From positions 1 through 64,000 of the forward strand of contig CAVPIW010000005.1 of the NCBI GenBank assembly GCA_963705105.1: a DNA stretch of 64,000 nt. The letters are read 5' to 3'. Below the pieces are notes generated by a model. It saw nothing but the letters and a program-made list of their open reading frames with translations, searched no databases and had not been told where the DNA came from. The DNA is from an uncultured Nitrospiraceae bacterium (GTDB lineage: Bacteria > Nitrospirota > Thermodesulfovibrionia > Thermodesulfovibrionales > Dissulfurispiraceae). Every line of letters starts with the position of its first letter. Positions within the stretch are counted from its first letter, which is position 1. The position numbers were made by a program, and so were the translations under genes. Below, in pieces: positions 1 through 64,000 of the stretch.

Positions 1-67
1 TGCTACAATACATCGCGTTTACGGTCCGTGTCACTGCGCATCAATCTTTACATGACGGGAGGCGGGT

Positions 68-715
68 ATGTTGAAGCTCGGGGTTCTGGCATCGGGTCGC
101 GGGTCCAATTTCCAGTCCATCATCGATGAGATCGGGGCAGGCAGGCTGAAGGCGTCTGTCAGGCTTCTCGTCGTCGACAAACCCGGCGCATTCGCCATCG
201 AACGCGCGAAGAAGCACTCTATTGAACACCTCTATCTCAATCCGAAGGACTTTCCGGCAAAGGACGACTTCTATGCGAGGATCGCGGCAGAGCTCAAGGC
301 ACGGGAGGTGGAACTGGTGATCCTTGCCGGCTTCATGCGAGTCGTCAGAAAACCCCTCATCGACGCCTTCCCCAACCGGATCATGAACATCCACCCCGCC
401 CTCCTGCCTTCATTTCCCGGGCTCCACGGCCATGGGGATGCACTTGCTTATGGTGTAAAGATCAGCGGGTGCACCGTCCACTTCGTCGATGAGGGCGTGG
501 ACACAGGGCCCGTCATCATCCAGGCCGCCGTCGCTGTCGATCCGGACGACACCGAGGACTCCCTGTCCGCCCGCATCCTGAAGCTGGAGCACAGGATCTT
601 TCCCGAGGCGATCAGGCTTTTTGCCGAGGGGCGGCTGACGATCGAGGGCAGAGTTGTGAAGATCGCCGGCTATTCCGTCCCCGACGCTTCGATCGTGAAT
701 CCGCCCTTAACATAA
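68..715 (+). CDS. purN: Phosphoribosylglycinamide formyltransferase
   Basis: LASGRGSNF, LAGFMR, NIHPALLPSF and GCTVHFVDEGVDTGP motifs; GGAGG RBS. Confidence 0.97.
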   Translation: MLKLGVLASGRGSNFQSIIDEIGAGRLKASVRLLVVDKPGAFAIERAKKHSIEHLYLNPKDFPAKDDFYARIAAELKAREVELVILAGFMRVVRKPLIDAFPNRIMNIHPALLPSFPGLHGHGDALAYGVKISGCTVHFVDEGVDTGPVIIQAAVAVDPDDTEDSLSARILKLEHRIFPEAIRLFAEGRLTIEGRVVKIAGYSVPDASIVNPPLT

Positions 716-748
716 GCCCTCTGAGAAAGTGGGTGAGGGAACACGCGG

Positions 749-1036
749 GCGGGAAGGCTGATGTGGTGAAAAGCCTTTCCGCTAAGATACCTTGTTGATC
801 CCCAGACCACCCCTTGCCGTGTCCACCTTATCACTGCGATAGTGCCTCAGGAAAGGCGGGGTGCATGCGCCGAAAACCTTGATGCGGCGACACCTTAACC
901 GTCACAAGAGACGCCGTTACAAGCCAATGGTCGATCACGCAAAGAGTGGAATCCTGAAAGACAAACCGAACAATGCTCATCGTCGCCTTCAGCAAGGCTT
1001 TGAGGCGCTTCGCCCCGCCTTTTCATGCAAGGTTTA
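749..1036 (+). repeat. Intergenic hairpin repeat: truncated subtype C (749-824) joined to full subtype A (825-1036)
   Basis: GGGAAGGCTGATGTGGTGAAAAGCCTTTCC shared with 9615 and 44563; GAAAGGCGGGG...CCCCGCCTTT arms shared with other copies. Confidence 0.9.
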
Positions 1037-1252
1037 TTCGTCGAGGCGGTATCCGAGCTTCTCTATGCTGTCCTTCGAGATCTTCATCAGTGTTGATGCG
1101 GGTATTTTGAGGTCGTCGAAGTCGATCTCGATCCTGCCGCTCTCCACATCAACGGACTCGACACCGTCCATCTTCCCGATAAAACGGCGAAGGGCAAGGG
1201 TACACTCTGCGCAGAACTCCTTCTGAACGTTCAGCGATATCCTTCCCATCAT
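1034..1252 (-). CDS. Heavy-metal-associated (HMA-like) small protein
   Basis: CAEC motif and GVESVDV strand pattern in 72 aa. Confidence 0.75.
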   Translation of the reverse strand: MMGRISLNVQKEFCAECTLALRRFIGKMDGVESVDVESGRIEIDFDDLKIPASTLMKISKDSIEKLGYRLDE

Positions 1253-1518
1253 TCGGCGCCTTCGTATCCCTGCTGAACGAGCCTGATCCTCCGCGCAAGG
1301 TCCCGGACCGCATCGGTCATCGACATCCCCCCGTCCGTGAGCTGCCGCACGAATTCGGCCTTCGAGAGCTCATTCACGACATATTCCGTCGGACCGGATA
1401 TGTCGCAGATATTCATGCCTTCGCTGATCTGCTGGTTGATGCAGGCCTCGATCTCCTCGGGCCTGAACCGCTTCGCCAGTTCCCGTATCTCCCGGATAGA
1501 AATCTCCTGTCGTTCCAT
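1249..1518 (-). CDS. Hypothetical protein
   Basis: Tightly coupled between the flavodoxin and HMA genes. Confidence 0.7.
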   Translation of the reverse strand: MERQEISIREIRELAKRFRPEEIEACINQQISEGMNICDISGPTEYVVNELSKAEFVRQLTDGGMSMTDAVRDLARRIRLVQQGYEGAE

Positions 1519-1526
1519 GGGTCATC

Positions 1527-2003
1527 CTACTGAAGCTTCTTGCAGAGTCCGGCAACGCGGGCGCCGAGCTTGAATCCGTCGTCGGCGGCCTGTTTGTCCG
1601 GCGCGCCGAGGCAGGCGACGCCGTAATGGCCCGATGCGCTCATGGGATCGCCCACGATGATCATGCCGTAGATCAGCATGCACTGGATGATCGAGAAGAT
1701 CGTCGTCTCCTTGCCCCCCGTGTGGTGGCCGCCCGTTGCGAAGGCTGCGCCGACCTTGTCCTCCATCTTCTTGCGGACGGAAACGAAATCGTCGAACACC
1801 TTCTTCAGCTCCGCCGCCATGACGCCGAAATAGACGGGCGAACCGGCTATGATGCCGGCGGAAGCGCGAAAGTCGTCCTTCGTCACCTCCTCGGTATTCT
1901 TCAGGACAGCCTTGACTCCGGCCGATTCAATCCCCTTCGCCACTTCTTCGGCCAGCTTTTTTGTATTTCCGCTCCTTGAGTAGTAGAGAACCAGTACCTG
2001 CAT
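1527..2003 (-). CDS. Flavodoxin/WrbA-like NAD(P)H-dependent oxidoreductase
   Basis: YYSRSGNT FMN loop, GSPVYFG, GGKETT. Confidence 0.9.
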   Translation of the reverse strand: MQVLVLYYSRSGNTKKLAEEVAKGIESAGVKAVLKNTEEVTKDDFRASAGIIAGSPVYFGVMAAELKKVFDDFVSVRKKMEDKVGAAFATGGHHTGGKETTIFSIIQCMLIYGMIIVGDPMSASGHYGVACLGAPDKQAADDGFKLGARVAGLCKKLQ

Positions 2004-2107
2004 GTCGCACCTCCTCCGGACAGATCATTCTGTATCAGATTAGCATCCCCCTCGCAGACTGTCAAGAACGGCAGAACAGGGGCATGACGGCATCCGGGAG
2101 GACCGCT

Positions 2108-2797
2108 CTATCTCCTCAGGTCCGTCATATTCGCGCCGGAAAAAACGGTGCGGACCGTCTCGGCACCCACGATGTTCGCACCCGTCAGATCGGCGCCGGA
2201 GAAGTCCGTGGCCTTCAGACGAGCGTTGATGAGCTCGGCACCGGCGAGTCTCGCCGATGCGAAGTTCGCTGCCGTCAGGTCCGCCTTCGCCAGATCAGAT
2301 TTATCAACAACCGCGCCTGAGAAGACGGAACCCGCCAGGTTTGCGCCATAGGCGGAGACGCCGGACAGTATAGCCCCGCTGAAATTCACGAGGCTCCCGT
2401 CGATCTGCCGGAGATTGGCATCCGTCAGGTCGGCCCTTTCAAAGCGGGCGGCAGAGAGGTTCGACAGGTGGAGGTTCGCCTTTGTCAGATCGGCACCGGA
2501 GAAATCGGCCCCGATGAGCACGGCGAATGAAATATCCGCACCGGGGAGCTTCGCGTCCCGGACGACGGCGCCTGTCATGTTCGCACCCTTGAGATTGCAG
2601 TCCGAGAGATCGGCGCCGCTCAGATCGGACCTGATGAAGTTGACACCGCTCAGATCGGCGCCGCTGAGATCCGATCCTCTGAGATTCACACCGCTCAGGT
2701 CATAGTTCTTGAGGTCCAGGCGGGAGAGATCGACACCCGCCAGATCGCCCGTCAATTCTGCGATTTCAGCCACCTTGTATCGCGGCACCCGTTCCAT
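2108..2797 (-). CDS. Pentapeptide-repeat protein
   Basis: Continuous A(D/N)LXX repeats; start moved to ATG 2797 behind GGAGG. Confidence 0.92.
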   Translation of the reverse strand: MERVPRYKVAEIAELTGDLAGVDLSRLDLKNYDLSGVNLRGSDLSGADLSGVNFIRSDLSGADLSDCNLKGANMTGAVVRDAKLPGADISFAVLIGADFSGADLTKANLHLSNLSAARFERADLTDANLRQIDGSLVNFSGAILSGVSAYGANLAGSVFSGAVVDKSDLAKADLTAANFASARLAGAELINARLKATDFSGADLTGANIVGAETVRTVFSGANMTDLRR

Positions 2798-2969
2798 CTT
2801 TCCCCCTCCTGTTGAGATACCGGCCTGTTGAGCCCGGAACAAGGAAAATCGTATAGCAGCATATCGCGAAATGTCAATCAAGGTTTTGCTTTTCCTCCCT
2901 AAAAAATTGTAATATCCTATGCTGATTTTCTTTCAACATTGTCATATTCCACTTTTAAGGAGGGATTCC

Positions 2970-3149
2970 ATGAAGATTGAGCTTGAAGGGACACTGATCA
3001 AGATTTCACCGGAGAACGACAGGGAGAAGGAAGAGCTGAACCAGCTCTGGACGATCCTCATCGGCTGCGTCAACGAGGGCAAGAAGCTCGTTCCCGTCGG
3101 CCAGTACCTCCCCGGCATGAAGGAAGTGGCGACCTTTAACATCGAGTAA
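2970..3149 (+). CDS. Small hypothetical protein (MKIELEG...)
   Basis: AAGGAGGG RBS before ATG 2970. Confidence 0.75.
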   Translation: MKIELEGTLIKISPENDREKEELNQLWTILIGCVNEGKKLVPVGQYLPGMKEVATFNIE

Positions 3150-3300
3150 GGACACTCCACGGCGGATCACGCCGTCACACATCCATCGGGCAGGGGGCCT
3201 GATCCTGATGAGCGGGTCTCCCTGCCTCCGAAAAACCCGCCTTTGCTCCCGTTGAACACCCGTTGAACAACCTGTTGACAACCTCTGCAATCGGCCTTAT

Positions 3301-3514
3301 ACCCTTCAGTTGTGTAAAAAGGCGGGGCGAAGCGCCTCAAATCCTTGCTGAAGGCGACGATACGCCTCGTCAGCTTCGTGTTTCAGGATTCCACTCTTTA
3401 TGTCATCGACCATTGGCGTATGGTTCGTCTGCCCTTTCGATACAGGTGTCGCCGCATCAAGGTTTTCGGCGCATACACCCCGCCTTTCCTGGGAGTGTGT
3501 TGCAACGATAAGGT
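3301..3514 (-). repeat. Intergenic hairpin repeat subtype A
   Basis: Reverse complement of the 825-1036 and 6169-6378 copies. Confidence 0.92.
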
Positions 3515-3566
3515 ATACTTTGCTATCACGGCCGGTTTTTCCGGCAACATCTATGAGGAGGTTGTC

Positions 3567-4055
3567 ATGTGCAGATCCATTGTCATCACGTGTCTTGCCG
3601 TCATTATCGTCGCCAGCGCCTTTCCCGCGGCAGCCGTCGATCCCCCGAGCATCATCGTGGGACCGCCGGTCTTCACGTTAGACCCCTGTCTGTTTGCCGA
3701 TGCCAAACTCTCCCTGAGCCTTCCCTCGGGACATGACATATCGTCAGGCTCAGACTTCTGGGTCTCCGTTGATACCATGGATGTGCTCAGCGGGGGGACA
3801 AAGGTCGCCCAGCTCTTCTCCAATTACAGAAGGCTCACGCTGGGCGGTAATAATTACGTGACCATGGAACACACGTTTATTGCGGGCAACATGACCCTGT
3901 TCGGCAAATCATCGAATAGTGATGCGGGGTATGCCGGCGCAGTCGGCGTCATCACCGATGCGCTGGTCGGCAGAACGAGGCAGGACATCAAGGCCACGTA
4001 CCTCATCACCGACTTCGGGGGGAACAGATCCATCTGCTTTTTCGTCATTCCCTGA
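3567..4055 (+). CDS. Hypothetical secreted protein
   Basis: GAGGAGG RBS, signal-peptide-like N-terminus; the longer ORF start (3345) lies inside the repeat. Confidence 0.7.
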   Translation: MCRSIVITCLAVIIVASAFPAAAVDPPSIIVGPPVFTLDPCLFADAKLSLSLPSGHDISSGSDFWVSVDTMDVLSGGTKVAQLFSNYRRLTLGGNNYVTMEHTFIAGNMTLFGKSSNSDAGYAGAVGVITDALVGRTRQDIKATYLITDFGGNRSICFFVIP

Positions 4056-4257
4056 GGCGTGCCGCATCCTGAAATGCCGGGAGGACCGGGAGCGGTGAAA
4101 AGGACCGCTTCCGGTTCCCTGTCACTGAAGTGGCTGCTCCTTGTGCGGCGAGGGACAGATCGATCATACTCCCGGCGATCGTTTGCCGGAATCCTCCCGC
4201 CTTTCCTCGGCACTGTGTCCTCTTTTCTCCCTTCTCAGTCCTGATTCCTCGGTCTTG

Positions 4258-4472
4258 ACCTTATCGTTGCAATAGGACATCCGGAAAGGCGGGGCGAAGA
4301 TGCCTCTAAGCCTTGGTGCTGAGAAACCTATGCCGTCCCACACGGATTATTTCAAGCATATGGTTGATCGCATATAAGATGAGATCCCGAATGTCCCATT
4401 TCAAATGATCATGCTCGCTATCAGCAAGGCGTTGAGCCACTTTGTCCCGCCTTTTCATGCAACAGAAAGGTT
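4258..4472 (+). repeat. Intergenic hairpin repeat subtype B
   Basis: GGAAAGGCGGGGCGAAGATGCC...TCGCTATCAGCAAGG...GTCCCGCCTTTT, matches 7826 and 56145 copies. Confidence 0.9.
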
Positions 4473-4559
4473 GATTCCCCTCTCCTTCTTCACGTCCTTG
4501 GTTCCCGATTCTCCCTTCTCAGTCCTGAGTCCTCCGTCCTGGTCACTTGTCGTGTGCAG

Positions 4560-4596
4560 TTGACAAGCTTTTGAAAATATGGTATACATTTGTATA
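4560..4596 (+). promoter_or_regulatory. Sigma70 promoter of lexA with overlapping palindromic operator
   Basis: TTGACA-N17-TATACA with TGn extension; TATAC-N4-GTATA palindrome at 4583-4596. Confidence 0.7.
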
Positions 4597-5198
4597 TGGA
4601 AAAACTTACGGCACGGCAGAGGAGCATCCTCGAATTCGTCACCGCCTTCGTCGGCGAACATGGTTATCCGCCGACGGTCAGGGAGATAGGCACTCACTTC
4701 GGCATCCTCTGGGCCGCGGCTCGGAACCACCTGCAGGCGCTGGAAAGAAAGGGGGCCATCCGTCTGAATCCCGCGAAATCAAGAGGGATCGAGGTTCCCG
4801 GGCTCATTGCAACCGGCGGATTACAGGTCCCCGTTGCAGGAGGCATTCGGGCGGGAAGGCCCGTCCTTGCAACAGAGCAGATCGATACCCACATCATCGT
4901 CGACAGGGAACTCTTCCCTGCGGAAGACGCCTTTTCCCTGAGGGTGTCGGGTGAGAGCATGAAAGAGGCAGGGATTCTCGACGGTGACTTCGTCATCGTC
5001 AGGCCCCAGGATCACATCGGGAGCGGCGAGATCGGCGTCGTCCTCATCGGCGACGAGGCGACGGTGAAGAGGGTCATCATCGGCGATGGAAAAATCGTCC
5101 TGAAGCCGGAGAACAGGGAGATGGAACCCGTCATCTACAGGGCCGGCGATGTAAGGGTCATCGGCAAGGTCGTCGGCGTCATACGCAGGATATCCTGA
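4596..5198 (+). CDS. lexA: Transcriptional repressor LexA
   Basis: LTARQ...GYPPTVREIG HTH, AG cleavage site, VSGESM catalytic Ser, ATVKR catalytic Lys. Confidence 0.95.
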   Translation: MEKLTARQRSILEFVTAFVGEHGYPPTVREIGTHFGILWAAARNHLQALERKGAIRLNPAKSRGIEVPGLIATGGLQVPVAGGIRAGRPVLATEQIDTHIIVDRELFPAEDAFSLRVSGESMKEAGILDGDFVIVRPQDHIGSGEIGVVLIGDEATVKRVIIGDGKIVLKPENREMEPVIYRAGDVRVIGKVVGVIRRIS

Positions 5199-5211
5199 GG
5201 GAGCATCGTTC

Positions 5212-5451
5212 ATGCATATCGGAGAATCCATCAGTGTCATCGCAACCTTCGGCCTCCCCTACCGGATACGGCCCCTCCGGTTCCGATGGGCTGGCAGGCT
5301 TTACGACGTGAAGGAGGTCACCTATACCTGGAAGTCAAAGGAAGGGCAGCGTGAGATCTTTCATTATTCCGTCACCTCAGGCGACTGCCTCTATGAGCTC
5401 ACCTTCGACACGGGTTCGCTCCTCTGGAGGATCGAGAACCTTGAGGCTTAG
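5212..5451 (+). CDS. Small beta-rich protein (DUF6504-like)
   Basis: PLRFRWAGRLY and YELTFD...W motifs; directly follows lexA. Confidence 0.65.
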   Translation: MHIGESISVIATFGLPYRIRPLRFRWAGRLYDVKEVTYTWKSKEGQREIFHYSVTSGDCLYELTFDTGSLLWRIENLEA

Positions 5452-5466
5452 GAACGCGGATTATCA

Positions 5467-6135
5467 ATGTTCCTGAAGATCGGGCATCGAGGTGCCGGGG
5501 CATACGAGACGGAAAATACGATCGGGAGTTTCCGGAAGGCGATCGAACTGGGAGTCAACGCAATCGAGTTCGATGTGAGGCTGTCGGGGGACGGCATGCC
5601 CGTCGTCATCCATGACGATAGTCTGAAAAGGGTCTTCGGTGCCGACCTGCGGGTCCGTGATGCGACTCTCAGAGAACTGAAACACGCGAGCGGGCAGCGC
5701 ATTCCCACCCTCAGCGAAGCCCTTCAATACATCGGCGGAAAGACGGAGAAGATCCTTGTGGAACTCAAAGAGAGCGGGTACGAAGAAATAATCCTCGACA
5801 CCATTCTCAGAGAAGGGCTCGCCGGCGGGGTCATCCTCATCTCCTTTCTCGAAGAGGCACTCGAACGTCTCCGGGCTCTCAATGGGGACATCGAGACGGG
5901 CCTCATCTACAAGAGGCACCGGAATCCCGTCGCAGCAGCAGGGGCTTTGAAGGCTCACTACCTCCTTCCCTTCCACCGTCTCGTCCGCTCGGTGGATGTC
6001 GACAAGGCACATGGGAGTCATCTGAAGGTGATCGCCTGGACGATCAACTCCGAGCGGGAGGCATATGCCTGCGCAGCCAAGGGTGTCGACGGCATAGCCA
6101 GCGACAAGCCCGACATCTTCAACGGTCTCTCGTAG
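5467..6135 (+). CDS. Glycerophosphodiester phosphodiesterase family
   Basis: IGHRGA, ENT, IEFDV, VIHD, AWTIN motifs. Confidence 0.93.
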   Translation: MFLKIGHRGAGAYETENTIGSFRKAIELGVNAIEFDVRLSGDGMPVVIHDDSLKRVFGADLRVRDATLRELKHASGQRIPTLSEALQYIGGKTEKILVELKESGYEEIILDTILREGLAGGVILISFLEEALERLRALNGDIETGLIYKRHRNPVAAAGALKAHYLLPFHRLVRSVDVDKAHGSHLKVIAWTINSEREAYACAAKGVDGIASDKPDIFNGLS

Positions 6136-6168
6136 AGAACAAACGCATGAGTCGCCCTGTTCAGCACA

Positions 6169-6378
6169 TAACCTTATCGTTGCAATACACGCCCGGGAAA
6201 TGCGGGGCGTATGCGCCGAAAACCTTGCTGCGGCGACACCTGTATCAAAACGAAGGACAGCTTATACGCCTATGATCGATGACACAAAGAATGGATTCCA
6301 GAAACACAAACCTGACGAGGAGTATCGTCGCCTTCAGCAAGGCTTTGAGGCGTTTCGCCCCGCAATTTCTATGCAACT
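6169..6378 (+). repeat. Intergenic hairpin repeat subtype A, 3' tail interrupted by IS110
   Basis: Subtype A arms; tail TGCAACT|ACAAGG resumes at 7818. Confidence 0.9.
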
Positions 6379-6444
6379 CCTACTATGCATTTGTGGTATA
6401 AGAAAATATGAGAACAAAGATTTACCACAAGTCGGTACCAAAAG

Positions 6445-6575
6445 ATAGGCAGGAGAACTTTCTTGCAACTGGGTCATCGAACCCTTCTTGTAGTGTGTTC
6501 CCTGCCTCTCATAACCCTGATCGGTTGATTGGGCATAAAGCCCTTGTCACGATGGAGTACGGGTTGAGAGGCAGT
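6445..6575 (+). ncRNA. Predicted bridge RNA (target- and donor-binding loops)
   Basis: Two stem/internal-loop/hairpin modules whose loops match the target and donor junctions; exact RNA ends unknown. Confidence 0.75.
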
Positions 6576-6617
6576 TCCTGCTTCGTCTCTACGGTGCTGC
6601 ACTAAGGAGGTGCTGCT

Positions 6618-7808
6618 ATGTTCACCCTGTATGTTGGCGTCGACGTCAGCAAAGACACATTTTCGTGCACGGGATTGCACAACAAGGCAGAAAAGCGATT
6701 CTGCCTGACTGCATCTATGAACCGTACCGGATTTGCTGATCTGTTGGAAACGATCAGGAATCACTGCTCTGAGACATCCTCGGTCTTGGTCGGCATGGAG
6801 TCCACAGGGTGTTACCATGTCAATTTGTATTCTTTTCTTGCGGCTCATGATATAAAAACCGTTGTGATCAACCCTCTGTTGATCAACAACTTCGCAAAGC
6901 TGTCGCTGAGGAAAACGAAAACAGACAAGAAGGATTCCCTTCTGATCGCCCAATTTCTTGTGCTCAATACCACTGCGATCTCTGCCGTGTCTGTGTCCGA
7001 GGATCATAGAGACCTCAGGGAGTTGGCACGGGAACGAGAATCCATCAGCCATCTCATCGCAAAAACGAAGACAGAGATTCGCCAGGCCCTGCACAGGACA
7101 TTTCCCGAATTGCCATCACTCTGCAATGTGTTTTCCCGGGGGATGCTTGAATTCCTCAAGGCGTTTCCGTCTGCCAGGATGATCCGACTTGCAAAACCCA
7201 AGGCTATCAGCAAAGCTCTTCGACCTGCAGATAAGAGGAAAACTCCTCCTGTCTCTGCCGAGCAGATCATGGAGGCGGCGAGGAGCTCCGTTGCATCCAT
7301 CTCTCTGGCGAAAGAATTGATTGTCCCCGGGAAGATTGCAACACTCCTGCATCTGCAGCAACGACTCACCGAGATGACAGAACTGCTTGAAAACATCTGC
7401 AAGGCGACTATGGTGCAGGACCTTGAGGTACTGACATCGATCAAAGGAATCAGCACCAAAACGGCGATTCCCTTTCTCGCTGAACTATCAGCAATCGAGC
7501 GCTTCGACTCGTACAAAAAACTGATCGCATATGCCGGGCTGGATCCTGCGATATACAATTCAGGAAAACGACAAGCGTCCGGTAAAATCTCAAAGCGCGG
7601 CAACAGTCACCTCAGACGTGTCATTTGGTTGATGACTTTTTGTACGGTACGCCAAAATCCGGTCATGAAGGATTACTTTCTGAAAAGGATCAGAGAGGGC
7701 CTTCCCTTTAAAAAAGCAATGATGGCAACCTCGCATAAGCTTCTTCGCCTCATCTATGCGATGTTGACCCGCAAAACCTATTATGTCCCTCAAATCTCAA
7801 ATGCATAA
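6618..7808 (+). CDS. IS110 family recombinase/transposase
   Basis: VGVDVSK, MESTG, KTDKKD (DEDD RuvC); AYAGLDP...NSG...ISKRG catalytic Ser region. Confidence 0.96.
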   Translation: MFTLYVGVDVSKDTFSCTGLHNKAEKRFCLTASMNRTGFADLLETIRNHCSETSSVLVGMESTGCYHVNLYSFLAAHDIKTVVINPLLINNFAKLSLRKTKTDKKDSLLIAQFLVLNTTAISAVSVSEDHRDLRELARERESISHLIAKTKTEIRQALHRTFPELPSLCNVFSRGMLEFLKAFPSARMIRLAKPKAISKALRPADKRKTPPVSAEQIMEAARSSVASISLAKELIVPGKIATLLHLQQRLTEMTELLENICKATMVQDLEVLTSIKGISTKTAIPFLAELSAIERFDSYKKLIAYAGLDPAIYNSGKRQASGKISKRGNSHLRRVIWLMTFCTVRQNPVMKDYFLKRIREGLPFKKAMMATSHKLLRLIYAMLTRKTYYVPQISNA

Positions 7809-7825
7809 TAGTTGACTACAAGGAT

Positions 7826-8035
7826 AACCCTTGTCGCTGCAGGAGACTCTTCCGAAAGGCGGGGCGAAGATGCCGAAAAGCCTTGGTGCTGCGAAACCTT
7901 TGCCTTCCCATGCGGATTATTTCAGGCCGCTGGTTGATGACGCAGAGAGCGGAATCCCCAATATCCAATTTCAAATGATCATGCTCGCTATCAGCAAGGC
8001 TTTGAGGCACTTTGTCCCGCCTTTTCACACAAGGG
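7826..8035 (+). repeat. Intergenic hairpin repeat subtype B
   Basis: Similar to 4258-4472 across arms and loop. Confidence 0.9.
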
Positions 8036-8060
8036 CAACACCACAACTGAGGAGGAACCC

Positions 8061-8264
8061 ATGCCTTACGTAAACATCAAGATCACCAAAGAGGGAGCTA
8101 CGGCCCAGCAGAAAGCGAAGCTTATCAAAGGCGTCACGCAACTGCTTTCGGACATCCTGGGCAAGAATCCCCAGACCACGGTTGTCGTCATCGACGAAGT
8201 GGAAACGGACAATTGGGGGATAGGAGGGGAGTCCGTCACAGTGCGGAGACAGCGCGGTCTCTAG
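8061..8264 (+). CDS. 4-oxalocrotonate tautomerase family
   Basis: N-terminal Pro (MPYVNIK), NWGIGG; GAGGAGG RBS. Confidence 0.92.
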   Translation: MPYVNIKITKEGATAQQKAKLIKGVTQLLSDILGKNPQTTVVVIDEVETDNWGIGGESVTVRRQRGL

Positions 8265-8285
8265 CGAAGCCGAAGAGGTGAGTCC

Positions 8286-9503
8286 GTGGAAACCGTCATC
8301 CTCTGCATCGACATGGACGCCTATTTCGCCTCTGTGGAGCAGCAGGCGAACCCGAAGCTGCGGGGAAAGCCCATCGCCGTCATCGGGTCGGGAGGCAGGA
8401 CCGTCGTCACCACCCGCTCCTACGAGGCGAGGAAGTTCGGCGTCAAGACGGGCATGACGGTCTACGAGGCAAAAAAGCTCTGTCCGCAGATCATCTTCGT
8501 CATCGGCGACAACGGGAAGTACACATACACGTGCACTGAGCTGTCAAAGCTGTACCGGCGATACACACCCGATGTCGAGATATACTCCATCGATGAGGCA
8601 TTCCTCGACATTACGACGACACATCATCTTTTCGGTGGTCCCGAAAAAATAGGACAGGCGATCAAGGATTGCATCAGACAAAGCTTCGGCATTTCCTGCA
8701 CCGTCGGCATCGCGCCGAACATCCTCCTGGCGAAGCTCGCCAGCGATATCGCCAAACCCGACGGTCTCCGGTGGATCAGGCCGGAGGACATCGAAAACGT
8801 AATGCGCGATCTCCCCGTCGATGAACTCTGGGGCATCGGCAAGGGAATCAGGGACCGGCTGAGATCTCTCGGCATCAAGACCTGCGGCGAACTGGGGGAT
8901 GCTCCGGCGGGCTTTCTCAGGAGCAAGTTCGGGATCGTCGGCGAGACCTTGAAGCTGATGGGTCTGGGCGTCTGCAACCGGCCCCTCGTCGTCCGGGAGG
9001 AGGACCCCAAGTCCATCGGCCACAGCCGGACCCTGCCCCATGACGTGATCAACGGGGACGACATCCGCAAACACCTGCTCCAACTGAGCGACATGGTGGG
9101 CAGGAGGGCGCGAAAGCACGGCTTCACGGGACAAACCGTCACTCTCACCGTCCGGTATGCCGACTTCCAGACCTTCACACGCAGGGGCGCCTTGCACCAA
9201 CCGACGAACACCACCCACGACATCTTCCAAAAGGTCATCGAAATTGTCGACGCCATCAGGCTCCGCGACCGGGTCCGTCTCCTCGGCATCAGCCTTTCCG
9301 GGTTCCTCCGTGACGACTGCCAGATGACCCTTCTCGCCGACAGGGAAAAAGAGCGTTCTCTCCTGCGCGCAGTAGACGCCGTCAATGACAGGTTCGGGGA
9401 CTTCAAGCTCACCTGGGCCTCTTACCTGCGGCAGATCGAAGAACGGGGCGTCATCTCCCCGGCCTGGCGCCCCTCAGGGGTAAGAAACGTGAAAATCAAG
9501 TAG
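8286..9503 (+). CDS. dinB: Y-family DNA polymerase (DinB/Pol IV-like)
   Basis: IDMDAYFASVE, SYEARKFGV, SIDEAFLD; C-terminal QMTLL clamp-like motif. Confidence 0.93.
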   Translation: METVILCIDMDAYFASVEQQANPKLRGKPIAVIGSGGRTVVTTRSYEARKFGVKTGMTVYEAKKLCPQIIFVIGDNGKYTYTCTELSKLYRRYTPDVEIYSIDEAFLDITTTHHLFGGPEKIGQAIKDCIRQSFGISCTVGIAPNILLAKLASDIAKPDGLRWIRPEDIENVMRDLPVDELWGIGKGIRDRLRSLGIKTCGELGDAPAGFLRSKFGIVGETLKLMGLGVCNRPLVVREEDPKSIGHSRTLPHDVINGDDIRKHLLQLSDMVGRRARKHGFTGQTVTLTVRYADFQTFTRRGALHQPTNTTHDIFQKVIEIVDAIRLRDRVRLLGISLSGFLRDDCQMTLLADREKERSLLRAVDAVNDRFGDFKLTWASYLRQIEERGVISPAWRPSGVRNVKIK

Positions 9504-9506
9504 TCT

Positions 9507-9903
9507 CCCTTACATAGGCCCTCCCGGAAGGCGGGGCGAAGATGCCACCGCAAAAAGTCATTAAGTCATTAAGTCAGAAGCCAGAAGTTGGGACCACGCT
9601 ACGATGGCCCAAACGGGAAGGCTGATGTGGTGAAAGGCCTTTCCGCTAAGATACCCTGTTCATCCCCGGACCACCCTTTGCCGTGTCTATTGATATCACA
9701 AGCCCGTCAGGCAATAGGCGCTGAACACCCTAAAATGTCTCATCATCGCATTGGAAAGGCTTTGAACCATATTTGCCTTCCCGGAGACCGTATCGCTATC
9801 AGCAAGGCTTTGAGGCACTTTGTCCCGCCTTTTCATGCAACTGGAAGGTATATCCAGGGCTTTGAGGCACTTTGCCCGTCTTTTCACGCAGCTGAATGGT
9901 TCA
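9507..9903 (+). repeat. Composite repeat: subtype B arms enclosing a full subtype C (9614-9784), plus duplicated right arm
   Basis: B left arm at 9525; C hairpin; GGCTTTGAGGCACTTTG occurs twice (~9806 and ~9858). Confidence 0.85.
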
Positions 9904-9941
9904 GTTGAAAAAGGGCTTGTGAAGTGCTATATTTACGGGCT

Positions 9942-11666
9942 ATGGACTATACGATAAAGATCGGCGGGGAGGCGGGACAGGGCATACAGACGATCGGCGA
10001 GACCCTTGCGAAGATATTCTCCCGGAGCGGCTTTCACGTTTTCGCCCACCAGGATTACGAGTCCCGCATCAGGGGGGGCCATAACTTCTTCCAGGTGCGC
10101 TTCTCCGACAGGCCCGTCACGGCGCCGAAAGACAAGATCGACATCATCGTCGCCCTCGACAAAGCGAGCATCTCCCTCCATGAAGGCGAGTTGTCCCAGT
10201 ACGGTCAGATCGTCTATGACTCGGACGCACTGAAGACGAAACATGACGCGCCTCATTTCCTCGATGTCCCCTTCGTCTCCATCGCCGTCGAGCGCGGCGG
10301 CAGCAGGATCATGGCCAATACAGTCGCAACGGGCGCGGTCCTGGGCATGCTCGGCATGGACATCGACATCCTCCTGAGCATCATCAGGGAGACCTTCAAG
10401 AAAAAGGGCGATGATGTCATCAAGGCGAATACGGCCTCGGCGATGGCCGGATACGACTATGCCGTCAGGCAGTGCATCCGTTGCAACTTCGCCGTCGGCA
10501 CCGAGGACGAGAAGAACAGGCGAATGCTCATCAACGGCGTCGACGCCATAGGCCTCGGCGCCATCAGCGCGGGATGCAAGTTTTACGCGGCCTATCCCAT
10601 GACCCCCTCGACGGGTGTCATGCTCTATATGGCGTCGAAGGCAAAAGAATACGGCATCGTCGTCGAACAGGCCGAGGATGAGATCTCCGCGATCAACATG
10701 GCCCTGGGTGCATCCTTTGCCGGCGTGCGGGCGATGACGGGCACGTCGGGAGGCGGCTTCGCCCTCATGGTCGAGGGGCTGTCCCTGGCGGCCATGACCG
10801 AAACGCCCGTTGTGATCGCCTACGGTCAGCGCGTCGGTCCCGCAACAGGATTCCCCACGCGGACGGAGCAGGCGGACCTCCTGTTTGCGCTCCATGCCGG
10901 TCACGGTGAATTCCCGCGGGTCATCTTTGCGCCTGGCACACCCGAACAGGCCTTCTATCAGACCAACAGGGCCTTCGACCTTGCCGAAAAATACCAGATC
11001 CCCGTCTTTGTCATGTTCGATTCCTTCTTCGCCGATGCCCTATGGACCGTCGACGGGTTCGACCTGGACAAGCTGTCGTTCACCGATTACCGGCTTAGGG
11101 GCGACGCCTTCAGGTCTCTGACGGCGTATAAAAGACACGCCTTCACGGAGACGGGGGTATCCCCTCTCGGCGTGCCCGGTGATGCCCCGCACCTCGTCGT
11201 GACGGACAGCGATGAACATGATGAGGAGGGGCACATCGTCGAGGATGCCGAGACGCGGACCAAAATGGTCCAGAAGCGGCTCTTCCGCAAGCTTCCCCTC
11301 ATCAGGAAAGAAATGGCGCCTCCGCTGCTCTACGGGCACCCCAGGCCGAGCACGGTGATCTGCGGGTGGGGTTCCACCTACGGAGTCATGAAGGAAGTGG
11401 TGGACCGGCTCGCTCCAAAGAGAAAGATCGCCATGCTCCACTTCAGCGACATTTATCCGCTGCCTCCGACGCGGACGTTCAATTACCTGGGGGTGCTCAA
11501 GAACGCTGACATAACCCTTTGCATCGAGAACAACGCGACGAACCAGTTCGCCCGCCTGTTCAAAACGGAAACGGGCTTTGCCTTCAACGCGCTGCTGACG
11601 AAGTTCGACGGCCGGCCTTTCTCGGTTGACGTCCTGACAGGAGAGATCGATGTCCACCTTGGATGA
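9942..11666 (+). CDS. 2-oxoacid:ferredoxin oxidoreductase alpha subunit
   Basis: IGGEAGQG, YPMTPST, QAEDEISA, TSGGGF motifs. Confidence 0.95.
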   Translation: MDYTIKIGGEAGQGIQTIGETLAKIFSRSGFHVFAHQDYESRIRGGHNFFQVRFSDRPVTAPKDKIDIIVALDKASISLHEGELSQYGQIVYDSDALKTKHDAPHFLDVPFVSIAVERGGSRIMANTVATGAVLGMLGMDIDILLSIIRETFKKKGDDVIKANTASAMAGYDYAVRQCIRCNFAVGTEDEKNRRMLINGVDAIGLGAISAGCKFYAAYPMTPSTGVMLYMASKAKEYGIVVEQAEDEISAINMALGASFAGVRAMTGTSGGGFALMVEGLSLAAMTETPVVIAYGQRVGPATGFPTRTEQADLLFALHAGHGEFPRVIFAPGTPEQAFYQTNRAFDLAEKYQIPVFVMFDSFFADALWTVDGFDLDKLSFTDYRLRGDAFRSLTAYKRHAFTETGVSPLGVPGDAPHLVVTDSDEHDEEGHIVEDAETRTKMVQKRLFRKLPLIRKEMAPPLLYGHPRPSTVICGWGSTYGVMKEVVDRLAPKRKIAMLHFSDIYPLPPTRTFNYLGVLKNADITLCIENNATNQFARLFKTETGFAFNALLTKFDGRPFSVDVLTGEIDVHLG

Positions 11667-12501
11667 TTTCCGGGGACAGGTCCCCGCATGGTGCCCCGGC
11701 TGCGGGAACTTCAGCATCCTGAAGACCTTCAAGGATGCCCTCGTCGAACTCGGCATCGAGCCCCACCGGTTTGTCATCGTCTCGGGCATCGGTCAGGCCG
11801 GGAAATTCCCCCATTACCTGAAATGCAACACCTTCAACGGGCTCCACGGCAGGACGCTGCCCGTCGCCACGGCGATACGGCTGGCAAACCACGAGATGCT
11901 CGTCATCGCCGTCGCCGGAGACGGCGACTGTTACGGAGAGGGCGGCAATCACCTGATGCACGCGATGCGGAGAAATGTGAACGTCAAGCTCTTCGTGCAT
12001 GACAACCAGATTTACGGTCTCACAAAGGGCCAGGCCTCACCGACGACCATGGAGGGCACGGTGACGAAGAACCAGCCCTTCGGCGTCCTTTCGGAGCAAC
12101 TGAACCCCATGGCCCTGGCCGTCGCCCTCGACTGCAGCTTCGTGGCGAGGAGCTTCGCCGGAGACAATGCCCATCTCAAAGCGACCGTCAAGGAGGCGAT
12201 CGGGCACAAAGGATTCTCCCTCGTCGACATCCTCCAGCCCTGTGTCACCTTCAATACCGTCAATACATTCGACTGGTACCGGCAGCGGGTCTATCACATC
12301 GAACCCGGACACAATCCCGAAGACCGCGTGGAGGCTTTCAGGAGGGCCCTCGAATGGGGCGACAGGATACCGATCGGGGTGATCTACCGGAACAATCGCC
12401 CGTTGCTCGAGGAGAGGATTCCCGTCATCCGTTCGACTGCCCTCGTGAAACAGGAGATCAATATGTCCCTGTTAAAGGAGACACTGAAGGACTTCTATTA
12501 A
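11650..12501 (+). CDS. 2-oxoacid:ferredoxin oxidoreductase beta subunit (TPP-binding)
   Basis: WCPGCG, LHGR, GDGD, YGLTKGQASPT. Confidence 0.95.
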   Translation: MSTLDDFRGQVPAWCPGCGNFSILKTFKDALVELGIEPHRFVIVSGIGQAGKFPHYLKCNTFNGLHGRTLPVATAIRLANHEMLVIAVAGDGDCYGEGGNHLMHAMRRNVNVKLFVHDNQIYGLTKGQASPTTMEGTVTKNQPFGVLSEQLNPMALAVALDCSFVARSFAGDNAHLKATVKEAIGHKGFSLVDILQPCVTFNTVNTFDWYRQRVYHIEPGHNPEDRVEAFRRALEWGDRIPIGVIYRNNRPLLEERIPVIRSTALVKQEINMSLLKETLKDFY

Positions 12502-12725
12502 CCTGATCGTTGCACTACACGCCCGGAAAAGGCGGGGCTGGGGTGAATGCGCCGAAAACCTTGCTGCGGCGACACCGAAACCGTCGCGGAAGACAGCGGT
12601 TCAAACCAATAGTCGATGACACAGAGAGCGGGTTCCTGAAGCACGAAGCTGACAACGCGTATCGTCGCCTTCAGCAAGGCTTTGAGGCGCTTCGCCCCGC
12701 CTTTTTTATGCAACTGTAGGGTTAA
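12499..12725 (+). repeat. Intergenic hairpin repeat subtype A
   Basis: Begins TAACC at the preceding stop codon, ends GGGTTAA. Confidence 0.92.
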
Positions 12726-12764
12726 GCCTTCGTCGCCCGGACCCTTGACCATACCTGAAGGAGG

Positions 12765-14216
12765 ATGATTATCAGCGCGAAAATGTTGCCTCTTCCGCCC
12801 CATAAAACAAAGATCGTCTGTACGATCGGGCCTGCCTCAGATTCCGGAGAGATGATGGAACGGATGCTCCTTGCCGGCATGAATGTGGCGCGCCTGAATT
12901 TCTCACATGGCGAGTTCGGCGGCCACAAAAAAGTCATCGACAGTCTCCGGTCCGCTTCCCGGGCGACGGGACGGCGCGTCGCCATCATGGCCGACCTGCC
13001 GGGACCGAAGATACGGATCGGCAGGATCGCCGGAGAACCAATCGAGCTCAAGCCGGGCGACACGTACACTCTCACCACGAGAGACATCCCCGGGGATGCC
13101 TCTATTGTCTCGGTCACCTTCGAACCCCTTCCCGGGGCTGTCAGGCCGGGGGACACGATCTTTCTCAATGACGGACTGATCCAGCTCGAAGTTGCGACCG
13201 TCGAGGGGCAGGATGTCCGGTGCCGTGTCATCATGGGCGGTGAGCTCCGTTCACGGAAGGGCCTGAACCTGCCGGGCATCGATCTCGGCATCAGCGCCTT
13301 CACGGACCATGATCATGAGTGCCTCCGTTTCGCCAAGGAGCAGGGTCTCGACGCCGTCAGCCAGTCCTTCGTTGAAAAGGCCGCGGACATACATGTCGTC
13401 AGGAAGAGCGCCGAAGAGATCGGCTACCATCCCTTCATCATCGCCAAGATCGAGCGGTCAAGGGCACTCGACTGCATCGAGGAGATCATCGATGCCGCTG
13501 ACGGCATCATGATCGCCCGGGGCGACCTCGGCGTCGAACTTCCCATCGAACAGATCGCAGTCGTCCAGAAAAGAATCATGCGACTCGCCAACATGCGGGC
13601 GAAACCGGTCATTACGGCGACGCAGATGCTCGAATCCATGACGTCCAACAGGAGACCCACACGGGCCGAGGCCACAGACGTTTCGAATGCGATCCTCGAC
13701 GGCACCGATTGCGTCATGCTCTCCGGGGAGTCGGCCATGGGCAGCTTTCCCGTCGAGGCTGTGACGATGCTCGCCCGGATTGCTCAAGCCATCGAACCGT
13801 CACGCCATCTGATCTCTGTCGGCGAACTCTACAAGGGAATCGATCTGAAGGGCCTGGTGAAGCCGGCCCATCTCGTCGCCCTCTGGGTCGAGGCGGCCCT
13901 TGAATACACAACGCCTGCGGCAGTCTTTGTTCCCACGCGCAGCGGAACGACGGCACGGAGCATCTCACGGTTCAGATTGCCCGTATGGATCGCCGCCGTG
14001 AGCTCTCTGGAATCGACGTGTCAGCAGCTCCAGTTTTCTTACGGCGTCTTTCCCCTCTGCGAAACCGACCACCCGGACGACTGGAATGCATACATAAGGC
14101 AACGGATGGTTTCTCTGGGCCTCACGGGAGATATTGTCCTTCTCACCGAGGGACCGTCCCTGAAACATCCCGGGGCCAATCACCGTGTCGAGATCATCGA
14201 CCTGAACAGGGCATGA
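12765..14216 (+). CDS. pyk: Pyruvate kinase (start may be 12783)
   Basis: KTKIVCTIGPAS, ARLNFSHG, MIARGDLG, ATQMLESM. Confidence 0.97.
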   Translation: MIISAKMLPLPPHKTKIVCTIGPASDSGEMMERMLLAGMNVARLNFSHGEFGGHKKVIDSLRSASRATGRRVAIMADLPGPKIRIGRIAGEPIELKPGDTYTLTTRDIPGDASIVSVTFEPLPGAVRPGDTIFLNDGLIQLEVATVEGQDVRCRVIMGGELRSRKGLNLPGIDLGISAFTDHDHECLRFAKEQGLDAVSQSFVEKAADIHVVRKSAEEIGYHPFIIAKIERSRALDCIEEIIDAADGIMIARGDLGVELPIEQIAVVQKRIMRLANMRAKPVITATQMLESMTSNRRPTRAEATDVSNAILDGTDCVMLSGESAMGSFPVEAVTMLARIAQAIEPSRHLISVGELYKGIDLKGLVKPAHLVALWVEAALEYTTPAAVFVPTRSGTTARSISRFRLPVWIAAVSSLESTCQQLQFSYGVFPLCETDHPDDWNAYIRQRMVSLGLTGDIVLLTEGPSLKHPGANHRVEIIDLNRA

Positions 14217-14219
14217 AAA

Positions 14220-15446
<1,227 letters not shown>

Positions 15447-15464
15447 TGAAAAAGGTACGTTCTA

Positions 15465-15793
15465 TCATTCGTGTCCAAAACAGCGAACAGCGGGACCTTG
15501 AAAACGAGGATCGGGTGTGGTTTCTGAAACATAATTCACGGTTGCCTTGCGCGAAAAGACGAGGCAAAACGCTCCGAAAAACAGTGTCAGTGTCAGTGTG
15601 AGTGTCAGTAAAAGGTTAATTTTGTTCGATCGTTGGTCTGCAATGGTCTGTACGGGAAGGCAGAGGTTTCGCAGCACCGATGCTTTTCGGCGCATTCGCC
15701 CCGTCTTTCCTGAGATCTCATTGCGGTGATAAGGGTTTATTATGCAAAGAAAGCATGCCCTATCCTCGTGTCAGATTATTTTGGACACCAGTG
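15465..15793 (-). mobile_element. MITE-like element D with a subtype E hairpin repeat inside (~15545-15738)
   Basis: Both ends are reverse complements of the 14220-14465 ends; (CAGTGT)n tract at ~15582-15609. Confidence 0.7.
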
Positions 15794-15862
15794 ACGTTCT
15801 ATCATTCATACGCATAAATTAAACGGTAATAGCATGAACACGCCATACAGGAGGATACGCGC

Positions 15863-16612
15863 ATGAAGCAGCTCGTTCTGCTCCGCCACGGCGAAAGCCA
15901 GTGGAACAAGGAGAACAGGTTCACCGGCTGGACAGATGTGATGCTGAGCCCCAAAGGCGTCGACGAGGCGGCCGAGGCCGGACGGACTTTAAGACGGGAG
16001 GGTTTCATCTTCGACACGGCCTTTACATCCGTCCTCAGCAGGGCGATCAAGACCCTCTGGATCGCCCTTGAAGAGATGGACCTGATGTGGCTCCCCGTTC
16101 AGAACAGCTGGAGACTCAATGAACGCCACTACGGGGCGCTTCAGGGACTGAACAAGGCGGAGACGGTGGAAAAGCACGGCGAAGAACAGGTCAAGATATG
16201 GAGGCGCAGTTACGACGTTCCCCCTCCGGCCCTGGCGCCCGATGACCCCCGTCATCCCGGCAAAGACCCCCGGTATGCTCAACTGAAGCCGGACGAGCTT
16301 CCCCTGACAGAGTCGCTAAAAGACACCGTCGCGCGGTTCCTTCCTTACTGGCACGGGACGATCGCCCCTGTCGTGAAGAGCGGCACGAGGGTCCTCATCG
16401 CAGCGCACGGCAACAGCATCCGTGCCCTCGTGAAGTACCTCGACAACGTCTCCGATCAGGACATCGTCGGTATCAATATCCCGACGGGCATTCCCCTGGT
16501 CTATGAACTGAATGACGATCTGACGCCGGTGCGGAATTACTACCTCGGAGATCCCGAGGCGGTGAAGAAGGCGGCCCAGGCCGTGGCGGACCAACTGAAG
16601 AAGAAGACATAA
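15863..16612 (+). CDS. gpmA: 2,3-BPG-dependent phosphoglycerate mutase
   Basis: [21 protein letters not shown]. Confidence 0.97.
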
Positions 16613-16674
16613 CCTCATGCAGACACCCTTACGAAAGGCGGGCCGATACCGCATCGCCGGGTTTCCGGATCAAT

Positions 16675-17454
16675 ATGCTCCTTTTTGATACCATCGGCAA
16701 GAAGACGATCAGCCTCGTAAACAACCTGGGGGCTGCAACCATCTTTTTCACCCGGTCCTTTCTGCTGATCTTCCGGCCGAAACAGGTCCCGCCGGTCATC
16801 CAGCAGGTTTTCTATATCGGGGCCACCTCATCAGGCATCATCATGATGGTCGCCCTGTTCACCGGCATGGTTCTGGGCCTGCAGCTTTACTACGAACTGG
16901 CCAGGGTCGGCTCCCAGGGCGCCCTCGGTTCCGCCGTAGCCCTCTCACTCATCAGGGAGCTGGGGCCCGTGCTGACGGCGATCATGATCACCGCCCGGGC
17001 AGGTTCGGCCATGGCTGCGGAAATCGGCGTGCAGCGCATTTCCGAACAGATAGACGCCCTGTACACGATGCGGATCGATCCCCTCCGGTTCCTCGTGAGC
17101 CCCCGCATCGCCGCCTCCATCATCAGTTTTCCGTTTCTGACGGCGCTCTTCGATGTCGTCGGCATTTTCGGAGGCTATCTCACCGGCGTCATCCTCCTCG
17201 GCGTCGACCCCGGGGCCTACGTCTTCCGGATCGACTCGAGCGTCGAGACAAAGGATGTCATGAGCGGGTTTGTAAAGTCCGTCGTCTTCGCTGTCGTCGT
17301 ATCGACCGTATGCTGCTATCAGGGGTACTTCACGCACATGCGCAAGGGCAGCTACGGCGCCAAGAGCGTCAGCCTTTCGACGACGTCCGCCGTCGTGCTC
17401 TCCTGCGTAACCATCCTCGTCGCCGACTACGTCGTGACGTCATTTTTTATTTGA
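16675..17454 (+). CDS. mlaE: MlaE family ABC permease
   Basis: RELGPVLTA, EQIDAL, PRI motifs. Confidence 0.93.
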   Translation: MLLFDTIGKKTISLVNNLGAATIFFTRSFLLIFRPKQVPPVIQQVFYIGATSSGIIMMVALFTGMVLGLQLYYELARVGSQGALGSAVALSLIRELGPVLTAIMITARAGSAMAAEIGVQRISEQIDALYTMRIDPLRFLVSPRIAASIISFPFLTALFDVVGIFGGYLTGVILLGVDPGAYVFRIDSSVETKDVMSGFVKSVVFAVVVSTVCCYQGYFTHMRKGSYGAKSVSLSTTSAVVLSCVTILVADYVVTSFFI

Positions 17455-17457
17455 GCT

Positions 17458-18711
17458 ATGGAAAACAAGACCCCCCTCATCGAATTCCGGGACGTGACCA
17501 AACGCTTCGACAGCACGACGGTCCTGGACCGTGCGAACCTCAAAATCTACGAGGGTGAGATCACGACCCTCATCGGCAAGAGCGGCACCGGGAAGAGCGT
17601 CCTCCTCAAGCACATCATCGGCCTCCTCGATCCCGATGAGGGGGACATCCTCCTCCACGGAAAACCCATCAAGACCATGAAGAGGGCCGAATGGGACCGG
17701 TACCGGAGCAGGATCAGCTACATGTTCCAGAGCAACGCCCTCTTCGATTCCATGACGGTCTTCGAAAACGTCGCCCTTCCCCTCAGGCAGACGACGAATC
17801 TGAAGAAAAAGGAGATTGAGGACAAAGTCATGACGAGGCTCGAACAGATGGATCTTGAGGATGTGACCGACAAGTTTCCCTCGGAGCTCTCGGGAGGCAT
17901 GCAGAAGCGTGTCGCCCTGGCCCGTGCCCTCGTCACGGACCCCGAGATCGTCCTCTTCGACGAGCCGACAACGGGGCAGGACCCCATAAGGAGGAACGCG
18001 ATCCTCAGCATGATCGCCCAGTACCGCAAGAAGTTCGGGTTCACGGCGGTCATCATCAGCCATGACATACCCGACATCTTCTTCATCTCCGACCGCATCC
18101 TCCTGCTCTGGGAGGGCAAGATCCCCTTCCAGGGCACGTACGAGGAACTGACGAAGCTGAACCACCCCCTGGTCGACGAGTTTCTTCATAGCATCGAGGG
18201 ATTTCAGGATGAGCTCACGGGCCTGCTCTCCAAACAGGTCTTTCGCTCCCGCTACGCCACGACCCTCGGCCGCATCCGTGACGAGACGGCAACGGCTGTC
18301 CTCTTCCTCGTCGAGTTCGACCTGCTCTCGGAATACCTCGGCCCGAGGGTAGCCGCCGAGGTCGTCAAGACCCTGGGGGAATTCATCAATAAGACGTTCG
18401 GCGCCCTCGGCGGATTCTCATCGCGTCAGCGAAGGGGTAAACTCCTGACAATACTCCCTTACCTGGAGCCTGACGAGGTAAGAGAAATCCTCAGGACTTT
18501 CGGCCCCTCTCTGCAGGAATCTCTCGGCGCAATGCAGGCATTGACACAGACGCGACTCGGACTCGACGCGTGCTTCGAGATCAATGTCTCGGCCGGTATC
18601 ACCGAAGCACGGTCGAACGAGGACATCGAGGACATCATACAGCGGGCGCTGCCGGAGCAGACGGTCATCGCCCGGCATCGCTGTGAAGGCAAGGAGGTTA
18701 AGGCGGCATGA
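17458..18711 (+). CDS. mlaF: MlaF-like ABC ATPase with degenerate GGDEF-like C-terminal domain
   Basis: GKSGTGKS, LSGGM, FDEP; ~170-aa extension starting DELTGL. Confidence 0.88.
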   Translation: MENKTPLIEFRDVTKRFDSTTVLDRANLKIYEGEITTLIGKSGTGKSVLLKHIIGLLDPDEGDILLHGKPIKTMKRAEWDRYRSRISYMFQSNALFDSMTVFENVALPLRQTTNLKKKEIEDKVMTRLEQMDLEDVTDKFPSELSGGMQKRVALARALVTDPEIVLFDEPTTGQDPIRRNAILSMIAQYRKKFGFTAVIISHDIPDIFFISDRILLLWEGKIPFQGTYEELTKLNHPLVDEFLHSIEGFQDELTGLLSKQVFRSRYATTLGRIRDETATAVLFLVEFDLLSEYLGPRVAAEVVKTLGEFINKTFGALGGFSSRQRRGKLLTILPYLEPDEVREILRTFGPSLQESLGAMQALTQTRLGLDACFEINVSAGITEARSNEDIEDIIQRALPEQTVIARHRCEGKEVKAA

Positions 18712-19199
18712 AAAAGTATGCACGTGAAACGGTGGTCGGTATCTTCGTTGTCATAGGGCTCCTCTGTGTCGGGTATCTCACGGTCAGACTCGGAGACGTC
18801 TCGGTGTTCGGCGACGACGACTACACTGTGTCTGCAAAGTTCACTTCCATTTCGGGACTCCACGCCGGAAACCCCATAGAAATGCATGGCCTCGAAGTCG
18901 GAAGGGTCTCCCGCCTGACGATAGACCAGGACAACCAGATGGCCGTCGTGGAAATGAAGATCCGGAAAGATATAAAGATATACGACGACGCCGTCGCGTC
19001 GGTCAGGACGGCGGGGCTCATAGGGGACAAGTACATCAGCATTTCGCCCGGCGGCGGCGGAGAACTGCTGAAACCGGGCGGTGTCATACGGGAGACGGAG
19101 CCGCCGCTCGACATAGCGGAACTCGTCGGCAAATATGCCTTCGGTGACGCAACCGATAAGAACAACAGCAAACCGAAAGGGGGCACGAAAGGTGAGTAG
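18708..19199 (+). CDS. mlaD: MlaD/MCE domain protein
   Basis: N-terminal TM segment, GLEVGRV, GLIGDKYISISPG. Confidence 0.93.
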   Translation: MKKYARETVVGIFVVIGLLCVGYLTVRLGDVSVFGDDDYTVSAKFTSISGLHAGNPIEMHGLEVGRVSRLTIDQDNQMAVVEMKIRKDIKIYDDAVASVRTAGLIGDKYISISPGGGGELLKPGGVIRETEPPLDIAELVGKYAFGDATDKNNSKPKGGTKGE

Positions 19200-20184
19200 G
19201 CTGACAGACAAAAAGGCACGGAGCACGGCTCATTTCATCCTCGGCATCCTCCTCTGCTGCCTCGCCCTTGCCGTGCCGGACCCTGCCCTGCCGTCGGGGC
19301 CGGAGGACGCCCCACCGGCGCAACCGGGCGGAACGATTTCAGATACTGTCGCCGCCCGCACACACTCTGCTGAAACAGAGGACTTGCCGGCGCCGGAACA
19401 TCCTGTAATCGCCCTGGAGGACACGGAGAAACAGGGCGGTGACGGGCAGGAGGGTGAGCCCGGGCCTCAGGGAGCAGGCGAGGAGGGAAGCGCTGAGAAA
19501 AAGGAATCGGATGTTGGCGAGATGCTGTACGACCCCTTTGCCGAAAAAGAGGCTGCAGAGGAGCTTGCCGATGAGGTACCTCCCGTCGCCGACCCCCTTT
19601 ATCCGCTGAATCTCGCCATGTTCCACGTCAATGACAAGCTCTATTTCTGGCTTTTCAAGCCTGCGGCGCAGGTCTACTCCTATTTCATTCCCGAGTTCAT
19701 GCGCATAGGCATCGGCAACTTTTTTTACAACCTTGCGATGCCGATCAGGCTCGTCAACAACCTGCTGCAGGGGAAATTCAAGCATGCCGGGAATGAGCTC
19801 GTCCGGTTCGTCGTGAATACGACGGCAGGTGTTGCAGGATTCGCCGATTTTGCAAAGAACAGGCTGGACCTCCCGCCCCACGATGAAGACCTCGGGCAGA
19901 CCTTCGGCACCTACGGCATGGGCCACGGGATATACCTCATCTGGCCCATCCTTGGACCGTCTTCAGTCAGGGACACCATCGGCTGGGTGGGAGACAGGTT
20001 CCTCAGCCCCACATATTACATCACGCCATTTGCGGACAGTATGGCCGTCAATGCCGTCGATACGGTCAACAAGACGTCATTGAGGATCGGCGATTACGAA
20101 ACCATCAAAGATGCCGCCGTCGACCCCTACGTCTCAATCCGCGACGCATACATACAGAACCGCAAGAAAGTCGTTGCGGAGTGA
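19192..20184 (+). CDS. mlaA: MlaA/VacJ family protein with acidic N-terminal linker
   Basis: RFVVNTT, EDLGQT, PILGPSSVRD, DPYVSIRDAY. Confidence 0.9.
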   Translation: MSRLTDKKARSTAHFILGILLCCLALAVPDPALPSGPEDAPPAQPGGTISDTVAARTHSAETEDLPAPEHPVIALEDTEKQGGDGQEGEPGPQGAGEEGSAEKKESDVGEMLYDPFAEKEAAEELADEVPPVADPLYPLNLAMFHVNDKLYFWLFKPAAQVYSYFIPEFMRIGIGNFFYNLAMPIRLVNNLLQGKFKHAGNELVRFVVNTTAGVAGFADFAKNRLDLPPHDEDLGQTFGTYGMGHGIYLIWPILGPSSVRDTIGWVGDRFLSPTYYITPFADSMAVNAVDTVNKTSLRIGDYETIKDAAVDPYVSIRDAYIQNRKKVVAE

Positions 20185-20213
20185 GCGGAACATGAATGAT
20201 ATGTGAGGGTGCA

Positions 20214-21872
20214 ATGCTCAAGACGATCGATCCGTCGAAGACGAAAAGCTGGAAGAAACTCAGCTCTCATTACAAGATGATGAAGGGTGTGCACATGCGG
20301 GACCTTTTCGAGCAGGACCCGGCCCGGTTTCAGGCCTTTTCACTTTCCCTGGGCGATATCCTTGTGGATTTCTCGAAGAACAGGATCACCGAGGAAACAC
20401 TGAGGCTCCTCTTCGCCCTTGCCGGGGAAGTCGATCTGCGCGATGCCATCGACCGCATGTTCAGCGGCGACGGGATAAACGGGACGGAAAAACGCTCTGT
20501 CCTGCACACCGCCCTCAGGAACAGGGCAAATATTCCCGTCTGCGTCGACGGCACCGACGTCATGCCCGGTGTCAACGCCGTCCTCGCTCAGATGAAGGAT
20601 TTTTCGGAGCGACTCGTCGACGGCAGCTGGACAGGATATACCGGCAGAAGGATCACCGACATAGTCAATATCGGCATCGGCGGGTCAGATCTCGGTCCGC
20701 TCATGGTCACGGAGTGCCTCAGGCCTTTTGCGACAAGAGGGATCCGGGCGCATTTCGTTTCGAATGTGGACGGGACGCATATCTCTGAAACACTGAGGAA
20801 GGTCGACCCGGAAACGACTCTCTTCCTCATTGCATCGAAGACCTTCACGACCCAGGAGACGATGACGAACGCTTTCACGGCCCGGCAGTGGTTTCTCGGG
20901 ACGGCACGGGAAGAGAGACACATATCGAAGCATTTCGTCGCCATATCGACGAACGCAAAAGCGGTCCAAAATTTCGGCATAGACCGGGACAACATGTTCA
21001 TCTTCTGGGACTGGGTCGGGGGCAGGTACTCCCTGTGGTCCGCAATCGGCCTCTCGATCGCCATTACCATAGGCTTCGATCTTTTCACCGAACTGCAGGA
21101 TGGAGCATTCGAAATGGACCTGCATTTCAGGAATACCCCTTTCGAGCGCAACATCCCTGTCATACTTGCCCTGATCGGCATCTGGTACACGAACTTCTTC
21201 GGCGCCGAGACCGAGGCGATTCTACCCTACGACCAGTACATGCATCGTTTCCCTGCCTATTTTCAGCAGGGCAACATGGAGAGCAACGGCAAATCAGTGG
21301 ACAGAAAAGGCGACCCTATTGCCTATCAGACGGGACCCGTTATCTGGGGCGAGCCCGGCACGAACGGCCAGCACGCCTTCTACCAGCTCATCCACCAGGG
21401 CACGAAGCTCATCCCTGCCGACTTCATCGCTCCCGCGGTCAGTCATAACCCTGTCGGCGAGCACCACGCCATCCTGCTCTCGAACTTTTTCGCGCAGACG
21501 GAGGCCCTCATGCTCGGCAAATCCTGGGATGAGGTCCGGGAGGAGATGGAACGCGACGGCTTCAGCCCTGACGACATCAATCGCGTCGGACCCCACAGGG
21601 TCTTCGAGGGGAACAGGCCGACCAATTCGATCCTGATAAGAAAGCTCACCCCGCGCATTCTCGGGAGCCTCATCGCCTTGTATGAGCATAAGATCTTCGT
21701 CCAGGGAGTCATATGGAACATCTTCAGCTTCGACCAGTGGGGGGTCGAGCTGGGGAAGCAGCTCGCAAAGAAAATACTTCCCGAGCTGGCCGGTGAAACG
21801 CCCGTTTACACCCACGACTCCTCGACGAACGGGCTGATCAACACGTATAAAACTATGCGGAGCAGTCAGTAA
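20214..21872 (+). CDS. pgi: Glucose-6-phosphate isomerase
   Basis: [26 protein letters not shown]. Confidence 0.98.
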
Positions 21873-21883
21873 TCATCTTATGC

Positions 21884-21910
21884 TGTAGGGGCCGTTCCCC
21901 GAACGGCCCG
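21884..21910 (+). repeat. GTAG-type REP palindrome
   Basis: GTAG-GGGCCGTTC-CCC-GAACGGCCC; related copy on the - strand at 46290-46316. Confidence 0.75.
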
Positions 21911-21922
21911 ATAGACTTCTAT

Positions 21923-22372
21923 ATGGTCATCAAAGAATCCATCGAAATCCATGCCCCCTTGCAGGTGGTATGGGGCGTTTTCGCGGGCTTCGAGAACTGG
22001 AAAGACTGGAATACCGTGTGTCAGAGCTGCTGCATCGTCCGGGGCGGCGAAATGTCCGGGGGGACCTGTTTCCGGTTCACGCTGAGACCTTACTTCCTGC
22101 CGATCAAGGTGACCCCGGTCATCGTCAAGTGTGAGCCTGCCAGGGAGGTCGTGTGGGCGGGAAGCCGTTTCGGCGTCCATGCCGAGCATTCATTCACCTT
22201 TATGGAGAGAGATGGCAAGGTTGTTATAACAAGCATAGAAACGTTCCGGGGCTTCATGCTCTGGGTGTCACGCCTCATCTTCATCCCCCGCAAGCTTCAC
22301 CGGCTCACACAGCAGCTCCTGCGCCAGATCAAGGAGCATTCCGAGTCCTGCTCGGGAGGTTCGGCGGCGTGA
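21923..22372 (+). CDS. SRPBCC/polyketide-cyclase family protein
   Basis: SIEIHAP..VW and WKDWN pattern. Confidence 0.8.
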   Translation: MVIKESIEIHAPLQVVWGVFAGFENWKDWNTVCQSCCIVRGGEMSGGTCFRFTLRPYFLPIKVTPVIVKCEPAREVVWAGSRFGVHAEHSFTFMERDGKVVITSIETFRGFMLWVSRLIFIPRKLHRLTQQLLRQIKEHSESCSGGSAA

Positions 22373-22376
22373 GAAA

Positions 22377-22409
22377 TTGACATAGCGCCGGGCAAAAGGG
22401 TAATATAAT
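22377..22409 (+). promoter_or_regulatory. Sigma70 promoter of the tRNA pair
   Basis: TTGACA followed by TAATATAAT. Confidence 0.65.
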
Positions 22410-22438
22410 CTCTACGTTTTTTCGCGCCGCCGCCGGGC

Positions 22439-22514
22439 GGGCGGATAGCTCAGTCGGGAGAGCGCAGCCCTTACAAGGCTGAGGTCACAGGTTCGATCCC
22501 TGTTCCGCCTACCA
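22439..22514 (+). tRNA. tRNA-Val(TAC)
   Basis: Cloverleaf; CAGCC-CT-TAC-AA-GGCTG anticodon arm, GGTTCGA, CCA end. Confidence 0.96.
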
Positions 22515-22544
22515 TTGGCGAAAGCATCTCTGCTCATTCTCATT

Positions 22545-22621
22545 GGGGCGGTAGTTCAGCTGGTTAGAACGTCGGCCTGTCACGCCGAAGGTCGCGGGTT
22601 CGAGCCCCGTCCGCCCCGCCA
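22545..22621 (+). tRNA. tRNA-Asp(GTC)
   Basis: Cloverleaf; TCGGC-CT-GTC-AC-GCCGA anticodon arm, GGTTCGA, CCA end. Confidence 0.96.
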
Positions 22622-22633
22622 TTTCTATACGAA

Positions 22634-22670
22634 AACACAAGGGGTCATCCTCACGGATGACCCTTTTGTT
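22634..22670 (+). terminator. Intrinsic terminator after tRNAs
   Basis: GGGTCATCC-TCAC-GGATGACCC then TTTTGTT. Confidence 0.85.
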
Positions 22671-22674
22671 CGCC

Positions 22675-22876
22675 TTAACTCTGCAATAGGACCTCCGGAA
22701 AGGCAGGGCCTATGCGTCGACAAGCCTCGGTGCTGCGAAACCTTTGCCTTCCCATACAGACACCATCAGGCCGACGGCTGAAAAAAGGTGAACCTTTTGC
22801 TGACACTCACACAGACACTGACACTGTTTTTCAGAGCGCTTCCCCCGCCTTTCCGTGCATTTGGAGGAAGGTTCAT
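22675..22876 (+). repeat. Intergenic hairpin repeat subtype E
   Basis: B-like left arm and (GACACT)n tract; closely similar to 39820-40017. Confidence 0.9.
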
Positions 22877-23308
22877 TCAGGGGACCGTTATGGTCAGGAT
22901 GTCCGTCTTGCTGTCAAAGGCCTGCACGGAGTAGGACGCCCCCGGCAGCCTGTCATGCAGTTGGGGTATACTGCTGATTCCCCCGAATTCCGCGCCGGAT
23001 ACGAAGCTGTGGTGCCCGTTCAGTGTGATGTTGAACTGGGGCGGCGGGCCGATCTGCGCAATCTGGATCGTCACGTATCCCCCGTCCTGCAGCACGCCGG
23101 GCACGGTCGTGATCTTCCGGAGATAGTAGGCGACGAGAAATCCTTCCGCATCGAGCACGTCCCCCGCATCGCTGACGGTCGCATCGAGCGTACCCGGCGA
23201 ACCTGTGGCGCTCACGAAGTTTCTGACAAGCTGAAAGACGATATCCTGCGCATAAACGGCATGCACACATGTGAAAAGGATGCAGACGACCAACAGGACC
23301 TTCTTCAT
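22877..23308 (-). CDS. Hypothetical secreted protein
   Basis: AGGAGG RBS; signal peptide MKKVLL...VYA. Confidence 0.75.
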   Translation of the reverse strand: MKKVLLVVCILFTCVHAVYAQDIVFQLVRNFVSATGSPGTLDATVSDAGDVLDAEGFLVAYYLRKITTVPGVLQDGGYVTIQIAQIGPPPQFNITLNGHHSFVSGAEFGGISSIPQLHDRLPGASYSVQAFDSKTDILTITVP

Positions 23309-23427
23309 TTTCTTCCTCCTTGTAAATCTTGATGGTCACCAATGCTTTTTTGTTCTTTCTTTGCGCCCTTTGCGACTTTGCGTGAGAATAAATCCGCTTC
23401 TGACATAAAGCTCCGGAAGGTAAAGAT

Positions 23428-23468
23428 AAAAAAGCGGGGTGATGAAGTCCGTCTTCATCACCCCGCCT
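23428..23468 (-). terminator. Intrinsic terminator of nuo operon
   Basis: GCGGGGTGATGAAG/CTTCATCACCCCGC stem with T tract on the - strand. Confidence 0.88.
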
Positions 23469-23496
23469 GATATTGTGAACCAATCAGTCTTTTTCG

Positions 23497-24903
23497 CTAT
23501 CCCAGCATCGGCATAATGGGAAGAATCGACGGCATCACTCCGAGGATGAGGACCATGATGACCGTGACGCCGATCGCAACGCCGAGCGCGGGCGAGATGC
23601 TTACCCCGACATCCTCCGTCATGTCCTTCATGTACATGTTCATGACGATTCTCAGGTAGTAGTAGGCCGATATGGCGCTGAACATGACGGCGATGATCGT
23701 CAGCCAGGCATATCCGGCCTTGATGGCGGCCATGAAGATGTTGAACTTGCCGATAAAGCCGGCCGTCGGCGGAATCCCCGTGAGGGAGAACATGAAGACG
23801 AGCATCAGTCCGGCCACAAAGGGATGGCTCTTGGACAGGCCGTTGTAATCGCTGATATTCTCACCCTTGTTGAGCAGGATCACGATGGCGAAGGCGCCGA
23901 TGTTCATGAAGGCGTAGATCATGAAGTAGACGATCATCGCGTTGAGGCCCTCGATGGTCCCTGAAATGACGCCCAGAAGCGCATATCCCGCATGGGCGAT
24001 TGACGAATAGGCGAGCATTCTCTTGATGTTGGTCTGGACGAGGGCCAGGATGTTCCCGACGGCCATAGTCAGTATGGCGATGCCGATGAAGATAGCCGTC
24101 CAGTCGGCCTGCATGCTCTGGAATGCGACGTAGAACACCCTACCGATCACAGCGAATCCTGCGGCCTTGGGGCCGACGGACATGAAGGCCGTCACCGACG
24201 TCGGTGCGCCCTCGTAAACATCCGGTGCCCACATGTGGAAGGGAGCCGCGGCGATCTTGAAGGAGAAGGCAGTGATGATGAAGATCATGCTCGTCAGGAG
24301 CATCGGTGTAATCTCCGCCTGCCTGAGGTAGTCCGATATCTTATAGATGTCTGTCGTCCCCGTCTGGCCGTAAAGAAGCGATATGCCGTAGAGGAGAATG
24401 GCCGAGGAGAAGCCGCCGAGGAGGAAGTACTTGATCGCCGCCTCATTGGACTTCACGTCGTGCCTCTTGATGCCGGCAAGGATGTATGTGCTGAGAGCCA
24501 TGAGCTCGAGGCCGAGGTAGAGGACGATCAGGTCCTTTGACGAGGCCATGAACATCATGCCCGCCGTCGAGAAAAGCAGGAGACCGTAATATTCCCCGAA
24601 TTCCGCCTTTTCCTTTTTCAGATACCGCAGCGACAGCATCACCGTGAGCATCAGGTTGATCATGAAGATGAATTTGAAGTAGGCGCTGTAATTGTCATTG
24701 ATGAACATCCCTCCGAAGGTCTCTCCCTGCGGCGCTGTCGGGATGGCATAGACGAGCACGACCGCTCCGACCGTCAGGGCAATGAGGCCGAGGGCCGCCT
24801 TCTCCTCCATGAAGAGCTCGAACATGAGGAGCGCCAGGGCGGCGACGACCATGATCAGCTCGGGCGTAAGGGGTGCCAGATCGGGAAAGGGTATATTCAT
24901 CAT
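23497..24903 (-). CDS. nuoN: Complex I subunit N
   Basis: EAAIKYF, PFHMWAPDVYEGAP, KRMLAYSSIAH. Confidence 0.96.
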   Translation of the reverse strand: MMNIPFPDLAPLTPELIMVVAALALLMFELFMEEKAALGLIALTVGAVVLVYAIPTAPQGETFGGMFINDNYSAYFKFIFMINLMLTVMLSLRYLKKEKAEFGEYYGLLLFSTAGMMFMASSKDLIVLYLGLELMALSTYILAGIKRHDVKSNEAAIKYFLLGGFSSAILLYGISLLYGQTGTTDIYKISDYLRQAEITPMLLTSMIFIITAFSFKIAAAPFHMWAPDVYEGAPTSVTAFMSVGPKAAGFAVIGRVFYVAFQSMQADWTAIFIGIAILTMAVGNILALVQTNIKRMLAYSSIAHAGYALLGVISGTIEGLNAMIVYFMIYAFMNIGAFAIVILLNKGENISDYNGLSKSHPFVAGLMLVFMFSLTGIPPTAGFIGKFNIFMAAIKAGYAWLTIIAVMFSAISAYYYLRIVMNMYMKDMTEDVGVSISPALGVAIGVTVIMVLILGVMPSILPIMPMLG

Positions 24904-26426
24904 TTTATCACCTCAGCGATATGTTGAGATATCTGGGTTTGACCTGCCGTGTTGATCCGTTCGAGGAGGTGCTGCACCGAGACGTCCATGTAACTCAGGA
25001 AGGTGTTCGGATAGATGCCGATCCAGAAGACGAGGATCAGCATCGGCAGGAGCGTCAGGAGTTCCCTCATGTTCACGTCATGCAGGTGATGGTGCTCGAC
25101 GAGCTTCGGGTTAACCCCGAGGAAGAAGACGTTCTGATAGAGCCAGAGCATGTACGCCGCGCCGACGATGATGCCTGTCGACGCCAGGGCGCCCAGGGTC
25201 TTGGACGCGGTGAACCCTCCCAGGAGGATAAGGAATTCGCCGATGAAGCCGTTCGTCCCGGGCAGCCCGATGGATGCGAGGGTGAAGACCATGAAGAAAG
25301 AGGCGAAGACGGGCAGGAGCGTCGCAACGCCCCCGTAATCGGCTATAACCCTCGTATGGGTCCGTTCATAGATGATACCGACGCAGAGGAAGAGCGCCCC
25401 CGTCACGACACCGTGATTGACCATCTGCAGTATGCCTCCCTGCAGACCCTGCATGTTCAGGGCGAAGAGACCGAGGGTCACAAACCCCATGTGGCTGACG
25501 GAGCTGTAGGCGATGAGCCTCTTGAGGTCCGTCTGGCCCAGGCAGATGACTGCGCCGTATATGATCGCCACGACGGAAAGGATCATCATAGCCGGCGCCA
25601 TCGCCTTCGTGGCTTCCGGGAAGATGGGCATGTTGAATCTCAGGAAACCGTACGCGCCCATCTTGATGAGCACGCCGGCAAGGATGACGCTTCCCGCTGT
25701 CGGAGCCTCCGTATGGGCGTCAGGCAGCCATGTGTGGACGGGGAACATGGGGACCTTGACGGCAAAGGCCGCGAAGAAGGCCCAGAAGAGGATGAGCTGA
25801 AGCCAGTACGGATAATTCGTCGTCATCATCCTGAGGATGTCGAAGCTCTTTCCGGTGTAGAAATAGAGGACGATGATGCCGATGAGCATGAGCACGCTGC
25901 CGACAAGGGTAAAGAGGAAGAACTTTATCGCCGCGTATATGCGGTTCGGGCCTCCCCAGACCCCTATGAGAAGATACATGGGAATGAGCATTGCCTCCCA
26001 GAAGATATAGAAGAGGAACATGTCGAGGCTGCAGAAGACGCCGATCATCGAGCCTTCGATCAAAAGCAGGGCTGCGTAGAACTCCTTCGCCCTGTCGGTG
26101 ATGGCCGTCCATGATACGGTCACGCAGAGGATCGTCAGAAGGGTCGAAAGCAGGACGAAGAGCACGCTGATGCCGTCGATGCCGAGGGTGTAATAGATGG
26201 ACCACGCCGGCACCCACTGGAATCTCTCGACGAACTGCATGCTCGCCGTCGCCTTATTGAAGTCGGTGAAAAGAGGGATGCTGAGCAGGAACGCGGCAAA
26301 GCTGATATACAGGGCCAGCCACTTGGCGATGCCTTCCTGCGACCTCGGCACAAGGAGGATGGCGAAGGCGCCGGCGATCGGCAGGAATATGAGGGTGCTT
26401 AAGATGGGATAGGTGAGCTGCTCCAT
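24900..26426 (-). CDS. nuoM: Complex I subunit M
   Basis: FYIFWE, HTWLPDAHTEAP, KRLIAYSS. Confidence 0.96.
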   Translation of the reverse strand: MEQLTYPILSTLIFLPIAGAFAILLVPRSQEGIAKWLALYISFAAFLLSIPLFTDFNKATASMQFVERFQWVPAWSIYYTLGIDGISVLFVLLSTLLTILCVTVSWTAITDRAKEFYAALLLIEGSMIGVFCSLDMFLFYIFWEAMLIPMYLLIGVWGGPNRIYAAIKFFLFTLVGSVLMLIGIIVLYFYTGKSFDILRMMTTNYPYWLQLILFWAFFAAFAVKVPMFPVHTWLPDAHTEAPTAGSVILAGVLIKMGAYGFLRFNMPIFPEATKAMAPAMMILSVVAIIYGAVICLGQTDLKRLIAYSSVSHMGFVTLGLFALNMQGLQGGILQMVNHGVVTGALFLCVGIIYERTHTRVIADYGGVATLLPVFASFFMVFTLASIGLPGTNGFIGEFLILLGGFTASKTLGALASTGIIVGAAYMLWLYQNVFFLGVNPKLVEHHHLHDVNMRELLTLLPMLILVFWIGIYPNTFLSYMDVSVQHLLERINTAGQTQISQHIAEVIK

Positions 26427-26435
26427 GTATCCTCC

Positions 26436-28370
26436 TTACCGTCCGACTGCTATTAAGACAATGGTTAATATCACAAAGAGGCCGACACCCATGCCGATTC
26501 CGTAGTGCTGGAGGGAACCGGTCTGCAGGGTCCTGAGTTTCGTGCCGAAGTCCCTGATCGCCGCGGGCACGCCGTTGATGATGCCCTCGATGATCTTGCC
26601 GTCGGTGAACCCGACGAGGATGTTTGTCGCCGCCCATTTCGTGGGTCTGACGATCGTCGCGTCGTAGAGCTCATCGACGTAGTATTTATTCCACAGTGTC
26701 GTATAGATGCGGTTGAAGTTCCGGGCGAGGGCCTTCGGAATTTCCGGCTTGAGCGAGTAGAAAATCCACGATGTTATGATACCGCCCACGGCGACGGCTA
26801 TCGATATGCCCATGACCATGAATTCCTCTTCATGTGTGCCGTGCACATGAGGGTGACCGAGGACGGGCTCGAAGAAATGGGCGATCCAGTTGCTGCCGCC
26901 GATCGCCGCCGGAATGCCCACCCATCCTGCGCCCACGGCGCCGACGGCAAGGATCATGAGAGGCACCGTCATCGCCGGCGGCGATTCATGGAGGTGATGC
27001 TCCTGCTCATGGGTGCCCCGGAACTTGCCGTGGAAGGTGAGGAAGATGATCCTGAAGCTGTAAAATGCCGTGAGTGCGGCGACGATCGTCCCCATCACCC
27101 AGACGACCTTTCCGATCGTTCCTCCGTTATATGCGAGCCACAGGATCTCGTCCTTGCTGAAGAAACCGGCCAACCCCGGTATCCCGGCGATGCTGATGGA
27201 CGCGAGGAGGAAGGTCCAGTATGTCGTGGGCATGTATTTCTTGAGGCCTCCCATCTTCTGGATGTCCAGCTCGCCGCCCATGGCGTGCATGACGCTGCCG
27301 GCGCCGAGAAAGAGGAGGGCCTTGAAGTATGCGTGGGTGTAAAGGTGGAATATGCCCGCACCGTAGGCGCCGACGCCGCAGGCGAGGAACATGTATCCGA
27401 GCTGGCTCACCGTCGAATAGGCGATGATCCTTTTGATATCATTCTGAACGAGGCCGATCGTGGCGGCGAAGAGGCTGGTGACAGCGCCCGTGATGGCCAC
27501 GACGCCCATCGCGATGGGCGAGAGATTGAAGAGGGGGTTGAAGCGGGCGACCATGAAGACGCCGGCCGTGACCATCGTGGCGGCGTGGATCAGGGCGCTG
27601 ACCGGTGTGGGGCCCTCCATGGCATCAGGCAGCCACACATGCAGGGGGATCTGGGCCGACTTGCCCACGGCGCCGCAGAAGAGCAGCAGGGCGATGAGGG
27701 TGACCAGGTCGACGTCGTAGCCGAGCATGTTGATCGTCTGGCCCTGCAGGGTCCCGACCTTGGCGAAGATGTCGGTGTAGAAAATGCTTCCGAGGGTCAG
27801 GAAGATCATCATGACGCCGAGGCCGAAGCCGAAGTCGCCGAAGCGGTTCACGATAAAAGCCTTCTTCCCTGCGTCGGAGGCGCTCTGTTTGTCGAAGTAG
27901 TAGCCGATCAGGAAGTACGAGCACAGGCCGACAGCCTCCCATCCGAAATAGAGCTGCAGGAGGTTGTTGCCGGTGACGAGCATGAGCATCGAGAAAGTGA
28001 AGAGGCTGAGATAAGAGAAAAAGCGGTAATACCCCGTGTCACCATGCATGTAACCGACCGAATAGATGTGGACGAGGGTGCTGACGCTCGTCACGACGAT
28101 GAGCATGATGGCCGTCAGTTGATCGATGAGAAACCCGACGGAGACCTGGAAGGTCCCCGAAACCATCCACGTATAGAGGTTGTAATTATATGTCTTACCG
28201 CCGGCGACATCGATGAAAGTCAGGACGGCGAGCACGAAGGAGGCAAAAACAGCCGGTACGGCGACCCAGTGAGCCTTGTCCCTGATGTATTTTTTCCCGA
28301 AGAGGATGTTGATGAGAAATGCTATGAGTGGTAGAAACGGTATTAGTATGTATGGTTCCATCGGGCTCAC
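26436..28370 (-). CDS. nuoL: Complex I subunit L
   Basis: GKSAQIPLHVWLPDAMEGPTPVSALIHAATM. Confidence 0.97.
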   Translation of the reverse strand: MSPMEPYILIPFLPLIAFLINILFGKKYIRDKAHWVAVPAVFASFVLAVLTFIDVAGGKTYNYNLYTWMVSGTFQVSVGFLIDQLTAIMLIVVTSVSTLVHIYSVGYMHGDTGYYRFFSYLSLFTFSMLMLVTGNNLLQLYFGWEAVGLCSYFLIGYYFDKQSASDAGKKAFIVNRFGDFGFGLGVMMIFLTLGSIFYTDIFAKVGTLQGQTINMLGYDVDLVTLIALLLFCGAVGKSAQIPLHVWLPDAMEGPTPVSALIHAATMVTAGVFMVARFNPLFNLSPIAMGVVAITGAVTSLFAATIGLVQNDIKRIIAYSTVSQLGYMFLACGVGAYGAGIFHLYTHAYFKALLFLGAGSVMHAMGGELDIQKMGGLKKYMPTTYWTFLLASISIAGIPGLAGFFSKDEILWLAYNGGTIGKVVWVMGTIVAALTAFYSFRIIFLTFHGKFRGTHEQEHHLHESPPAMTVPLMILAVGAVGAGWVGIPAAIGGSNWIAHFFEPVLGHPHVHGTHEEEFMVMGISIAVAVGGIITSWIFYSLKPEIPKALARNFNRIYTTLWNKYYVDELYDATIVRPTKWAATNILVGFTDGKIIEGIINGVPAAIRDFGTKLRTLQTGSLQHYGIGMGVGLFVILTIVLIAVGR

Positions 28371-28669
28371 CCCTTCATCTCTACGATTTCATCGGTGTGG
28401 ATGACAGCCTTGTTCCTGAATAGTGAAACGAGAATCGCCAGGCCGATCGCCGCTTCCGCTGCCGCCACGGTTATTATGAAAAAGACGAGTATCTGTCCAC
28501 GCAAATCCTGCAAATAGTGGCTGAAGGCGATGAGGCTGATATTCACGGAGTTGAGCATAAGTTCAATGGAGATGAGCATGATGAGGATGTTTCTCCGGAC
28601 GAGAAAGCCGATCATGCCGATGACGAATATTGTCGAGCTTAAAGCGATATACCATGTGAGTGGAACCAT
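28367..28669 (-). CDS. nuoK: Complex I subunit K
   Basis: RRN, IELMLN, VAAAEAAIGLA. Confidence 0.96.
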   Translation of the reverse strand: MVPLTWYIALSSTIFVIGMIGFLVRRNILIMLISIELMLNSVNISLIAFSHYLQDLRGQILVFFIITVAAAEAAIGLAILVSLFRNKAVIHTDEIVEMKG

Positions 28670-28678
28670 CTGCCCTCC

Positions 28679-29185
28679 CTATGTCCTCTTTTTCGCCAAT
28701 ACGACGGCGCCGATGATCGCTATGAGCAGCACGAGGGACGCGATCTCGAACGGAAGGAGAAACTCGGTGTAGAGCACCTTGCCGATCGCCTTCGTATGCG
28801 TTTCTGTCTTGATCATTTCTATTGTGTACGGACCCTGGGGCCCCTGGACGAACTTGCCGAGGGAGAAGAAGATCATCATCAGGATCGACACGCCCACGGC
28901 CACCCCGATCGGCCACTCCCCGATAAAGCGGTCGACGTTGAACTCTTCGCGGAGGTTGAGCATCATGATGACGAAGAGGAACAGGACGAGGATCGCCCCT
29001 GCATACAGGATGATCTGCACGGCCGCAAGGAATTCAGCGTTCAGGAAAAGGTAGAGCCCGGCGATATGGAAAAAGAGCAGCAGCATCCAGAGTATGCTGT
29101 GCACCGGGTTCTTTCTCGTGATGATGACGAGGGAAAGAACGACCATGACGACTGCGAAGTAACCGAAGAATATCTGAGGGAGCAT
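28679..29185 (-). CDS. nuoJ: Complex I subunit J
   Basis: NPVHS, QIILYAGAILVLFLF, PFE. Confidence 0.96.
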   Translation of the reverse strand: MLPQIFFGYFAVVMVVLSLVIITRKNPVHSILWMLLLFFHIAGLYLFLNAEFLAAVQIILYAGAILVLFLFVIMMLNLREEFNVDRFIGEWPIGVAVGVSILMMIFFSLGKFVQGPQGPYTIEMIKTETHTKAIGKVLYTEFLLPFEIASLVLLIAIIGAVVLAKKRT

Positions 29186-29188
29186 CGT

Positions 29189-29731
29189 CTACCTCCTGCC
29201 CTTGAACACGGCCTGGTTCTCGGAGCCCGTAAAGTCCTCGGTTTTGGGCCTCCAGAACTTCGTGTAGAATTCGTAATCCTTGTCGCCGGCCATGTACGCG
29301 TCCCAGTTCTCCATGAGTTTTTCCTTCGTCATGAAGAGATCCTGCTTCGAGTAGACCGAGTACTCATAGTTCTCCGAAAGCATGATCGCCATGTACGGAC
29401 ATGCTTCGTAGCATAAGCCGCAGTAGATGCATCTCAGGACCTCCACCTCGTACCGGTCGACGATCTTGGTATTATCAGGCCCCTCACTCGTATAGACCTT
29501 GATGCACTTGGAAGGGCAGACGGCCGCGCAGAGACCGCATCCCACACAGCGGGCGGTGCCGTCAGGCCGGCGCGGCAGGGCATGGAGCCCCCTGAATCCG
29601 GGTTGGACCGGCCTCTTCTCCTCGGGATACTGCCTCGTCACGGCATGGCTGAAGAGCATCTTGAGAGTCAGGGCCATACCCTTGAGGATCTCGAGGAGTA
29701 AAAACTTTTTCGTCAGTTCGTTGAATGTCAT
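29189..29731 (-). CDS. nuoI: Complex I subunit I
   Basis: QYPEE; two CxxCxxCxxxCP motifs. Confidence 0.96.
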   Translation of the reverse strand: MTFNELTKKFLLLEILKGMALTLKMLFSHAVTRQYPEEKRPVQPGFRGLHALPRRPDGTARCVGCGLCAAVCPSKCIKVYTSEGPDNTKIVDRYEVEVLRCIYCGLCYEACPYMAIMLSENYEYSVYSKQDLFMTKEKLMENWDAYMAGDKDYEFYTKFWRPKTEDFTGSENQAVFKGRR

Positions 29732-29750
29732 CGAAACACTCTCCTTCTAT

Positions 29751-30785
29751 CTACACAAAAAATTTCACGATGGAGGTTACGACGATATTGACGAGCGCCA
29801 GCGGTATGAGCACCTTCCAGCCGATCGCCATCAACTGGTCGTACCGGTACCGGGGCAGGGTCGCGCGGATCCAGTAATAAAGGAATATGTGGAAATACAC
29901 CTTCAGGATGAACCAGACGATGCCCGGAACGGCGCCCAGCGCAGGAATCGCGTTCAGGATGACCGGCGGCAGCGTCCAGCCCCCCCAGAAACAGACGACG
30001 GAGAGACAGGACATGACGATCATGCCGATATACTCGCCCAGGAAAAAGAGGGCGAACCGGAAGCCGCTGTATTCCGTGAAGTATCCCGCAACGAGCTCAC
30101 TCTCCGCCTCGGGCAGATCGAAGGGCGCCCTGTTCGTTTCGGCGAAGGCCGAGATGAGAAAGACCATGAATCCGAGGAACTGGGGGATAACGAACATCCC
30201 GTGCCAGTGCTGCTGCTGTGCCGCGACGATCTCTCTCAGATTGAGAGATCCCGCCATGAGCATGACACCGACAAGGCTCAGCCCCATGGCGACCTCATAA
30301 CTCACCACCTGCGCAGAGGACCTGAGGCCCCCCAGAAAGGCGTACTTCGAGTTCGACGCCCATCCCGATACGACGACACCGTAAGAGGCGATGGAGGACA
30401 TGGCGAGCAGGAAAAGGAGGCCCACACCGACATCGGCGATGTAGAAACTTTCGGCGAAGGGGATGACGGCCAGGGAACTCATGGTGGCGAAAAGGAGAAT
30501 GATCGGCGCAACCGCAAAGGCGGGCTTGTCCGCCTGGCTCGGCATGATATCCTCTTTGAAGAAGAGTTTCAGGCCGTCGGCGATGGGTTGGAGTAAACCG
30601 TGAGGCCCCACCCGCATCGGCCCGAGCCGCACCTGCATGTGGCCGATGATCTTTCTTTCGAAGTAGGTGGCGTACGCCACGTGCAGCATCGCCACGCTGA
30701 TGACGATGACGATCTTGATGAGTATCGTGATGATCGTGACAAGAAAATCCATCTGTCCCGTTGGTAAAAACGACTCAATATTCAA
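29751..30785 (-). CDS. nuoH: Complex I subunit H
   Basis: [28 protein letters not shown]. Confidence 0.97.
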
Positions 30786-30837
30786 CCTGACACCTCCTCT
30801 GTCACACTGCTCTCTGTCAGTTCTTCAGCGAATTTCC

Positions 30838-32028
30838 CTACCTGTCGACCTCACCGAGGACGATATCTATGGTGCCGACGACAGCAATAAGGTCCGCGAT
30901 GAGCAATCCCTCCGACAGCCTCGGGATGATCGAAGAATGGACGAAGGAGGGAGCCCTCACCCGCATCCGGTAAGGATGTCCCGTCCCGTCGCTGATGAAG
31001 TAGAAACCAAGCTCGCCTTTCGGCGCCTCTATGCCGGAATAGAACTCCCCGGCGGGACACCCGATCGGCCCTTTTGTTATAAGGACGAACTGGTGGATGA
31101 GGGACTCCATATTGGCAAGGACCAGGTCCTTCGACGGCAGCACGTATTTCGGCGCATCGGGAGCGATGATCGCACCCCGCGGCAGCTTCTCGATGCACTG
31201 ACGGATGATCTTGTTCGACTGCCGCAACTCCTCCATCCTGCACCTGTACCGGTCGTAGGTGTCGCCCGCCTTGCCGAGGGGGACGTCAAACTCCACCTTG
31301 TCGTACGCGTCGTAGGGGATATGCTTCCGGAGGTCGAAATTGACACCCGAGCCCCGGAGGGTCGGTCCCGTCAACCCCCAGTTCACCGCCTCTTCACCGC
31401 TGATAACACCGATGCCCTTTGTCCGCTGGAGCCAGATCCTGTTCTGGTCGATAAGGGTTTCATATTCCAGGATCCTCCCCGGGAATTCCTCTGTGAACTG
31501 GTAGAGGCTGTCTATGAATTCCTGGCTGACATCGTTCCGGACACCTCCGACCCGCAGGTATGACGTCGTCAGGCGCGCGCCGCAGACCTTTTCAAACAGA
31601 TCCAGGATCCACTCGCGCTCCCTGAAGGCATAGAGGAAAACGGTCATGGCGCCGATGTCGAGGGCATGGGTGCCGAGCCACAGGAGATGACTCGATATCC
31701 TGGCCATCTCGGCCATCATCGTCCGGATATACTGTCCCCGTTCCGGCACGCTGACGCCGAAGAGCCGCTCCACGGCGACGCAGTATCCCTGATTGTTCGC
31801 CATAGCGGACATATAGTCCATACGGTCCGTGAGCGGCATCGCGTTCAGATAGGTGAGGTTCTCGCCGAGCTTCTCAAGACCCCTGTGAAGATACCCGATG
31901 TGGGGTACGCACTTGACGATCGTCTCACCGTCGAGATCCACCACGAGACGGAGCACGCCGTGCGTCGCAGGGTGCTGCGGACCGATGTTGAGTGTCAGTT
32001 CTTTCGTTGCTGAGGATTTCGCGCCCAT
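30838..32028 (-). CDS. nuoD: Complex I subunit D
   Basis: [23 protein letters not shown]; no NiFe-binding CxxC motifs. Confidence 0.97.
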
Positions 32029-32586
32029 TTATCTAACCTCGAACTGTTTGTTCTTTTCTGCGACTTCGAGTACTTCCTTCCAGCCCTTCCATTCCATGGC
32101 CCCAAGGTCGCTCTTGAGGGGATAATCCTTCCTGAGCGGATGCCCTTCCCAGTCATCGGGGAGAAGGATACGCCTGTGGTCGGGATGTCCCTTGAAGGTG
32201 ATGCCGAACATGTCAAAGCATTCCCGCTCGTGCCAGTTCGCCCCGGCATAGACGGGCACGACGCTGTCGATGGAACAGTCGTCTTCCGGCACCTCGGCCC
32301 GGACCCTCAGAAAGTGCCGGTGTTCGATCGAATACAACTGGTACGCGACCTCGAAACGGGGCTCCTTCTTGCCGAGGTAGTCGACTCCGCAGAGGTCGCG
32401 CAGGAGATCGAAAGAAAGGCTCGGCGTATCGTGGAGATACCGCACGATGTCCCTGATCCTCTTCTTGCCGACGATGACGGCGATCTGGCCGTTGTATTCC
32501 GCTATTTCCTTCACCTCGGAGGAAAATTGTTTCTGCAGTTGCTCAGCGATTTTTTTCGGATCCATACCTATCTCCACATGCTCCAT
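32029..32586 (-). CDS. nuoC: Complex I subunit C
   Basis: [20 protein letters not shown]. Confidence 0.96.
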
Positions 32587-33089
32587 TTGAAGTGTTCTTT
32601 TCTGATCTTTTCCTGGAGCTTCATCATCCCTTCAAGAAATGCCTCGGGTCTGGGAGGGCATCCCGGGATGAAAACATCCACGGGCATTATCAGGTCGACT
32701 CCCTGCACGGTGCTGTATGTGTCGAAGATGCCCCCGCTGCATGCACAGCTCCCCATGGCGACGACCCACCTCGGCTCCGGTATCTGGTCGTAGACCCTCC
32801 GGACGATGGGGGCCATTTTTTTCGTGAGAGTCCCTGCCAGGACGATCGCGTCGGACTGTCTCGGCGACGCCCTGTAGATGATGCCGAACCTGTCAAGATC
32901 ATAGTGTGACGATCCCGTCGTCATCATTTCAATGGCGCATCAAGCGAGGCCGAAGGTCAGCGGCCATAACGACGACAGCCTCCCCCAGTTGACGAGCTTG
33001 TCCACCGCCATGACGAAGACATTGGCGCCGGGGATGACCTTGACTCCCTCCTCGACTTCAACGAGAGCGGTTGTTCCGTCTATGATCAT
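32568..33089 (-). CDS. nuoB: Complex I subunit B, probable selenoprotein (TGA at 32942-32940, codon 50)
   Basis: AAGGAGGTG RBS, ATG 33089; frame reads ...[19 protein letters not shown]...MGSCA...PGCPPRPE. Confidence 0.9.
32905..32926 (-). promoter_or_regulatory. Putative bacterial SECIS hairpin
   Basis: UGACGA-CGGGA-UCGUCA; stem starts 17 nt and loop 23 nt after the UGA. Confidence 0.7.
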
Positions 33090-33111
33090 CTGCTTTCACC
33101 TCCTTTTAGAG

Positions 33112-33495
33112 CTAATCCCATGTAAATGCTTCCTTTCCCCAGGCATACACATAGCCGATGACGAGTATGAAAATGAAGACCAGCATTTCGACGAGCGCAT
33201 AGAGCCCGATCTTGTCGTAGACGACGGCCCAGGGATAGAGGAAAACGGCTTCAACATCGAATATGACAAAGAGCATGGCTATGATATAGAACTTGATGCT
33301 GAAACGATAGCGCGGTTCCCCGACAGGCTCGTTGCCTGATTCGTAGGGAAGGTTCTTTTCCTTGTAAGGTCTCCTGAGCCTGAAAAGTCTGCCGATCAGG
33401 AGGGCGCCGACGCCGAAGGCAATGGCTATCATCATGAGGACTAAGATAGGAAGATACTCCTGCGGTATGTAACTCCCTGGTGTTATTGGATCCAT
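33112..33495 (-). CDS. nuoA: Complex I subunit A
   Basis: PYESG, FVIFDVEAVFLYPWA. Confidence 0.96.
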   Translation of the reverse strand: MDPITPGSYIPQEYLPILVLMMIAIAFGVGALLIGRLFRLRRPYKEKNLPYESGNEPVGEPRYRFSIKFYIIAMLFVIFDVEAVFLYPWAVVYDKIGLYALVEMLVFIFILVIGYVYAWGKEAFTWD

Positions 33496-33534
33496 ATGCA
33501 CCTCGGTGGTATGAATTTTCTGCAAAGCGCATAT

Positions 33535-33564
33535 TTTATACTTCAAGCAAGGGGTAATTGTCAA
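33535..33564 (-). promoter_or_regulatory. Sigma70 promoter of nuo operon
   Basis: TTGACA-N18-TATAAA. Confidence 0.6.
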
Positions 33565-33773
33565 GCAAAAAAAGGTTCAGGCAGGAGAATTTCGCCCGCA
33601 AAATAGGCCTTTTTGTGAGATCGGACGGGAATCCATGAAGCGGGATCAGCGGAAACGGTGACCGGTTAAGAACCGGGGCGGCCTGACGCCGCCCGGTCAT
33701 CATCGGGAAGACGGCCTATCTCGCCGTGACGTTCGTCTCTCTGGAGTCACTGGAATTGAGGGCCTTCCGACGG

Positions 33774-35050
33774 CTACGGCACGATATCTATATTTATCGT
33801 CATGTAGTCCAGGTAGATCTCGTCGTAATCGACGATACCGTTGACGTTTGTGTCGACGCCGAAATAGACGACATACGTCCCTGCGGACAGCCCTCCGGCT
33901 ATCTCGAGGACCTTGATCGGGGAACGGTTGAAGAGAGGCCCCTGATAGGCGGGGCGAATTGACTCCAGCGACGGGGTATAGTGCCACATATCGGGATGCA
34001 CGTAATAGAACCAGCCATAGGGCGCATAGGCCACAACCCACCAGTCGGCGTTTCTTCCCGACATCTCTCCCGGATCGAGGCTCACGGTCACAGAGAAGGA
34101 CTCACTCGACCTCAGGGTGATATGCGGATACGAGTTGTTTACCCTTATCGCAGGGGCTGCACGAGAGGGGCCGGACTGAAGGATCGTGCCTTCCTGCCCG
34201 ACGGTAACGAAGGTGTCATTGCCTGAGGCTATTCCGTAAAGGGTCGCCGTCGTCCCAGAGGGCCTCACGGTCCAGGAGGTCCCGTCGGAAGAGGTCGCGG
34301 TCGCCCCCCGCTCTCCCACTGCAATGAAATGTCCATCCTCAAAGATCACCCTTCTGAGGGGGCCAGCAGTTCCCGGATTCACCGACCTCCATTCCAGACC
34401 GTTCCGGGAGGTCAGGACCATGCCGCTCGGGGACGCCGCAACGAACAGCCCGTTGCCATAGGCAATCCCGGTGACCGGCCCGGGGGTGCCAAAGGGCGCC
34501 ACCGTCCACGAGACCCCATCGGAAGAGGTGAGGATTGTGTTTCCGGCTCCGGTAGCGATGAACGTGCCGTTTCCATAGGCGACTGCCTGAAGATTAGCGT
34601 CCGTGCCCGACAGCCTGTTCGCCCAGTTGACGCCGTTACCGGATGTCAGGATCGCCCCCCGCTCTCCCACGGCGACGAAGGCGCCATTGCCATAGGTGAT
34701 GCCGCGCAGAGCGGCGGATGTCCCTGAGAACGCCCCTGCCCAGGAAAGACCGTCCGAAGAGGTGATAATTGAGCCGCCGCTACCGACACTCACAAAAAGG
34801 CCGTTCCCGAATACCACATCGCTGAGATCGGCCTGGATGCTCCCGCTGTTCCTGACGGTCCAGGATAGCCCATCGCTCGATGTGAGGCTCACACCCCCGA
34901 TTCCCAGCGCGGTGAACAGGCCATTGCCGTACGCAACGGATTGAAGGTCATTCGTCGTTCCCGATGCTCTCCTCGTCCAGGTGACGAGGTCGGGGAGAGC
35001 CGATGATTGCCGGGACGGCGTGACAAGGCCGTCCGTATCATGTTCCTCAT
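33774..35050 (-). pseudogene. Beta-propeller-like repeat protein (YGNG..FVAVG..G.ILTS.DG.W) with damaged 5' end
   Basis: About six repeats; a full repeat lies in frame upstream of the called GTG 34892, but the nearest ATGs are out of frame. Confidence 0.55.
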
Positions 35051-35078
35051 TCTCCCGTTGCCTGCCCTACAATCACCT

Positions 35079-35855
35079 ATGGACATCCTGAAAAAGATCA
35101 TCGCCGCAAAGGCCGGCCGTCTGGCCGAGGCAAAGAGGGCAGTCCCGCTCAATGATCTGCGGTCCCGGGTGCGCGATCTGCCTGAACCGCGGAATTTCAG
35201 GAATGCCATTGCGAGGGGATCGGGCAGGATCAGGCTGATCGCGGAGATCAAGAAGGCATCGCCGTCGCGGGGTCTCATCCGCCCTGATTTCGATCTTGCT
35301 TCGATCATCGATGTATACAATGAGAAAGCGCATGCCGTCTCGGTGCTGACGGAGGAGGACTATTTCCAGGGCCGTCTGTCCTACATCAGAGAAGTGAAGG
35401 ACAGGTCCTCCCTGCCCGTTCTCCGGAAAGATTTCATCATCGATGAGTATCAGATCTTCGAATCGAGGGTCCACCACGCCGATGCGATCCTGCTGATCGG
35501 GGCAGCCCTCGAGCCGGCCCAGGCCCGCGACTTCCTTTACCTTGCCGGGGAACTGGGTCTTGCCGTGCTCTTCGAGGTCCATGACGAGCGGGAACTCGAC
35601 GGTGCACTCGGGACCGGCGCCGGCATCATCGGTATCAACAACAGAAATCTCAGGACCCTCGACATAGACCTGGCGACGACCTTCAGGCTCAGGCCGCAGG
35701 TCCCGTCAGGCAAGGTCGTCGTGAGCGAGAGCGGCATCAAGTCGAGAGAGGATGTGCGTTCTCTTGAAGAGGCCGGTGTCGACGCGATGCTCGTCGGCAC
35801 GTCCCTCATGTCGTCGGCAGACATTGGAAAGGCGATTGATGAGCTTATGGGCTGA
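35079..35855 (+). CDS. trpC: Indole-3-glycerol-phosphate synthase
   Basis: IAEIKKASPS, SVLTEE.YF.G, LRKDFI, GINNRNL. Confidence 0.97.
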   Translation: MDILKKIIAAKAGRLAEAKRAVPLNDLRSRVRDLPEPRNFRNAIARGSGRIRLIAEIKKASPSRGLIRPDFDLASIIDVYNEKAHAVSVLTEEDYFQGRLSYIREVKDRSSLPVLRKDFIIDEYQIFESRVHHADAILLIGAALEPAQARDFLYLAGELGLAVLFEVHDERELDGALGTGAGIIGINNRNLRTLDIDLATTFRLRPQVPSGKVVVSESGIKSREDVRSLEEAGVDAMLVGTSLMSSADIGKAIDELMG

Positions 35856-35870
35856 GTTAAATATTGAAAC

Positions 35871-35935
35871 AAACCGTTTAGTTGCGCGGAAAGGCGGTGC
35901 ATACACCCAGCCTTGCCGGAGAGTTGTGCAATGAC
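35871..35935 (-). repeat. Internally collapsed copy of the hairpin repeat
   Basis: Both outer arms present (GGAAAGGCGG...GCATACACCCAGCCTTGCCGG), loop absent. Confidence 0.6.
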
Positions 35936-35963
35936 ATTGAAACCATTTGCAGGGAGGTGACCG

Positions 35964-36380
35964 ATGATCAGGGTGATGTTTCTCTGCACCGCCAATTCCT
36001 GCAGGAGCCAGATGGCCGAGGGTCTGGCGCGGGAACTCGGCAGGGGAAAGATAGAGGCTTACAGCGCCGGGCTCATGCCCGTTGACGTGCAGCCCCGGGC
36101 GATTTCCGTCATGAAGGAGATCGGCATCGACATCTCGATGCAGCGCCCGAAAGTGATCGATGACAGGACGCTCGGCACAATGGACCTGGTCATCACCCTT
36201 TGCGACCTGGCGGACCATTACTGCCCCGTCACCCCGGCGGGCGTCCGGCGTCTGCACTGGCCCATACGGGACCCTGTCGGGACGAGGGGGCCGGAAGAAA
36301 AGGTGATGGCGGATTTCAGGAGGGCCAGGGATGAGATCCGCGAAAAGATCGTCGCCCTGATTGAGTCATTAAGTCATTAA
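35964..36380 (+). CDS. arsC: Arsenate reductase (LMW-PTP fold)
   Basis: CTANSCRSQMAE, ITLC, CP, HW..RDP. Confidence 0.9.
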   Translation: MIRVMFLCTANSCRSQMAEGLARELGRGKIEAYSAGLMPVDVQPRAISVMKEIGIDISMQRPKVIDDRTLGTMDLVITLCDLADHYCPVTPAGVRRLHWPIRDPVGTRGPEEKVMADFRRARDEIREKIVALIESLSH

Positions 36381-36390
36381 GCAAATTACT

Positions 36391-36756
36391 TTACTCTTCG
36401 TCGCGGCTGCCGGCAAGGCGCGTGACGTATTCCTCCCACTCGAAGGGGAGCATGTGTTTCTTCCTGTTATTGCATTCCTTGCAGGCTGCGACGAGGTTGG
36501 CCTTCAATGACCTCCCGCCCCTGGTGAGCGGGATGAGATGATCCATGGTGAGTTCCCCGGGATTGACGACAGCCCCGCAGTAATAACATCTGCCGCTGCC
36601 GCACTTCCTCTTCCACCATGCGCTGCTGCGCAGTCTCCGTGCGGCCGCCCGTTCCTTCCGGACCTCTTCGTCGGGCAGGCCGGTGTGGAAGGGCTCTATT
36701 TTCTTCCCCTCCGCACTTCTTCTTCCTCGAAGTATTTCCTGTACATCACGTCCCAC
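36391..36756 (-). CDS. HNH endonuclease (start uncertain)
   Basis: CYYC...DHLIPLTRGG...NLVAACKECN. Confidence 0.88.
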   Translation of the reverse strand: MGRDVQEILRGRRSAEGKKIEPFHTGLPDEEVRKERAAARRLRSSAWWKRKCGSGRCYYCGAVVNPGELTMDHLIPLTRGGRSLKANLVAACKECNNRKKHMLPFEWEEYVTRLAGSRDEE

Positions 36757-36974
36757 TCCTGGCTGCCCTCGACAGGCCTTTTCGAGAGCGACTGCAGCTT
36801 TTTCTTCACCGCCAGGTCCATGTCCTCGCCGATTTTGAGCTCGTTCAGGATCGTGCGTTTGATCTCTCTCCTCAGTATGCTGTCATCGGCTTTGAGCCTG
36901 ATCGCGCCCCTTTCGATGAGCCCGTTCAGGAGGACATGGGTAAGGTGGGTGATCTTGTCGTCCGAGAGCATCAC
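36696..36974 (-). CDS. DUF507 family protein
   Basis: MMLSDDKITHL, EGSQEWDVMY. Confidence 0.75.
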   Translation of the reverse strand: MMLSDDKITHLTHVLLNGLIERGAIRLKADDSILRREIKRTILNELKIGEDMDLAVKKKLQSLSKRPVEGSQEWDVMYRKYFEEEEVRRGRK

Positions 36975-37252
36975 AGGATGACGTTTCTCTCCCTTACCAT
37001 CTTCTGTTTCGTCATATCGAAGAGCTTCCGGTAGTCGAGGCGGCCTTTCTCTATCTCGGACTCGTACTTCCTGAGCAGCTGGTGGACCTCGTCATTCAGG
37101 CGGTCCTCGACGAGCAGCTCATCCAAAATAAGCCTTTCCACCTCTTCGAGCAGTTCCGGGACCGGGATTGCCGGTTCTATGAGGTCCCTCGCGACGAGAT
37201 GATCGACGATCTTCTTCGCCAGGATGGGAACCCAGCTCTTCGGGACGCGCAT
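36971..37252 (-). CDS. DUF507 family protein
   Basis: EDRLNDEV, DYRKLF. Confidence 0.75.
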   Translation of the reverse strand: MRVPKSWVPILAKKIVDHLVARDLIEPAIPVPELLEEVERLILDELLVEDRLNDEVHQLLRKYESEIEKGRLDYRKLFDMTKQKMVRERNVIL

Positions 37253-37253
37253 G

Positions 37254-37478
37254 CTATCTTTCCATGAAGGGGAGAAGAGCGATCGTCCTGGCCCTCTTGA
37301 TCGCGACGGTCAGCTCTCTCTGGTGGAGCGAGCAGGTCCCCATCATTTTTCTCGAGAGGATCTTCCCGCGCTCCGTCATATAATTCCTGAGGGTCTTGAG
37401 GTCCTTGTAGTCGATAAAGAGTACTTTATCCGCGCAGAACCTGCAGAATTTCCTCCGCTGAAATCTCTTTTGCTGCAT
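37254..37478 (-). CDS. rpsR: 30S ribosomal protein S18
   Basis: CRFC, IDYKD, AIKRAR.IALLP. Confidence 0.97.
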
Positions 37479-37527
37479 TTTTTCTCCTTTCACGTTCTAT
37501 CTTGTTGTTCCGTCTCCCGTCCGGACA

Positions 37528-37926
37528 TCAGAACGGCTCGAGATCCGTTGTTTCTTCCGGCGGCGGCATGTCCGATGATTCCTCGTCGCCGCGGAGAGGC
37601 CGCTGCTCCCGGCGGGGCAGGAACCGGACCGTATTCGCGAGGACCTCAAACTTGCTCTTCTGAACACCCTCGGTCTCCCATTTCCTCTCGCGGAGCCTTC
37701 CCTCGACGAGAACGGGATTGCCTTTGTTCAGGTACTGTCCGCACACCTCAGCCTGTTTTCCGAAAGTCACCACATCGATGAAGAGCGTCTCTTCCTTCTG
37801 CTCATCGGCCTGTCTGAACTTCGATGACACGGCAATCCTGATCGTGGCGACGGCCGTGCCGGCGGCGGTGTAGCGGACGTCGGGGTCCTTTGTGAGATTG
37901 CCGATCAGGATGACACGGTTGAACAT
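37528..37926 (-). CDS. ssb: Single-stranded DNA-binding protein
   Basis: NRVILIGNL, VEGRL, acidic DLEPF tail. Confidence 0.97.
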   Translation of the reverse strand: MFNRVILIGNLTKDPDVRYTAAGTAVATIRIAVSSKFRQADEQKEETLFIDVVTFGKQAEVCGQYLNKGNPVLVEGRLRERKWETEGVQKSKFEVLANTVRFLPRREQRPLRGDEESSDMPPPEETTDLEPF

Positions 37927-38303
37927 TACGCCTCGATGGCAGGCTCGGCAGGCGCTGACAGTTCCTGCGGTGTCACGGGAATGCCGAGGATGTCCTTAGG
38001 GAGGGCGGCAATCTGGTCTTTCCCGAGCCTGATGATTATGAACTTCATGATGAGGTCCATAAGCTTGTAGTTTTCCTCGAGTTTCCTGACCGTCGAATTG
38101 GGCGCTTTGAAGAGGAAAAGCACGTAGATGCCCACTCTCTGTTTCTGGAGCTCATAGGCGAGCCTCCTCTTGCCCCAGATATCGACCTTGAGGAGTTCCC
38201 CGCCGGCGTTCCTGATGTGAGCCGATATCTTTTCTATACCGGCCTTGATCTCGTCGTCGCTTAACGACGCACTGAAAATCACGAAGTTTTCGTATATATT
38301 CAT
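37926..38303 (-). CDS. rpsF: 30S ribosomal protein S6
   Basis: YE..., WGKRRLAY; rpsF-ssb-rpsR order. Confidence 0.95.
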   Translation of the reverse strand: MNIYENFVIFSASLSDDEIKAGIEKISAHIRNAGGELLKVDIWGKRRLAYELQKQRVGIYVLFLFKAPNSTVRKLEENYKLMDLIMKFIIIRLGKDQIAALPKDILGIPVTPQELSAPAEPAIEA

Positions 38304-38309
38304 GCAGTC

Positions 38310-38350
38310 CTCCATATGGATATAAAGCCCTTCATGAAAAGGGCATGGAG
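38310..38350 (-). promoter_or_regulatory. S6:S18 ribosomal-protein leader
   Basis: CTCCAT pairs with ATGGAG (covering the RBS) and encloses a GCCCTT/AAGGGC hairpin. Confidence 0.65.
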
Positions 38351-38382
38351 CTTTTATATATATCACAGAATGGCTTGATTTA

Positions 38383-39774
38383 TCAAATAAGCTTGTACGC
38401 CCTCAGCTTCTTGCTCAGCGTGTTCCTGTTGACGCCCAGGATCTTCGCCGTTTTGCACTGGTTTCCACCCGCCTCCTTCAGCACGATGCTGAAAAGGGCC
38501 TTTTCGACCTCCCCGATGATCGTATCGTACAGGTCCGAGTGATCGATCCTCGTCATCTTGCCGAGAAAACCGTTCAGCTTCGTTTCGAAGAATTCCTTTA
38601 TGGAGCACTGTGCATAGTCGTCGGCAAATATGTCCTTCCGTTCGATCAGACTCCCCTTCGAGAGGATGCACGCCCTTTTGACGGTGTTCTCGAGCTCCCT
38701 CACGTTTCCCGGCCAATCGTATTCCGTGAGGGCCTTTTCTGCGTCCTTCGAGAATTCCTTGGGAACAATTTCGAAGACCCTCAGCGATTCCCTGAGAAAA
38801 TGGTGCGCCAGCGGAAGAATATCCTCCCGCCTATCCCTGAGGGGGGGAAGGTGTATCTCGATGACGTTGAAACGGTAGTAGAGGTCTTCCCGGAACTGCC
38901 CGCTCCGGATGCACTCCCTGAGGTCCCGGTTCGTCGCTCCGATGATCCGCACATTGGCCGTGATGAACCGGCTGCTGCCGAGGGGGCTGTACTCCCTGTC
39001 CTGGAGGAAGCGGAGCAGTTTCGCCTGCAGATTGATGTCGAGCTCGGAGATTTCGTCGAGGAAAAGGGTGCCGCCGTCAGCGGCCTGTATCTTCCCGGTC
39101 GTCTTGTCCGCGGCGCCGGTGAAGGCGCCCTTTTCCCACCCGAAGAGCTCGGCCTCCAGAAGCTCCCGGGGTATGGACGCTGAATTGATGGCGACGAAGG
39201 GCGCCGACTTTCTCCTGCTGTTGTTGTGAATCGCCCGTGCAATAAGCTCTTTGCCCGTCCCGCTCTCACCGGAAATGAGGACCGTTACATCCTTCGGCGC
39301 CACCTTTCCGGTCTCCTTGAATATTCTCAGCATGCTTTTGCTCTTTGCGACGATCTGGAAAGGCCTGGCCTCCTCCTTCCCCTGCCTCAGGCTGCGGAGT
39401 TCCTCTCTCAGGGAGATGTCACCAAAGGCTTTCTCGACGACGATCTTCAGCTCCTCGATGTCGAATGGTTTCTCAAGATAATCATAGGCGCCTTCCTTCA
39501 TCGCGTCGATGGCGCTCTCCATGCGGCCGTGGGCGGTGATGATGATGACGAGGGCATCGGGATTCAGGCTGCGTATCTCCTTGAGTGCCTCGATCCCGTT
39601 GCCGTCGGGAAGGATAAGGTCGAGCAGGATCAGCTTGACCTGGTGAACGGACCTGAGGGCCGGTTGGATGGAGTTTCTCGCCTCAACGGCATAGCCGAGG
39701 GGCTCAAGTGTCTTCCTGACAACCCAGAGGACGCTCTCGTCATCGTCTATGACAAGGATCTTCCTTTTCTCCAT
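38383..39774 (-). CDS. NtrC-family sigma54 response regulator
   Basis: Receiver, GESGTGKE, GAFTGA, HTH; DLYDTIIGEVEKAL resembles NtrC. Confidence 0.93.
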   Translation of the reverse strand: MEKRKILVIDDDESVLWVVRKTLEPLGYAVEARNSIQPALRSVHQVKLILLDLILPDGNGIEALKEIRSLNPDALVIIITAHGRMESAIDAMKEGAYDYLEKPFDIEELKIVVEKAFGDISLREELRSLRQGKEEARPFQIVAKSKSMLRIFKETGKVAPKDVTVLISGESGTGKELIARAIHNNSRRKSAPFVAINSASIPRELLEAELFGWEKGAFTGAADKTTGKIQAADGGTLFLDEISELDINLQAKLLRFLQDREYSPLGSSRFITANVRIIGATNRDLRECIRSGQFREDLYYRFNVIEIHLPPLRDRREDILPLAHHFLRESLRVFEIVPKEFSKDAEKALTEYDWPGNVRELENTVKRACILSKGSLIERKDIFADDYAQCSIKEFFETKLNGFLGKMTRIDHSDLYDTIIGEVEKALFSIVLKEAGGNQCKTAKILGVNRNTLSKKLRAYKLI

Positions 39775-39819
39775 TTCCTCTTCCGGTGCCGGGATTATAC
39801 AGCATATCCGTCGAGAAGA

Positions 39820-40017
39820 TCACCTCATGCAATCGGACCTCCGGAAAGGCGGGGCGTATGCGCCGACAAGCCTCGGTGCTGCGAAACATTTGCCTTCCCA
39901 TAAAGACGCTATCAGGCTGACGGCTGAAAAGAGGTGAACCTTTTGCTGACACTCACACTGACACTGACACTGTTCTTCAGAGCGCGTCGCCCCGCCTTTC
40001 GGTGAAACTGGAAGGAT
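39820..40017 (+). repeat. Intergenic hairpin repeat subtype E
   Basis: GAAAGGCGGGGCG...CGCCCCGCCTTTC with GACACT repeats. Confidence 0.92.
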
Positions 40018-41093
40018 CACTTCTGAAGGGGGAGGCAGACGCTGAACGTCGCACCCATGCCCCTTTCGCTCTTCACCCGTATCAGCCCCCCGTGGTCTTT
40101 CACGATTTTCTTGGAAAGCGCCAGGCCGAGTCCGCTGCCGCCGGCCTTCATGGTGTAAAAGGGCAGAAAGACCCTTTTCATCTCATCCCGTGGAATGCCT
40201 TTTCCGGAGTCCTGGACTGTAACGACGACCCATCGTTGCTTCTTCCCTTTCGGCGGCTTCCGGTCGGCTTCAGTGCCTTCATAGATGACCATATACTCAT
40301 TAGAAAGCCTCGTCGATACGGACACTTCCTTCTTCCTGGCGCCCTCGACCGCCTCAAGGGCGTTCTTCAGGAGGTTGATGAACACCTGCAGAAGCTTGCT
40401 CTCGTCACCGCGGATATTGGGGAGACTGGGATCATATGACTTCGTAATGCGAACGGTCTTCCCCTTCAGCGGGAATTCCGTCACTTTCAGTGCATGCTCT
40501 ATGACCTCGTGGATGTTGACGTCATGGAAAACAGGACGCCGCGTCATGGTCAGATAACTGTTGAGAACGGCATTGAGCCGGTCCGTCTCCCTGAGCAGGA
40601 GGTCGACGCATTCCTGCGCCTCGGCGTCCCGGGCGCTGCGCCCGAGGATCTGGGCCGCACCCCTGATGCCGCTGAGGGGGTTCTTGATCTCATGGGCGAT
40701 GGATCCGATAAGGTAGAGCAGGGAATCGAACTGGAGGTCCTCCCTGTCCGTGAGGGCCAGGTTTTCGCGAAGGCAGAGAATGGCGCCGTCGAGGCTGTTG
40801 TCTGCATAGTGCGGACAGGCATGGAGGTCCACACTCAGGATACCGGCTACATCCGTCTCGAGCTCCTTGTCACGCCAGTTGAACGACCGCCCCTCGGCGA
40901 GGGTCTTTCCGATGAGAAGAGAGATGTCACGGGAGCCACCGAAGATCTCGCTGCAGTGTTTGTCCCCGATCTCCCTGAAGCTCCGCCCCAGCAGCTCCTC
41001 GGCCGCCTTGTTCATGAAAAGGAGTCTCTCCCGCCTGTCAAAGAGGAGTATCGCTTCATCGAGATTGCCGATGATGGAATCCGACAGCATCAT
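40017..41093 (-). CDS. NtrB-like PAS histidine kinase
   Basis: AHEIKNPLSGIRGAAQ, YDPSLP, N/G boxes. Confidence 0.92.
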   Translation of the reverse strand: MMLSDSIIGNLDEAILLFDRRERLLFMNKAAEELLGRSFREIGDKHCSEIFGGSRDISLLIGKTLAEGRSFNWRDKELETDVAGILSVDLHACPHYADNSLDGAILCLRENLALTDREDLQFDSLLYLIGSIAHEIKNPLSGIRGAAQILGRSARDAEAQECVDLLLRETDRLNAVLNSYLTMTRRPVFHDVNIHEVIEHALKVTEFPLKGKTVRITKSYDPSLPNIRGDESKLLQVFINLLKNALEAVEGARKKEVSVSTRLSNEYMVIYEGTEADRKPPKGKKQRWVVVTVQDSGKGIPRDEMKRVFLPFYTMKAGGSGLGLALSKKIVKDHGGLIRVKSERGMGATFSVCLPLQK

Positions 41094-41110
41094 GACCCTG
41101 TGCGCCGCTA

Positions 41111-41815
41111 TCAGCGCTGCATATAGAGAGCGTGCGCCGCAATGTATCGTATAACCTTGTCGGGCACGAGATACCGGACGCTCCTTCCTTCCCGGAGGAG
41201 GGCCCGGATCGCCGTCGATGAGATGTCCAGCGGTGTCACAGCGACGGGGTGGACCTTTTTGCCGCTCCTGAACCGGAGGTCCCGCAGCAGCCCCGGTCCG
41301 GCCTGTCCGGGCAGACCTCCCTGAGCGGGCCCCGCCGCTTCTTCAGGGACACCTTCACCGGTCTGAGCCGGCGTTTGATCGATATAGGAAGAGTGATACA
41401 TGTCCCCGAGGCGGAATCCCGGCCGCGTCACGACAATGAAGTCCGCAAGGCCGGTGAGCCGCTCCGGCATCCACCAGTTGGGCAAATCAAGAAAGGCATC
41501 GAGGCCGACGATGAAAAAGGTGTCCCCGTCAGGATACTGTTCCCTGAATGTCTCGAGCGTGGAGACGGTGAAGGACTTTTCAGGCCGCTGCAGCTCCAGG
41601 TCGGACACGGCGAAAGCGTCGTTCCCCGCTGTCGCCAGTTCCGTCATGGCATAACGGTGAGATGGTCCGATCACGTCCTCGTGCTTGAGGGGAGGGGTGC
41701 CGGACGGCATGAATATGACGCGGTCAAGGTTCATGAGCTCCCTGACCTCTTCGGCAGCCCTCAAATGACCATGGTGAATGGGATTGAAGGTCCCCCCGAA
41801 AACGCCGAGTCGCAA
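41111..41815 (-). CDS. nadD: Nicotinate-nucleotide adenylyltransferase
   Basis: FGGTFNPIHHGH, ISSTAIR. Confidence 0.96.
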   Translation of the reverse strand: MRLGVFGGTFNPIHHGHLRAAEEVRELMNLDRVIFMPSGTPPLKHEDVIGPSHRYAMTELATAGNDAFAVSDLELQRPEKSFTVSTLETFREQYPDGDTFFIVGLDAFLDLPNWWMPERLTGLADFIVVTRPGFRLGDMYHSSYIDQTPAQTGEGVPEEAAGPAQGGLPGQAGPGLLRDLRFRSGKKVHPVAVTPLDISSTAIRALLREGRSVRYLVPDKVIRYIAAHALYMQR

Positions 41816-41823
41816 AAGAAGCC

Positions 41824-42102
41824 CTAAAGCCCCATCTTTTTGAGTGCTTCGTCAGCCTGGCTCTTGACTGTGGGGGCATCCTCAATCAGGTAAAGCATGA
41901 CTCCTCCCCGCACCGGGCGGATGACGATTTTCCCCTCCTGGGAAAGCTGTGTCGTGATCTTGACGGGATCTTCGCCCTCGAAATACCGCTTGAACGCTTC
42001 GTTGAACCCCGAGTACACGGTATGAATGCCCTTGTAGCCTTCTTTCCTCAGGCTCACGATCGCCTTCTTCACGAACTCCTCATAACTCAGTTTTTCGGAC
42101 AT
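41824..42102 (-). CDS. Hypothetical protein
   Basis: Co-oriented between proA and nadD; GGAGA RBS. Confidence 0.75.
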   Translation of the reverse strand: MSEKLSYEEFVKKAIVSLRKEGYKGIHTVYSGFNEAFKRYFEGEDPVKITTQLSQEGKIVIRPVRGGVMLYLIEDAPTVKSQADEALKKMGL

Positions 42103-42135
42103 ATCTCATCTCCCTGCGTGTGATATTGGTTTTTG

Positions 42136-43392
42136 TTATTCTCTCACCTGACCGCTTCCGACAACGATGAATTTCGTGCACGTCAGTTCTTCCAGGCCCA
42201 TGGGGCCGCGTGCATGAATCTTGTCCGTCGAAATCCCTATCTCTGCGCCGAGCCCGAACTGGAACCCGTCATTGAGTCTCGTCGAGGCATTGACGAATAC
42301 CGCTGATGAATCGACCTCCCTGAGAAACCTCCATGCCTTGTCGCAGTTCATCGTCACGATGCTGTCGGAATGAGAGGACCCGTATTTCCCGATGTGTGTC
42401 ATGGCATCCTCCATGGATGACACGACCTTCACATTCAGGATCAGGTCGAGGTATTCCCTGAAGTAGTCCTCATCATGCACTTCCGCGATATTGGGGTAGA
42501 TTGACAGGGTCTTCGGACATCCTCTCAGCTCCACGCCGGCGCTTTCGAACCTCCTGAGCATCACGGGCAGAAAGCCCTCCGCGATGGCCTCGTCGACAAG
42601 CATCGTCTCCATGGCATTGCATGTGGCAGGCCTCTGGACCTTCGCATTGAAGCAAATCTCTTCCGCCATGATGAGATCCGCGTCGCGGTCCACAAAGACG
42701 TGACATACACCTTTATAATGTTTCAGCACGGGGATCCGCGAGTTTTCCGTCACCGTCCTGATCAGCCCCTCTCCGCCTCTCGGAATGATGAGATCGATCG
42801 TCCCCTCCAGTTTCAGCATCTCCATGACGGCTTCCCTGTCGGCACTGTCGATAAAAGTGATTGCGCCCTCATGGATCCCCTCCTGCTTCGCCGCTTCCCG
42901 CAAAACACCGACGATCGCCCTGTTGGAGCGGATCGCTTCGGATCCTCCGCGGAGGATGACTGCATTGCCCGTCTTGAGGCAGAGGCTCGTCGCATCGGCG
43001 GTGACGTTCGGCCTCGCCTCGTATATGATCCCGATAACGCCGATGGGGACACGCATCCGTCCAACCGTCATCCCGTTCGGTCTCTGCCACATCTTCGTGA
43101 TCTCGCCGACGGGATCGGGCAGTTGAGCGACTTCCCTCAACCCCTGCGCCATTTCTGCGATGCGCTTCTTGTTCAGGGTCAGCCTGTCGATCATGGCCTT
43201 CGACAACCCGCGCTCCTGAGCCTGTAAGACATCCTTGCCGTTCTCCGCGATCAGGGTGTCTGCGGATGCGGTCAGGGCCCCCGCCATCCTGATGAGTACA
43301 TCGTTCTTCTTTTTCGACGAGGCCCGGGCCAGACTTGCCGCTCCCCGCCTCGCCTCTTCCGCCTTATTTCTGACAAACTGTTTGATATCCAT
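42136..43392 (-). CDS. proA: Gamma-glutamyl phosphate reductase
   Basis: IYEARPNVT, LRGGSEA, CNAMET, HARGPMGL. Confidence 0.97.
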   Translation of the reverse strand: MDIKQFVRNKAEEARRGAASLARASSKKKNDVLIRMAGALTASADTLIAENGKDVLQAQERGLSKAMIDRLTLNKKRIAEMAQGLREVAQLPDPVGEITKMWQRPNGMTVGRMRVPIGVIGIIYEARPNVTADATSLCLKTGNAVILRGGSEAIRSNRAIVGVLREAAKQEGIHEGAITFIDSADREAVMEMLKLEGTIDLIIPRGGEGLIRTVTENSRIPVLKHYKGVCHVFVDRDADLIMAEEICFNAKVQRPATCNAMETMLVDEAIAEGFLPVMLRRFESAGVELRGCPKTLSIYPNIAEVHDEDYFREYLDLILNVKVVSSMEDAMTHIGKYGSSHSDSIVTMNCDKAWRFLREVDSSAVFVNASTRLNDGFQFGLGAEIGISTDKIHARGPMGLEELTCTKFIVVGSGQVRE

Positions 43393-43702
43393 AAGAATCC
43401 TCCGCTCATCCTCTTCCCGTACCGGCGGGCAGGAGTCGGTCACTGCCTGCCGGGGCCGAAGAAACGCATCCTATATATAATACATGTCTACACTATATAT
43501 TTGTAGAGATTTTTTTGGCCCCTGCAAAAAACACCGTGCCGGCAACCGGAGGCCTGGAGGTGTTTTGTAACCTGTTGATAATAAATAATATCATAAGATG
43601 AAGTTTGTAGATACATGTCTGAATCGGGACATTGAGACGAGACTTGTTTTTTGTTGTTTTTCTGGTATAATAAAATCCAAAATTCTGTGAGGAGGTTTTT
43701 CA

Positions 43703-43888
43703 ATGGCGATACCGGTTGTTGATTACGATGAGTGCATCGGCTGCGGATCCTGCGCCGAACTCTGCCCCGAGGTCTTCGAGATGAGGGACGACGAGAAGGC
43801 GTATGTCATCGGCGCGGACAAGTGCAACACCTGTGATTGCGAAGAAGCAGCAAGCGCCTGCCCTTCTGAAGCAATAAAATTCGAGTAA
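43703..43888 (+). CDS. Ferredoxin (single 4Fe-4S cluster type)
   Basis: CIGCGSCAELCP...ACPSEAI; GAGGAGG RBS. Confidence 0.93.
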   Translation: MAIPVVDYDECIGCGSCAELCPEVFEMRDDEKAYVIGADKCNTCDCEEAASACPSEAIKFE

Positions 43889-43898
43889 GACAGGTCAT

Positions 43899-43937
43899 TC
43901 CCGCAAGAATTTTCCCCTGTGGAAATTCTTGCGGGAC
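43899..43937. terminator. Hairpin between convergent genes
   Basis: TCCCGCAAGAATTT / AAATTCTTGCGGGA. Confidence 0.65.
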
Positions 43938-43939
43938 TC

Positions 43940-44497
43940 TCATCTTTCCCTTCTCCCCATTTCAAAGAAACCGTAGATCTTCGGATCCACAAGGTCGCCG
44001 TTGCGTTCCATGAACCTCACCGTTTCATAGAACCGTGAACCTTCAACCCTGACCACGTCGATTGATTCGGTTTCCTCCGCCCTGAAGCGCTTCATCACAT
44101 CCCCTGACGCCGGCGTGACATCCAGGGCAAGATAGACCTCGAGCATCTCCGTCGTCATCCCCGACGAAAGGGGTCCCTTAAGAAGGAACCTTATGTGCGC
44201 CGGCATGTATCCCGTCTCCTCGATGAGTTCCCTGCGGGCGGCGTCGGCAGGCGACTCCCCGCACTCGACCAGCCCCGCGGGAAATTCCAGGACCGGGCCG
44301 TCGAACAGCGGCCTGTATTGCCGCACGAGGATGACATCCCCCTCGGGGGTGAACGGTACGATCACAACGACGCCCCCGCAGTTGACACGTGCGACGCCCT
44401 CCCAGGTCCTCATCGCGCCCTTTTCGTCTTCATAGCTGAGGATAAAGGCGTTAAGGAACGCGCCCTGCCAGCACTGCTCGGTTCCCCGCTTCTTCAT
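43940..44497 (-). CDS. NUDIX hydrolase (ADP-ribose pyrophosphatase-like; start uncertain)
   Basis: LVRQYR, EFPAG...ARRELIEETG. Confidence 0.92.
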   Translation of the reverse strand: MKKRGTEQCWQGAFLNAFILSYEDEKGAMRTWEGVARVNCGGVVVIVPFTPEGDVILVRQYRPLFDGPVLEFPAGLVECGESPADAARRELIEETGYMPAHIRFLLKGPLSSGMTTEMLEVYLALDVTPASGDVMKRFRAEETESIDVVRVEGSRFYETVRFMERNGDLVDPKIYGFFEMGRRER

Positions 44498-44527
44498 GGC
44501 AGACTCATCTCCGCGAACTCCCATTGA

Positions 44528-44905
44528 TAACCTTATCGGAACCAGACCGGTTAGACCCGGCCGGGAAGGCTGATGTGGCGAAAAGCCTTTCCGCGAAGAT
44601 ACCTTACTCATCACCGGATCACACCTTGCCGTGTCCATCGATACCGAAAGCCCGTCAGGCAACAGGCGCTGAACACCTTAGAGATGTCTCATCATCGCAT
44701 TGGAAAGGCTTTGAACCATATCTGCCTTCCCGGCGGAACAGCACTCCGGAAAGGCGAGCGTATGCGCCGAAAAGCCTTGGTGCGGCGACTCCTGTATCGT
44801 CACAGAAGACGAGGCATACGCCGATGTCAGGAGAATTGGACATCTTTTCCGACACTGACACTCACACTGTTTTCAGAGTGCTTCGCCCGGCCTTTCCACG
44901 CAACC
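44528..44905 (+). repeat. Tandem repeats: subtype C (44562-44732) then A/E hybrid (44745-44905)
   Basis: C matches 9614-9784; second unit has A-like left arm and GACACT-containing right arm. Confidence 0.88.
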
Positions 44906-45249
44906 TACCCGAAGGGAGACCGCATCTGCCGTCCGCCCATGAGGTGAAAGTGGAGGTGAAAGACGATCTGTCCTCCCTCGGGGTTGCAGTTCGTCAGCAG
45001 GCGGTATCCCCGCTCGGCAATCCCCCTGTCGACGGCGATCTTTTTGGCAGCCTGAAAGATACGGCCGAGAAGCTCCCCGTCCTCTTCCTTCAGGTCAAGG
45101 GGGGTTGAAATGTGCCTCTTCGGGATGATGAGCGTGTGAACAGGCGACTGGGGATTGATGTCCTCGAAGGCGAGCACGTGGTCGTCTTCGTAAACGACTG
45201 TCGACGGTATTTTTTTCTCGGCGATTTTGCAGAAAATACAATCACTCAT
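44905..45249 (-). CDS. Histidine triad (HIT) protein
   Basis: DCIFCKI, HLHFHLMGG. Confidence 0.96.
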   Translation of the reverse strand: MSDCIFCKIAEKKIPSTVVYEDDHVLAFEDINPQSPVHTLIIPKRHISTPLDLKEEDGELLGRIFQAAKKIAVDRGIAERGYRLLTNCNPEGGQIVFHLHFHLMGGRQMRSPFG

Positions 45250-45279
45250 AGTGTGGCACCTCCCGGCCGGTTAATTGTC

Positions 45280-45321
45280 CCCTGGGTTGTAAGAAAAGGC
45301 GGAGGCGACGCGCCTCAAAGC
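45280..45321 (-). repeat. Partial arm of the hairpin repeat
   Basis: AAAAGGCGGAGGCGACGCGCCTCAAAGC. Confidence 0.65.
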
Positions 45322-45352
45322 TGTCTATTGTCTACCGCCTCCTGTCTATTTT

Positions 45353-45703
45353 CTACTGTTTTTGGTCTGCTGTCTTCTCTTTCATTTCAATGGCACGGTA
45401 GAAACACGTCCTGTTCCCTGTATGGCAGGCCCCGCCGCCGTGCTGTTTCACCTTAACGAGGAGTGTGTCGAGGTCGCAGTCGTAGAGGATTTCCTTCACC
45501 TCCTGGACGCTCCCCGATGTCTCTCCTTTCTTCCAGAACTTCTGCCTCGACCGCGACCAGAAGTGCGTATACCCCGATTCGAGGGTCATCATGAGCGAAG
45601 CCTCGTTCATATAGGCCATCATGAGCACCTCTCCGCTCGCCATATCCTGAACGATCGCGGGGATGAGTCCCTTCTCATCATATTTGAGCGATTTTACATC
45701 CAT
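45353..45703 (-). CDS. hisI: Phosphoribosyl-AMP cyclohydrolase
   Basis: [31 protein letters not shown]. Confidence 0.96.
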
Positions 45704-45716
45704 GCACAACCCCTTT

Positions 45717-46199
45717 CTATCTTTTGTACCCGATCTTCCTGAGGAAATCTCTCCGGTTCTTTTTATCCTCCTCCGTCTCAACGCCCTTCGGGGACGAGCC
45801 GTCGACAACGCCGATGATGCCCCTGCCCTGCTCCGTCCGGGCCACGACGACTTCCAGAGGATTGGCCGTCGCGCAGAAGATCCTGCACACCTCCGGGCAG
45901 TTTTTGACAGCATTGAGCACATTGATCGGATACGCGTCCTGCAGCAAAATGCAAAAGACGTGTCCGGCCCCGATGTCCTGCAGGTTTTGCACACAGAGGG
46001 CAACAAGCTCGTCGCTGTTCCCCTCTGTCCTGATCAGGCAGGGCCCGGATGCCTCGGCAAAGGCGATGCCGAACCGGGCCTGGGGCACCGTCGTGACGAT
46101 GATTTCGTACAGGTCTTCCGCCGTCTTGATGAAATGAGTCTGCCCGATGATGATGTTGCACCCTTCCGGGATCTCTACCCTGACTGTGCTGATATCCAT
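45717..46199 (-). CDS. Adenosine-specific kinase family protein
   Basis: [28 protein letters not shown]. Confidence 0.85.
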
Positions 46200-46289
46200 G
46201 GAATCCTCCTTGCCTGTCCCTGTCCGGAATAAAATATTATCTCACGCACCCAAAAAACGCAAAGAAAGAAAATGTTTTCTGTCATGCAT

Positions 46290-46316
46290 CGGGCCGTTCG
46301 GGGAACGGCCCCCACA
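46290..46316 (-). repeat. GTAG-type REP palindrome (GTGG variant)
   Basis: CGGGCCGTTCGGGGAACGGCCCC, reverse complement of 21884-21910. Confidence 0.7.
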
Positions 46317-46362
46317 ATTACTAAGGAGTTTAGTGATAAGGTGACATGATTCAATCCGTATT

Positions 46363-46637
46363 TGTCATCCCGGCTCGTCCGGGATCCTTCTTAAAGAAAC
46401 CATTCTGTTGCATGAAAAGGCGGGGCGAAGCGCCTCAAAGCCTTGCTGAAGGCGACGATACGCCTCGTCAGCTTCGTGTTTCAGGATTCCACTCTTTGTG
46501 CATCGACCATTGGCGTATAGTTCATCTCTCGTTTTGATACAGGTGTCGCCGCAGCAAGGTTTTCGGCGCATACTCCCCGCCTTTCCCGTGAGTGTATTGT
46601 AACGATAAGGGAAAGATTCCCGACAAGCGGGAATGAC
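46363..46637. repeat. GTCAT...ATGAC REP doublet enclosing a - strand subtype A repeat (46398-46610)
   Basis: GTCATCCCGGCTCGTCCGGGATC ... GATTCCCGACAAGCGGGAATGAC. Confidence 0.88.
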
Positions 46638-46707
46638 GCGGATGTCGTTCTGCTTAGTTTCTCCTTAATACCTCGACGGCAGGTGAGCCTCTGACGTCTA
46701 TGGTATA

Positions 46708-47394
46708 ATGAAAATACATTTTCCCTCGCATGTCAAGATGAAAAGAGGCCCTCACAGCGACATCGGATCACGGGCGGCATTCAGCGGAGAGGCAGACCAT
46801 CATTCACCCCAGCGACTCAAGACCGGCGTTCCTTTGTATCGGGCGATTCTTCTGACCGCGGTCCTGCTCGTCCTCTCTTCGCCGGCGAAGGCGGCGGAGC
46901 TCTCCCCCGTCTCCGTCACGATCCTCAACGGAGAAATCCGTGCCGGCTCCTCCGTCAGCCTCGATCCCCGCATGGTCGAAGAGATCAGGGAGGGACTGTC
47001 AAAGGAGTTCATCTATTATATCGACCTTTTCAGGGTCTGGGACGTCTGGCCTAATGAATTCATCGCGGGCAGGAAAATCGTCAAGGAGATCAAGAGCGAT
47101 CCGATCAAGCGTCAGCACATCGCCGTTTCCAACGACGGGGCCGTCCGGATCGAAAAACGGTTCAAAGACGCCGAATCGATGATCGCCTGGACGATGACGA
47201 TCGGCGACATCGGCCTGGCATCGGTGAATAACCTGGACAGGGGGAGCTATTTCGTCAAGGTGACCGTGGAATCGAAAATCAGGAAGCTCCCTCCTGTCAT
47301 CGGATATCTGCTCTTTTTCGTCCCTGAGAAGGAATTCTCCATGAGCCGGAATTCCCAGGTGTTTCATGTGCAGGGCAAGAGGGAAGGGAAATGA
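46708..47394 (+). CDS. DUF4390-like exported protein (true start probably downstream)
   Basis: Hydrophobic signal-like stretch, LPPVIGYLLFF; overlaps the following kinase start. Confidence 0.7.
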   Translation: MKIHFPSHVKMKRGPHSDIGSRAAFSGEADHHSPQRLKTGVPLYRAILLTAVLLVLSSPAKAAELSPVSVTILNGEIRAGSSVSLDPRMVEEIREGLSKEFIYYIDLFRVWDVWPNEFIAGRKIVKEIKSDPIKRQHIAVSNDGAVRIEKRFKDAESMIAWTMTIGDIGLASVNNLDRGSYFVKVTVESKIRKLPPVIGYLLFFVPEKEFSMSRNSQVFHVQGKREGK

Positions 47395-49412
47395 GACTGT
47401 CCCGGTCCTCCGCCGCCATCCTCATTACAACCGTCTTTGTCATTATCGCCACGATGCTCGAAATCTATTTCATCCAGGTGCCGACCCTGAGCATTGTGAC
47501 GAGACTGATACTCGTCGCTCTTCTGAGCATCAATTTTCTCGCCCTCCTCATCCTCGTCTTTCTCGTGGCGAAGAACCTCTTCAAGCTTTATCTGGAGAGA
47601 AAAAACCGCGTCCTCGGGTATCGATTCAGGACCCGGCTCATGACCATCTTCGTCATCCTGACCCTCATCCCGGCAGCCTTTCTCTTCTTCGCCGCCAGCG
47701 GCCTGGCGTCGAACTACATCAACCGCTTTTTCTCCCCCCAGTTGAAGGAACCCCTCAAACTCTCGATCGAGTTTGCCCGTGCGGTCTATGACTTCGAACG
47801 GGAACGGGTCCTCTCGGCGGGACGCCGGGTTTCGGAAGGCGAAACGGGCACGTCGGGCGGCCTTTCTGTCATGAGACACGAGACCTTGCCGCCGAACGCC
47901 TCCGAGACACTGCGGGACGCCTTTCAGGGGATCGAGGGGACGGAGGTGGTGTCCGGGGAGAGGGGAGACATCATCCGGGCAGCCGTGCCCGACCGCCGCA
48001 GGGGAGGAGTCGTCGTGACCGAACTCATCCTGCCGAAGGAGATCACGCAGAAAATCGAGCACCTCGAACGATTGCACGAAGAGCATCTGAAACTCGCGGC
48101 CTTCAAGGCGCCGCTCAAGTTGAACTATATGCTCATACTCGGTTTTTTAACCCTCATGATGGTCTTTACGGCGCTTTGGGTTTCACTGAAGGTATCGAAG
48201 GGCATAACGACGCCCATTCAGAGCCTCGCCATGGCCACGGAGCAGGTTGCCGCGGGAGACCTGGACGTGTCGGTGTCCGCGACAAGCGAGGACGAGGTGG
48301 GGATCCTCATCTCCTCCTTCAACCAGATGGTGCGGCAGCTCAAGGAAAACAAGCAGTCTCTCGAAAATGCCTACACGGAATCGGACAAGCGGAGACTTTA
48401 TCTCGAAAACATCCTCCAGAGCATCACGTCAGGGGTGCTCTTTCTCGACCACAGCGGGAGGATCCAGGCGGTCAACAGGGCCGCCTGCTCCATCCTGTCG
48501 ATGAACCAGGAGGACGTCACCGGAAAGGACTACAAGACGCTCATCGGTCACCTCAACTCCGAGGACCTGAAACAGCTTGTGCGGAACCTGGAGGGAAGTG
48601 AGATCCGCGATATCAGCAGGGAGATCAAAGTCAACAGGGGCGGCAGGATCATCATCCTGCGGGTCCGCATCGCCGGGATACGGGAAACGCCCGAATCGAG
48701 CGCACTGGGCATGCTCGTCGTTTTTGACGATCTGACGGACATCATCAAGGCGCAGAAAGCGATGGCATGGCAGGAGGTGGCCAGGAGGATGGCCCACGAG
48801 ATCAAGAACCCGCTGACACCGATCAAGCTGTCGACGGAACGCCTTATCCGCAAGTGGACGCAGAAGGAATCAGACTTTGATGCGGTGTTTGAGAAGTCGA
48901 CGAAGACGATCATTACCGAGGTCGAAGGCCTCAGGAGGCTCGTTGACGTCTTCTCGAAATACGGCCGGATGCCGGAGGCACAGAAAGTCCCCACTGATAT
49001 GGGTGAGTTGCTTGACGGGGTCCAGCAATTGTATAAAGGGTTCGCGGACGTGACGATCGGGCTTCACATTGAGGAGAGTCTCCCGGAAATCCCTGTCGAC
49101 AGGGAGCAATTCAAACGTGTCTTCATCAATATCGTCGACAATGCGGTCAAGGCGATGAATGAGCGAGGGTCCATCGACATAACAGCGAAATCCTCGGGGC
49201 GTTATTTGGTCATCGAGATCGCCGACACCGGTCCGGGCATCCCCGATGAGGAGAAGGAAAAACTCTTCATCCCTTACTTTTCGAAGAGGAGAGACGGCAC
49301 CGGGCTGGGCCTCGCGATCGCCGACAAGATCGTGACTGACCATGGGGGGAGAGTCCTCGTCAGCGACAATGTCCCCCGGGGCAGTGTCTTCACCATTGAA
49401 ATCCCCTTCTGA
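47391..49412 (+). CDS. ntrY: NtrY-like HAMP/PAS histidine kinase
   Basis: TM segments, HAMP, AWQEVARRMAHEIKNPLTPI. Confidence 0.88.
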   Translation: MRLSRSSAAILITTVFVIIATMLEIYFIQVPTLSIVTRLILVALLSINFLALLILVFLVAKNLFKLYLERKNRVLGYRFRTRLMTIFVILTLIPAAFLFFAASGLASNYINRFFSPQLKEPLKLSIEFARAVYDFERERVLSAGRRVSEGETGTSGGLSVMRHETLPPNASETLRDAFQGIEGTEVVSGERGDIIRAAVPDRRRGGVVVTELILPKEITQKIEHLERLHEEHLKLAAFKAPLKLNYMLILGFLTLMMVFTALWVSLKVSKGITTPIQSLAMATEQVAAGDLDVSVSATSEDEVGILISSFNQMVRQLKENKQSLENAYTESDKRRLYLENILQSITSGVLFLDHSGRIQAVNRAACSILSMNQEDVTGKDYKTLIGHLNSEDLKQLVRNLEGSEIRDISREIKVNRGGRIIILRVRIAGIRETPESSALGMLVVFDDLTDIIKAQKAMAWQEVARRMAHEIKNPLTPIKLSTERLIRKWTQKESDFDAVFEKSTKTIITEVEGLRRLVDVFSKYGRMPEAQKVPTDMGELLDGVQQLYKGFADVTIGLHIEESLPEIPVDREQFKRVFINIVDNAVKAMNERGSIDITAKSSGRYLVIEIADTGPGIPDEEKEKLFIPYFSKRRDGTGLGLAIADKIVTDHGGRVLVSDNVPRGSVFTIEIPF

Positions 49413-49440
49413 TCCTGTTAGGCTAATAGAAGGGCGTCTA

Positions 49441-49506
49441 AACCTTGTCGTCGCGTGTCAGGGCGGGGCGACGCGCCTTCCGGTCGGGGTATGGAACGAT
49501 AGGGTA
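49441..49506 (-). repeat. Internally collapsed copy of the hairpin repeat
   Basis: Reverse complement reads ACCCTATCGTTCC...CCGGAAGGCG-CGTCGCCCCGCC...ACAAGGTT. Confidence 0.65.
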
Positions 49507-49531
49507 AAATAAATTGAAACGAGGATAGGAC

Positions 49532-50902
49532 ATGCCGCGCGGTTTCTTTCTGGTTGTTGATGATGAAGAGGGTATACGGGAGAGCATCTCGGGGATCCTC
49601 GAGGACGAGGGATATGCCGTTGTCACGGCGTCGTCGGGAGAGGAGGCCCTCAGCCTCGCCAGGGAGAGTGTACCGGACGTCGTCTTTCTCGATGTGTGGC
49701 TGCCCGAGATCGACGGCATCGAGACCCTTTCGAGACTCCGGGAGATCGACGAGAATATGCCGGTGATCATGATTTCGGGGCACGCCAATATCGAACTGGC
49801 GCTCAAGGCGACCAAGCTCGGCGCCTACGACTTTCTCGAGAAACCGCTTTCCCTCGACAAGGTGGTTATCGTCGGCAAGAGGGCCTTCGAACACCGGAAG
49901 CTTGGGGAGGAGAACAGGACCCTGAAGGCCGATCTCGGAAAAAAATGGAGCCTCATCGGCGAATCGCCGCGGATGAAGACGTTGAGGCAGCAGATCGAAA
50001 TGGCGGCCCAGAGCAACAGCAGGGTCCTTATCCTCGGCGAAAGCGGCACGGGAAAGGAACTCGTCGCGCGGTTGCTCCACCGGAAGAGCCAGCGGTCGTC
50101 GGGCGCCTTCGTCGAAGTCAACTGCGCGGCAATCCCCCAGGAGCTCATCGAGAGTGAACTCTTCGGTCACGAAAAAGGGTCCTTCACCGGTGCGACGGAA
50201 AGGAAGATGGGCAAGTTCGAACTCGCCCATGAGGGCACCCTCTTTCTCGACGAAATCGGCGACATGACCCTCCAGACCCAGGCGAAGGTCCTGCGCGTTA
50301 TTGAGACCCAGGTCTTTCAGCGCGTCGGGGGCGGCAGAAACATACAGGTCGACGTGCGGATCGTCGCCGCGACGAACAAGGACCTGCCCGACGAGGTGAA
50401 CAAGGGCAATTTCAGGGAAGACCTATATTTCAGGCTGAACGTTATTCCCCTCGTTGTCCCGCCTCTCAGGGACAGGCGCGAGGACGTGCCCGAACTGCTG
50501 AAGCACTTCGCCGAATATTTCGCCCACGAGCTCGGTATGAAACCGAAGGAGTTCGACGCCGAGGCGATGAGGATACTCTGTGGCTACGACTGGCCCGGCA
50601 ATATCCGTGAGCTGAAAAACGTCGTTGAACGGCTCATGATCATGGGTCCTTCGAAGACCATCGCAAAGGGGGACATCGAGGAGCAGAGGATGCTCCAGTC
50701 CCGCCATATCGTCAGGGAATACGACTATTTCACCTACAAAACGCTGAAGGACGCCCGGGAGGCCTTTGAGAAGGACTTCATCATCAGGAAGCTTCAGGAT
50801 AACGACTGGAACATCTCCAAGACCTCTGACACCATCGCCATCGAGAGGAGCAACCTTCACAAGAAGATCAAGGCATACGGGATAACGGAGGCGAGGCCCT
50901 GA
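49532..50902 (+). CDS. ntrX: NtrX-like sigma54 response regulator
   Basis: Receiver (LDVWLP, MISGH), GESGTGKE, GSFTGA, HTH. Confidence 0.88.
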   Translation: MPRGFFLVVDDEEGIRESISGILEDEGYAVVTASSGEEALSLARESVPDVVFLDVWLPEIDGIETLSRLREIDENMPVIMISGHANIELALKATKLGAYDFLEKPLSLDKVVIVGKRAFEHRKLGEENRTLKADLGKKWSLIGESPRMKTLRQQIEMAAQSNSRVLILGESGTGKELVARLLHRKSQRSSGAFVEVNCAAIPQELIESELFGHEKGSFTGATERKMGKFELAHEGTLFLDEIGDMTLQTQAKVLRVIETQVFQRVGGGRNIQVDVRIVAATNKDLPDEVNKGNFREDLYFRLNVIPLVVPPLRDRREDVPELLKHFAEYFAHELGMKPKEFDAEAMRILCGYDWPGNIRELKNVVERLMIMGPSKTIAKGDIEEQRMLQSRHIVREYDYFTYKTLKDAREAFEKDFIIRKLQDNDWNISKTSDTIAIERSNLHKKIKAYGITEARP

Positions 50903-50907
50903 ACGGC

Positions 50908-52263
50908 ATGCGCGTACTCGCCATCGTGGGACGGCCGAACGTCGGCAAATCGACCCTCTTCAACAGGATGACCGCCACGCTCCGGCAGGACCGGCTTGCC
51001 ACGGCGATCACCGATGAAACTCCGGGTGTCACGAGGGACAGGAAATACGGGACTGCAGCCTGGGAGGACAAACGGTTTTTCGTCATCGATACGGGCGGCA
51101 TTTTCGGGGAAGTGCCGCCGGCACGACATGCCGTGGACTTCTCCGAGATCACCGAACAGGTCAAGAGGCAGACCCTCGTCGCCCTTGAAGAAGCCGATCT
51201 TGTCGTTCTTCTCCTCGACGGCAGAGACGGCCTGACAACCCCTGACAGAGAAATCGCCCAGCTGCTCAGGGAGACAGGAAAGCCCGTCATCTGCGCCGCC
51301 AACAAGATCGACACGCCTGCAAAGGAGTCCCTCACCTTCGATTTTTATTCCCTCGGTCTCGGAGACGTCATCCCCGTCTCCGCCATTTCGGGCCTCGGAT
51401 TCGACGATCTCATGGACCGCGTTGCGGAACTGCTGCCGGGCGGAAACGGTCAGGACGAAACACCGGAGCCCTCTGAGAGGATCCCGAAAATCTCCGTCGT
51501 CGGCAGGCCCAATGCGGGAAAGTCCACCCTCATCAACGCCCTCCTGAGCAAACAGCGGCTCATCGTCAGCGCGACCCCCGGCACGACAAGGGATGCGATC
51601 GACTCGCTCTGCCGTTATTACGGGCGACAATATCTCTTTATCGACACCGCCGGTATCAGGAGAAGGTCGCGGGAATCGCCCGTCGAGAGCCTTTCCGTGC
51701 TCCGTGCACTGAAAAGCATCGAGCGGTCAGATGTGGTGATTGTCCTCATCGATGCCCGGCAGGGGATCGTCGACCAGGACAAACGGATAGCGGGCATCGT
51801 GGAAGAACTGGGGAAGGGGGCCCTTTTCCTCCTCAACAAATGGGACCTCGTGGAAAAACCGGACATCGAGTACAAGCGGCTGATGGACGAGATGAAGCGC
51901 CAGTTCTGGTTCATGGAATATGTCCCCATCGTCACGGTGTCGGCCCTGACGCGCAGGAGGATCACCGGAATTTTTCCCCTCATCGACGGGATTATCCAGG
52001 AGAGGAGCAGGAGAATCCCTGACGATGAACTCAGGTCGTTCTTTCTCGACGCCCTTGCGGCCATACGCTTTCCGCCGGGAAAAGGCCCGGGGTTGAAAAT
52101 CCTGTCGATCAGGCAGACGGCGGTAGAGCCTCCCGCATTTGTCCTCTTTGTGAACAAACCGCATCTCATAACGCCTCAGCAGCTCCGCTTCACCGAGAAG
52201 ATCCTGCGAAGCCGCTTTCCCTTCACGGGGACGCCGGTACGTATTTCTGTTAAGTCTCGGTGA
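50908..52263 (+). CDS. der: Ribosome biogenesis GTPase Der
   Basis: Two G domains (GRPNVGKS, GRPNAGKS). Confidence 0.96.
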   Translation: MRVLAIVGRPNVGKSTLFNRMTATLRQDRLATAITDETPGVTRDRKYGTAAWEDKRFFVIDTGGIFGEVPPARHAVDFSEITEQVKRQTLVALEEADLVVLLLDGRDGLTTPDREIAQLLRETGKPVICAANKIDTPAKESLTFDFYSLGLGDVIPVSAISGLGFDDLMDRVAELLPGGNGQDETPEPSERIPKISVVGRPNAGKSTLINALLSKQRLIVSATPGTTRDAIDSLCRYYGRQYLFIDTAGIRRRSRESPVESLSVLRALKSIERSDVVIVLIDARQGIVDQDKRIAGIVEELGKGALFLLNKWDLVEKPDIEYKRLMDEMKRQFWFMEYVPIVTVSALTRRRITGIFPLIDGIIQERSRRIPDDELRSFFLDALAAIRFPPGKGPGLKILSIRQTAVEPPAFVLFVNKPHLITPQQLRFTEKILRSRFPFTGTPVRISVKSR

Positions 52264-52327
52264 AATATGGTAAAATAAATACTTGTTTTACCTGACATCA
52301 GCGGAAGGGAAAAGGAGAGCAGACGCT

Positions 52328-53308
52328 TTGGGATCCATCGTCGTGACAGGCTGTTGCGGATTCATCGGGTACAAGGTCACCGACCTCCTCCTGGAAAGAG
52401 GCTACGGCGTCGTCGGCATCGACATCATGAACGATTACTATGACCCGAGGCTCAAGGAGCTGCGGCTGAGCCTGCTGAGAGGGAGGGACCGCACAGGCGC
52501 TTTCCACTTTCACCGGATCGACATCTCCGACCGGTCGGAAGTGAGAACGGTCTTTTCCAATCACGCCGTTGCCGGCGTCATCAATCTCGCCGCCCGGGCG
52601 GGAGTGCGCGCCTCCGTGGAAGACCCCTGGGCCTATCTCGACACCAATGTCAAGGGCACGCTGAATCTGCTCGAATGCTGCAGGGAGCACGGCGTCGGGA
52701 AGTTTGTCCTCGCCTCGACATCGAGCGTCTACGGTGACAACACCGACATCCCTTTCAGCGTCGACGACAGGACCGACCATCCCCTTGCCCCCTATTCGGC
52801 TACGAAAAAGGGCGCCGAGGTCCTCTGTTACAGTTATCATTACCTGTACGCGACGAATATCACGATTCCGCGTTATTTCACAGTCTACGGGCCCATGGGC
52901 CGCCCTGACATGAGCATTTTCCGCTTCATCAAGAACATCGACATGGGAAAAGCCATCCCCGTCTTCGGTGACGGCAGGCAGAAAAGGGACTTCACATACA
53001 TCGACGACATCGCCGAGGGCACGATCAGGTGCCTCAAGCCTGACGGGTACAATATATTCAATCTCGGCAATGACGGGCCCGTCGAATTGATGTATGTCAT
53101 CAACCTGATTGAAGAACACCTTGGACGGAAAGCGACCATAGAGTGGCTGCCTCTCCATCCCGCGGACATCACCGCAACCTGGGCGGACATAAATTCCTCA
53201 CGGCAGACCCTTGAGTGGTCCCCGACGGTGACAATCGAGGAAGGGGTCCTGAGAACGGTCGAATGGTACAGAAAAAATAGAGAGTTTGTTCAGAATTTAA
53301 CGGATTAA
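52328..53308 (+). CDS. NAD-dependent epimerase (UDP-glucuronate epimerase-like)
   Basis: VTGCCGFIG, YSATK, VYGPMGRPDM. Confidence 0.92.
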   Translation: MGSIVVTGCCGFIGYKVTDLLLERGYGVVGIDIMNDYYDPRLKELRLSLLRGRDRTGAFHFHRIDISDRSEVRTVFSNHAVAGVINLAARAGVRASVEDPWAYLDTNVKGTLNLLECCREHGVGKFVLASTSSVYGDNTDIPFSVDDRTDHPLAPYSATKKGAEVLCYSYHYLYATNITIPRYFTVYGPMGRPDMSIFRFIKNIDMGKAIPVFGDGRQKRDFTYIDDIAEGTIRCLKPDGYNIFNLGNDGPVELMYVINLIEEHLGRKATIEWLPLHPADITATWADINSSRQTLEWSPTVTIEEGVLRTVEWYRKNREFVQNLTD

Positions 53309-53326
53309 CAAGCGAGGAGGAATAGC

Positions 53327-53746
53327 ATGCAAAAGATACTGGTAGCTCACGACGGTTCGAAATCGTCCGACAAGGCCCTCAAGAAGGCTGTAGAATTGTC
53401 ATTGAGCCTTAACGCCTCCCTGACCGTCCTGTCGGTCGTTCCCGAGCTTTACCTCACTGAGCTCTCAGACTCGGACAGGAGCAGGATATTTGAGGCCCTC
53501 TCGAAGGAGACGACCGATGCGATGGAAAGGATCCGCAAGTCCCTGTCGGGCAAATCGATCGAAGTCAAAACGCTCGTGAGACAGGGTGACCCTGCCGAGA
53601 AGATACTCGAGACGGCGCAGAAGATGAAGGTCGACATGGTCGTCACGGGGTCGCACGGCCGGCATGGCACGAAGAAATTCCTTCTCGGAAGCGTCTCGTC
53701 CAAGATCATCGATTACTCGAAATGCCCGGTTCTCGTTGTGAAATAG
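53327..53746 (+). CDS. Universal stress protein
   Basis: KILVAHDGS, GSHG...LLGSVS. Confidence 0.95.
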   Translation: MQKILVAHDGSKSSDKALKKAVELSLSLNASLTVLSVVPELYLTELSDSDRSRIFEALSKETTDAMERIRKSLSGKSIEVKTLVRQGDPAEKILETAQKMKVDMVVTGSHGRHGTKKFLLGSVSSKIIDYSKCPVLVVK

Positions 53747-53938
53747 AGTCTGTCCATAAAGTAAGCTTCAGCTGTCATTCCCGCAACCCCGCACTTGATG
53801 CGGGGGCGTCGGGAATCCTTCTGAAACAACGATTCCGGACAAGACATAATGTATTAACCCTGTCCACAAACTTAAGTGACGTGGGTTAAGCTTAAGTGAG
53901 GGCTGAAGCTCAGAGCCACAATTAAGGAGGGACAGGGT

Positions 53939-55075
53939 ATGAAGAATTATAGCAAGTATGTCGGGCTTGATGTCCATAAGGAACGGATCCAGGTAGCGAT
54001 TGCGACGGCAGGCAGAGGCGAGCCGATGTTCTACGGTGAGATCGACAACAGGCCTGAGGCGATCAGGAGATTGGTCAAGAAGATCGCGAATGGTGGGGAC
54101 GTGTTGTATTGTTATGAGGCGGGTCCGTGCGGCTATGGGACGTATCGTCAACTGAGGGAGCTTGGCTATGCCTGCGAGGTGGTTGCGCCCTCGCTTATAC
54201 CGAGGAAGGCGGGCGATCGAGTTAAGACGGACCGCCGGGACGCGGTGAGCTTGGCAGGATTGCTGAGGGCGGGGCAACTGACGGCAGCATGGGTGCCTGA
54301 TGCTGAGCAGGAGGCGATCCGCGACTTGACGCGGATTCGTTTGGACATGAAGGCAGTGGAACGGCACTTTCGGCAGCGGCTGGGGGCGTTTCTGCTCAGA
54401 CATGGAAAGCTCTATCCGGGCAAGAGCCCGTGGACGCAGGCTCATTTTCGGTGGCTGGAGGGCCTGAAGTTTGACAGCGCTGTGCAGCAGATTGTTTTTC
54501 AGGAATATGTCGACGCTGTGGTGCAGGCAGGGCAGCGAGTCAAGGCGATTGAAGAGGAAATGCGACGGGCTCTGGAGACGTGGTCGCTGGCGCCGGTGGT
54601 CACAGCGCTGATGGCATTGCGGGGGCTGAAGATCGTGGGAGCGATGACGGTGGTGGCGGAACTCGGCGATGTGACCCGTTTCAGCAATGCGTCTCAGCTG
54701 ATGGCGTATCTCGGTCTGGTGCCCAGCGAGCATTCCAGCGGGGCGAAGCGGAGTCGAGGCGGGATCACCAAGGCAGGCAACGGGCATGCGCGGCGAATCC
54801 TGATCGAGGCTGCGTGGTGCTACCGGTTTCCCGCACGCAAGACGGCGGTGCTGCAGCGGCGGGCGGAGAAGACCTCTCCGGGGGTGCAGTCGATTGCGTG
54901 GAAGGCTCAGAAGCGGTTGTGCATGCGCTATCAACATCTCCTGCTGCGGGGAAAGCGGCCAGTGGAAGCCTGCACGGCGGTTGCCCGTGAGCTCGCTGGC
55001 TTCATCTGGGCGATTGTCTGTGAGGTCATGTCTGGCGCACCCGGACGCAGTGTGCTCGTCGCCGCAGCGAGCTGA
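53939..55075 (+). CDS. IS110 family transposase
   Basis: VGLDVHK, YEAGPCG, VKTDRRDA, YLGLVPSEHSSG. Confidence 0.97.
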   Translation: MKNYSKYVGLDVHKERIQVAIATAGRGEPMFYGEIDNRPEAIRRLVKKIANGGDVLYCYEAGPCGYGTYRQLRELGYACEVVAPSLIPRKAGDRVKTDRRDAVSLAGLLRAGQLTAAWVPDAEQEAIRDLTRIRLDMKAVERHFRQRLGAFLLRHGKLYPGKSPWTQAHFRWLEGLKFDSAVQQIVFQEYVDAVVQAGQRVKAIEEEMRRALETWSLAPVVTALMALRGLKIVGAMTVVAELGDVTRFSNASQLMAYLGLVPSEHSSGAKRSRGGITKAGNGHARRILIEAAWCYRFPARKTAVLQRRAEKTSPGVQSIAWKAQKRLCMRYQHLLLRGKRPVEACTAVARELAGFIWAIVCEVMSGAPGRSVLVAAAS

Positions 55076-55139
55076 TGGCGGTGGTTCGCCAAGGAATGGC
55101 ATGATAAAACCAGCTATAACCATGGTCATGAGATGGAAC

Positions 55140-55302
55140 GGGCATGAGGTGTTGTCTTGGAGAATCCTCGCTTCCGGCATGAGGCTCCTAAAAGGATGAT
55201 CCTCGATACAAGACAGAGGCAACTCCGCGACGAAGACAAGTCATGCGGTAACCAACCCGCGCATATCAGCATGATCAACCGTCGCTGTGCACCTCATGCC
55301 CA
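55140..55302 (+). ncRNA. Predicted seek/bridge RNA of IS1111 copy 1
   Basis: GGGCATGAGGTG...CACCTCATGCCC closing stem around two guide-bearing loops. Confidence 0.72.
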
Positions 55303-55505
55303 CACAATGCCATTAAACACACGAGCCTCACCGAGGACTCTTGACAGGGTTAATACATATCAGCCGGAATGACAAATATACTGCACGTCATGAGTTTGTG
55401 GACAGACACTAAATAAGGAACCAGCGGCGTAACGACGGGGCACACAACAAGGCGCAGCATATCAGGAAGGGAAGCGGCTCAGTCATTACGAGCCGGCGAG
55501 ATACT

Positions 55506-56105
55506 TTAGAACAATTCCCTGAGGGTCTCTCGGGAAAGCTTTTCGATTTCCCGGTGAAGGCTGTTTCCGTGGGTGTCCATGGTGACGATGACCGGGAAAT
55601 CCTCGATCTCAAGCATCCACATCGCCTCGGGCTCGCCGAATTCCTCGGCCTTCCAGACATCAACGACCGCCTTTATCCTGTCCGCCAGGTAAGCGGCGGC
55701 GCCGCTGATCGTGTGGAGGTAGACGGAGCCGCACTCCATCAGGGCTTCAAGCGTTTTCTCTCCCATTCCGCCCTTCCCGATAATACCGGTTATGCCGTAT
55801 GTCCTGATGACGTCCGCCTCGTACAGTTCGACCCTCATGCTCGTCGTCGGCCCGGCGGCGATCAGCTTGTAGGAATCGTCGGTCTTCCGGATTATGGGGC
55901 CGCAGTGGTAAATGGTCCCTCCTGCAAGGTCGAAGGGAATTTCGTCCTTCCGGGGCCTTTCATGGGCGAGGAACTTGTGCACCCTGTCCCTGCCCGTGAC
56001 GATCATACCGCTCAGGAGGAGCATGTCACCCACCCGCAGCTCCCGGGCGAGCCCCTTCAACTCGTCGGTCCTGATTCTTCTCGTTCCCGCCGTGGTCATC
56101 GTCAC
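55506..56105 (-). CDS. Fe-S fumarate/tartrate hydratase beta subunit
   Basis: GRD..H, HCGP, AGPTTS.R, GKGG. Confidence 0.93.
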   Translation of the reverse strand: MTMTTAGTRRIRTDELKGLARELRVGDMLLLSGMIVTGRDRVHKFLAHERPRKDEIPFDLAGGTIYHCGPIIRKTDDSYKLIAAGPTTSMRVELYEADVIRTYGITGIIGKGGMGEKTLEALMECGSVYLHTISGAAAYLADRIKAVVDVWKAEEFGEPEAMWMLEIEDFPVIVTMDTHGNSLHREIEKLSRETLRELF

Positions 56106-56144
56106 AGACCTCCCATCGATGCCTTGCCCGTCATTACCGTTACC

Positions 56145-56353
56145 TTAACCTGGGACCTCCGGAAAGGCGGGGCGAAGATGCCGAAAAGCCTCGGTGCTGC
56201 GAAACCTGTGCCTTCCCGTACAGATCATGTCAGGCAGATGGTGGATCACAGGAACGATGAATTCCCGGTACACCAATAATAAACGATCATTCTCGCTGTC
56301 AGCGAGGCTTTGAGGCGCTTCGTCCCGCCTTTTCATTGCAAATGGAAGGATTA
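56145..56353 (+). repeat. Intergenic hairpin repeat subtype B
   Basis: B arms; lies between the alpha and beta subunit genes. Confidence 0.9.
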
Positions 56354-57214
56354 CCACATGAGCCTCCCTCGCCGGTGGGCCCAGCAGGAAAATGTGACGT
56401 CAACGAAGTAGGATGCGGGGTGACGGTGGGCAAAGTCGACCTTTACGCCGATCGAAGTCGTCACGCCGCCGAACCCTGCAACACCGATACCGAGCGCGTT
56501 GACCTCCCTGAGCACCTGCTGCTCGAAGGCGGCGATCCGGGGGTCGGGATGGGCGTCGTGAAGTCTCCGCAGGAGCTGCCTCTTGGAAAGGCTTGTCACC
56601 TGATCCTTGGCGCCGCCGACGGTCACCGCGATGGTGTATGGGGGGCACCCTTTCCCCTGGGCCTTCAGCACCGCGTCGAGCACGCACATGCGGACACCGT
56701 TCAGATCCCTCTCGGCGACGTGACCGGCCTCTCCGAAGCTGTCGACGGACGCAGGGAGTTTGTAGATCTGGCCGAGGTTCTCGGACCCTCCCCCCTTCAG
56801 CATCAGGTCCACGGTGAGGGTACTGTCGACCGTCTCCTCCACATGGATGATCGGGAAATGATTGCCCACATTGTCGCCGCTGTTCGTGTCGGAGACGATA
56901 TCGACGGCGTTCGCCCGAAGCGGTATTTTTCGCGTTGCCAGTCGGGTGGCGTCGATGATGATGTCACGGATATGCTGATGCCCCAGTCCCGGGGGCACTT
57001 TCACGTAAAATACCGGGAATCCGGTGTCCTGGCAGATGGGCCGCGAGGTCGTTCTTGCAAGGGATACGTTCTGGAGCATAATGCTCAAAGACTTCTGCGC
57101 GAGCTCATTCGTCTCGTTCTCGTAGGCCTGCTTCAGGGCCTTTTCAACGTCGTTCGGGATCGACGTGGCAACCTTCCTGTACAACTCGACGATTCCTTCC
57201 CGCAGCTTCAGCAA
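56351..57214 (-). CDS. Fe-S fumarate/tartrate hydratase alpha subunit
   Basis: PICQDTG, KGGGSEN, GCPP, RHPAS, CWAHR. Confidence 0.94.
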   Translation of the reverse strand: MLKLREGIVELYRKVATSIPNDVEKALKQAYENETNELAQKSLSIMLQNVSLARTTSRPICQDTGFPVFYVKVPPGLGHQHIRDIIIDATRLATRKIPLRANAVDIVSDTNSGDNVGNHFPIIHVEETVDSTLTVDLMLKGGGSENLGQIYKLPASVDSFGEAGHVAERDLNGVRMCVLDAVLKAQGKGCPPYTIAVTVGGAKDQVTSLSKRQLLRRLHDAHPDPRIAAFEQQVLREVNALGIGVAGFGGVTTSIGVKVDFAHRHPASYFVDVTFSCWAHRRGRLMW

Positions 57215-57321
57215 CGTCCCATCTCCATCCTTCCTGAGTGGTTTTCCCTTGCAGTTGCATCAAAAGGCAGGGCAGGCGCGACCGATAAGTCCGCGCTTGT
57301 TCATTATACCACAGAACCTGT

Positions 57322-57747
57322 TCACCTGGCCGGGCGCTGCTCGCCCCCCCTCGCAGGCATTCTGCGACCATGCCAGAGGGGCCGGTACTGCTTGTCGCGC
57401 ATCACCGTCACCCTGCCGCCCGGCATGTCCCGTATCTCCTTGGCCAGAAGATACACGTTGCCGTCATTGCCGAAATACTTGGACCCCCTCGCCTCGATTT
57501 CCATCCCCTTCCCGTAAAGGGCCGACTCCTGCATGAGGTACCAGGGCGGCGCCGTCACGATGAGGTAGGTCCTGCCTGCATGCTGCACCCTCAGGATCAG
57601 GGGGCCCCTCGTTTCCCTGCCGGCATCCATGATGACGCCACGTACCGTTATCTCGGTATTTTCGTCATACCCTTCGGTGAAGTCTCCTTCCGCCCAAAGG
57701 GGAGTCGCAAACAGCAGGAGTGAAAAGACTAGTCCGAAACACCCCAT
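57322..57747 (-). CDS. Hypothetical secreted protein (start uncertain)
   Basis: Signal-like LLLFATPLWA; YDENTEITVRG, APPWYL, PLW. Confidence 0.65.
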   Translation of the reverse strand: MGCFGLVFSLLLFATPLWAEGDFTEGYDENTEITVRGVIMDAGRETRGPLILRVQHAGRTYLIVTAPPWYLMQESALYGKGMEIEARGSKYFGNDGNVYLLAKEIRDMPGGRVTVMRDKQYRPLWHGRRMPARGGEQRPAR

Positions 57748-57836
57748 GACCAGAGGAACGTCGTCTCCCGGACGACAACATTCCTGCAAATTTTGCATAA
57801 TCTGCGCAAACTTTGCATATCCGCTACAATCGTTTC

Positions 57837-59177
57837 TCAAAGGTCGATCCCGTATTCCTTTATCTTGTATTGAAGCGCTCTCACCGATATGCCGAGGAGC
57901 TCCGCTGCACCCCTCCGGTTTCCCCTTGTCGTTCTGAGGGCCTTTTCTATGGCCGCCTTTTCCATGGTCTTCAGATCGATAAGCATGTTCGGTGCCACTT
58001 CCGGTTCCGGGGCCCGGATCTCCAGCGCAGGCAGAACGATCTCCCTTCCCCTGCTCACGATTATGGCGCGCTCCAGCACGTTCTCCAGTTCACGAATGTT
58101 CCCCGGCCAGTGATAATGCATCAGCCTGTCAAGAGAATCAGCGGAAAGCGTCACCCCTTCCTTTCCCAGCCTCGCCGACAGCTTCTGCAGGAGGAAATGC
58201 GCGACCGTGGCGATGTGATCCCTTCGTTCCCTTAACGGCGGTATATGGACAGGGAAGACATTGAGCCGGTAGTAAAGATCCTCCCTGAACGTGTGATCTT
58301 CGACCATCGATCTCAAATCCCTGTTCGTCGCGGCGATGACCCGCGCATTCGTTCTGATCGGCGTGAGCGACCCGAGACGCTCGAAAGTCCTCTCCTGGAG
58401 TACCCTGAGGAATTTCGCCTGCACGGACAGGCTCATCTCCGTCACCTCATCAAGAAAGACAGTGCCGTCCTGGGCGATCTCGAAACGGCCCTGTTTGCGC
58501 GAAAGGGCGCCCGTAAAGGCCCCGCGTTCATGACCGAAAAGCTCCGATTCGAGGAGGCTTTCAGGGATAGCCGCGCAGTTGATCTCTATGAAGGGACCTT
58601 TTCTGCCGCTCAGGTGGTGGATGACCCGCGCAACGAGGCTCTTGCCTGTGCCCGTCTCCCCGGAAAGGATGACCGTCGCATCCGTCGTCGCGACTTCCCT
58701 GATCTCTCCGAGCGTCTCCTCCATACCCACAAAGACAATGTCGAGGGGAGGCGTATCTCCGAGGGCGTCCGATTTCAGGAACCGGTTCTCCGCCGTCAGG
58801 CGCTGCCTTTCATAGATCCTCAGGACTGTGATCCGGAGCTGCTCAGGATCGCGGAGCGGCTTCGTGATATAGTCGGCGGCGCCCATCTTCATCGCCGATA
58901 CAGCCGTCTCGACGGTGGCAAAGGCCGTCATCATGATGACGTCGCATTCGGCATTCCTCTTCTTGACCTCCTCCATGAAGCGGATCCCGTCCATGCCCGG
59001 CATTTTGAGATCAGTGATGACGAGGTTCGGATTGAACTGTTCTAAGGTCCTGAGGGCCGCCACGGCATCGGTCATTCCCTCCACGTGGTACCCCTCATCC
59101 TCGAGGACGCTCCTGAGGAGAGTGACGAAGGCCCTCTCGTCATCGACGATGAGTATCCGGAAGCTCTCTCTGCTCAT
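57837..59177 (-). CDS. Sigma54-dependent response regulator
   Basis: Receiver, GETGTGKS, GAFTGA, HTH. Confidence 0.94.
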   Translation of the reverse strand: MSRESFRILIVDDERAFVTLLRSVLEDEGYHVEGMTDAVAALRTLEQFNPNLVITDLKMPGMDGIRFMEEVKKRNAECDVIMMTAFATVETAVSAMKMGAADYITKPLRDPEQLRITVLRIYERQRLTAENRFLKSDALGDTPPLDIVFVGMEETLGEIREVATTDATVILSGETGTGKSLVARVIHHLSGRKGPFIEINCAAIPESLLESELFGHERGAFTGALSRKQGRFEIAQDGTVFLDEVTEMSLSVQAKFLRVLQERTFERLGSLTPIRTNARVIAATNRDLRSMVEDHTFREDLYYRLNVFPVHIPPLRERRDHIATVAHFLLQKLSARLGKEGVTLSADSLDRLMHYHWPGNIRELENVLERAIIVSRGREIVLPALEIRAPEPEVAPNMLIDLKTMEKAAIEKALRTTRGNRRGAAELLGISVRALQYKIKEYGIDL

Positions 59178-59300
59178 GTCGTTATTATTGGCGCAGTCGT
59201 TTGTAAAGACTCAATCGATATGTGATTCTGTCATTCCGGCTGATATGTATTAACCCTGTCAAGAGTCCTCGGTGAGGCTCGTGTGTTTAATGGCATTGTG

Positions 59301-59463
59301 TGGGCATGAGGTGCACAGCGACGGTTGATCATGCTGATATGCGCGGGTTGGTTACCGCATGACTTGTCTTCGTCGCGGAGCTGCCTCTGTCTTGTATCGA
59401 GGATCATCCTTTTAGGAGCCTCATGCCGGAAGCGAGGATTCTCCAAGACAACACCTCATGCCC
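59301..59463 (-). ncRNA. Predicted seek/bridge RNA of IS1111 copy 2
   Basis: Reverse complement of 55140-55302. Confidence 0.7.
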
Positions 59464-59527
59464 GTTCCATCTCATGACCATGGTTATAGCTGGTTTTATC
59501 ATGCCATTCCTTGGCGAACCACCGCCA

Positions 59528-60664
59528 TCAACTCGCTGCGGCGACGAGCACACTGCGTCCGGGTGCGCCAGACATGACCTCACAGACAATCGCCCAGATG
59601 AAGCCAGCGAGCTCACGGGCAACCGCCGTGCAGGCTTCCACTGGCCGCTTTCCCCGCAGCAGGAGATGTTGATAGCGCATGCACAACCGCTTCTGAGCCT
59701 TCCACGCAATCGACTGCACCCCCGGAGAGGTCTTCTCCGCCCGCCGCTGCAGCACCGCCGTCTTGCGTGCGGGAAACCGGTAGCACCACGCAGCCTCGAT
59801 CAGGATTCGCCGCGCATGCCCGTTGCCTGCCTTGGTGATCCCGCCTCGACTCCGCTTCGCCCCGCTGGAATGCTCGCTGGGCACCAGACCGAGATACGCC
59901 ATCAGCTGAGACGCATTGCTGAAACGGGTCACATCGCCGAGTTCCGCCACCACCGTCATCGCTCCCACGATCTTCAGCCCCCGCAATGCCATCAGCGCTG
60001 TGACCACCGGCGCCAGCGACCACGTCTCCAGAGCCCGCCGCATTTCCTCTTCAATCGCCTTGACTCGCTGCCCTGCCTGCACCACAGCGTCGACATATTC
60101 CTGAAAAACAATCTGCTGCACAGCGCTGTCAAACTTCAGGCCCTCCAGCCACCGAAAATGAGCCTGCGTCCACGGGCTCTTGCCCGGATAGAGCTTTCCA
60201 TGTCTGAGCAGAAACGCCCCCAGCCGCTGCCGAAAGTGCCGTTCCGCTGCCTTCATGTCCAAACGAATCCGCGTCAAGTCGCGGATCGCCTCCTGCTCAG
60301 CATCAGGCACCCATGCTGCCGTCAGTTGCCCCGCCCTCAGCAATCCTGCCAAGCTCACCGCGTCCCGGCGGTCCGTCTTAACTCGATCGCCCGCTTTCCT
60401 CGGTATAAGCGAGGGCGCAACCACCTCGCAGGCATAGCCAAGCTCCCTCAGTTGACGATACGTCCCATAGCCGCACGGACCCGCCTCATAACAATACAAC
60501 ACGTCCCCACCATTCGCGATCTTCTTGACCAATCTCCTGATCGCCTCAGGCCTGTTGTCGATCTCACCGTAGAACATCGGCTCGCCTCTGCCTGCCGTCG
60601 CAATCGCTACCTGGATCCGTTCCTTATGGACATCAAGCCCGACATACTTGCTATAATTCTTCAT
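59528..60664 (-). CDS. IS110 family transposase
   Basis: Same as copy 1 except KAVER to KAAER. Confidence 0.97.
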   Translation of the reverse strand: MKNYSKYVGLDVHKERIQVAIATAGRGEPMFYGEIDNRPEAIRRLVKKIANGGDVLYCYEAGPCGYGTYRQLRELGYACEVVAPSLIPRKAGDRVKTDRRDAVSLAGLLRAGQLTAAWVPDAEQEAIRDLTRIRLDMKAAERHFRQRLGAFLLRHGKLYPGKSPWTQAHFRWLEGLKFDSAVQQIVFQEYVDAVVQAGQRVKAIEEEMRRALETWSLAPVVTALMALRGLKIVGAMTVVAELGDVTRFSNASQLMAYLGLVPSEHSSGAKRSRGGITKAGNGHARRILIEAAWCYRFPARKTAVLQRRAEKTSPGVQSIAWKAQKRLCMRYQHLLLRGKRPVEACTAVARELAGFIWAIVCEVMSGAPGRSVLVAAAS

Positions 60665-60777
60665 ACCCTGTCCCTCCTTAATTGTGGCTCTGAGCTTCAG
60701 CCCTCACTTAAGCTTAACCCACGTCACTTAAGTTTGTGGACAGGGTTAATACATTATGTCTTGTCCGGAATCTTTCT

Positions 60778-61049
60778 TAACCTTAATGTTGCATACGCCG
60801 GACCGGAAAGGCGGGGCGTATGCGCCGAAAACCTTGCTGCGGCGACACCTATATCAAAACGCATGCTGAACTATACTTTCATAGTCGATAACACAAAGAG
60901 TGGAATCCTGAAACACGAACCTGACGAGGCGTATCGTCGCCTTCAGCAAGGCTTTGAGGCGTTTCGCCCCGCCTTTCTATGTAACGACAAAGTTAAGGTT
61001 CAAAAGGATTCCCGACGCCCCCGCTCAGTGGCGGGGTTGCGGGAATGAC
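60778..61049 (+). repeat. Subtype A repeat inside a REP doublet; second REP at 61007-61049
   Basis: A arms; GATTCCCGAC...GCGGGAATGAC. Confidence 0.9.
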
Positions 61050-61080
61050 GAACTGTGTGGCCTTGCTTGAAATCTCTTCA

Positions 61081-62421
61081 TTATACCCCACCGGAACTCT
61101 TCGGCAACACGATAGTGACAGTCGTCCCTTTCCCGGGCGTGCTGTCAATCCCGATCTCTCCCCCCAGTACCGAGATGAGCCTGTCGACGATGGCGAGCCC
61201 CAGGCCCGTCCCCTTCGTCTTGGTCGTGAAAAAAGGCTGGAAAATTTTACTCATCGTCTCACTGTCCATTCCACAGCCGTTGTCCCGCACGGAAAGCCGT
61301 ATCAACCGGTTTTCCTCCCCCGCATCGACGGTGATATGCCCTTCAGCGCCCACGGCATCGACGGCATTCTGGAGGACATTGACGAGGACCTGTTTGAGCT
61401 TGTCGCCGTCCGTCATCACCTGCAGGCCGGGTGGGATCATGGTCTCGATCATGACGGACGGGCCCCTCTCTTCATCGCGTTCCAGGGCCTTCAGACTCTC
61501 CGAAACGGCTTCAAGGAGATTTATCGGCCGCACGCGCACCTCTTCAGGCCTTGCGAAAAGAAGGAGGTCCCTCGTCAGCGTCTCGAGCCTCACCGATTCG
61601 TCGATGATGATGCCCAGGAACTCGCGGGCACGGGCTGCTCCTGCCCCCGCCCTGTTATCCCCGCCCATCTCCGGCCCCTGTTCCCTGCCGGTCCTTTCCA
61701 CCTGCTCGAGGATGTACTGGGCGAACCCCTTGATGCTCCCCAGGGGATTCCGTATCTCATGGGCGAGCACCGAGGCCATTTCTCCCATAATGGCGAACCT
61801 CTCCCGGGCCTCCATCCTTTTTTTCATTTCCTCCGCATTTCGCAAAGCCCTCATAAAGAAATACCCGATGAGCCAGAGGAGGCTGAGGAGGATCATCACG
61901 GTGACGACCTGCACCCTCGCCTGCCGCACAATCTCCTCGACGGGATAGGTATGCAGGGAAACTCTCAGGATCATGGCGGCGTTTTCCGGAGAGACGGGAT
62001 AATCGAGAACGAAGACCCTCTCACCCGTTCCGAGGGTCATATAGGAGACAACGGGATCACCCTTTCCGACCGTCTCAGTGAAACCTTTGTCTGTGATCTT
62101 TCTGCCGACGAGGTTCTCGTTGGAGTGAAGGACCGTCAATCCCCGATCGTCATAGAGGGCGACAAAGCCGATACCGGCCCAGGTGCCTTTGCGGAGGATG
62201 TCGCTGAAGATGTTGTCACGGTCCCTGATCGCCCTTCCCAGCGACGGTTCGAGACTCGCCGCCACGGCGAGGGCCTGCAGCCTGAGGGCCTCCTCTGCGG
62301 CCTTCCGCGCGTTTGTATATGTGAAAAGAGTGTTCAGGATCGTCACGACCGAGGCGGCTGTCACGATCACCAGGAGATAGCCGCGGCTTCCCGCCGAAAA
62401 TGACTCCTTCAGGCTCTTCAT
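61081..62421 (-). CDS. Membrane sensor histidine kinase
   Basis: Two TM segments, LAHEIRNPL, PFFTTK..GTGLGL. Confidence 0.94.
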   Translation of the reverse strand: MKSLKESFSAGSRGYLLVIVTAASVVTILNTLFTYTNARKAAEEALRLQALAVAASLEPSLGRAIRDRDNIFSDILRKGTWAGIGFVALYDDRGLTVLHSNENLVGRKITDKGFTETVGKGDPVVSYMTLGTGERVFVLDYPVSPENAAMILRVSLHTYPVEEIVRQARVQVVTVMILLSLLWLIGYFFMRALRNAEEMKKRMEARERFAIMGEMASVLAHEIRNPLGSIKGFAQYILEQVERTGREQGPEMGGDNRAGAGAARAREFLGIIIDESVRLETLTRDLLLFARPEEVRVRPINLLEAVSESLKALERDEERGPSVMIETMIPPGLQVMTDGDKLKQVLVNVLQNAVDAVGAEGHITVDAGEENRLIRLSVRDNGCGMDSETMSKIFQPFFTTKTKGTGLGLAIVDRLISVLGGEIGIDSTPGKGTTVTIVLPKSSGGV

Positions 62422-62480
62422 ACCTGATTATACCGTATCGGGATCTGTGATGACGTGAAAGCGCCCTGACGGACGCACCG

Positions 62481-62512
62481 AAAAAAAAGGCGGCTGCCAT
62501 CGGCAGCCGCCT
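62481..62512 (-). terminator. Intrinsic terminator after porin gene
   Basis: AGGCGGCTGCC-GAT-GGCAGCCGCC followed by a T run on the - strand. Confidence 0.88.
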
Positions 62513-62536
62513 GTGTTTCAGGTTTCCCTGATGGTC

Positions 62537-63919
62537 TTAGAAGTTGAGCTGGATACCGTGCCTGATGGCATAGGCATCATCCGGATCGTTGGCGTCTCCG
62601 GTGACGGCCTTCCAGAACTTGCCGGCAAAGAGGTAGCCGCCCTCAACCCAGTACTTCAGGTTCCTGTCGATCTGGTAGGTGAACTTTGCGTCGAGTTCCG
62701 TTCCGATCGACCTGCTGTCCGTGGTGTTCGCGAACCCGTACGGGTTGTTCGTGTCGATCTTCTTCACGGCCTGGATGTAGAAGAGGCCGAGGTCCATGTT
62801 GAGGTTCTTCATCAGGTCGGCGTTGACGCCGAGCTTTCCGTACCACGCATTCGTGAGACCGCCGAAATTCTCGTTCGCGGCGTTCCTCGTGCGGTACTCA
62901 TACACGTAGGTGAAGTGCGGGTCTGCGCCGAGGCTGGTGATGAAGCTCTTGTTCTCGTCGTCGGTCGCGTTGCTATCACCACTGCCGTAGGCGAAGTCGA
63001 TGCTGATTTTCACCGGTGCGATGGTGAAGAATGCGCCGATCATGCCGCCGTAGCCTTTGAAGTCCGTCGTCCTGCCGTCGGGGGCCTCGTCCTCACCCAT
63101 CTGGAAGTTGATGTCGCCCTTGAACCCGATGCCGGAAATGTTGACGCCGCCGTTCAGGCCGAAGTTCCAAAGGTCTGCGCTCCTGCCGGCAACGCCTGCG
63201 AACCTGCTGTCATTGACATAGGACACGTTCAAATTGGCGTTCCACTCTTTGTCCTTGTAGCCCGCATAAAACAGATAGGCGTCTGCGTCATCGGAGAAGT
63301 TCGCGTTGTTCTCGGCAAGCTTCACGGTGAGGGCGCCGATCTCAAGGTTCTTCATCGGCTCGATGAAGAGCAGGAGAGCGTCGTCACCGAATTTCCGGTG
63401 ATCATAGAAGAGACCCATCGCCTGGATGACGGGCATGTGACCGACCTTGAGGCCGGCGGGAATGCCGAAGAGACCCGAGCCCTTGTGCTGAATCCAGGCC
63501 TCGAGGATGTTCAGGCTGGTGGCCTTCTGATTGCCTGCCTTGTACTCGCCCGTGGCGCGGCTGGTGTTGCTGCCCCAGGTGTAAAGGTCCTGTGAAAGAG
63601 AGTCGAGGTTGTTGTTCACAGACTCGAGGTGGATCCTGCCGGATGTGTTCGGCGTCACCTGTGCGTCGATCTGGAGCCTTACCCTCTGGTCCCAGGCTGC
63701 GTTGTGGTCGTCGCCGGCCGGTCCGTCATCCTGGAAATCACCGTTATTGCTCCTGTACTCACCCCTTGTCCTGATCTCACCACCGATGGTGATCTGTGTC
63801 TGCCCCTTTGCGACGACTGCCTGAGTCTCCGACGGGATCTCGGCATGGATCGCGAAGGCGCTGGCCGCAAAGCCGAAGACCAGCAACATCCCTAAGACTA
63901 CTGCCAATGATTTTTTCAC
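62537..63919 (-). CDS. Outer-membrane beta-barrel porin (alginate-export-like)
   Basis: Signal peptide, alternating beta-strand pattern, C-terminal Phe (IQLNF). Confidence 0.85.
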   Translation of the reverse strand: MKKSLAVVLGMLLVFGFAASAFAIHAEIPSETQAVVAKGQTQITIGGEIRTRGEYRSNNGDFQDDGPAGDDHNAAWDQRVRLQIDAQVTPNTSGRIHLESVNNNLDSLSQDLYTWGSNTSRATGEYKAGNQKATSLNILEAWIQHKGSGLFGIPAGLKVGHMPVIQAMGLFYDHRKFGDDALLLFIEPMKNLEIGALTVKLAENNANFSDDADAYLFYAGYKDKEWNANLNVSYVNDSRFAGVAGRSADLWNFGLNGGVNISGIGFKGDINFQMGEDEAPDGRTTDFKGYGGMIGAFFTIAPVKISIDFAYGSGDSNATDDENKSFITSLGADPHFTYVYEYRTRNAANENFGGLTNAWYGKLGVNADLMKNLNMDLGLFYIQAVKKIDTNNPYGFANTTDSRSIGTELDAKFTYQIDRNLKYWVEGGYLFAGKFWKAVTGDANDPDDAYAIRHGIQLNF

Positions 63920-64000
63920 TTCCTAACCCTCCTTGAGTTAGTTCAGCATTAATCCGCCAAGGGCGGACTGAGAATCGTGCCCTGTTTTATAGCACGACGC

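What the first reader, a model, noticed from the sequence alone, without database searches (positions are those of the whole stretch)
6366..7823. IS110 with a fully readable bridge RNA aimed at the host hairpin repeat
Seen: removing 6379-7817 restores TGCAA-CT-ACAAGG, matching the repeat-family tail. In the left end, loop 1 has TGCAACT (6464-6470, equal to left target plus core) and CTTGTAGT (6487-6494, reverse complement of ACTACAAG) around a GGGT/ACCC hairpin. Loop 2 has GTTGATT (6524-6530, vs right end GTTGACT) and GGAGT (6554-6558, reverse complement of ACTCC) around a GGGC/GCCC hairpin. Known: this is the IS621 bridge-RNA layout with a CT core. Inference: a programmable recombinase ortholog whose natural target is the repeat family.
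Basis: partly seen in the sequence, partly recalled or inferred. Interest (0 to 1): 0.8.

Follow-up and report, generated by a model that had tools for sequence, protein, structure and literature searches.

The report
IS110 element with readable bridge RNA
This is an intact insertion sequence of the known IS110 "bridge RNA" type whose guide RNA matches the spot where it sits, the end of a short repeat scattered hundreds of times through the host genome; it is a clear but ordinary new member of a known system.

Summary
Window 6379-7817 is a 1,439-bp IS110-group element between two CT cores. Removing it restores TGCAA-CT-ACAAG, the tail of a ~215-bp MITE-like host repeat (147 near-full copies).

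The 396-aa ORF scores above the NCBIfam cut-off for "IS110 family RNA-guided transposase" and keeps the DEDD and Ser catalytic residues.

The 239-nt left end folds into two stem-loops with large internal loops. Across 63 relatives, 14 of 27 base pairs show compensatory changes.
- Loop 1 carries TGCAACU and CUUGUAG, equal or complementary to the element's own flanks.
- Loop 2 carries GUUGAUU and GGAG, matching the RE-LE junction.

Across relatives at 41-57% protein identity, loop-1 guides track each element's own flanks (0 of 10,000 permutations, each side), while loop 2 and the element ends stay constant. Excision would build a TTGACT-18 nt-TGnTATAAG promoter.

Not shown: the RNA itself, any activity, or a second copy. 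The element is single-copy here and no near-identical copy was found elsewhere. Only 3 vacant perfect targets exist, so it aims at a minority variant of the repeat tail.

This is a new member of a known kind, of modest interest.

The parts
6379..7817 (+). IS110-group insertion sequence, 1,439 bp counting one CT core copy (7816-7817)
   Evidence: Repeat-tail consensus is continuous across the excised junction. The ends CT|CCTACTA... and ...ATAGTTGA|CT are conserved in relatives. Single copy in the own genome.
6377..6378 (+). Left copy of the CT core dinucleotide (target side)
   Evidence: Direct reading. CT precedes CCTAC in most relatives.
6372..6376 (+). Left target half TGCAA (last bases of the host repeat tail before the core)
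   Evidence: Identical to the guide at 6464-6468.
7818..7822 (+). Right target half ACAAG
   Evidence: Reverse complement of the guide CUUGU at 6487-6491. Continues the repeat tail consensus.
6170..6378 (+). Host ~215-bp MITE-like interspersed repeat copy whose last ~7 bp lie beyond the IS at 7818-7824
   Evidence: 516 hits, 147 of at least 180 nt; long imperfect terminal inverted repeats.
6379..6617 (+). Left non-coding end (239 nt) encoding the bridge RNA. The right non-coding end is only 9 nt (7809-7817).
6397..6402 (+). -10 box TATAAG, preceded by TGG (extended -10)
   Evidence: A -10-like box at offset 17-18 from the LE start in 36 of 56 distinct relatives' left ends; a TG 1 nt upstream of the box in 36 of 56, counted over all box offsets.
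7812..7817 (+). -35 box TTGACT at the right end. It comes to lie 18 nt upstream of the -10 only in the excised circle.
   Evidence: TAGTTGAC[TA] in 43 of 47 relatives with the right end in view. The scan of the integrated copy finds no promoter in the left end.
6447..6583 (+). Structured core of the bridge RNA: closing stem 6447-6453/6577-6583 enclosing the target-binding and donor-binding stem-loops
   Evidence: RNAalifold consensus of 63 sequences; 98.2% of cells paired; 14 of 27 pairs with compensatory changes.
6455..6500 (+). Target-binding stem-loop: basal stem 6455-6458/6497-6500, internal loop, distal hairpin 6471-6474/6481-6484
   Evidence: Pair 87:135 in the alignment is AU in 34 and GC in 24 sequences.
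6464..6470 (+). Left target guide UGCAA + core-binding CU (same sense as the top strand, so it pairs with the bottom strand)
   Evidence: 7 of 7 identical to 6372-6378. LTG-flank association across relatives, 0 of 10,000 permutations.
6487..6493 (+). Right target guide CUUGU + core-binding AG (reverse complement of CT-ACAAG)
   Evidence: 7 of 7 complementary to 7816-7822. RTG-flank association across relatives, 0 of 10,000 permutations.
6494..6494 (+). Probable handshake-guide U, pairing with the A that precedes the core in the donor (7815); here the target has an A there too (6376)
   Evidence: Nearly invariant column (T92) while the left-flank base varies. Role inferred from IS621 (PMC11208158 passages).
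6507..6569 (+). Donor-binding stem-loop: basal stems 6507-6510/6566-6569 and 6514-6516/6562-6564, internal loop, distal hairpin 6531-6534/6540-6543
   Evidence: Distal stem pairs show 13 and 21 compensatory changes.
6524..6530 (+). Left donor guide GUUGAUU against the right end GTTGA-CT. The one difference gives a U-G wobble with the bottom strand.
   Evidence: GTTGATT or GTTGGTT is conserved in relatives whose right end is TAGTTGACT.
6554..6557 (+). Right donor guide, conserved part GGAG = reverse complement of CT-CC (core plus the first two bases of the left end)
   Evidence: In L024, L029 and L043 the core is CA at both ends and this motif reads GGUG.
6618..7808 (+). Recombinase gene, 396 aa, with an AGGAGG Shine-Dalgarno at 6605-6610
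   Evidence: PF01548 3.9e-35 and PF02371 5.1e-24. NF033542 at 219.7 bits, cut-off 140. PDB ISCro4 4.3e-14 and IS621 2.9e-13. D9, E61, D103, D106, S315.

Best explanation
Window 6379-7817 is an intact IS110-group insertion sequence that works like IS621.

Proposed mechanism. Its left end encodes a ~140-190-nt bridge RNA with two internal loops. Loop 1, the target-binding loop, reads TGCAA-CT on the bottom strand and CT-ACAAG on the top strand of the target. Loop 2, the donor-binding loop, reads the element's own joined ends, GTTGA-CT-CC. The DEDD/Ser recombinase, guided by this RNA, exchanges strands at the CT core and places the circular element into the 12-bp site TGCAACTACAAG. In this genome that site is the outer end of a ~215-bp MITE-like repeat. 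Excision joins TTGACT (right end) to TGnTATAAG (left end) 18 nt apart and so builds the promoter for the RNA and the recombinase.

Shown here: family membership of the protein, the element ends, the RNA fold with covariation, the guide-flank matches, and their co-variation in relatives.

Inferred from IS621: transcription, RNA-protein binding, the chemistry, and programmability.
For: Protein. It matches PF01548 and PF02371, NCBIfam 'IS110 family RNA-guided transposase' at 219.7 bits against a cut-off of 140, and the solved ISCro4 and IS621 recombinases. The motifs GVDVSK, MESTG, KTDKKD and NSGK give D9, E61, D103, D106 and S315.

Anatomy. The left end is 239 nt and the right end 9 nt. CT stands at both junctions and there are no terminal inverted repeats.

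RNA. The MFE z-score is -4.0. The consensus fold of 63 sequences has 27 pairs, 98.2% of cells paired against 29-68% when partners are slid. 14 pairs have both-side changes against 7.0 +/- 1.3 in shuffles, 0 of 500 reaching the observed value. Loop 1 is variable and loop 2 conserved, as Durrant et al. report for IS110 (PMC11208160 passages).

Guides. The own flanks match 7 of 7 on each side.
- LTG against own left flank, 45 unique pairs: mean 4.89 of 7 against 3.17 +/- 0.20 permuted, 0 of 10,000.
- RTG against own right flank, 39 unique pairs: 4.15 against 2.61 +/- 0.19, 0 of 10,000.
- At least five RTG/right-flank classes appear: CCTTT, GTACT/GTAGT, ACAAG/ACAAA, TATTA, GAAAA.
- Copies within one MAG (L049-L060) carry different guides that fit their own flanks.
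- The CT-to-CA core variants L024, L029 and L043 change RDG from GGAG to GGUG and the right end from GACT to GACA.

Target. The genome holds 3 vacant exact 12-mers (about 0.5 expected), all behind the CGCCCCGC...TTT tail. Of 349 regex-defined tails, 27 lie within 1 mismatch, against 0 of 1,745 random segments.

Promoter. Geometry is and conservation. The bridge-RNA stretch is the best-conserved DNA of the element in relatives (query 66-203, 72-81% identity).
Against: No RNA evidence. Contigs of four RNA-library runs did not cover 6364-6477, and contigs cannot show transcripts in any case.

Rfam 15 gave no match at E <= 1.

The element is single-copy in this genome. No near-identical copy turned up in 60 relatives or in two metagenome pattern scans. 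Its own target choice therefore rests on one insertion.

The RDG match is short: 4 contiguous nt, and the rest does not pair simply with CCTAC.

U6494 can pair with the target's own A6376. In IS621, cognate pairing of handshake positions blocks strand exchange, so efficiency at this site could be low.

The most common tail variant, TGCAACAGAAAG (23 copies), lacks the CT core.

The permutation tests ignore relatedness among loci.
Confidence: 0.9

Rival explanations
1. The element is of the bridge-RNA type but is now a dormant or crippled single copy. The guide-flank match only records one past insertion, and nothing moves today.
For: There is one copy although 3 perfect vacant sites and 26 one-mismatch tails exist. 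The integrated copy lacks the -35 box: GCAACT stands at that place and the scan finds no promoter there. The handshake U can pair with its own target (inference).
Against: The ORF is full length: 396 aa against 394-398 aa for intact relatives. All five catalytic residues are present. All helices and guides are intact, 12 of 12 to the flanks. Dependence on the junction promoter is the normal state for IS110.
Confidence: 0.25
2. The structured left end is only a translational or transcriptional leader of the transposase gene, and the matches to the flanks are coincidence. Target choice would then be made by the protein recognising the repeat.
For: The left end lies directly upstream of the ORF with a strong Shine-Dalgarno. 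There is no Rfam hit and no RNA data.
Against: Guide-flank co-variation in relatives reaches 0 of 10,000 permutations on each side. Core CT-to-CA changes are mirrored in the RNA. Both 7-mers arise by chance in 47 of 200,000 shuffles. The layout is the same as the experimentally proven IS621 RNA.
Confidence: 0.03
3. Insertion in the repeat is incidental: the repeat is simply abundant, and the element has no special relation to the family.
For: Only 1 of 349 regex-defined tails is a perfect vacant site, and the consensus tail differs from the guide at 1-3 positions. Relatives insert in many different, apparently non-repeat contexts.
Against: All 3 vacant perfect sites in 4.23 Mb lie in repeat tails. 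27 of 349 tails lie within 1 mismatch against 0 of 1,745 random segments. The insertion point is exactly at the CT of the tail.
Confidence: 0.1

Closest known systems
IS621 (E. coli) bridge recombinase and bridge RNA (Durrant et al. 2024, PMC11208160; Hiraizumi et al. 2024, PMC11208158; passages read)
   Same: DEDD RuvC-like domain plus Tnp domain with a catalytic Ser. The RNA lies in the long left end. There are two stem-loops with internal loops: LTG in the same sense as left target plus core, RTG as the reverse complement of core plus right target, and LDG/RDG against the RE-LE junction. The core is CT. A promoter is rebuilt on excision. Loop 1 is variable and loop 2 conserved. There is a handshake position 3' of the RTG. 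The natural targets lie in a host repeat.
   Different: The protein is only distantly similar (phmmer E 2.9e-13, aligned mainly over the Tnp domain) and longer, 396 aa against a 328-aa chain. The perfect target match is 5+2+5 = 12 bp, against IS621's 7+2+2 (11 bp). The LDG carries a conserved U-G wobble at the first core position. The contiguous RDG match is only 4 nt. The target is the outer end of a ~215-bp MITE-like repeat rather than a REP. Nothing is tested experimentally here.
ISPpu10 (Pseudomonas putida), an IS110 element that inserts into copies of one intergenic repeat with a GC-rich stem-loop 5' of the target (bioRxiv 10.64898/2026.03.19.712850; abstract read)
   Same: An IS110-group element whose insertions fall in a multi-copy intergenic sequence. 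Here too a small GC-rich hairpin (GGCG-TTT-CGCC) lies about 15-25 nt 5' of the core, and the 50-nt left flank has z = -2.75.
   Different: Upstream structure is not a feature of this clade: mean z is -0.35, and 9 of 66 flanks have z < -2. Whether the hairpin matters here is untested.
ISCro4 transposase (PDB 9t56)
   Same: Best solved-structure match (E 4.3e-14). The alignment covers both the DEDD and the Tnp parts and shows the catalytic motifs conserved.
   Different: It is 341 aa against 396 aa, with low identity. Its RNA and target were not compared here.
IS1111-group elements (bridge or seek RNA in the right end, subterminal inverted repeats)
   Same: Same recombinase superfamily. A likely member sits twice in this window (53825-55377 and 59225-60778).
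   Different: The element studied has its long non-coding end and RNA on the left and no long subterminal inverted repeats, so it belongs to the IS110 group.

Membership tests
IS110 family, IS110 group (bridge recombinase systems) | N-terminal DEDD RuvC-like domain | tested here: met
   PF01548 3.9e-35, residues 6-163. D9, E61, D103 and D106 sit in motifs aligned to ISCro4.
IS110 family, IS110 group (bridge recombinase systems) | C-terminal Tnp domain with a catalytic serine | tested here: met
   PF02371 5.1e-24, residues 270-354. The S315-G316 motif aligns to the YESG motif of ISCro4. The role of S241-G242 in IS621 is taken from PMC11208158.
IS110 family, IS110 group (bridge recombinase systems) | Curated family model passed | tested here: met
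   NF033542 'IS110 family RNA-guided transposase', 219.7 bits against a cut-off of 140.
IS110 family, IS110 group (bridge recombinase systems) | Left non-coding end much longer than the right; no long terminal or subterminal inverted repeats | tested here: met
   The left end is 239 nt and the right end 9 nt. The criterion is from PMC11208160.
IS110 family, IS110 group (bridge recombinase systems) | Core dinucleotide present at both junctions and in the empty site | tested here: met
   CT at 6377-6378 and 7816-7817. Uninterrupted repeat tails read TGCAACT-ACAAGG with one CT.
IS110 family, IS110 group (bridge recombinase systems) | ncRNA with two stem-loops bearing large internal loops, conserved as a structure | tested here: met
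   RNAalifold and pair counts on 63 sequences: 98.2% of cells paired and 14 of 27 pairs compensatory. There is no Rfam model hit.
IS110 family, IS110 group (bridge recombinase systems) | Loop 1 (LTG/RTG) complementary to the two strands of the target and co-varying with it | tested here: met
   7 of 7 on each side for this element. Permutation tests give 0 of 10,000 on each side.
IS110 family, IS110 group (bridge recombinase systems) | Loop 2 (LDG/RDG) complementary to the joined ends of the element | tested here: met
   LDG GUUGAUU pairs with all 7 bottom-strand bases of GTTGACT, one of them a U-G wobble. RDG GGAG pairs with CTCC. The CT-to-CA core variants change RDG to GGUG. The RDG beyond 4 nt is not explained.
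IS110 family, IS110 group (bridge recombinase systems) | Promoter reconstituted at the RE-LE junction, and the RNA expressed | tested here: inconclusive
   The sequence geometry is present and conserved. Transcription is not shown: the RNA-library contigs are uninformative.
IS110 family, IS110 group (bridge recombinase systems) | RNA-guided, reprogrammable recombination | not testable with these tools
   Needs a recombination assay.

The most novel reading that the evidence does not exclude
This Nitrospirota/Thermodesulfobacteriota clade of long (about 395-aa) IS110 recombinases would be a naturally self-reprogramming lineage. Copies within one genome carry different loop-1 guides that fit their own sites. 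In this host the lineage would have settled on the outer 12 bp of a MITE-like repeat as a multi-copy safe landing pad. The GC-rich hairpin just upstream would then act as a second, structural gate, as proposed for ISPpu10. The handshake U, which pairs with both target and donor, would throttle insertion and explain why only 1 of 4 perfect sites is occupied.
Probability: 0.2. Interest if true: 0.45.

Novelty: new member of a known kind. Interest (0 to 1): 0.3.

Why it matters
It adds a divergent, fully readable bridge-recombinase and bridge-RNA pair from an uncultured-type lineage, with a 12-bp natural target and a clean set of relatives that show natural guide reprogramming. It could be a candidate ortholog for genome-engineering screens, and it is one more case of IS110 elements using host repeats as landing sites. 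It opens no new question. Bridge RNAs were predicted in 85.7% of IS110 elements by Durrant et al., and NCBI already names the protein family "RNA-guided transposase".

Tried and rejected
- Rfam 15 scan of 5800-8400 at E <= 1: no match.
- Other copies of this element: none in the own genome by DNA, protein or local tblastn. None near-identical in 60 relatives.
- Exact 31-nt loop-1 pattern in metagenome contigs: 0 hits. The degenerate loop-1 pattern gave 1 hit, L101, an unrelated AT-rich chance match with no BLAST similarity.
- Two repeat tails followed by CCTAC... (C6:569159, C10:41992) looked like further left ends. The C6 locus holds no IS. C10 was not examined further.
- RNA evidence: four RNA-library runs were laid (X1, X3, X4, X5). 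Contigs covered the flanking repeat and parts of the ORF at 90-99% likeness, with no cover on 6364-6477. This allows no conclusion on expression.
- ISPpu10-like upstream hairpin as a clade feature: the 50-nt left flanks of 66 distinct loci had a mean z of -0.35, with 9 below -2. It is not general. A few rows (L023, L079, L083) were mis-anchored inside the RNA by my regex and were left in.
- My first 'in repeat' regex flagged only 1 of 3 exact sites, because it required the TTGAGGC body. The printed contexts show all three behind the CGCCCCGC tail.
- In some searches, 3 of 81 sources were skipped (too little upstream DNA) and 24 of the remaining 78 were not parsed by the regex. A few right ends (L044, L063, L071, broken ORFs) are probably mis-called. 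They were left in, which works against the result.
Full report
**1. Observation**

The stretch was read directly and every coordinate in the finding is right.
- TGCAACT is at 6464-6470 and CTTGTAGT at 6487-6494, on either side of the GGGT/ACCC hairpin (6471-6474 / 6481-6484).
- GTTGATT is at 6524-6530 and GGAGT at 6554-6558, on either side of GGGC/GCCC (6531-6534 / 6540-6543).
- CT stands at 6377-6378 and again at 7816-7817. Removing 6379-7817 leaves TATGCAA-CT-ACAAGGATAA.
- Both 7-mers (TGCAACT, CTTGTAG) turn up together in only 47 of 200,000 shuffles of the 239-nt left end.

**2. The gene**

The only long ORF, 6618-7808 (396 aa), matches several family and structure resources.
- Pfam: PF01548 DEDD_Tnp_IS110 (3.9e-35) and PF02371 (5.1e-24).
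- NCBIfam: NF033542 'IS110 family RNA-guided transposase' at 219.7 bits, cut-off 140.
- Solved structures: ISCro4 (E 4.3e-14) and IS621 (E 2.9e-13) recombinases.
- The ISCro4 alignment and a motif look-up place the catalytic residues at D9, E61, D103, D106 and S315. Their roles in IS621 (D11, E60, D102, D105, S241) are taken from passages of PMC11208158.
- Intact relatives are 394-398 aa, so the ORF is full length.

**3. The host repeat**

- The left flank gives 516 BLAST hits in the 4.23-Mb, 19-contig genome. 147 of them are at least 180 nt long.
- The consensus is a ~215-bp unit with long imperfect terminal inverted repeats. It ends ...GGCTTTGAGGCGCTTCGCCCCGCCTTTccATGCAACtgcAaGGT.
- 204 tails were listed (output cut in view). 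The IS sits exactly after the CT of such a tail.
The inverted-repeat anatomy seen here agrees with that.

**4. How well the guide fits the family**

- The 12-mer TGCAACTACAAG occurs 3 more times in the genome, against about 0.5 expected. Each copy lies behind the CGCCCCGC...TTT tail.
- Among 349 tails defined by a regex, the best 12-mer lies at 0, 1, 2 and 3 mismatches in 1, 26, 52 and 86 tails respectively.
- Among 1,745 random segments, none lies within 1 mismatch and 2 lie at 2 mismatches.
- The commonest tail variants are TGCAACAGAAAG (23 copies, no CT core), TGCAACTGCAAG (12) and TGCAACTGGAAG (11).
- The element is therefore aimed at the repeat tail, but at a minority variant of it.

**5. 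Relatives**

A scan of one genome per species found 275 stretches encoding relatives. The best 80 were kept, at 41-57% identity, mostly from Nitrospirota/Thermodesulfovibrionales and Syntrophales/'delta proteobacterium' MAGs.

Their upstream regions align well with this left end.
- The left end begins CT|CCTAC(T/C)A.
- The right end is ...ATAGTTGA|CT in 43 of 47 loci with that end in view.
- Loop 2 with its flanks is nearly constant (GTTGATTGGG...CCC...GATGGAGG), while loop 1 varies.

This is the pattern Durrant et al. describe for IS110 ncRNAs: a 5' stem-loop, then two stem-loops with internal loops, the first variable and the second conserved (PMC11208160 passages).

**6. RNA structure**

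- The window's left end folds at -85.1 kcal/mol, z = -4.0.
- RNAalifold on 63 distinct sequences gives four parts:
  - a closing stem (window 6447-6453 / 6577-6583);
  - a target-binding stem-loop (basal 6455-6458 / 6497-6500, distal 6471-6474 / 6481-6484);
  - a donor-binding stem-loop (basal 6507-6510 / 6566-6569 and 6514-6516 / 6562-6564);
  - its distal hairpin (6531-6534 / 6540-6543).
- 98.2% of 1,693 cells pair, against 29-68% when the 3' partners are slid by 1-3 columns.
- 14 of 27 pairs show changes on both sides, against 7.0 +/- 1.3 in shuffles, with 0 of 500 shuffles reaching any observed measure.
- Rfam 15 has no matching family at E <= 1.

**7. Guides against flanks**

By the IS621 rules, the LTG has the sense of left target plus core, and the RTG is the reverse complement of core plus right target.
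- Here LTG UGCAA-CU equals 6372-6378 (7 of 7). RTG CUUGU-AG is complementary to 7816-7822 (7 of 7).
- Guides and flanks were extracted from the window plus 80 loci. 3 sources were skipped, 24 were not parsed by the regex, and 54 were parsed. That gave 50 left pairs (45 unique) and 40 right pairs (39 unique).
- Own-flank matches over the 7 non-core positions average 4.89 (left) and 4.15 (right). After permuting flanks among loci they average 3.17 +/- 0.20 and 2.61 +/- 0.19, with 0 of 10,000 permutations reaching the observed value on either side.
- The loci are related, so these are not true probabilities, but the classes are distinct. RTG ..AAAGGAG goes with CT-CCTTT, ..AGTACAG with CT-GTACT, ..TTTGTAG with CT-ACAAA, ..TAATAAG with CT-TATTA, and ..TTTTCAG with CT-GAAAA.
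- Within one MAG (L049-L060), copies carry different LTGs (AACTAC, TCCTAC, TTTCTAC, TGCTAC) that fit their own left flanks.

**8. Donor loop**

- LDG GUUGAUU against the right end GTTGA-CT pairs with all seven bottom-strand bases, if the U opposite G is counted as a wobble. Relatives have GUUGAUU or GUUGGUU against the same TAGTTGACT, again wobble-compatible.
- RDG: GGAG is complementary to CT-CC.
- In L024, L029 and L043 both ends carry CA instead of CT (…CA|CCTAC and TAGTTGA-CA). There the RDG motif reads GGUG and the RTG core part reads UG. This is direct co-variation of the core.
- Beyond these four bases I could not derive a convincing pairing with CCTAC. IS621 pairs discontiguously there.

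**9. Handshake position**

- U6494, just 3' of the RTG, is at least 90% conserved (T92).
- The base before the core in the targets is mostly C, whereas the donor always has A (TTGA|CT).
- In IS621 the two bases 3' of the RTG pair with donor positions 6-7 after strand exchange, and pairing with the cognate DNA locks the complex.
In this element the target also has A there (6376). By inference, this might damp insertion.

**10. Promoter**

- In the circle, TTGACT (7812-7817) would lie 18 nt upstream of TGG-TATAAG (6397-6402).
- In the integrated copy the -35 place holds GCAACT, and the consensus scan finds no promoter in the left end.
- Of 56 distinct relatives' left ends, 36 have a -10-like box at offset 17-18 and 36 have a TG one base upstream of it.
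- This fits 'excision reconstitutes a promoter'.

**11. What is not shown**

- Expression: four RNA-library runs held only contigs. These covered the flanking repeat and parts of the ORF, with nothing over 6364-6477, so nothing can be concluded.
- Copies: the element is single-copy in this genome.
  - In 60 relatives only partial matches were found, best over the RNA region (query 66-203) at 72-81% identity.
  - Two metagenome pattern scans gave nothing relevant.
- An ISPpu10-like upstream hairpin (abstract) exists here (flank z = -2.75), but it is not a clade feature (mean z -0.35).

**12. Verdict**

This is an intact IS110-group element with an IS621-type bridge RNA whose loop 1 specifies TGCAA-CT-ACAAG, a variant of the tail of the host's MITE-like repeat. 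It is a new member of a known kind: NCBI already names the protein family 'RNA-guided transposase', and bridge RNAs were predicted in 85.7% of IS110 elements. Interest is modest (0.3). Its value lies in being a divergent, well-documented ortholog with natural guide diversification among its relatives.

Noticed in passing
window 53825-55377 (+) and 59225-60778 (-): Two 99.5%-identical copies of a second, ~1.55-kb IS110-family element. Its 391-aa ORF is 33-34% identical to the studied recombinase over the C-terminal ~106-109 aligned residues. It has subterminal inverted repeats (…CCGGACAAGACATAATGTATTAACCCTGTC / GACAGGGTTAATACATATCAGCCGGAATGACA), which is IS1111-like. The copies lie in inverted orientation and bracket about 3.8 kb, so this may be a composite unit. 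One copy also abuts a repeat tail (…TATGCAACATTAAGGTT|).
   Followed up: partly
whole genome; e.g. window 6170-6378 + 7818-7824, 7825-8045: A ~215-bp MITE-like interspersed repeat with long imperfect terminal inverted repeats: 147 near-full copies and 516 hits in 4.23 Mb, often in tandem or nested. The head in reverse reads TGCAAC-GA-TAAGG and has no CT core, so only the tail end is a fit for the IS guide. No transposase for the repeat was looked for.
   Followed up: partly
L049, L050, L051, L054, L056, L058, L060 (one MAG, CAVSHF...): Seven copies of a related IS110 element in one genome carry different loop-1 guides, each fitting its own flanks. Their LTG ends in CA against a CT core, a conserved core mismatch. 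This looks like natural within-genome retargeting.
   Followed up: partly
L024, L029, L043: Relatives with a CA core instead of CT at both element ends, mirrored by GGUG instead of GGAG in the donor loop and UG instead of AG in the target loop.
   Followed up: partly
window 6250-6363 and 7846-7950 in runs X1, X3, X4, X5: Contigs from environmental RNA-type libraries cover the host repeat at much higher word depth than the IS, and run on into many different flanks. The repeat family, or close kin of it, is therefore widespread in those samples. Transcription is not shown.
   Followed up: no
window 7818-7840: At this site the tail of one repeat copy and the head of the next form an imperfect palindrome (ACAAGG-ATAAC-CCTTGT, extendable to about 12 bp) that includes the insertion point. 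This is special to the tandem arrangement here and is not seen at most tails.
   Followed up: no

Follow-up and report, generated by a model that had tools for sequence, protein, structure and literature searches.

The nuoB gene in this window, a stretch of 64,000 nucleotides that corresponds to positions 1-64000 of contig C5 in a 4.23-Mb assembly (G000), is a genuine gene and, with a probability of about 0.9, encodes a full-length selenoprotein in which the UGA at codon 50 is decoded as selenocysteine. This reading is built on features that are present in the DNA of this organism and its relatives, namely the codon itself, its conservation, the selenocysteine machinery and the selection that acts on a hairpin behind the codon. 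The frame lies on the minus strand (33089-32568), opening with an AGGAGG Shine-Dalgarno sequence at 33104-33099 and an ATG at 33089-33087, and it contains a single in-frame TGA (32942-32940) before ending in a TAG at 32570-32568. When the TGA is read as U, one protein of 173 residues is obtained; the list of open reading frames made with translation table 11 splits the same frame into pieces of 49 and 119 amino acids. The read-through product matches PF01058 with 100.9 bits (cut-off 27) over positions 1-128 of the 128 in the profile, NF005012 with 244.6 bits (cut-off 116) and TIGR01957 with 235.4 bits (cut-off 142.7), and it is 68-80% identical to Cys-type orthologues over its whole length. 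An earlier note on this DNA, made from the sequence alone, had proposed a ribosome-binding site and an ATG at 33089 and a frame continuing through the UGA into the rest of nuoB, and these full-length family matches agree with that proposal.

The gene is flanked by nuoA and nuoC within an operon of eleven genes, nuoABCDHIJKLMN, which was delimited through Pfam matches and open reading frames at 33564-23497 on the minus strand, the start of nuoA being uncertain. All ten further nuo genes (A, C, D, H, I, J, K, L, M and N) are free of internal stops and each has a match to its Pfam family, as evidence that they are intact, which had also been the impression given by the first inspection of the sequence. 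No NuoF was found above the family cut-off anywhere in the genome and the operon does not include nuoEFG, so that this is an 11-subunit complex I without the NADH-oxidising module. With the genome being 99% complete and this gene the sole NuoB homologue detected in it, the only complex I of the organism would depend on selenium. Just upstream of the operon, on the same strand, there is a 372-aa ORF (33774-34892) with a repeated S-x-D-G-x-S/T-W motif that looks BNR/Asp-box-like by eye.

Aligned by phmmer with the PSST/NDUFS7 chains of solved complex I, residues U50 and C51 of the product fall on the tandem pair of the GLACCA motif, C115 on the cysteine of GSCA and C144 on that of PGCPP. The proposed selenocysteine (codon at 32940-32942, minus strand) is therefore aligned with the first tandem cysteine of cluster N2, while Cys51 (32937-32939), Cys115 (32745-32747), which is invariant in 70/70 rows, and Cys144 (32658-32660) correspond to the second, third and fourth N2 ligands. 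The best PDB alignments shown, which are to mitochondrial, Thermus and E. coli chains, have identities of 57-64% and E-values of 1e-57 to 1e-63. Judged from the alignment ranges, and assuming that there is no gap before residue 50, the counterpart of U50 is C45 in Thermus Nqo6 and C63 in E. coli NuoB, and on the same assumption it is C85 in Y. lipolytica NUKM, as numbered in PMC8042128. This C85 is placed by that source near the quinone-binding tyrosine of NDUFS2, and the ligation of N2 by tandem cysteines is described there as long linked to the high, pH-dependent potential of the cluster and to coupling (PMC8042128). Given this homology to the tandem cysteines in complex I structures, we infer that the selenocysteine would ligate N2 directly, through an Fe-Se bond. 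An extra cysteine, Cys117 (codon 32739-32741), is found two residues past the third N2 ligand, where the sequence reads GSCACSGG as opposed to the mitochondrial GSCANGGG, and it is present in 37/37 Cys forms and 25/33 TGA forms.

The genome encodes SelA (496 bits) and SelB (362.6 bits, above the curated cut-off), together with one tRNA-SeC(tca) that is the only tRNA with a stop-reading anticodon, and its SelD gene (C11:79300-80208) itself carries a TGA at the known Sec/Cys site, KAAG-U-AAKMG. The absence of selenocysteine machinery had been regarded beforehand as evidence that would speak against a selenoprotein, but selA, selB, selD and the tRNA-Sec are all in the genome. Three other genes of G000 likewise have one in-frame TGA with a hairpin behind it, namely selD, the formate dehydrogenase alpha subunit (fdhA, C5:161545-163548, loop GGUCU) and a second molybdopterin oxidoreductase (C12:54278-55129, loop GGACU). 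At the same time, TGA is not globally reassigned in this genome, being the commonest ordinary stop, which closes 1581 of the 2716 stop-to-stop frames of at least 300 codons and which ends both nuoK and nuoM. SelA was found in 59 of 61 relatives, the two without it being G006, with a Cys-type nuoB, and G011, with no close nuoB, and its co-occurrence with TGA-type nuoB therefore discriminates little.

In 61 genomes from the same family and order, the search gave 65 copies of nuoB with at least 68% identity to this one, and exactly one in-frame TGA is present in 23 of them, in 21 of the genomes. In a sample of 301 genomes from the phylum, TGA was found in 25 of the best 97 rows, with all 25 in the same class, and the next 53 rows, which come from other classes and rank ahead of 339 weaker ones, contained no TGA form. 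Seventy orthologues were fetched: the 30 best loci, to which 20 rows with TGA and 20 without a stop were added by hand. Of these, 33 have TGA at the codon and 37 have TGC or TGT, a split that does not represent a frequency given the hand-picked rows, and TAA or TAG never occurs there. The codon is number 50 throughout the 70, except in L040 (codon 49), whose N-terminus is one residue shorter, and its context across the fetched orthologues is FGLA-x-CAIEMM.

In a gene tree made from DNA with the codon and the hairpin columns removed, 14 changes between the Sec and Cys types are needed, at least 4 of which are forced by well-supported branches, and the type differs between pairs inside one genus. 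A TGA unique to this strain had also been foreseen as an objection, but TGA, TGC and TGT alternate across a whole class. By the public names of close Cys-type matches, the lineage belongs among Thermodesulfovibrionia/Nitrospirota. Two nuoB operons were observed in each of four genomes, with one TGA and one Cys type in G003 and G022, and two TGA types in G002 and G016. Sec/Cys isoenzyme pairs are known among hydrogenases, and the two-operon genomes G003 and G022 resemble these. The protein columns that differ between Sec and Cys forms are 16, 81, 95 and 111, which were considered as compensatory changes and rejected as such, the pattern looking phylogenetic instead. A distant NuoB paralogue in G008 that had been flagged with one TGA was also discarded, as it actually ends at a normal TGA stop.

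Behind the UGA, the minus strand can form a SECIS-like hairpin, UG(A)UGACGA [CGGGA] UCGUCACA, in which the core UGACGA/UCGUCA pairs 32923-32918 with 32912-32907 around an apical loop CGGGA (32917-32913), and in which the first stem base is the 17th nucleotide after the UGA. The core (32923-32907) extends past a bulged A to a U-A and a G-C pair, so that the whole element, as defined by folds and by the synonymous invariance of its stem codons, covers 32926-32905. This is the same hairpin, with the same stem, loop and spacing of 17 nt, that the earlier note had described. It is under selection specifically in the TGA forms: stem codons 57, 58, 60 and 61 are ACG ACG TCG TCA in 22/22 TGA forms with an identical peptide, compared with 0/19 invariant among the other degenerate codons from 43 to 71 in the same forms and with entropies of 1.4-1.9 bits for the stem codons in 17 Cys forms that share this peptide. 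The Gly codon that gives the last base of the loop also varies among the 22 TGA forms. At least 4 different stem sequences occur in this class at the same distance from the UGA, the further types being AUGAUGGCC...GCCAGUCA, AUGAUGGCCGUGGGCGCAUCA and GGCUGC[AGGU]GCAGCC, and lineages from metagenomes have stems of 7-8 bp at the same place, e.g., GGUUGCC[AGUUC]GGCAACC. A lack of any conserved hairpin, which had been foreseen as a possible objection to selenocysteine, is not what was found, given the fixed stem codons and the other stems in other lineages.

When a hairpin is counted only if it has at least 5 consecutive pairs and its loop is centred 24-32 nt away from the UGA (the strict rule), one is found in 25/33 TGA genes and 8/37 Cys genes from genomes, and in 48 of the 68 distinct TGA sequences from the metagenome matches listed. 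Measured from the U of the UGA, the nuoB loop occupies nt 25-29, compared with 23-28 nt in selD, fdhA and the third TGA gene of G000, and the apical loop starts 25 nt after that U in nuoB, 23 nt in selD, 24 nt in fdhA and 24 nt in the third gene. The same hairpin is also found in some Cys forms (L027, L034 and L153), which we read as recent conversions. A phylogeny-aware independent-pairs test of TGA against hairpin gave a p of about 1, with only 4 supported pairs and hence little power.

The stability of the hairpin alone is unremarkable. It is small, at -6.5 kcal/mol, and when each sequence was compared with 300 synonymous recodings of itself, the median fraction of recodings that were as stable was 0.13 for TGA forms vs. 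0.52 for Cys forms, with the fraction at or below 0.05 in 2/33 TGA forms and 3/37 Cys forms, and with type B at only 0.42. There was no Rfam SECIS match in 32850-33000, where only chance snoRNA and miRNA matches with E-values of 0.43 or worse were obtained (E up to 10). Bacterial SECIS elements are short and lineage-specific, and this null result therefore says little. In G000, CGGGAUCGU...AUGAUCUUG on the minus strand (32894-32917) can form an alternative hairpin of 9 bp with G-U pairs, which is not conserved in relatives; it is the minimum-energy fold of a longer stretch in this genome, where it competes with the conserved hairpin.

The occurrence of the codon beyond assembled genomes was followed in metagenomes with the pattern G-L-A-[TGA/TAA/TAG/TGG]-C-A-x-E-M, which gave matches from at least 118 stretches, with 80 loci examined. 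Among the 81 matches listed there were 78 with TGA, 3 with TGG and none with TAA or TAG, and that the stop is TGA every time, never TAA or TAG, disfavours gene decay. Among those listed, 73 with TGA are in NuoB frames that have no further stop in the 25 codons before it and the 40 codons after it, and these 73 have 26 different downstream decapeptides, which indicates that several lineages are involved. One class from the metagenomes, CAVEMMHAAA(A/S)RYDMDRFG (EMMH), consists of 12 distinct sequences of a mitochondrion- or proteobacterium-like NuoB/PSST with TGA, and is mostly without a hairpin next to the UGA (5/12 by the strict rule). TGG (Trp) was observed at the first tandem-Cys codon in L179, L207 and L243, with the frame of L179 being intact and encoding a mitochondrion-like NuoB/PSST.

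An isolated in-frame stop seen in just one assembly would ordinarily be put down to an error of sequencing or assembly, or else to a pseudogene in a decaying operon, but for this gene either is extremely unlikely. The same TGA is present in 33 independent assemblies and, among the metagenome matches listed, in 78, and it sits in an operon whose ten other genes are intact and in a protein whose similarity to Cys-type orthologues runs over the whole length. The assembled contigs of the sequencing run that is possibly the source of this DNA match exactly. Codon 50 is also crossed by contigs that come from two further studies and belong to close strains (X2, with 27 differences in 773 nt; X5, with 44 in 1375 nt), and none of the differences listed, which are all but 7, falls in 32860-32966, a range that includes the three positions of the codon. 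An RNA-library contig that belongs to a relative (X15 record 6, 395 nt with 13 differences) spans the UGA as well, and is a weak hint of transcription, with DNA carry-over being possible.

It is also very unlikely that the UGA terminates translation and that a second product starts from ATG-55/56, which would leave NuoB in two pieces, or as 119 residues without the tandem ligands. Two ATG codons do stand four codons past the UGA, and relatives are represented in public records by 119-aa calls, but codons 51-54, after the TGA and ahead of the first of these ATGs, encode CAIE in 33/33 TGA forms. These codons vary only synonymously (TGC/TGT, GCC/GCT and others, ATT/ATA/ATC and GAA/GAG), from which it follows that they are translated, against a stop and a restart at M55. 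The two methionines at 55-56 are equally conserved in the Cys forms, the stop is always TGA (TAA or TAG in 0/33 orthologues and 0/81 of the metagenome matches listed), and a NuoB without both tandem ligands could presumably not hold N2, judging from PMC8042128. A decoding of the UGA that is not, or not always, as selenocysteine is unlikely too, and would involve Cys carried on tRNA-Sec when selenium is scarce, or a near-cognate Trp or Cys, with an ordinary or defective N2 site as the outcome. Points in its favour are the TGG in 3 of the 81 metagenome matches listed, one of which is in an intact NuoB frame, and the Gly at position 50 in one public protein, P0037. It does not fit with a tRNA-SeC that is the only stop-reading tRNA in a genome with the full machinery, Sec-type SelD included, with a conserved SelB-type hairpin spaced as in selD and fdhA, or with a codon for which Cys is the sole alternative among the 70 fetched orthologues. 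Selenocysteine at an N2 ligand site, which the earlier note had proposed for the UGA in nuoB, is therefore the reading that the machinery, the alternation and the selection on the hairpin support.

The best 120 public proteins resembling the read-through product are all full length, with CC at the site in 119 and GC in one, and TGA forms are therefore absent from these records as whole proteins. P0037 is a 173-aa entry named NADH-quinone oxidoreductase subunit B [Nitrospirae bacterium], with Gly at 50, which may come from GGA in the DNA or from a TGA that was translated with a different code. The earlier note had expected the gene to be mis-called in a truncated form, and in the relative L017 this has happened: its 119-aa C-terminal ORF is identical to BCB97029.1, 'hypothetical protein [Dissulfurispira thermophila]', and the cluster of that entry contains many 119-aa entries named NuoB. 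Exact look-ups of the window's own 119-aa ORF and of that of L029 found neither in the protein collection. No publication or catalogue of a Sec-type NuoB was found in the literature searched, with the BSepDB website lying outside that search. There is no Nuo or NADH entry in the selenoproteome papers PMC12013277, PMC7539508 and PMC13326102, and the NuoB family is not on the selenoprotein lists consulted, that of PMC9312934 among them. Sec-type NuoB is very probably a recurrent, and apparently unpublished, variant in which a central respiratory subunit is made as a selenoprotein. Its protein family and the way it is decoded are both of already known kinds.

Bacterial selenoprotein genes follow the paradigm of fdhF, in which SelB decodes the UGA via a hairpin just 3' of it. 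The nuoB gene has in common with such genes, and with the fdhA and selD of its own genome, a UGA at a Cys site, a 3' hairpin with G in the loop and a full selABCD set, but it differs from them in its loop (CGGGA, vs. GGUCU in its own fdhA) and in having no Rfam model. When compared with Cys-type NuoB, Nqo6 and PSST (NDUFS7), the family models, the place in the operon between nuoA and nuoC and the ligands C51, C115 and C144 are the same, whereas the first tandem Cys is a UGA here, Cys117 is an addition and the operon is without nuoEFG. The [NiFeSe] hydrogenases are evolutionary relatives of the quinone module of complex I, in which selenocysteine is in the large subunit, the homologue of NuoD, and binds nickel. 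As in the present case, a selenocysteine stands where a cysteine would ligate a metal, the redox module has the same ancestry, and relatives include both Sec and Cys isoforms. The selenocysteine here, in contrast, is in the homologue of the small subunit, where it would bind a [4Fe-4S] cluster; NuoB does weakly match hydrogenase small-subunit models.

In complex I, cluster N2 comes last in the chain of electron carriers and passes electrons to quinone. As a ribosome nears UGA-50, the hairpin that begins 17 nt downstream would recruit SelB with GTP and Sec-tRNA(Sec), and selenocysteine would be inserted at the codon. The product would then have U50, C51, C115 and C144, instead of four cysteines, around the [4Fe-4S] cluster, with a selenolate taking the place of the thiolate of the first, strained tandem Cys and with selenium on one corner of N2. 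The binding of SelB, the insertion, the Fe-Se ligation and any effect on the potential of the cluster are what we infer. It may be speculated that the longer bond relieves strain in the backbone, that the lower pKa alters the redox-linked protonation of N2, and that the potential is shifted to suit a low-potential quinone. More boldly, the neighbouring Sec and Cys might in addition act as a selenenylsulfide switch.

Taking these points together, it is probable that a selenolate-ligated N2 is a widespread natural alternative in the complex I of anaerobes, one that arose or reverted at least four times in a single class of Nitrospirota and that is present in several other metagenome lineages too, that it makes the only complex I of organisms such as this one selenium-dependent, and that selenium at the strained first tandem position would retune the potential or the protonation of the cluster. 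The selenoproteome otherwise consists mainly of formate dehydrogenases, hydrogenases and thiol oxidoreductases, and if the reading is true, a core respiratory enzyme would be added to it, along with a rare case of selenocysteine ligating an iron-sulfur cluster. A natural exchange of Sec for Cys at an N2 ligand would also offer a ready-made probe of the cluster, as selenium is visible to X-ray absorption and shifts EPR and redox properties, and the Sec and Cys versions are available side by side in close relatives and sometimes in one genome. Additionally, annotation pipelines truncate the gene, so that these anaerobes may be credited in error with a broken complex I when their metabolism is reconstructed.

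Follow-up and report, generated by a model that had tools for sequence, protein, structure and literature searches.

The window, a stretch of 64,000 nucleotides from an uncultured Nitrospiraceae bacterium (assembly GCA_963705105.1, contig CAVPIW010000005.1, positions 1 to 64,000), carries two copies of a 1520-bp insertion sequence (IS), each of which interrupts a REP-like palindrome. The 4.23-Mb assembly holds only these two copies. The features of copy 1 and of its target, as well as the position of copy 2, are as follows:

53831–53843, plus strand: left half of the REP-like target, GATTCCGGACAAG, comprising the 5' arm and the loop of a hairpin; the AG core (53842–53843) is common to target and element
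53844–55363, plus strand: IS copy 1, 1520 bp with one AG counted, as delimited by copy alignment, empty sites and relatives
53845–53850, plus strand: −10-like hexamer CATAAT at the left end, a putative promoter element
53849–53864, plus strand: left subterminal inverted repeat ATGTATTAACCCTGTC, 16 nt, perfect with 55343–55358; preceded by ACATA (AGACATA, 7 nt, when the core is included)
53939–55075, plus strand: transposase gene, 378 aa, with DEDD RuvC-like and Tnp domains (PF01548, PF02371, NF033542)
55140–55301, plus strand: predicted seekRNA/bridge-RNA domain, ~162 nt; closing stem 55140–55150 with 55291–55301; nhmmer envelope 55135–55311
55159–55226, plus strand: predicted target-binding module; stems 55159–55162/55223–55226 and 55166–55169/55216–55219, internal loop of 11 x 11 nt, inner hairpin 55181–55204
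55171–55178, plus strand: putative right-flank (top-strand) guide position CTTCCGGC; TTCCGGC (55172–55178) is complementary to the core G plus right-flank CCGGAA
55206–55212, plus strand: putative left-flank (bottom-strand) guide position ATACAAG; ACAAG (55208–55212) reproduces the AG core together with the 3 left-flank nt preceding it
55227–55285, plus strand: predicted donor-binding module; outer stem 55227–55232/55280–55285, inner hairpin 55245–55248/55257–55260
55238–55242, plus strand: putative left-end donor guide AAGTC; 4 of 5 positions pair, GTC (55240–55242) being complementary to the core G plus left-end AC
55262–55269, plus strand: putative right-end donor guide CATATCAG, matching the final 8 nt of the element exactly
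55343–55358, plus strand: right subterminal inverted repeat GACAGGGTTAATACAT, followed by ATC and then AG; overlapped by TTGACA (55341–55346)
55364–55373, plus strand: REP-like target, right half (CCGGAATGAC), which makes up the 3' arm of the hairpin
59240–60759, minus strand: IS copy 2, 1520 bp; RNA domain at 59302–59463

Both copies read ...GATTCCGGACAAG|ACATAATGTATTAACCCTGTCC...GACAGGGTTAATACATATCAG|CCGGAATGAC. That is, the palindrome GATTCCGGACAAG|CCGGAATGAC is cut at one AG by both of them, and the aligned copies and identical junctions bear out the initial annotation, which had two copies interrupting one target at the same dinucleotide (AG on the plus strand). All 1543 of 1543 positions could be aligned at 99.68% identity; copy 2 differs at 5 positions in this stretch, including a single protein change (V140A) and one difference inside the RNA (55222, A in copy 1, G in copy 2 and in the family consensus). 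The intact 23-mer GATTCCGGACAAGCCGGAATGAC, which occurs 28 times elsewhere in the genome, holds a single AG, and hence the element carries one AG in common with its target. Element ends were set from the empty sites and from related elements; assigning the AG to the left instead yields the alternative bounds 53842–55361. The target is not duplicated: empty sites have a single AG, and occupied sites have AG at both junctions and nothing more. The extent originally assigned to the element, 53831–55373, marks the right locus but takes in both target halves. Its IS1111 anatomy with subterminal inverted repeats was recognized correctly: the 16-nt perfect repeats are bordered by extensions of 7 nt on the left (AGACATA, with AG counted there) and 3 nt on the right (ATC), and of the non-coding stretches on either side of the transposase gene, the downstream (right) one is 288 nt long and the upstream (left) one 95 nt. 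Published descriptions of IS1111 elements give subterminal repeats of 11–13 bp (Siddiquee et al.) or 7–17 bp (Durrant et al.) and asymmetric extensions, the left one of 7 (or 6) bp and the right one of 3 bp.

The transposase matches PF01548 (E 1.3e-15), PF02371 (E 3.9e-21) and NF033542, ‘IS110 family RNA-guided transposase’ (253 bits, cut-off 140). Residues D11, E60, D98, D101, S267 and G268 are kept in at least 98% of 61 unique family sequences, and their motifs suggest that D11/E60/D98/D101 and S267-G268 represent the catalytic positions. The sequence GLVPSEHSSG fits the motif GL-P----SG given in PMC11187229. The element is an IS110-family insertion sequence, as defined by the domain matches and the DEDD and Ser-Gly residues, and has IS1111-type anatomy, as defined by subterminal repeats, 7/3-nt extensions, a longer downstream non-coding region and no target duplication. 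It belongs to a subclade with ISSfr2 and ISEc45, the nearest named transposases (54.8% identity over residues 1–363 and 49.5% over residues 2–366, respectively). The source data of Siddiquee et al. 2024 (sheet for Fig. 8b) assign both of these to ‘IS1111’; the data also record 619 unique ISEc45 and 14 unique ISSfr2 insertions (PMC11187229). As to the placement within IS1111, the 378 aa lie beyond the published range of 330–350 aa (PMC11187229), and identity to IS4321, IS5075 and ISKpn4 is 22–27%, with the IS110-type neighbour encoded at 6618–7808 being no farther (24%). The latter transposase belongs to the element at 6379, from which the present system had been considered independent; indeed, besides the low identity, its upstream region is unmatched by the RNA profile described below.

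The target forms a hairpin with a 7-bp stem, ATTCCGG/CCGGAAT, and the loop ACAAG, and insertion has taken place precisely where the loop meets the 3' arm. The genome contains 114 REP-like sites within 5 mismatches of the 23-mer, and there are sub-families in which both arms changed together (TCCCGG/CCGGGA, TTCCCG/CGGGAA, TGCCGG/CCGGCA, CTCCCG/CGGGAG). These sites are REP elements in the broad sense, i.e. many-copy imperfect palindromes. They are not REPs in the strict, RAYT-linked sense, because none of the four PF01797 (Y1/RAYT) matches in the genome has a REP-like site (≤5 mismatches) within 1.5 kb. A full 11-nt match to the guides is present at 35 sites, 2 of them occupied and 33 empty, and none of the other REP-like sites (≤5 mismatches) is occupied. 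In the tally of occupied versus empty REPs proposed by the initial annotation, both insertions do reside in exact guide-matching sites, but occupancy cannot test the guide rule, because just 2 of the 35 full-match sites are occupied. Similarly, the REP variants cited there as unoccupied, at 46364 (minus strand) and 46615 (plus strand), exist, differ at 3 and 2 positions, respectively, and are empty; yet they provide no evidence for the guides, because the 33 perfectly matching sites are empty as well.

In an alignment of 39 RNA sequences, 93.5% of the pair cells are paired as compared to 37–45% with partners slid, and 22 of 37 pairs display compensatory changes with both sides altered. Shuffled controls scored as high in 0 of 500 cases on four of five measures and in 1 of 500 on the fifth. 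RNAalifold independently detected compensatory change in 21 of 36 pairs. Judged by this covariation, the 3' non-coding end is a conserved structured RNA with two internal loops and with relatives across many phyla. A scan of 53000–56000 against Rfam with E values up to 1 matched no family, and the RNA profile finds just the two copies in the genome, with no orphan RNA copies comparable to ssr9 of ISPpu9. The single-sequence minimum-free-energy fold of the non-coding region (−64.1 kcal/mol versus −48.9 kcal/mol for the consensus fold) was dropped as evidence; it is not the family fold, from which it departs because the guide loops get paired up. Contigs from two ‘RNA-Seq’ runs, which are possibly DNA, cover parts of the gene and 55095–55270; transcription, strand and RNA ends are not readable from them. 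Joints skipping 1520 nt were seen in X1 and X2; their sides are short (22–44 nt) and they may be other empty REPs.

The four matches reported by the initial annotation are present at their assigned places, TTCCGGC and ACAAG in the variable target loop, CATATCAG and GTC in the conserved donor loop. Considering the window alone, these matches are weak. When the non-coding region was shuffled 5000 times by mononucleotide, 257 shuffles (5.1%) contained a match of at least 7 nt to the complement of the right half, 4444 (89%) one of at least 5 nt to the left half, and 89 (1.8%) both of them in the correct order within 60 nt. By themselves, the 5-mer and the 3-mer mean nothing; they gain meaning because of their position in the family alignment. 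A further candidate for the left target guide, GACAAG at 55235–55240, was rejected, because this stretch is conserved in relatives that have other targets.

For the family comparison, 80 related loci were used in addition to the window; the right end could be assigned in 66 of the 80, which together with the window gave 48 unique guide/right-flank pairs. Related elements with conserved ends and transposases only 57–72% identical to that of the window are bordered by widely differing flanks. The right-flank match of the relatives is located on the 5' side of the target loop and is complementary to their own flank. With the core excluded, the own right flank matched the target loop over at least 5 nt in 30 of 48 pairs and over at least 4 nt in 42 of 48, as compared to 1.8% and 11.3%, respectively, of mismatched guide/right-flank pairs (n = 2206); the remaining 6 of 48 are weak cases matching over 2–3 nt only. 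Tracking extends to single bases, i.e. AGCCTCCT occurs with GAGGCT, AGGCTCCT with GAGCCT and AGACTCCT with GAGTCT. Of 49 pairs, 22 have a left guide that is contiguous with the own left flank over at least 3 nt upstream of the core, versus 5% of 2216 mismatched ones. Going from 5' to 3', the top-strand match comes first and the bottom-strand match second, which is the order in IS1111-family seekRNAs (PMC11187229). Donor guides likewise follow the element ends: at the left end, ATGTC of relatives faces GACAT, and AGGAC goes with a left end reading ACCT, and at the right end ATACCAG (loci L025, L026, L057) or ATATCAA (L067) varies with the right end, locus L055 being an exception. In total, 34 distinct natural guides, each with its flanks, were obtained from many phyla. 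The covariation and the tracking of flanks by guides thereby lend support to what had been read from the right end of a single element: candidate RNA guides, with the target matches in a flank-tracking variable loop and the donor matches in a conserved one, and a probable RNA-guided targeting of REPs. Two other sources were uninformative: transposases in 40 genomes of the same family/order are just 29–33% identical and useless for guide comparison, and a metagenome scan with the 21-nt right end returned one match, broken off 20 nt inside the element so that the guide was unreadable.

On these grounds, we are confident that this is an IS1111-type element whose DEDD transposase is guided into the REP by a two-loop RNA. 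The ~162-nt RNA would be made from the 3' non-coding region. The 5' side of its target loop, TTCCGGC, would pair with the REP 3' arm on the top strand (GCCGGAA), and the 3' side, ACAAG, being the REP loop sequence itself, would bind the bottom strand. AAGTC and CATATCAG of the donor loop would read the ends of the excised circle where they are joined (...CATATC-AG-ACAT...). The circle would then enter between hairpin loop and 3' arm by recombination at the common AG, without duplicating the target. End joining may also create a promoter composed of TTGACA from the right end and CATAAT from the left end, at a spacing of 18 nt in the circle as counted from the sequence. The anatomy of the element, the RNA structure and the tracking of flanks and ends by guides across relatives are direct observations; the transposase would bind the RNA, circles would form and strands would be exchanged at the core as published for ISEc11, ISPa11, ISKpn4 and IS621.

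One might ask whether the RNA matches are coincidental, with the REP being recognized by protein-DNA contacts alone and the 3' region serving as a binding site or regulatory element. The weakness of the matches in the window alone (7-mer in 5.1% and 5-mer in 89% of the shuffles) and the fact that the RNA is a prediction from sequence speak for this reading. However, in a structure backed by covariation, 34 distinct guides occupy one fixed place and follow their own flanks, and elements with conserved ends and transposases just 57–72% identical to that of the window are found in unlike flanks, which makes recognition by protein alone very improbable. Even less credence is due to the idea that a chromosomal segment was duplicated to give the two copies, rather than two insertions having occurred, in which case target choice would be uninformative. 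The copies are indeed only ~4 kb apart, in opposite orientation, but their alignment stops at 53831 and 55373, the edges of the REP, the outer flanks differ, and in two DNA metagenome runs the element contig ends 11–28 nt from the element ends, as for a repeat present in multiple contexts.

A different matter is dual recognition, a refinement of the RNA-guided explanation and not a replacement of it, in which RNA pairing is needed and the transposase additionally reads the structure of the REP hairpin itself. Insertion exactly at the boundary of hairpin loop and 3' arm fits this notion, as do the modest extent of pairing (just ~11 nt in total, with a short left guide), a relative (L013) that also resides at the centre of a perfect palindrome, and a stem-loop gate reported for ISPpu10 (preprint 10.64898/2026.03.19.712850). 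On the other hand, the hairpin is not general in the family, because the left and right flanks of most relatives are not palindromic, and they differ among copies within one genome. Moreover, in the present data, hairpin structure is not separable from sequence. We regard such a contribution of the hairpin as rather unlikely.

Within the preferred explanation, i.e. guidance by the two-loop RNA, the register of the guides deserves attention. A CT that pairs with both core bases closes the 8-nt position in the majority of the 34 distinct guides. The right-flank guide of the window is 1 nt out of this register: the 7-bp pairing of CTTCCGGC is displaced by 1 nt toward the inner stem, leaving the core A unpaired. 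With this displacement, the target guides of the window overlap on one base (G) instead of two (AG), and a one-base overlap is the geometry of the donor loop throughout the family. We tentatively raise the possibility that the subclade reads its targets asymmetrically and tolerates a shift in guide register, and that the element has been naturally retargeted onto the REP loop and 3' arm. According to this proposal, the right flank may be read by 6 nt plus core and the left flank by just 2–5 nt plus core. If true, the 34 natural guides with their flanks would amount to a specificity map for an IS1111-type recombinase.

The mechanism as such is already known: guidance of IS110 and IS1111 elements by seekRNA/bridge-RNA, including REP-targeting ones, was published in 2024, whereas the element itself is new and unnamed. 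ISPa11, an IS1111-family member, targets the REP of Pseudomonas aeruginosa, and its seekRNA was co-purified with the transposase (PMC11187229). As in the present element, the RNA region of ISPa11 is the 3' non-coding one and the top-strand match precedes the bottom-strand match (PMC11187229). ISPa11 falls into the main IS1111 cluster in the identity table of Siddiquee et al. 2024; ISSfr2, in contrast, is ~20–26% identical to members of this cluster. IS621 of the IS110 group (structures 8WT6 and others) also targets REPs and likewise combines a DEDD recombinase with a two-loop RNA, which has one loop for the target and another for the donor and reads both strands around a core dinucleotide (PMC11208160). 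However, its RNA is located upstream of the gene and that of the window element downstream, guide order is reversed between the IS110-group (IS621) and IS1111 families (PMC11187229), and phmmer matches only part of the C-terminal domain of the two transposases (residues 235–291, E 4e-6). ISPpu9, also of the IS110 group, inserts into REPs by recombination of a target AG with an element AG, the same core as here (PMC12288879). Unlike the window element, it lacks subterminal inverted repeats and has a long 5' untranslated region. Its downstream small RNA, Ssr9, is dispensable for transposition and a separate mobile module. ISPpu9 is no model for the present 3' RNA. Closest to home, the present RNA profile detects the non-coding region that follows the ISSfr2 transposase gene (E 3.5e-22), with 8 nt at the guide position that differ from CTTCCGGC, whereas that of ISEc45 is unmatched by the sequence profile. 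The ends of ISSfr2 and ISEc45 were not found with the end patterns of the present family. The excerpts of literature consulted gave no sign of an RNA test for either of the two.

What is added here is a well-supported RNA model for a subclade that is without an RNA test in those excerpts and has no match in Rfam. It illustrates that an RNA-guided targeting system can be recovered from raw sequence alone, and the collection of 34 natural guides could aid the choice or engineering of compact programmable recombinases. For the host, the guide matches would explain why the element is found in its repeated palindromes, which offer ~33 more perfect sites for insertion. The same type of REP also holds what is probably the scar of a third insertion. 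One copy lies ~60 nt upstream of a gene start.

Two nearly identical copies of the IS1111-type element lie in the window: positions 53831-55373 (+) and 60772-59230 (-) align within it with 99.68% identity across 1543 nt, and a search of the whole assembly (19 contigs, 4.23 Mb) returned no copies beyond these two. The junctions of both copies read alike, that is ...GATTCCGGACAAG/ACATAATGTATTAACCCTGTCC...GACAGGGTTAATACATATCAG/CCGGAATGAC... (slashes mark the element ends), confirming that one palindrome is interrupted at one dinucleotide. Because the uninterrupted 23-mer GATTCCGGACAAGCCGGAATGAC is known from empty sites, with 28 other occurrences genome-wide, the element can be delimited to 53844-55363, comprising 1520 bp with one of the two AGs. 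The interval 53831-55373 proposed in the initial annotation contains the element, but wrongly counts in both target halves. The copies differ at five positions, one of which alters the protein (V140A), while another falls into the predicted RNA at 55222, where copy 1 carries A; G is found at this position in copy 2, in four runs and in the family consensus (GGCAGCTCC).

Features of the elements in the window
53939-55075 (+), transposase ORF, 378 aa, PF01548 and PF02371
53849-53864 with 55343-55358 (+), perfect subterminal inverted repeat of 16 nt
55341-55346 (+), TTGACA at the right end, one half of a possible junction promoter
53845-53850 (+), CATAAT at the left end, 18 nt from TTGACA in a circle
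6379-7808, other IS110-type element; a non-coding stretch of ~240 nt precedes the transposase gene (6618-7808, 396 aa, PF01548 with 123.7 bits)

The target repeat forms a hairpin (stem ATTCCGG/CCGGAAT, loop ACAAG), and insertion occurred between the final loop base and the 3' arm. In the genome, 114 sites deviate from GATTCCGGACAAGCCGGAATGAC by at most five mismatches. Their sub-families carry arm changes that are matched on both sides, and since both arms change together, the target repeat can be regarded as REP-like. As to a link with RAYTs, none of the genome's four Y1-transposase genes lies within 1.5 kb of a repeat of this kind. Directly left of copy 1 (53770-53830) lies a second palindrome belonging to a different REP sub-family (GTCATTCCCGCAACCCCGC...GCGGGGGCGTCGGGAATC), and the target REP is thus part of a larger composite repeat, which recurs with equal spacing at many REP-like sites of the genome. 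On another contig (C6:134425-134447), a REP reads GATTCCGGACAAG-ACAT-AATGAC, i.e. the left half and AG are followed by the first left-end bases of the element where CCGG is expected. This looks like the scar of a lost third copy, which a deletion between the left-end AATG and the right-flank AATG would have produced. Copy 2 has its edge 62 nt upstream of an ATG (59175-59240, - strand); the ORF starting there with MSRESFRILIVDDE presumably resembles a response-regulator receiver. Since the element's right end is directed toward this gene, the insertion may influence how it is expressed.

The transposase scores 253 bits against NCBIfam NF033542 'IS110 family RNA-guided transposase' (cut-off 140), and residues D11, E60, D98, D101 and S267-G268 are conserved in at least 98% of 61 unique family sequences. 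Outside the inverted repeats, the element extends by 7 nt on the left (AG counted left) and 3 nt on the right, in agreement with the extension lengths that PMC11187229 reports for IS1111-family elements. Of the non-coding stretches, the left one is 95 nt long and the right one 288 nt. Repeats, extensions and non-coding layout fit, so that the assignment to IS1111 made in the initial annotation holds on anatomy. By transposase phylogeny, membership would depend on how the closest named transposases are classified, namely ISSfr2 (54.8% identity) and ISEc45 (49.5%); the source data of PMC11187229 (Fig. 8b sheet) list both under IS1111. In the identity table of that source, ISSfr2 falls into a tight group of about ten entries at 45-60%, all others being at 16-26%. 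The transposases of IS4321, IS5075 and ISKpn4 share 22-27% identity with the window transposase, whose 378 aa exceed the 330-350 aa given for the family (PMC11187229). In a circle, TTGACA and CATAAT at 18 nt spacing could possibly act as a promoter; junction promoters are described in the same family (PMC12288879).

To judge the short matches between the non-coding region and the REP, 5000 shuffles of this region were analysed. Matches of at least 7 nt to the complement of the right half arose in 257/5000 shuffles (5.1%), matches of at least 5 nt to the left half in 4444/5000 (89%), and both in order and at most 60 nt apart in 89/5000 (1.8%). By themselves, the matches hardly exceed chance, and the test was therefore moved to relatives. 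A scan using one genome per species confirmed 249, and the best 80 of these 249 were kept (57-72% protein identity; going by record titles, sources comprise Nitrospirota, Gamma-, Alpha- and Betaproteobacteria, Acidobacteriota, Gemmatimonadota, Latescibacterota and others). Element ends are conserved among relatives (..AG/ACATnATGkATTGACCTG ... CAGGTCAATmCATATCAG/), whereas the flanks are not. The right end was assignable at 66/80 loci; the 14 loci without a recognisable end in the DNA examined (L017, L022, L032, L033, L041, L070, L071, L075, L076, L077, L079, L080, L083, L084) were dropped.

The non-coding regions of the family can be aligned across a core of ~165 nt, and structure was assessed on 39 distinct sequences. 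RNAalifold predicted two modules together with a closing stem; compensatory change is present in 21/36 pairs. In a second structure of 37 pairs, written out by hand, 93.5% of cells are paired, and sliding the 3' partners by 1-3 columns lowers this to 37-45%; 22/37 pairs show both-sided change. Shuffles reached the observed value in 0/500 cases on four of five measures and in 1/500 on the fifth.

Predicted consensus RNA structure in window coordinates
55140-50 with 55291-301 (+), closing stem
55159-62 with 55223-26 (+), target module stem 1
55166-69 with 55216-19 (+), target module stem 2
within the target module (+), internal loop of 11x11 nt
55181-55204 (+), target module inner hairpin
55227-32 with 55280-85 (+), donor module outer stem
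55245-48 with 55257-60 (+), donor module inner hairpin

The region has no match in Rfam. A sequence profile of the RNA alignment finds just the two copies in this genome and also matches downstream of the ISSfr2 transposase (E 3.5e-22); no match was obtained in ISEc45, IS4321, ISKpn4, IS5708 or upstream of the transposase in the window's other IS110-type element. As the latter transposase is moreover only 24% identical to the one studied, the independence of both systems claimed initially is upheld.

In the family, the 8 nt following a conserved CCTCG constitute the right guide; read as reverse complement, it gives AG and then the six bases with which the right flank of the same element starts.

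Examples of right guides and the right flanks of the same loci
guide AGCCTCCT, right flank GAGGCT
guide AGGCTCCT, right flank GAGCCT
guide AGACTCCT, right flank GAGTCT
guide GCCACACT, right flank TGTGGC
guide AAGAACCT, right flank GTTCTT

We compared 48 unique guide/flank pairs (34 distinct guides, counted by hand from the guide listing) with 2206 mismatched pairs, leaving out the constant core. The longest match reached at least 5 nt for 30/48 own flanks versus 1.8% of mismatched pairs and at least 4 nt for 42/48 versus 11.3%; in the remaining six (L031, L034, L053, L054, L055, L072) it spans 2-3 nt only. The left guide sits on the loop's 3' side as a 7-nt stretch with (T/A)AG at its end and repeats the left flank. 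It is contiguous with its own flank for at least 3 nt upstream of the core in 22/49 pairs as compared to 5% of 2216 mismatched pairs, the former being a lower bound, as the pattern used mis-registers the window element, L055 and L072-L074 and returns nothing at five loci. The left guide is short, and copies within a genome often share just CTAG on the left and 12-20 nt on the right. Such right-flank sharing is seen in L044-L049, L052, L053 and L056, in L060-L066 and in L010-L013, where left sharing is confined to CTAG or TTAG.

The matches read from the window sequence in the initial annotation fall into these positions: TTCCGGC (55172-78) occupies the right-flank guide position, and ACAAG (55208-12) the left-flank guide position in the register of the family's ..AG. 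Both proposed donor matches likewise find their place. CATATCAG (55262-69) is located in the donor loop, on its 3' side, and is identical to the element's terminal 8 nt at the right; where relatives end in CATACCAG or CATATCAA, the internal donor copy reads ATACCAG or ATATCAA, L055 being the exception. GTC (55240-42) belongs to the 5' side; at this place relatives carry ATGTC, complementary to G + ACAT, and L044, with left end ACCT, has AGGAC. In the predicted window RNA, the top-strand match is placed 5' of the bottom-strand match, the same order as in the IS1111-family seekRNAs of PMC11187229. In most relatives, CT stands at the end of the right guide, and both core bases are paired. In the window element, the same 8 nt read CTTCCGGC, placing the core A opposite an A, and the 7-bp pairing (core G + CCGGAA) is moved by 1 nt toward the inner stem. 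Loop lengths equal those of relatives, which rules out an alignment slip; L019 likewise has GC at this place, and the donor loop displays the same geometry family-wide (GTC, then A). Taken together, guides that follow flanks in relatives and an RNA structure with covariation support the reading that the element would be targeted to REPs by RNA.

The tally of occupied versus empty REPs suggested initially proved uninformative: the full 11-nt match ACAAGCCGGAA is occupied at two sites and empty at 33, of which 30 lie in recognisable REPs. The two mismatching REP variants near 46.4 kb are indeed empty, but this proves nothing, since fully matching sites are empty too. In two DNA metagenome runs, the element-bearing contig stops 13-16 nt left and 11-28 nt right of the element, as expected of a repeat in several REP contexts; contig-derived depths do not equal copy numbers. 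From another sample, a run labelled RNA-Seq (the label being a guess) yielded a contig covering 55095-55270 with T>G at 55207, whereby the left-guide match grows to GACAAG.

By analogy, the targeting mechanism is that published in 2024, when seekRNAs were described for ISEc11, ISPa11, ISKpn4, ISPst6 and ISEc21 (PMC11187229) and a bridge RNA for IS621; by prediction, 93% of IS1111-group elements carry a bridge RNA in their right end (PMC11208160). IS110-family elements targeting REPs are known since 2003-2006 (PMC11208160, PMC1525189). The element is not previously named, but the kind of system is already known. Possibly useful beyond annotation are the RNA model of the ISSfr2-like subclade, which covariation supports, and its set of natural guide/target pairs. 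Two details may also be of use, namely the shortness of the left guide and the shift of the right guide in the window element.

Relatives of different genera have common right flanks of the form GAGnCTGTCGGAC; here, as with the right flanks shared inside one genome, the sites targeted may mark the border of another repeat or mobile element. In L011 and L012, a 77-nt extension within the final ~90 nt of the non-coding region closes with a second right end (…CATATCAA…GTTGACAGGTCAATACATATCAG), a duplicated right terminus. The left flank of L007 terminates in CACATATCAG, which resembles the right end of a family member; this element may have inserted beside a donor-like sequence. In the genome studied here, further DEDD transposase genes occur as fragments at C7:190857-191156 and C7:1988-2424; a TGA lies inside one of them.
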